Shown here in pieces: positions 1 through 64,000 of a DNA stretch of 64,000 nucleotides. The position numbers and the translations under genes are program-made. The stretch is from Anolis carolinensis (Eukaryota): positions 62,001-126,000 of the forward strand of contig NW_026943823.1 in the NCBI RefSeq assembly GCF_035594765.1, read 5' to 3'. Every line of letters starts with the position of its first letter. Within the stretch, counting starts at the first letter, position 1. Below the pieces are notes generated by a model. The model was not told the origin of the DNA. It did not search any database and worked only from the letters and a program-made list of their open reading frames with translations.

Positions 1-35156: not shown

Positions 35157-36730
35157 TAGCACTTGGGAAGTGCTTGACTTGTGATTTTGTAATACGAAAT
35201 CCAGCATATATATATATCTCGTTTGCTGTTTCATACTATGTCTTTGTGTCAGGCAGGGAAAGCACAACCTAATATCTCCCGACAGATGACCATCCAGTCC
35301 CAACCCTTTCTTTTTGCCAGGTAGGAAAAGCATGACCCGATCACTCCTGACAGAGGGCCATGCAACCCTTGCTCAACAACAACAACAAATGGAATCCTAG
35401 CATTAGAAGACATCCCAAAGAGGGCTGTCAAGGCCAGCCCCCTTTATTCTGCCAGGTAGGGAAAGCACAACCTGATCCCTCCCAACAAAGAGCCATCCTG
35501 CCTCAACCTTTTCTTTCACAAACTTAGGAAAACCATGACTCAATCCCTCCCAACAGATGGCAATTGAGCTCCTGCTTAATCCTAGTAGTAATAGAAATAA
35601 TAATAATAATATAGAATATTTCTGCCGGGTAGGGAAAGCACAACCTGATCTCTCCTGACAGAGAGCCATCCAGTCCCAGCCCTTTCTTTCTGCCAGGCAG
35701 GGAAAGCATGACTCGATCCCTCCCGACAGATGGCCATCCGGCCCGCTTCATAACAACAACAACGATAACAACAATAAATGGAATCCTAGAGTTAGAAGTC
35801 ACCCCAAAGAGGGCTATATCCAATCTAACTCTCTTCTCTCTGCCAGGCAGGGAAAGCACGACCCGATCCCTCCTGACAGATGGACATCCAGCCCCTGCTT
35901 AATAATAATAGTAATAGTATTAATAATAATATAGAATATTTCTGCCTGGCAGGGAAAGTACAACCTAATCCCTCCCGACAGAGGGCCATCCAGTCCCAGC
36001 CATTTCTGCCAGGAAGGAAAAGCACGACCCGATCTCTCTCAACAGATGGTCATCCAGTCTCTGCTTAATAATAATAATAATAATAATAATAATATCAAAA
36101 CCCTCCAAACAGATGGCCACCCAGCCCCTGCATCATCATCATCATGAGTTGGAAGGGATCTCAAAGGCCATTCAGTCTGACCTACATAGGAAGATACTAT
36201 CAAAGCCTTCCTGACAGATGGCCATCCTAGAGCTGGAATAGACCCCAAAGGCTGTTCAGTCCTGCCCAGTTCACTACACAAGAAGACACCATCAAAGCAC
36301 TCCCGACACATGGCCACCCAGCCAAAGATATGCTACAAAGGAAGACATTATCAAAGCCCTCCTGACAGATGGCCACCCGGCCCCTGCATCATCTTCATAG
36401 AATCCTAGATATTGAAGGGACCCAAAGGCCATTCAGTCTGACCAGCATAGGAAGACATCATCAAAGACCTTCCAACTGATGGCCACTCAGCCACATCACC
36501 ATAATCTCCATCATCATCACCATACCACCATATAATCCTAGAGTTGGGAGGGACCCCAAAGGCCATTCAGTCCAATCTACATAGGAAGACAACATAAAAC
36601 CCCTCCCAATAGATGGCCACCCAGCCCCTGCGTTCATAGAATGCTAGAGTTGGGGGGGGATCTAAAAGGCTATTCAATCTGACCTATATAGGAAGACACC
36701 ATCAAAACCCTCCCAACAGATAGCGATCTA
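35010..36730 (-). repeat. Diverged tandem array of CR1 3'-end units
   Basis: Recurrent agaatcctagagttggaaggga...ccctcccgacagatggccatccag; similar arrays at 9130-9990, 11276-12070, 27300-27925, 50010-50790 and 60470-61580. Confidence 0.8.
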
Positions 36731-36768
36731 GCCCTATCATTGTCATCACCATCATCATCGATCTATAG

Positions 36769-37913
36769 CAGTGATGGGCAACCTTTTGCGCTTGGTGTGT
36801 CAAAATTCACCAAAAAATCTAGCATGACCTGGCTGGTGTGTCACTTTGAGAAAAAAACCCCATAATTTCACAATATGTATAGTTTAAATAACAAAAATGT
36901 ATAAGTGTAATATATAACTGTATTTAATAAATCAAAAATTATTTACTACCGTTATTTCCATGTACAACAATCTATGGTACTTCTTGCAGTTTAAGCTTCG
37001 CAAAGTTTCCACGCTGATTTCTCTCTATTCTAGTTTCAATATAATCATGAATAATGAATAATCTATTAATAACATAATATAATAGTAATAATATGATAAT
37101 ACACTACAATAATAGAATAATAATGGTATGATAATAATAGAAAATATAATATAATGATATAAAATATATTAATAAGATAATATAATAGGATATAATAATT
37201 ATCTATATATATAAAAGAGTGATGGCATCAGGGCAGCGGACAAAACAACAAAACTACAGGCCCCCCAACCTCGAAATTTGACAACACAACCCATCATCCA
37301 CGGCTCTAGGTTGATATGACAAAAAGAAAAGAAACATAAAGTCCTAATTAGAGGGAGAGGAATAATTGTTTTTATCCAATTGCTGCCAGTTTAGAGGGCT
37401 AATCTCTGCCCAGTTGGTCTCCTAGCAACCTACTCAGCCCAGGGGACAGGCACAAGAGTTTGGAGAGACCCCTAAGGGCCATCCAGCCCAACCCTTTCTA
37501 CTATGCAGCAGGACACAATCCAAGCATTCACAACACATGCACAACGTATAAATACTATACAATACTACACAGGGACATAGACCCCCTCTACCCTCACCAG
37601 TACACAAACAACCAAATGCATACTCAACATAAAGACAACCATACAACAGAATTCAATACCACTGCCTCAACAAGTTCTCACCAACACCACCAGACAACGC
37701 CACAGCAACGTGTGGCCGGGCACAGCTAGTATATATATAAATGTACTGTTCATTTGTAGGACGGAGTAAACAAAAAAAAACAAAACAATTGGATGAAATG
37801 ACATCAAGTTTTGCCACAAAACACTTAACAATCCAAGAAGTGACCACCGTGTGTCAGCAAAATTGGCTAGAGGTGTCAGTGCTGACACGCGTGTCATAGG
37901 TTGGCCATCACTG
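36769..37913. mobile_element. Non-autonomous hAT (hAT1-like) element containing a Helitron
   Basis: TIRs CAGTGATGGGCAACCT / AGGTTGGCCATCACTG; perfect 8-bp TSD ATCTATAG. Confidence 0.9.
37202..37729 (+). mobile_element. Non-autonomous Helitron
   Basis: A|TCTATATATATAAAA ... GC hairpin GCCACA-GCAACG-TGTGGC ... CTAG|T, no TSD. Confidence 0.85.
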
Positions 37914-39472
37914 ATCTATAGAATGTTAGAGGGAGGCTGTTGTGACCTGAGGCTGACACAGTCGAGGGCCTTCCTCCCTCCTCTTCCTCCTCGTCTTCCT
38001 CTTCCTCCCCAGACAAACAAAGGGAATCCAGCAGACGCAAGCACATTCCTAGGCATTATTTTTCCATTTTCTCCTTTATTAGGGGAGCGTAAACAGTGCT
38101 TGCAGAAGGACAGGCAGGCCCTCCCCTATCTGTCTGTGTCAAGGTCCCCCCACTCCCCTGGGTGTTGTTGTTGTTGTGGCTGAGGGAGGGAGAGAGAGAG
38201 ATGAAGAGGCCTTGAGCCACACATACACACACACACACACAAGGCCTTTGCCTTCTCCGTCCAGCGGAATGCCTGCCTGCTCTCCAAGGGGCCCTTTGCA
38301 CTCCCTTATCCTTCCTCCTTAATAGGAACCAGAGGTTTTCTTTGGCTGCAGAAGCAGCTGCGGCCCCTCCATCCGCCCCTTCCCTCCCTCCCTTCTCCCC
38401 GCTGCTTTGCAAGATGCGATAAGGGGGAGATTTATGGGGGGAGATAAGCTTTGAAGGGAGGCCGAGCTGCCCTTCGCCTGCTGGGGCATAGGAGGGGGCT
38501 CTGCATCCATCTGTGAGGCTGGAGGGCCATCTGCCGGGAGGGCTTTGGTGGTGCTTCTTTTATTTTATTTTATTTTTATTTTTTTACTTTATTTTTATAC
38601 CCCGCCTCTATCTCCCCAAAGGGGACTCAGGGCGGCTTACAAGCCCGAATAAAAACAGTAGCAGTATAAAACACAGCAATAGACAAAAACATGCACAATT
38701 AAAAAAAATTAAACATTAGCCAATAAAAAACAAGAACTAATAAAAACATGGATTAAAACAGAGAGATTGTAAAAGTAGTCTGGGTAAGGTGCACCATATA
38801 AATATTGTAAACACGAGGTGACTGATAAAGTGCTGCAAATTCTTGGAAGTGCAAATTGGGATGGGAAAAGACCCTGTGTCTATATCGAGTTGACAAAGGT
38901 AAAAAGTGCAAACCAGTACCAGAATGGTCACAGATACAGATTGCTTCTGGATTAGCAATCTTTATCTAAAGGCCTGAGTAAAGAGCCAGGTTTTCAAGCT
39001 CTTTCTGAATGCTACCAGGGCTTGCCTGATTTCCCTGGGGAGCCCCAGGTGGGGCTGGACTGCCCTTCGCCTGCTGGGGAAAATGCTCGTCCAACCCTTC
39101 TGCCTTCCATGCAGGAAAAGCACAATCAAAGCACCTCCGACAGATGGCCACACCATTAAACTGCACCCAAACTTTTTTTAGTTTTGTTTCCTGGTGACAC
39201 CACTACGGTTGTAGTGCATGCTTAGCACCTATTGGCTTTTTCTGGCAAACTGCACACAATACAGACCTGATACATGTACAGTTCAATGTATTGAAATCTA
39301 CTTGGTCACACAAAATTGTTGACGAAACAAAACATTCCCAGAAATGTGTTTACCTATCAACCAATGCACTCCATCCTTTGGCCCATGTGCCTTTGCCTGG
39401 AGCTTCCACCAGGTGGCGCCTTTGTCCAACACATTTCCTGAGCTGCTCCAGCTGCCGCTCAATGCTTCAAGG

Positions 39473-40188
39473 CAGGGGTCCCCAAACTAAGGCCCGGGGC
39501 CGGATGCAGCCCTCCAAGGTCATTTACCTGGCCCTGCCCTCATTTATAATATAATATTTTTATATCAGTTTTAATACTATAATATATTGTATATACATAT
39601 GATATTGATAATAATATTATCATTTTATACAATATAATACTAATAATAATACCATATAATAATATTAATTATATGTTATATATTACATATATTACAGTAT
39701 AGTGGTATAGTACAATATAGTAATATATAATGCTAAGATTGTGCTATGCTAATAATATAATATATTGTATGTACATACAGCTGTTCTGAGTTCCCTTCGG
39801 GGTGAGAAGGGTGGGATATAAATGTAGTAAATAAATGTAGTAAATGAATAAATAAATAACTTTGGACTTAGGCTCGCCCAAAGTCTGAAATGACTTGAAG
39901 ACACACAACAACAACAACAACAATCCTAATTAACCTGACTATCTCATTGGCCAGAAGCAGGCCCACACTTCCTATTGAAATACTGATAAGTTTATGTTAG
40001 TTAAAATTATTTTCATTTTTAAATATTGTATTGTTCTTTCATTGTTATTGTTGTTTTGCACTACAAATAAGATATGTGCAGTGAGCATAGGAATTTGTTC
40101 GTTTTTTTCCCCCAAATGATAATTTGGCCCCTCAACAGTCTGAAGGATTGTGGACCGGCCCTTTGCTTAAAAAGTTTGAGGACCCCTG
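39473..40188. mobile_element. Non-autonomous hAT (OC1/OposCharlie1-like)
   Basis: TIR CAGGGGTCC(C/T)CAAACT; 8-bp TSD CTTCAAGG/CTTTAAGG. Confidence 0.88.
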
Positions 40189-40209
40189 CTTTAAGGTCTC
40201 GCCCAACTC

Positions 40210-40258
<49 letters not shown>

Positions 40259-40261
40259 TTA

Positions 40262-40829
40262 TTGTATGACACAGCAAACAAGATAGATATGCTGGATTTC
40301 GTATCACAAAATCACACGTCGAACACTTCCCAAGTGTCTAGGACTGTGTGATGTATTTTTGGATGATGCGTGCAGATCCCAGCAGGGTGGCCTTTTGCAG
40401 TTGGCAGATCGTAATTTTGTCAATGTCTATTGTTTCCAAATGCCGGCTGAGATCTTTTGGCACAGCACCCAATGTGCCGATCACCACCGGGACCACCTGC
40501 ACTGGTTTCTGCCAGAGTCTTTGAAGTTCAATCTTGAGGTCCTGATAGCAGCTGAGTTTTTAATAATAATAATATCGAGGCTGGGTGGCCATCTGTTGCG
40601 GTTTCTTTGCTTGTGCTTTTCCTGCATGAAGGCAGAAGGAGGTTGGACTGGATGACCCTTAAGGTCTCTTCCATTATTATCATTATCATTATTGAGACTG
40701 GATGGCCCTTGAGGTCTCTTCCAACTATATCATCATCATCCTCACCATCATCATCAATATTACTGGGGCTGAAAGATTATTTGTTGGGGATTGGGGTTCA
40801 GCTCGATGGCCCATAAGGTCTCTTTCAAC

Positions 40830-40894
<65 letters not shown>

Positions 40895-41002
40895 GACACA
40901 GCAAACAAGATAGATATGCTGGATTTCATATCACAAAATCACAAGTCGAACACTTCCCAAGTGTTTAGGACTGTGTGATGTGTTTTCGGATGATGCACGT
41001 AG

Positions 41003-41003
<1 letters not shown>
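40262..41003 (-). mobile_element. Two R4/Dong 3' fragments (40262-40560, 40893-41003) in (TAT)n
   Basis: Same 3' UTR sequence as the full element. Confidence 0.85.
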
Positions 41004-41037
<34 letters not shown>

Positions 41038-41132
41038 GGTTGGATGGCAATGTGTGCTTTGACTGTGCTTTTCCTGCATGAAGGCAGAAGGGGGTTGGAC
41101 TGGATGGTCTTTTTTGGGGTCTCTTCCAACTC

Positions 41133-41166
<34 letters not shown>

Positions 41167-41254
41167 GACACAACAACGTTGTATGACACAGCAAACAAGA
41201 TAGATATGCTGGATTTCGTTTCACAAAATCACAAGTCGAACACTTCCCAAGTGT

Positions 41255-43435
41255 CTAGGACTGTGTGATGTATTTTTGGATGATGCGTGCAGATCCCAGT
41301 AAGGTGGCCTTTTGCAGTTGGCAGATCGTAATTTTGTCAATGTCTATTGTTTCCAAATGCCGGCTGAGATCTTTTGGCACGGCACCCAGTGTGCCCATCA
41401 CCACCGGGACCACCTGCACTGGTTTCTGCCAGAGTCTTTGAAGTTCAATCTTGAGGTCCTGATAGCGGCTGAGTTTTTCCTGTTGTTTTTCGTCAATGCG
41501 ACTGTCACCTGGGATGGCAACATCAATGATCCAAACCTTGTTCTTTTCCACAACTGTGATGTCTGGTGTGTTGTGTTCCAGAACTTTGTCAGTCTGGATT
41601 CGGAAGTCCCACAGTATCTTTGCGTGTTCATTTTCCACAACCTTTGCAGGTTTGTGATCCCACCAGTTCTTAACTGCAGGGAGGTGATACTTGAGGCATA
41701 GGTTCCAATGAATCATTTGGGCCACATAGTTGTGCCTCTGTTTGTAGTCTGTCTGTGCAATTTTCTTACAGCAGCTGAGGATATGATCAATGGTTTCATC
41801 GGTTTCCTTGCACAGTCTGCACTTTGGGTCATCAGCTGATTTTTCGATCTTGGCCTTGATTGCATTTGTCCTGATGGCTTGCTCCTGGGCTGCACGGATC
41901 AGGCCTTCTGTCTCCTTCTTCAGGGTCCCATTCGTGAGCCACAGCCAGGTCTTCTCTTTATCAGCTTTTCCTTCAATTTTGTCAAGGAACTTTCCATGCA
42001 GTGTTTTGTTGCGCCAGCTGTCAGCTCTAGTTTGTAGTGCAGTTTTCTTGTACTGGTTTTTTGTCTGCTGTGCTTTGAGGAGTTTCTGATTTTTGACTTC
42101 AATCAAAGCAGGTTCTTCACTTTGTTTTACATATTCTGCCAGGGCATTTTCCTCTTCTTTGACTGCTTGCTTTACTTGTAAGAGTCCTCTGCCCCCTGAT
42201 CTTCTAGGCAGATATAGCCGGTCAACATCACTGTGAGGGTGCAGGGAATGATGAATGGTCATGAGTTTTCTTGTTTTTCTGTCCAAATTGTCCAGTTCCG
42301 CCTGTGTCCAATTTATAATGCCAGCAGTATATCTTATGACAGGTATGGCCCAGGTGTTTATGGCCTTGATGGTGTTGCCTCCATTGAGCTTGCTTTTGAG
42401 AATTTTTCTGACCCTTTGTGTGTATTCTTTACTGACCACAGTCTTCACATGTTCATGCTTGATGTTGTCCAGCTGTAATATGCCCAGATATTTATAGGCC
42501 TCTGGCTGGTGACACCTTATTGTTTGGCCATTGGGCATATTGATGCCCTCACTTTCAATTATTTTTCCCTTCTTCAATGCCACTGTCGAACATTTGTCCA
42601 AACCAAACTCCATGTTGATATCAGTGCTAAAAATTCGGACAGTGTTGGTCAGAGATTGGATTTCAGTTTCCGTTTTCCCATATAGCTTCAGGTCATCCAT
42701 GTACATCAAATGTGAAATTTTGTGAGAATTCTTAGATGTTTGGTAGCCGAGATTTGTTTTTTGTAAGATTGTTGACAGAGGGATCATGGCAATAATGAAA
42801 AGCAGAGGGGACAATGAGTCTCCCTGGAAAATTCCTCTCCTGATGTTGACAAGTCCATAACTTTCATTTCCAACAAACAGTTCAGTTTTCCAGTGCTCCA
42901 TCATGTTTTCAATGAAGGTGCCAACGTTTTTACTAATCCCGATGGCGTCCAGGCACTTGATGATCCAGCTGTGTGGGAGTGAGTCAAAGGCCTTCTTGTA
43001 GTCAATCCACGTCATGTGAAGATTAGCTTTTCGGCTCTTACAGTTCTCCAGAATCATTTTGTCAATCAATAACTGGTCTTTTGTGCCCCTGCTTTTCCGT
43101 TTGCTGCCTTTCTGTTCATCTGGCAAGATTTTTTTTTCTTCAAGATAGTCTTGAATTCTGTCAGCTATGATGCCAGTCAGTAGTTTAAACATAGTGGGCA
43201 GACACGTTATTGGCCTGTAGTTTCCTGGTGCTGCTCCTTTTGCTGGATCCTTTTGTATCAGGTATGTTCTTCCAGTTGTTAGCCATTCACTGATACTTCC
43301 TTTCTGCAGCATCTCATTGAATTGTTGGGCCATTTTTCCATGTAAACTAATCAGATGTTTGAGCCAAAATCCATGAAGTTGATCACTACCAGGCGATGTC
43401 CAGTTCTTGACTTTTTGCACTCGTTTGCTGATCAA
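41255..43435 (-). CDS. R4/Dong reverse transcriptase + CCHC + restriction-like endonuclease (N-terminally truncated)
   Basis: 726 uninterrupted codons: NYRPITCL, IDYKKAFDS, GIFQGDSLSP, YMDD, CRLC-x8-H-x4-C, PDITVV...IIDVAIP, KLSRY. Confidence 0.93.
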   Translation of the reverse strand: MISKRVQKVKNWTSPGSDQLHGFWLKHLISLHGKMAQQFNEMLQKGSISEWLTTGRTYLIQKDPAKGAAPGNYRPITCLPTMFKLLTGIIADRIQDYLEEKKILPDEQKGSKRKSRGTKDQLLIDKMILENCKSRKANLHMTWIDYKKAFDSLPHSWIIKCLDAIGISKNVGTFIENMMEHWKTELFVGNESYGLVNIRRGIFQGDSLSPLLFIIAMIPLSTILQKTNLGYQTSKNSHKISHLMYMDDLKLYGKTETEIQSLTNTVRIFSTDINMEFGLDKCSTVALKKGKIIESEGINMPNGQTIRCHQPEAYKYLGILQLDNIKHEHVKTVVSKEYTQRVRKILKSKLNGGNTIKAINTWAIPVIRYTAGIINWTQAELDNLDRKTRKLMTIHHSLHPHSDVDRLYLPRRSGGRGLLQVKQAVKEEENALAEYVKQSEEPALIEVKNQKLLKAQQTKNQYKKTALQTRADSWRNKTLHGKFLDKIEGKADKEKTWLWLTNGTLKKETEGLIRAAQEQAIRTNAIKAKIEKSADDPKCRLCKETDETIDHILSCCKKIAQTDYKQRHNYVAQMIHWNLCLKYHLPAVKNWWDHKPAKVVENEHAKILWDFRIQTDKVLEHNTPDITVVEKNKVWIIDVAIPGDSRIDEKQQEKLSRYQDLKIELQRLWQKPVQVVPVVMGTLGAVPKDLSRHLETIDIDKITICQLQKATLLGSARIIQKYITQS

Positions 43436-43439
43436 GGTG

Positions 43440-43581
43440 CCACCGCAGGTGCCACCTTGACGTGGTGGGGGGGCTTAACTGCTCCAATGATGACTGAGGG
43501 CTGTGCTGGCGGTAGTGTAACTACCGGTAGGTCCAACCAAGCCAGAGAGGCCTCAGCTGAGGAGCAGAACTAAGAGCACCT
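43440..43581 (+). ncRNA. Candidate HDV-like self-cleaving ribozyme (L1Tc type) with K-turn in P4
   Basis: P2 AGGTGC/GCACCT, P3 ACC/GGT, L3 TTGACGT, P1 3' strand G7, P4 CTGCTCC/GGAGCAG, J4/2 CTAA; box C ATGATGA and box D CTGA. Confidence 0.65.
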
Positions 43582-44562
43582 AACCCATTAGCATTATGGA
43601 GAAACAAACCCAAACGAAGTCTATACTGGCTCGGTCGTCGCCCAGGATAAAAAGGACCACGGTGGATGCTGCTGATTCTGGACATCCATTGACAAGTGGG
43701 CTACGGAATCATCAAACCCCAAATGAACAGTCACAGAAGCGGCAGAAATATACAATGCCAGAAAACCACACAATTATTATTATTATTACTATCATTGTTA
43801 TTATTATTATTAATGTTGAGGCTGTATGGCCATCTGTTGGGGGTGCTTTGATTGTGCTTTTCCTGCTGCTGCAGCTGGCTCGTTTCCTCCGTCCAAAAGG
43901 GCCCAACGCTGCTGGGAATGGCCAAGGGCCGGCCGAACCCCAGGACTGCCCTTTGCCCCTTATCAGCAGCAAAGGCAAATGTTGTCAGGATGGGCGGCTG
44001 CCAAGCTGCTCCTTATCGGAAAGGCAAGGCTGTTGGGTGCATATGTATGTATGCATACAAGTATGTACACACATTCACACCCACAAACACGCCCCTCCCT
44101 CCCTCCCTCCCTCCCTCCCTTGCCCTGCCTTTCACCTAATCCCTGTCTCCAGAGAAGCCTGGCCAATGGGCACAAGCCTTCCTTGGCCCATACGACTCCT
44201 AGTTGAGAACGGGGCTGGACTGGATGGCCTTTGGGGCTCCCTCCTAAATGTATGATACTATTATCTATCACATATAGTTGCAAGTGTGAATGCTGCAATT
44301 AATTGCCTTGATTAGCATTGAACAGCCTTGCAGCTTCAAGGCCTGGCTGCTTCCTGCCTGGGGGGACCCTTTGTCGGGAGGTGTTAGCTGGCCCTGATTG
44401 TTTCCTGTCTAAAAATTCTCGTTTTCTGAGTGTTGTTATTTTTTTTTTTTACAGGCGGGAATCAGCCAGGCCTTGAAGTTGCAAGGCCATTCAGTGTTAA
44501 TGAAGCAGGCCAACTGCACCATCCACACTTGCTTCATACAGACAACAATAACAATAGTAGTA

Positions 44563-44885
44563 CAGTAGATTCTCACTTATCCAACACTCGCTTGTCCAAG
44601 GTTCTGGATTATCCAACACATTTTTGTAGTCAATGTTTTCAATACATCGTGATATTATGGTGCTAAATTCGTAAATACAGTAATTAGAACATAACATGAC
44701 TGCATATTGAACTACTTTTTCTGTCAGATTTGTTGTATCACATGATGTTTTGGTGCTTAATTTGTAAAATCATAACCTAATGTGATGTTTAATAGGCTTT
44801 TCCTTAATCCCTCCCTATTATCCAAGATATTCGCTTATCCAAGGTTCTGCGGGCCCGTTTAGCTTGGATAAGTGAGACTCTTCTG
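44563..44885. mobile_element. pogo/Tigger-like MITE just upstream of the EFNB1 promoter
   Basis: Same family in reverse orientation; further copies at 21750-21993 (partial), 59404-59904, 61061-61381 and 62777-63084. Confidence 0.85.
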
Positions 44886-45019
44886 TCGTAGTAATACTCA
44901 CACAAGGCCCTTGGAGCCCTTCCCTTGCATTCCCGCCTCCCCACCGGCAGGGGGCAGCATCGTCCCGCCTTAGGCAGAAGAAACAACAGGAGCGAGACTG
45001 GGAAGGAGTGGGCGTGGCG

Positions 45020-45406
45020 CCCGGCCCCGCGGCCCCGCCCCCTTTCCCCTCCCTCCGCCCCAAAGGGGGCGTGTCCGGGCCCTCCCTGGCGAGGACCCCT
45101 GCGCGCCGCTCTGCCATTGGCTGGCCCCGCCTCCCTTGCTTTGGGCTGTCCTCGGCGTTCGCCTGCGCGGGAGAGTAGAGCGGCGGCGCGGGCGGAGGGA
45201 GCGCCAGTCGGGGCCGGGACGCCGGAGAAGAAGGAAGGGAAGAAGGAAGGAAAGCAGGAAAGATCCCAGCACGGACTCTTTGGGAGAGGAATAGGCGTTG
45301 CCAGGGCAACCCCAGCGGGATATGGAAACAAGAGGAGCCGCCAAGGAAGTGGATTAAGCGAATTGGACGCTGAAGAAGGAGCCGGTCGGGGAGGGGGCGG
45401 CGGAGG
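45020..45406 (+). promoter_or_regulatory. EFNB1 CpG-island promoter and 5' UTR with uORF 45322-45357
   Basis: GC boxes at 45020-45060, inverted CCAAT at 45116; uORF METRGAAKEVD*. Confidence 0.65.
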
Positions 45407-45630
45407 ATGGTGCGCCCGGACGGGGAGGAGGAGGAGGAGGAGGAGGGGGAGGGAGGGGCCCCCCGGAAGTGCCGCTTCCGCCCCGCTTCCGCCTCCCCTT
45501 CCGCCTCCGCTTCCGCCTCCGCTTCCTCCTCGGCGCGCCTGCTGGGCCTGCTCCTGGCCCTGCTCCGCCTCGCCTCGCCCCTCCTCGCCAAGAACCTCGA
45601 GCCCGTCGCCTGGACCGCCTCCAGCCACAA
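45407..45630 (+). CDS. EFNB1: Ephrin-B1 coding exon 1 (exon 2 not found in window)
   Basis: MVRP...[31 protein letters not shown] matches EFNB1 (MARP...[23 protein letters not shown]); phase-2 donor AA|GTACGC. Confidence 0.9.
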
Positions 45631-45966
45631 GTACGCGCCTCTCCCCCTCTCGCTCCTCTCGCCCGGGATTCTGTGGCTGGGGTTGCCTTGGATGGCCATC
45701 TGTCGGGAGGGCTCTTGCCTGGCAGGAAGAAAGGGAGTGGGCTGGATTACCTCCGGAGGTCCCTCCCGACTCTGGAATTCGATTGTTGTTATTATTGTGC
45801 CAGGCTTTGTGTGTCCTCTCCCTGGTTTCATAAAGCCTAGGGTTCTATTGTTGTTGTTTTGGATGGCCATCTGTCGGGAGGGCTTTGGTTGTGCTCCTTC
45901 TGCCTGAAGGCAAAAGGAAAGGAGTTGGACTGGGTGGCCCTTGGCATCTCTCCCAACCTAAAAATC

Positions 45967-45999
<33 letters not shown>

Positions 46000-59904: not shown

Positions 59905-60454
59905 TACTGTATATACTCGAGTATAAGCCTAGTTTTTCGGCTTATACTCGGGTGAGGGTCCTGGTGGGCTTATATTCAGGTCAGTTTATACTTAAGTATA
60001 TATGGTATATTTATTATTTTTCTCTATTATTATTGGTATTGTTACATTTATTATTTTACTCTATCATTATTATTACATTTATTATTTTACTCTATTATTG
60101 TTGTTACTTTTACATTTATTTTACTCTATTTTATTGTTATTAATACATTTATTATTTTACTGCTTTTATTATTATTATTACATTCATTATTATTATTATT
60201 ATTATTAAAAAGATACATAAGCACATTTACTTTGAAGAAGATGAAAATAATGATTTAATCAGAGTTGAACAGTCATATCTTAAATTACAGTTTGATGTAA
60301 AGATTCAAAAACATTTAAACTACTGATGCCTCAATTAATGTAATTTTATTGGTATCTCGGCTTATACTGGAGTCAATGTTTTCCCAGTTTTTTTGTGGTA
60401 AAATTAGGTGCCTCGGCTTATATTCGGGTCGGCTTATACTCGAGTATATGCGGT
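59905..60454. mobile_element. Tigger-like MITE (third family)
   Basis: TIR ~CCGTATATACTCGAGTATAAGCC; other copies at 48253-48650 and 62648-63262. Confidence 0.75.
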
Positions 60455-61928
60455 AGTTATTAAGTAGAGGTTGGATGGCCATGTGTCAGGAGGGTTTTGA
60501 TTGTGCTTCTCCTGCCTTGCGGAATAAGTGAGGTTGGACTGGATGACCTCTGGAGGTCCCTTCCTACTCTGGGATTCTATTATTATTATGTATTATTACT
60601 GTTATCAAGCAGAGGCTTGGATGGCCATCTGTCAGGAAGGCTTCGATGATTCTTTCCCCGCCTTGCAGAATAAAGGCGGCTGGACTGGATGGCCTTCTTT
60701 TCGGGGTGGGGGGTGGTCACTTCCAGCTTTTTGAGAACTTTGATTCTATAGCCCTATTTCTCCATGTCTGTGTGGCCATCTGTTGGGAAGCCTTTCATGG
60801 TGCCTTCCTTTAAGGCAGAACAAAGGGGGTTGGTCTGGATGGCCCTTGAATGGGTGCCTTCAAACCCTAGGATCCTATGATAGATATATTATAGCCTATA
60901 GTGTATCTTATCATATCCATGGCTGGATGGCCATCTGTCAGGGTGGATCGGATGGTGCCTTCCTTTATGACAGAAGGAAGTTGGGCTGGGTGGTCTTTTG
61001 AGGATGGGGGGGTCTCTGGGATTCTGCAATTCTTATGCTGGGTGGCCGCCTTTGATTGTACAATAGAGTCTCACTTATCCAACATAAATGGGCTGGCAGA
61101 ACGTTGGATAAGCGAATATGCTGGATAATAAGGAGAGATTAAGGAGAAGCCTGTTAAACATCAAATTAGGTTATGATTTTACAAATTAAGCACCAAAACA
61201 TCATGTTATACAACAAATTTGACAGAAAAGGTAGTTCAATAGGCAGTAATGCTATGTAGTAATTACTGTATTTACGAATTTAGCACCAAAATATCACGAT
61301 TTATTGAAAACATTGACTACAAAAATGGCTTGGATAATCCAGAACGTTGGATAAGCGAATGTTGGATAAGTGAAACTGCTGTACTTTATTCATGCTTTTC
61401 CTACCTAGAATGATGGGGGCTGGGCTGGGGGTCCCTTCCAACTCTGGGAGCCTTTGGTTCTATTTCTCCATGACGTCTGTGAGGCCGGATGGGCATCCGT
61501 TGGGAGGGTTTTGGTTGTGCTTTTCCTTCATGGTGGAAAGAAGATGGCATTTGGGGGTCCCTTCCAACTCTAGGAGCCTTTGGTTTTTAATAATCTATTC
61601 TGTATTTATTACGGTCTTACCTTTTATGTGTTTTTAATGTAATTTTTTATCCTGTATTGTTGTTTTAAATGAATCTATTGCACTTTATCTATTTAAAATT
61701 TGTAACTCATAATGTGCACCTTGCTTATCCGCTATTGCAACCTCATTGTTTTTAATTCGATGTTTTAATACCGTGTTGTGTTTCTTCGGCTGCTGTGTAT
61801 ATATTATTATTGGTTTTTATTATTGTTCTTTGATGTTTCATATTTTATTTTATCATTGTTTTGTATCTGATTTTGCTGTGAGCCGCCCCGAGTCCCCTTT
61901 GGGGGAGATGGAGGCGGGATATAAATAA

Positions 61929-61963
<35 letters not shown>

Positions 61964-62345
61964 TTATTATTATTTTAATTGATATATTGCATTACTGTTT
62001 TATCTGTTTTATATTGTGATTGTATTATGTTGCTTATATTTTGTCCTTATGTTTTTTGGGCCTCTGCCCCATGTAAGCTGCTCCGAGTCCCCACTGGGAG
62101 ATGGTGGCGGGGTATAAATATAGTTTTATTATTATTATTATTATTGTTATTGGTTCTATGGCGCAATTCCCCCATGTCTGTGAGGCCGGGTGGCCGTCTG
62201 TTGGGAGGGCTTGGATGGTGTCTTTGTGCATTGACTTATCTCACTCCCGTGGGGCCTGGGAGTTGGGACCGCCTTCTGGGCTTTGTCCTTGTTCTTTGGA
62301 TTGGACCCTCTCTTTGCCTCTCTCTCCCGGGGTCCCCAAGACTCT

Positions 62346-62398
<53 letters not shown>

Positions 62399-63412
62399 GC
62401 CCAGGGAACTCGCACTCGCTGCCTTTCCTTCCCTTCCTTTCATCTGCTTCTCCTCCCAGAGGAATGTGTGTGGGAGGGAGGGAGGGAGGGTGGGGCCGGC
62501 GTTCCCTTTTAATCTGGGGCAGGGATGGAGCCCGTCTGCCCCACCCGGAAGGCACGGGTGATCCCACGCCCAAGGAAGAAACCCGCCTCCCGGGCCTGGG
62601 AGAGCCTTCCTTCTGGGACCCACATTGCAAAAGCATTTTAACAAGTAGCGTATATACTCCAGTATAAGCCGACCCGAATATAAGACAAGGCACCTCATTT
62701 TACCACAAAAAAACCTGGGAAAACATTGACTCCAGTATAAGCCGAGGGTGGTACATTTCAGAAATAAAAATAGATGCAGTAGAGTCTCACTTATCCAACG
62801 TAAACAGGCCAGCAGAACGTTGGATAAGCGAATATGTTGGATAATAAGGAGGGATTAAGGAAAAGCCTATTAAACATCCAATTAGGTTATGATTTTACAA
62901 ATTAAGCACCAAAACATCATGTTATACAACAAATTTTACAGAAAAAGTAGTTCAATACACAGTAATGCTATGTAGTAATTACTGTATTTACGAATTTAGC
63001 ACCAAAATATCACGATGTATTGAAAATATTGACTACAAAAATGCGTTGGATAATCCAGAACGTTGCATAAGTGAGACTCTACTGTACCAATAAAATTACA
63101 TTAATTGAGGCATCAGTAGGTTAAATGTTTTGGAATATTTACATCAAGCTCAAATTTAAGATAAGACTGTCCAACTCTGATGAAATCATTATTCTCATCT
63201 TCTTCAATGTAAATGTGCTTATGTATCCTTTTAATAATAATAGAGTAAAATAATACATGTAATACAGTAGTCTCACTTATCCAAGCTAAATGGGCTGCTG
63301 TGAGTTTTCCGGGCTGTATGGCCACGGTCCAGCAGCATGCTCTCCTAATGTTTTGCCTGCATCTGAGGCTAATGATGTCTTCAGAGGTTCTGTTGGCAAT
63401 GAGGCAAGTGGA

Positions 63413-63448
<36 letters not shown>

Positions 63449-63479
63449 TATGAATATTTCTGTGAATATTTTAGAAGTA

Positions 63480-63909
63480 CTAGCTGTGCCCAGCCATGCG
63501 TTGCTGTGGCGAAGTATGGTGTTATGGGAAATAAAGTATTGAGGAATTGGTGGTAGTTAAGGCCTTGAGTCTACACTGCCATATAACCCAGTGCAAATTA
63601 GATAATATGTGGAAGAGACCTAAGTGAGGCCTAAATCTGCCTGTGCCCTAACTGAAGCCTGGCTGTCCCTTGGATGAGTAGGTTGCTAGGAGACCAAGTG
63701 GGCAGAGATTAGCCCTCTAAACTGGCAGCAATTGGATAAAAACAATTATTGCTCTCCCTCTAATTAGGACTTTATTTTTCTTTTCTTTTTGTTATATCAA
63801 CCTAGAGGCGTGGATGATGGGTTGTGTTGTCAAATTTCGAGGTTGGGGGGCCTGTAGTTTTGTTGTTTTGTCGGTCGCCGTGATGCCGTCACTCATTTTT
63901 ATATATAGA
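63480..63909 (-). mobile_element. Non-autonomous Helitron, second copy
   Basis: Same TC...CTAG termini and shared ~240-bp 5' part. Confidence 0.8.
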
Positions 63910-64000
63910 TTTATACGGATATTTTTGCAAATATTTTATGAATATTTTATTAATGTTTTTATTATTATTTCTGCAAATATTTTTGTGGCGTCCTCTGTCT

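Follow-up and report, generated by a model that had tools for sequence, protein, structure and literature searches.

HDV-like ribozymes are described at the 5′ ends of the retrotransposons R2, R4, Dong, RTE and L1Tc (PMC3774820, PMC3185411), and the ribozyme analysed here resembles those accounts in its 5′ position, nested double pseudoknot, 7-bp P1, 7-nt L3, single P1.1 pair and J4/2 C. Its first base is C, as in the L1Tc ribozyme, for which cleavage before a C1 is documented (PMC3185411); self-cleavage has also been shown for silkmoth Dong, according to PMC3774820. The P4 of HDV-like ribozymes is described as substitution-tolerant, non-catalytic and replaceable (PMC13648714). Our ribozyme differs from the known retrotransposon examples in its long P4, which carries a conserved kink-turn (k-turn) at a fixed distance from the core and is common to RTE and some Dong elements, and in a P1.1 that we read as G(L3)-C.

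Like standard k-turns as outlined for Kt-7, for the SAM-I riboswitch and for U4 snRNA (PMC5061560, PMC4382518), the motif consists of a 3-nt bulge, tandem G.A and A.G pairs and flanking helices. The commonest state of SAM-I, and Kt-7, have A.G at the 3b.3n position according to these sources, as does one of the RTE families described below (RTE-b); unlike the standard examples, the present set spans self-folding and protein-dependent types at 3b.3n. The terminal motif of box C/D snoRNAs (RTGATGA, CTGA, U.U and G-C pairs, terminal stem) is shared only by two lizard Dong subfamilies, A and B, whose k-turn differs from a snoRNA in lacking C′/D′ and a single-stranded guide, in being embedded in a ribozyme and in being unconserved in sister subfamilies.

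HDV-like ribozymes in R4, Dong and RTE are already known, and the k-turn in their P4 appears to be the new part. RTE ribozymes were reportedly predicted by Ruminski et al. in 2011. The list of occurrences in the k-turn review of Huang and Lilley (2016, PMC5061560) holds neither a self-cleaving ribozyme nor a retrotransposon, and the word 'kink' is absent (0 occurrences) from the main texts of PMC3774820, PMC4908430, PMC6765202, PMC5786205, PMC11331408 and PMC13708176. The literature searched contains no report of a natural k-turn in an HDV-like ribozyme P4; the motif may already be drawn in figures or supplements of Ruminski et al. 2011, Webb and Luptak 2011 or Webb 2009, which lay outside its scope.

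The predicted ribozyme and its P4 k-turn in the window

The window is a 64,000-nt stretch of the Anolis carolinensis genome (contig NW_026943823.1, positions 62,001 to 126,000, forward strand). It holds a rearranged copy of an element with one 1,144-aa ORF, in which we find an RT domain (Pfam RVT_1, E 5e-32), a weak zf-RVT match and, read from the translation, a C-terminal PD..D-type endonuclease motif; (AAT)n lies at both ends or junctions. The protein is 98% identical to Anolis carolinensis entries, and a word-based protein search returned only three near-identical lizard proteins. By its sequence features (single ORF, RT, RLE-type endonuclease, (TAA)n insertion) the element is a Dong/R4-type retrotransposon. 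The assignment to the R4/Dong clade is made from features of that clade, together with its repeat insertion. Insertion into TAA repeats is described for Dong (PMC3774820). The features of the locus are as follows.

41170-43434, minus strand: 3′ part of the Dong/R4 element (element nt about 1392 to the 3′ end), with RT, zinc-knuckle, PD..D endonuclease, 3′ UTR and (AAT)n, from the RVT_1 match and translation
43435-43444, plus strand: filler of 10 nt where the inversion joins, duplicating 43447-43456 and taking the place of the P1 C7 strand, from comparison with full-length copies
43445-43581, plus strand: HDV-like fold minus the P1 5′ strand, from sequence, full-length copies, covariance model and pair counts
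Within it, plus strand: P2 43447-52/43576-81, P3 43454-56/43464-66, ribozyme L3 43457-63 and P1′ 43467-73
Within it, plus strand: single P1.1 pair G43459-C43474, and J4/2 43568-73 with predicted catalytic C43570
43479-43567, plus strand: P4 domain, 89 nt, from sequence and predicted fold
43481-43493, plus strand: bulged strand of the k-turn, with C-stem GCTCC 43481-85, bulge AAT 43486-88, G1b and A2b 43489-90, U3b, G4b and an extra A5b, from sequence and alignment
43494-43556, plus strand: distal P4, with helices CTGAGG 43494-99/CCTCAG 43551-56 and CTGGC 43506-10/GCCAG 43541-45, hairpin 43511-25 (GGTAG 43511-15/CTACC 43521-25) and loop motif 43528-41, from family comparison
43557-43565, plus strand: non-bulged strand of the k-turn, with CTGA 43557-60 (C4n, U3n, G2n, A1n) and C-stem GGAGC 43561-65, from sequence and alignment
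43596-43777, plus strand: start of the element ORF (MEKQTQ...), cut at a hot spot CACAATTAT and followed by the (ATT)n target repeat

In the window copy, element nt about 2-339 run along the plus strand and the part from nt about 1392 to the 3′ end along the minus strand, and the filler leaves two mismatches in the 7-bp P1. Because it is 5′-inverted and has lost a P1 strand, this copy is probably inactive. The inversion falls at a fixed site (window 43769-43777) and affects about half of the copies that hold it: the 5′ piece ends at CACAATTAT and passes into (ATT)n in 436 places, against 379 that read through (controls 0), and among the 30 best copies each of the 12 hot-spot loci has element DNA in antisense orientation immediately upstream of the ribozyme. 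The hot spot resembles twin priming in which an RLE element would use the opposite strand of its microsatellite target; the literature searched offers no obvious report of such a fixed-site hot spot. Contigs of four sequencing runs, presumed to be RNA, cover the region, and in three of the four listed the inversion junction shows up as a loose end. Two further 5′-truncated 3′ fragments of the element lie on the minus strand in neighbouring (AAT)n (window 40240-40560 and 40850-41000).

P2, P3, a ribozyme L3 of TTGACGT, the G7 of P1′ and the CTAA of J4/2 are all present in the window copy. Full-length copies start at C7 right after (AAT)n, this C7 pairing with the G7 downstream of P3, and show a 7-bp P1 beginning with C, the 7-nt L3, one P1.1 pair, P4, J4/2 CTAA and P2; they thus have the nested double-pseudoknot order (P1, P2, P3, P1.1, P4), which the window copy departs from at P1. 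The P1 sequence varies by family and is complementary within each, the J4/2 C is invariant in 11 of 11 aligned sequences, and the ribozyme L3 is TTGACGT or a close variant. Our covariance model scores the window copy at 151.6 bits, by construction. No Rfam family matches the window at the gathering threshold or a full-length copy at E<=0.5, and 10 loci searched at E<=0.5 gave only chance-level miRNA and CrcZ matches. We considered, and dropped, a pairing of the invariant CUU after P1 with a CCAAG loop, which is missing from RTE-b.

Indirect evidence for the RNA 5′ end comes from the inverted copies (n=26), 10 of which reach the C-run and 0 of which carry an (AAT)n leader; the leader is present in 20 of 25 other copies. 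Leader-free inverted copies point to an element RNA that begins at C1, and an internal promoter acting from +1 would look alike. An extra C at the 5′ end is frequent among inverted copies, and in many copies the P1′ G-run and the preceding GGT unit are expanded (GGTGGTGGT, up to about 15 G).

Within P4, box C (ATGATGA, 43487-93) and box D (CTGA, 43557-60), whose positions were read directly, yield G.A, A.G, U.U and G-C at 1b.1n to 4b.4n, with the A at 5b unpaired. The 3-nt bulge precedes the tandem G.A and A.G as in a standard k-turn, and the C-stem is lengthened by CT/AG at 43479-80/43566-67. The earlier note on this DNA had read a C/D-type k-turn with distal stems inside a ribozyme P4; we find each element of that reading where it had been placed, and the other parts of an HDV-like fold lie around 43479-43567. 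The loss of the P1 strand in this copy had escaped the note. The predicted fold of 43479-43569 (91 nt) contains these P4 helices and is matched in stability by 0 of 200 shuffles (z -3.90). Since the reverse strand folds comparably (z -4.00), energy alone does not decide the strand. Among 20,000 dinucleotide shuffles of the 89-nt P4, none produces boxes C and D closed by a 4-bp stem, and 335 (1.7%) produce a generic k-turn.

Box C/D identity among the lizard Dong subfamilies

Both boxes occur in ribozyme context at 332 places in the genome (control 1), and the 30 best copies, all of subfamily A, are identical at the boxes with the k-turn intact in 30 of 30. These copies are 0.6% divergent, so that their agreement reflects youth, and we rejected it as evidence of selection. 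A pattern lying upstream of the k-turn (167 matches, control 9) exposed older and sister subfamilies. We chose 30 loci only on sequence upstream of the k-turn, 29 of which could be parsed. Both boxes are intact in 12 of these (subfamily B), where the C-stem is mostly altered on both sides, and are damaged in one; the other 16, subfamily C, have another form of k-turn without box C, in which the bulge is GAG or a one-letter variant, the extra A is missing and 3b.3n is C.U, U.U or U.G. Boxes C and D are thus not conserved across these family copies. Both GA pairs are intact in 27 of the 29 loci.

Subfamily C has 129 exact genome matches. Its U.G branch, C2, is young (1.4% within-group divergence over 10 copies, 4.3% from A) and has G at k-turn L3 and U.G at 3b.3n, without the box C/D identity. 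An older-type copy (L352) reads GAT GA CG / CT GA and has no extra A; among 11 aligned sequences, the A at 5b is an insertion found only in A and B. This one copy and the outgroups suggest that box C arose in A and B through two transitions of CpG type plus one insertion, and that C lost the k-turn L3 U. As so few changes suffice from the older type, drift can reach box C.

The earlier note had gone further and proposed a snoRNP mimic. A true mimic in A and B would assemble SNU13, NOP56/58 and fibrillarin, yielding nucleolar RNA or stable snoRNA-like fragments of about 85 nt. Such a mimic would have perfect boxes at either end of a domain that a terminal stem closes, as the 89-nt P4 has in A and B only; the 5b A, inserted in these subfamilies and missing from the older-type L352, and the retention of both boxes in 30 of 30 best copies and in 332 genome matches fit it as well. 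Against this, 43494-43556 holds no second RTGATGA-like box that could form an internal C′/D′, and a covarying helix takes up the sequence 5′ of box D, which is not single-stranded and so leaves no guide. Subfamily C2 has also spread without box C, and conservation in A has its explanation in youth. We consider a snoRNP assembly very unlikely, and as a conserved function it is not supported. In the sequences compared, box C/D identity is a lineage-specific state of lizard subfamilies A and B.

Covariation and the k-turn in RTE and distant Dong elements

Metagenome contigs, scanned by protein, contained 23 Dong-related loci; two of them (L120 and L123, 45-48% protein identity) carry the same ribozyme and were found by protein, not by motif. 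L120 has a clean k-turn (UAU bulge, U.G, C-G); in L123, 4 extra nt in the non-bulged strand disturb the k-turn, and P1.1 is broken. The other 21 fail to match the model, several having different 5′ UTRs and several having no 5′ end. In six of the loci (L114, L117, L118, L124, L131 and L136), (AAT)n is followed by structured 5′ UTRs of quite another kind, which match neither the model nor Rfam. The proteins of L118 and L121 are close to that of L120 yet their 5′ ends differ, a hint that 5′ modules may be swapped among Dong elements. Built from the Dong N-terminal region (15 rows, 137 columns), a weak tree with a long lizard row leaves the three ribozyme carriers ungrouped, which only hints at module exchange or loss.

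Searching the lizard genome with the shared loop motif led to an APE-type RTE family (RTE-a; 99 matches, control 0), and the core pattern led to a second (RTE-b; 600 matches, control 0, with some Dong or RTE-a loci in small number among them). The motif, YAGGKCCAMCCAAG (distal P4, 43528-43541), is near-invariant across lizard Dong, the two distant Dong elements and RTE-a (L137-L166), and RTE-b is without it. Both RTE families have the k-turn in the same place, with GA/GA intact in 23 of 29 parsed RTE-a loci (one locus unparsed) and 25 of 29 RTE-b loci (one Dong locus removed). The 3b.3n pair is A.A in 17, U-A in 9 and A.G in 3 of the RTE-a loci, and A.G in 26 of 29 in RTE-b, a family that lies outside the covariance model and scores 69-78 bits. 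In all families with the ribozyme, the k-turn is placed 9 nt past the P1.1 site.

Because the RTE loci had been fetched with patterns requiring ATGA or RTGA, we ran a control on the catalytic-core pattern alone. G stands exactly at 1b, 12 nt past CTT, in 1,397 of 1,449 genome matches (control 1). By eye, the 52 without it (about 13 expected, from the control) are for the most part damaged members of these families, and no further family is among them. The k-turn L3 is U in 93 of the first 100 core matches listed, and 5 of the 7 exceptions are Dong C. A pattern meant to reveal one more family carrying the shared loop turned up only four variants of RTE-a type; motif scans of viral contigs gave 0 and 2 matches, neither fitting the covariance model. 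Prokaryotic contigs gave 120 loci, 100 of which were screened; one scored 25 bits with broken stems, and we judged it a chance match.

Across R4/Dong and RTE 5′ UTRs, where the earlier note had looked to the boxes for conservation, it is the k-turn that persists and not the box C/D identity. That the k-turn occurs in sister subfamilies of Dong, in two APE-type RTE families and in two distant Dong elements marks it, on these comparisons, as old. We aligned 11 sequences (4 lizard Dong, L120, L123, 3 RTE-a and 2 RTE-b). G1b, A2b, G2n, A1n and the L2 A are the same in 11 of 11; of the 24 paired stem columns, only 5 are invariant. Double-sided changes are seen in 4 of 5 C-stem pairs and 5 of 7 NC pairs (9 of 12 flanking pairs), giving canonical helices on both sides of the bulge and G.A pairs. 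Pairing holds in 94% of cells, compared with 32-47% in slid registers, and 0 of 500 shuffles reach the covariation score; relatedness among the 11 sequences means that cells do not count as independent events and that this covariation is not a probability. It is the pattern expected of a selected k-turn, and supports the k-turn sequence in P4 as real and under selection.

The invariant letters could instead be kept for another reason, such as an internal DNA promoter or a site for the element's own protein, without any kink. Precedent exists in the 5′ end of L1Tc, described as both promoter and ribozyme (PMC3185411), and the 1.7% of shuffles with a generic k-turn show that the motif can arise by chance. 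The GA dinucleotides, however, are 70 nt apart yet stand opposed between two covarying helices beside an exact 3-nt bulge, and the RTE and Dong proteins belong to different classes. A kink-free explanation therefore seems unlikely to us.

Possible roles of the kink

Our preferred reading, to which we give a probability of about 0.5, is that the kink itself is selected: its sharp bend would fold the long P4 arm back alongside the predicted ribozyme core, at a cleaved and likely uncapped 5′ end. The folding, self-cleavage, protein binding and purpose of the module are predictions. Rather than acting in catalysis, the compact 5′ domain would help to keep the RNA stable or to assemble an RNP once cleavage has taken place. 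We place its role after cleavage since P4 is described as non-catalytic and replaceable (PMC13648714) and the HDV fold has been proposed as a protector of R2 RNA 5′ ends (PMC11331408).

The natural variants at 3b.3n bear on this reading. As reported by McPhee et al. (2014, PMC4382518), folding in ions is allowed when 3n is G or 3b is C; Watson-Crick 3b.3n types and the archaeal box C/D k-turn do not fold in ions alone and need protein. The C.U and U.G of Dong C, the A.G of RTE-b and the U.G of L120 fit the ion-folding rule, under which Dong C1 and C2, L120 and RTE-b are predicted to fold unaided, and kinks with A.G, U.G or C.U at this position should close in Mg2+ alone. For Dong A and B (the type of the window copy, with U.U plus the extra A) and the U-A copies of RTE, the prediction is dependence on a protein of the L7Ae family, most likely SNU13. 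One lineage thus lacks the L3 U and has self-folding pairs, while another has an ideal SNU13 site and a non-folding pair, which suggests the bend as their common requirement.

The main rival to a selected kink is that in every family a host protein of the L7Ae family lands on the k-turn (SNU13, with eL30 or some other member in its place if L3 is not U); once bound, this protein would protect or localise the uncapped RNA or aid its translation, the bend being incidental. The L2 A is invariant and L3 is U in all lineages but Dong C, as a protein pocket would require and a pure hinge need not; L3 is reported to occupy that pocket, and a purine at L2 to raise 15.5K/Snu13 affinity (PMC1874613). 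Lizard A and B, with U at L3, a purine at L2 and U.U at 3b.3n, combine features reported there to favour 15.5K/Snu13. The same source has L30 accommodating a protruding G, and families with U.U or U-A, the latter a poor ion folder seen in 9 of 29 RTE-a loci, have been successful. The distal arm, moreover, varies freely: distal P4 is family-specific, RTE-b being without the shared loop and RTE-a without the hairpin at 43511-25, so that no single docking partner for a folded-back arm is evident. Dong C speaks against a universal landing site, with 129 exact matches, self-folding 3b.3n pairs and an L3 G reported as harmful to 15.5K/L7Ae binding (PMC1874613), and most lineages have riboswitch-like self-folding pairs. 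On this balance we regard a universal landing site as possible but doubtful. Only 2 of the 23 metagenome Dong-related loci match the model (many lack the 5′ end), so Dong can do without the module altogether.

A broader, tentative proposal is that a widespread subclass of these ribozymes passed as a module between RTE and Dong/R4 and that its k-turn recruits SNU13, a host protein of snoRNPs and the spliceosome, to stand in for a cap and to scaffold an RNP on the self-cleaved RNA. SNU13 would then be a host factor of RTE and Dong retrotransposition, with A and B having sharpened the site to box C/D.

P4 is usually regarded as dispensable. A k-turn conserved in two unrelated retrotransposon classes provides a four-nucleotide handle on it and names a candidate host protein family, and it bears on how uncapped, ribozyme-cleaved retrotransposon RNAs survive and get translated. 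One genome supplies natural variants of self-folding and protein-dependent k-turn types, ready for comparison. RTE elements are reported to be under development as gene-writing tools (PMC13708176); if the 5′ module does bind a host protein, this would be relevant to their template design.

About 1.6 kb downstream of the element, the window contains a GC-rich promoter-like region with a first exon (44960-45640, ATG 45407). The exon encodes an acidic run, a signal-peptide-like stretch and LAKNLEPVAWTASSHK, which looks ephrin-B-like; a comparison with PDB sequences gave no match. The intron that follows holds a tandem array (45660-48200) with a unit of about 120-140 bp and (ATT)n between units.

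Follow-up and report, generated by a model that had tools for sequence, protein, structure and literature searches.

A candidate HDV-like ribozyme in the 5' leader of a squamate R4/Dong-like retrotransposon

An R4/Dong-like element with an inverted 5' end

The window analysed here is a 64,000-nt stretch of the Anolis carolinensis genome (NCBI RefSeq assembly GCF_035594765.1, contig NW_026943823.1, positions 62,001 to 126,000) that harbors a copy of a non-LTR retrotransposon. A 726-residue open reading frame (ORF) on the minus strand (41255-43435) has as its best protein match a 1137-residue A. carolinensis reverse-transcriptase (RT) protein, P0001, at 97% identity, and the body of the element (41255-43434, minus strand) corresponds by tblastn to ORF residues ~412-1137, which hold the RT and the CCHC / PD-D-K region. 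Pfam identified RVT_1 in this ORF (E=5e-32), together with a weak zf-RVT match. Direct inspection of the C-terminal end of P0001 revealed CRLC...H...C (CCHC), followed by PDITVVEK...IIDVAIP (PD-D-K), which we read as the restriction-like endonuclease signature of R2/R4-type elements. The order of the domains is that of R4/Dong elements, with a single ORF in which RT precedes the CCHC motif and a PD..D..K restriction-like endonuclease.

On the element strand, (TAA)n flanks the copy at both ends. At the 3' end the repeat (target or tail) lies at 41135-41166 on the minus strand, where TRF reported (TTA)10.7 on the plus strand, and it is separated from the stop codon by a 3' UTR (41167-41254, minus strand). 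At the other end, an (ATT)n tract identified by TRF and in the sequence (43773-43812 on the plus strand, (TAA)n on the minus strand) represents the target repeat on the upstream side of the minus-strand element. The related elements L001, L002, L004 and L007 likewise begin immediately after (TAA)n, as expected of a Dong-type target. The window element therefore reads as a Dong-type, (TAA)n-targeting R4-clade non-LTR retrotransposon, assigned from its domains and target. This agrees with a preliminary description of this DNA, which had placed a lizard R4/Dong element in (TAA)n on the strength of the letters alone.

That description had treated the element as lying plainly on the plus strand, a view that does not hold, as the copy consists of an inverted 5' fragment and a minus-strand RT body. 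Its placement of the start of the element ORF at the ATG at 43596 was correct, since the 57 residues read from there on the plus strand are 89% identical to the N-terminus of P0001 (residues 1-57). The first 59 codons of the element ORF (43596-43772, plus strand) end at the (ATT)n flank, into which the plus-strand ORF runs at 43773. The minus-strand body covers residues ~412-1137 only, residues ~60-411 are missing, and contigs of other anole copies carry the RT reading frame on past 43434 (as loose ends). From these observations it follows that the 5' fragment at 43435-43772, comprising the leader and 59 codons, is inverted and fused head-to-head to the minus-strand body. This layout is what twin priming would produce.

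R4 copies with 81-86% protein identity to the anole element were also found in an assembly of the scorpion Centruroides sculpturatus (L006, KZ493998.1, a 1.38-Mb contig; 5162-7443 and 11347-12610), where they are due either to horizontal transfer or to contamination. One of them has an inverted 5' piece, with amino acids 73-300 opposite amino acids 599-1137, showing that such inversions recur in this family.

The 3' end of the window element recurs at 40300-40560 and 40895-41000. These two stretches are among the further 5'-truncated fragments of the same family in the window, the others being at 2314-2620, 12626-13144 and 15227-15811, and some of them lie stacked within the (TAA)n/(ATT)n microsatellite that follows immediately downstream of the main copy. 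No second copy of the 5' leader was found elsewhere in the window. A tandem array at 45864-46665, with a unit of ~135 nt in 5.9 copies (and also a 261-nt period), terminates in (ATT)n and resembles a SINE or a satellite associated with that microsatellite.

Predicted fold of the leader and its variation in anoles

The leader is 156 nt long, and its plus strand can be drawn as a nested double pseudoknot of the HDV type (43440-43581) that ends 14 nt before the ATG at 43596. When the pairs were tabulated by script, every helix of the preliminary drawing was located where it had been drawn. P2 is formed by AGGTGC (43447-43452) and GCACCT (43576-43581; 6/6 pairs), and P3 by ACC (43454-43456) and GGT (43464-43466; 3/3 pairs), which closes a 7-nt L3, TTGACGT (43457-43463). 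The 3' strand of P1 is a run of seven G residues (43467-43473) opposite CCACCGC (43440-43446), with which five of seven pairs can be made. P1.1 is a single pair between G43459 of L3 and C43474, the nucleotide after the P1 3' strand, and is G-C in all four lizard sequences considered below. CTGCTCC (43479-43485) and GGAGCAG (43561-43567; 7/7 pairs) form the base of an extended P4 domain of 89 nt (43479-43567). J4/2, AACTAAGA (43568-43575), holds a candidate catalytic cytosine, C43570, the putative C75 equivalent, within CTAAG and just before the P2 3' strand. The segments follow one another in the order P1-P2-P3-L3-P3'-P1'-P1.1-P4-J4/2-P2' of a double pseudoknot, as they do in the lizard loci L004 and L005. 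Despite this complete order, the 5' strand of P1 is defective in the window copy.

Minimum free energy (MFE) folding of 43440-43581 was moderately better than that of shuffled sequences (z=-2.6) and preferred an alternative hairpin using a duplicated CCACC. The MFE of the P4 domain was -41 kcal/mol (z=-3.64), and none of 200 shuffles folded as well. Inside the P4 base stem, AUGAUGA (43487-43493) on the 5' side and CUGA (43557-43560) on the 3' side constitute a box C/box D k-turn-like internal loop, and an Rfam search of the P4 region returned only sub-threshold C/D snoRNA matches.

For a comparison of the anole family we used Logan contigs of four runs (X2, X4, X9 and X8), counting contigs at each site. 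No variant reached 5% between 43444 and 43477, a stretch that includes the P2 5' strand, P3, L3 with its CpG, the P1 3' strand and P1.1. Within 43440-43581 there were 15 variant positions, 10 of which constitute five predicted P4 pairs, each with a complementary type of change. The counts given below, in the order X2, X4, X9, X8, are counts per site rather than of changes linked within one copy. At the one non-CpG pair, 43499/43551, G>A was found in 44, 80, 44 and 31 contigs and C>T in 39, 64, 39 and 28; both changes belong to an anole subfamily and are about equally frequent. The other four pairs are at CpG positions: 43480/43566 (T>C in 20, 39, 20 and 16; A>G in 33, 65, 39 and 24), 43481/43565 (G>A in 30, 65, 30 and 24; C>T in 41, 69, 42 and 29), 43510/43526 (C>T in 17, 55, 23 and 11; G>A in 36, 58, 24 and 12) and 43511/43525 (G>A in 30, 57, 17 and 16; C>T in 25, 34, 13 and 12). 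Only 43499/43551 represents clean evidence of pairing because CpG pairs would vary at opposite positions of a stem even without selection. The variable positions 43478, 43571 and 43575 fall in predicted linkers, including the N after the candidate catalytic C. Within J4/2, variation occurs only after that C (43571 T>C and 43575 A>T), and C43570 itself has no variant at 5% or more among the anole copies.

The alignment of the other anole copies starts at 43443, and upstream of it seven contigs of run X8 contain a C-run with TAA-like sequence before it. Complementary to the seven G residues and located where P1 needs a 5' strand, this C-run is the P1 5' strand that the window copy is missing, and the GC at 43445-43446 is a linker (J1/2) between it and P2. 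The C-run looks ~12 residues long versus seven in the G-run, so that any register of cleavage is provisional. L003, the locus of protein P0025 and part of the anole leader search, is 5'-truncated.

What occupies the position of the P1 5' strand in the window copy is a junction filler. A repeat search revealed a perfect 10-nt direct repeat at the junction (family D2, 100%), in which AGGTGCCACC at 43435-43444 on the plus strand is repeated at 43447-43456. The upstream unit contains the CCACC that had been read as the P1 5' strand, and because it repeats 43447-43456 perfectly, CCACC probably arose by duplication of the P2 and P3 strands at the junction rather than by mutation of P1. We also considered a snap-back origin of the junction (inverted repeat I1), which fits worse than the perfect direct repeat. 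Consequently, the earlier suggestion that this copy is damaged in P1 stands insofar as its authentic 5' strand, the C-run, is absent, but not in its implication that CCACC is what remains of that strand. Judged from its sequence, 43440-43581 in the window would be a dead inverted fragment, not functional and unlikely to cut well. Inverted copies may nevertheless record where the 5' end of the template RNA lay, and the inverted piece here stops within the zone of the P1 5' strand, which fits cleavage there without proving it.

Leaders of other lizards and known ribozymes

Protein searches with the N-terminal region identified two loci in Phrynocephalus forsythii (L004 and L015) and one in Hemicordylus capensis (L005), in each of which the leader core immediately precedes the start codon homologous to that of Anolis. 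The core persists in three lizard families despite an identity of only 45-59% in the surrounding protein. Since MAFFT misaligned the Phrynocephalus copies across a deletion in P4, helices were tabulated by script from coordinates set by hand, and the comparison covers four individual, decayed copies in three species.

P2 is AGGTGC/GCACCT in Anolis, GGGTGC/GCACCC in Phrynocephalus and (A)GGCAC/GTGCC(C) in Hemicordylus, with changes on both sides at pair 1 (A-T to G-C), pair 4 (T-A to C-G) and pair 5 (G-C to A-T). The strands of P1 are the C-run of other copies and G7 in Anolis, CCCCC (in ACCCCCA) and GGGGG (in TGGGGGT) in Phrynocephalus, and CCACACA and TGTGCGG (6/7 pairs) in Hemicordylus, so that the runs are C5/G5 in Phrynocephalus versus G7 in Anolis. 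In Hemicordylus two C-G pairs of P1 have become A-T, and its single mismatch, A.C, is at a position of CpG decay. The P4 pair 43499/43551, G-C in the window, is A-T in Hemicordylus. Compensatory changes were thus identified at three pairs of P2, at least two of P1 and one of P4, and the covariation check proposed in the preliminary description came out in favor of the fold, on four lizard sequences and by pair inspection rather than a formal statistic. L3 is TTGACGT in Anolis, TTGTCGT and TTGTCAT in Phrynocephalus and TTGGCAT in Hemicordylus, and the CTAAG of J4/2 is present in Anolis and both Phrynocephalus copies and is CAAAG in Hemicordylus. In L004, whose 5' end looks full-length, the P1 5' strand comes first after (TAA)n, ATAACAACAA. 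This is the very position, at the (TAA)n junction, that an HDV-like ribozyme has to occupy if it is to release its element from a co-transcript.

There are weak points in this comparison. P3 has two of three pairs in L004 (with T.T) and three of three in L015 only by counting a G.U, and P1 is only 5-6 bp long in Phrynocephalus. The Hemicordylus P1 5' strand is 27 nt upstream of P2 (~28 counting the unpaired A2986), across a local duplication, and by our own estimate the chance expectation of six Watson-Crick pairs in seven within 45 nt is ~6%. The box C/box D loop is outside the conserved core, as both Phrynocephalus copies lack box C through a deletion and Hemicordylus has an altered version of it.

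Drawing such a fold is by itself not above chance. A relaxed HDV-like descriptor had ~100 matches in the window, and a strict one (6-bp P2, 6-bp P4, 3-bp P3, 7-nt L3, Watson-Crick P1.1, CNRA J4/2 and P1 of at least 5/7) had four, compared with a mean of ~1 per dinucleotide-shuffled window; the descriptor misses L004 and L005 through single mismatches. Rescaling the strict-descriptor shuffles ourselves, we expect ~0.001 chance matches inside a given 150-nt leader. What points beyond chance is the combination of the location in the 156-nt leader, the conservation with covariation in other lizards, the start of P1 right behind (TAA)n in L004 and the match of the core to L1Tc described below. The Infernal comparison with HDV-like models suggested in the preliminary description (Rfam HDV, CPEB3 and drz families) went against it: cmscan returned no HDV-type match, even at E<=10, for the window region, L004 or nine related loci. 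The HDV-family models of Rfam omit pseudoknots and do not expect a P4 of 89 nt.

Ribozymes of this kind are known from the same clade. Both Dong of Bombyx mori and R4 of Ascaris lumbricoides are reported to have an HDV-like ribozyme at the 5' end (Eickbush et al. 2013, PMC3774820; Ruminski et al. 2011, cited therein), and Dong RNA placed behind seven TAA repeats cuts itself in vitro at its boundary with them (PMC3774820). The lizard leader, likened to these two from published descriptions, shares with them the retrotransposon clade, the architecture and, as a prediction, a ribozyme at the very 5' end, where junction cleavage would free the RNA from a co-transcript. The lizard element also has the (TAA)n target of Dong. 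It differs from both in its vertebrate (squamate) host, its 89-nt P4 with a k-turn-like loop and its homopolymer C/G P1. No relevant paper on a ribozyme of anoles, lizards or Rex6, and none on a ribozyme-headed R4/Dong element of a vertebrate, turned up in the paper library searched. The lizard leader would add a vertebrate case to the published R4/Dong ribozymes, and the biology proposed here is not new, nor is a new mechanism implied, because the ribozymes of Ascaris R4 and of Bombyx Dong, the latter with cleavage shown, have already been published.

The L1Tc ribozyme (L1TcRz, or Pr77) of Trypanosoma cruzi is experimentally proven (PMC3185411), and the corresponding 77 nt of L1Tc have promoter activity as well (PMC3383444). 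The R77 oligonucleotide of L1Tc contains GCCACCTCAACGTGGTGCCAGGG and CTAAG (PMC1874656), so the L1Tc hallmark cited in the preliminary description matches the printed sequence. Over P3, L3 and the 3' strand of P1, the anole stretch GCCACCTTGACGTGGTGGGGGGG and L1Tc agree in 18 of 23 positions. Features common to L1Tc and the anole leader are P3 ACC/GGT, a 7-nt L3 that reads U-N-N-ACGU, a P1.1 of one pair, a C-G pair at +1 and CUAAG in J4/2. In contrast, P1.1 is A-U in L1Tc (by eye from the oligonucleotide) and G-C in the lizards, and P4 is short in L1Tc and 89 nt long in the lizard leader. L1Tc, from a protist, belongs to the APE-type elements of the ingi clade, and the 18/23 likeness does not by itself establish common descent of the two.

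HDV and CPEB3 have a G.U wobble at +1, at the cleavage end of P1. In the lizards, both in the C-run of the anole family and in Phrynocephalus, +1 is instead a C paired to G. A G.U at this position is not universal, because the active L1Tc ribozyme also starts with C. The ribozymes of R2 and CPEB3 have the same double-pseudoknot plan as the lizard leader. R2 often cuts inside the upstream 28S sequence. The CPEB3 ribozyme, which is intronic and starts with G.U, has a 7-nt L3, UUCACGU, and a one-pair P1.1 flanked by U.U, a layout like that of the lizard leader. P1.1 is C-G in HDV and CPEB3 and G-C in lizards.

Interpretation of the leader and alternative 5' modules

Taken together, these comparisons suggest, with a probability that we put at about three in four, that the 5' leader of a squamate, (TAA)n-specific R4/Dong-like lineage encodes an HDV-like double-pseudoknot self-cleaving ribozyme. 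The L1Tc-style reading proposed in the preliminary description is thereby strengthened as a prediction by the conservation in lizards, the compensatory changes in P2, P1 and P4, and the location of P1 at (TAA)n in L004. By analogy with Bombyx Dong and R2, the element would be transcribed within a read-through transcript across (TAA)n. The leader would then fold, its first nucleotides (the C-run in Anolis) pairing with the G-run at 43467-43473 to form P1, and P2, P3, the one-pair P1.1 and the long P4 would complete the structure. The C of CUAAG (43570) would act as general acid in a cut immediately 5' of P1, releasing an element RNA with a 5'-OH and a compact 5' fold 14 nt before the start codon. 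Confirmation would provide a vertebrate case of an R4/Dong element with a ribozyme at its head, and would widen the rule by which RLE elements that lack a promoter and insert site-specifically use an HDV-like ribozyme to detach their RNA from host co-transcripts. Anole copies are numerous and of recent origin, at 97% identity to one another, and the family offers many natural variants for structure-function work.

The leader could instead be a conserved, structured 5' UTR that does not cut itself, serving as an internal promoter, as a structure for translation initiation or RT binding, or as a box C/D k-turn module. The box C and box D beside the terminal stem of P4 and the weak, sub-threshold snoRNA matches are in line with this, as is the promoter activity of the 77 nt of L1Tc; moreover, because the related elements L001, L002 and L007 use a tRNA-like leader, the leader slot evidently tolerates different modules. 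We nevertheless regard a non-cutting leader as unlikely. Among the helices that covary are P1 and P2, the two long-range helices of the pseudoknot, and the single-pair P1.1, none of which has a role in a simple hairpin or k-turn module; the C of J4/2 and the L3 motif match active ribozymes; and box C does not persist in Phrynocephalus or Hemicordylus. A promoter or translation role would in any case be compatible with catalysis, as L1Tc has both. A related notion is that the leader has captured, or has embedded in it, a snoRNA-like gene of the box C/D type, namely the 89-nt P4 region, and that the pairings around it are incidental; the terminal stem CTGCTCC/GGAGCAG, with AUGAUGA and CUGA inside, and a weak SNORD88-like match (12 bits, E=6.8) can be cited in its favor. 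Scores of this kind are far below gathering thresholds, and the ribozyme core is kept in the lizards whose box C is deleted or changed, making a snoRNA origin highly improbable.

To a reader impressed by the average of about one match per shuffled window that the strict descriptor makes, by the ~100 relaxed matches, by the 5/7 P1 of the window copy and by the silence of Rfam on HDV-type structures, the drawing might appear to have been forced on a GC-rich leader with no functional RNA structure. Such a chance resemblance has, in our estimation, a very small probability, given the ~0.001 matches expected in a given 150-nt leader, a core kept in three lizard families at 45-59% protein identity, compensatory changes in three helices and the 18/23 identity to the proven L1Tc ribozyme.

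Beyond the self-cleaving ribozyme that we favor, a broader joint scenario may be entertained, which we consider quite improbable as a whole. In it, SNU13-type proteins recruited by the P4 k-turn would protect the 5'-OH end, which has no cap, so that the retrotransposon RNA would in effect be capped by a snoRNP, and the 5' module would be interchangeable across the clade, with tRNA-like leaders cut by RNase P. Sister (TAA)n-targeting R4/Dong elements with 53-57% protein identity to the anole element have a tRNA-like leader directly after (TAA)n and no HDV-like fold (L002 at 1675-1747, L007 at 25-100, L010 at 10-90 and L001 at ~150-215). The leader of L002 scored 31.4 bits against the Rfam tRNA model (cutoff 29), and ARAGORN called no tRNA in the tRNA-like leaders. 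Such a leader might be another kind of 5' module that serves as a substrate of RNase P or as a pol III promoter.

A further stretch, ATACCGG[A/C]TCGGTCG[T/C]C[G/A]CCCGGGT, is at 43621-43646 in the window and occurs ~25 nt after the ATG in L001, L002, L004, L005 and L007 as well. Its DNA is conserved even though the proteins are only ~40% identical there, and besides coding it may act as a signal in the RNA. Scanning metagenomes for it yielded six loci, all of them distant relatives with other leaders; L016, from Logan, has no recognisable leader core. The leaders of two distant metagenome relatives, L009 (~200-260) and L014 (~40-100), contain GGCTAAGGGAGC, which we take to resemble the J4/2-P2 stretch of the antigenomic HDV ribozyme. 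These leaders may represent another type of ribozyme in the clade.
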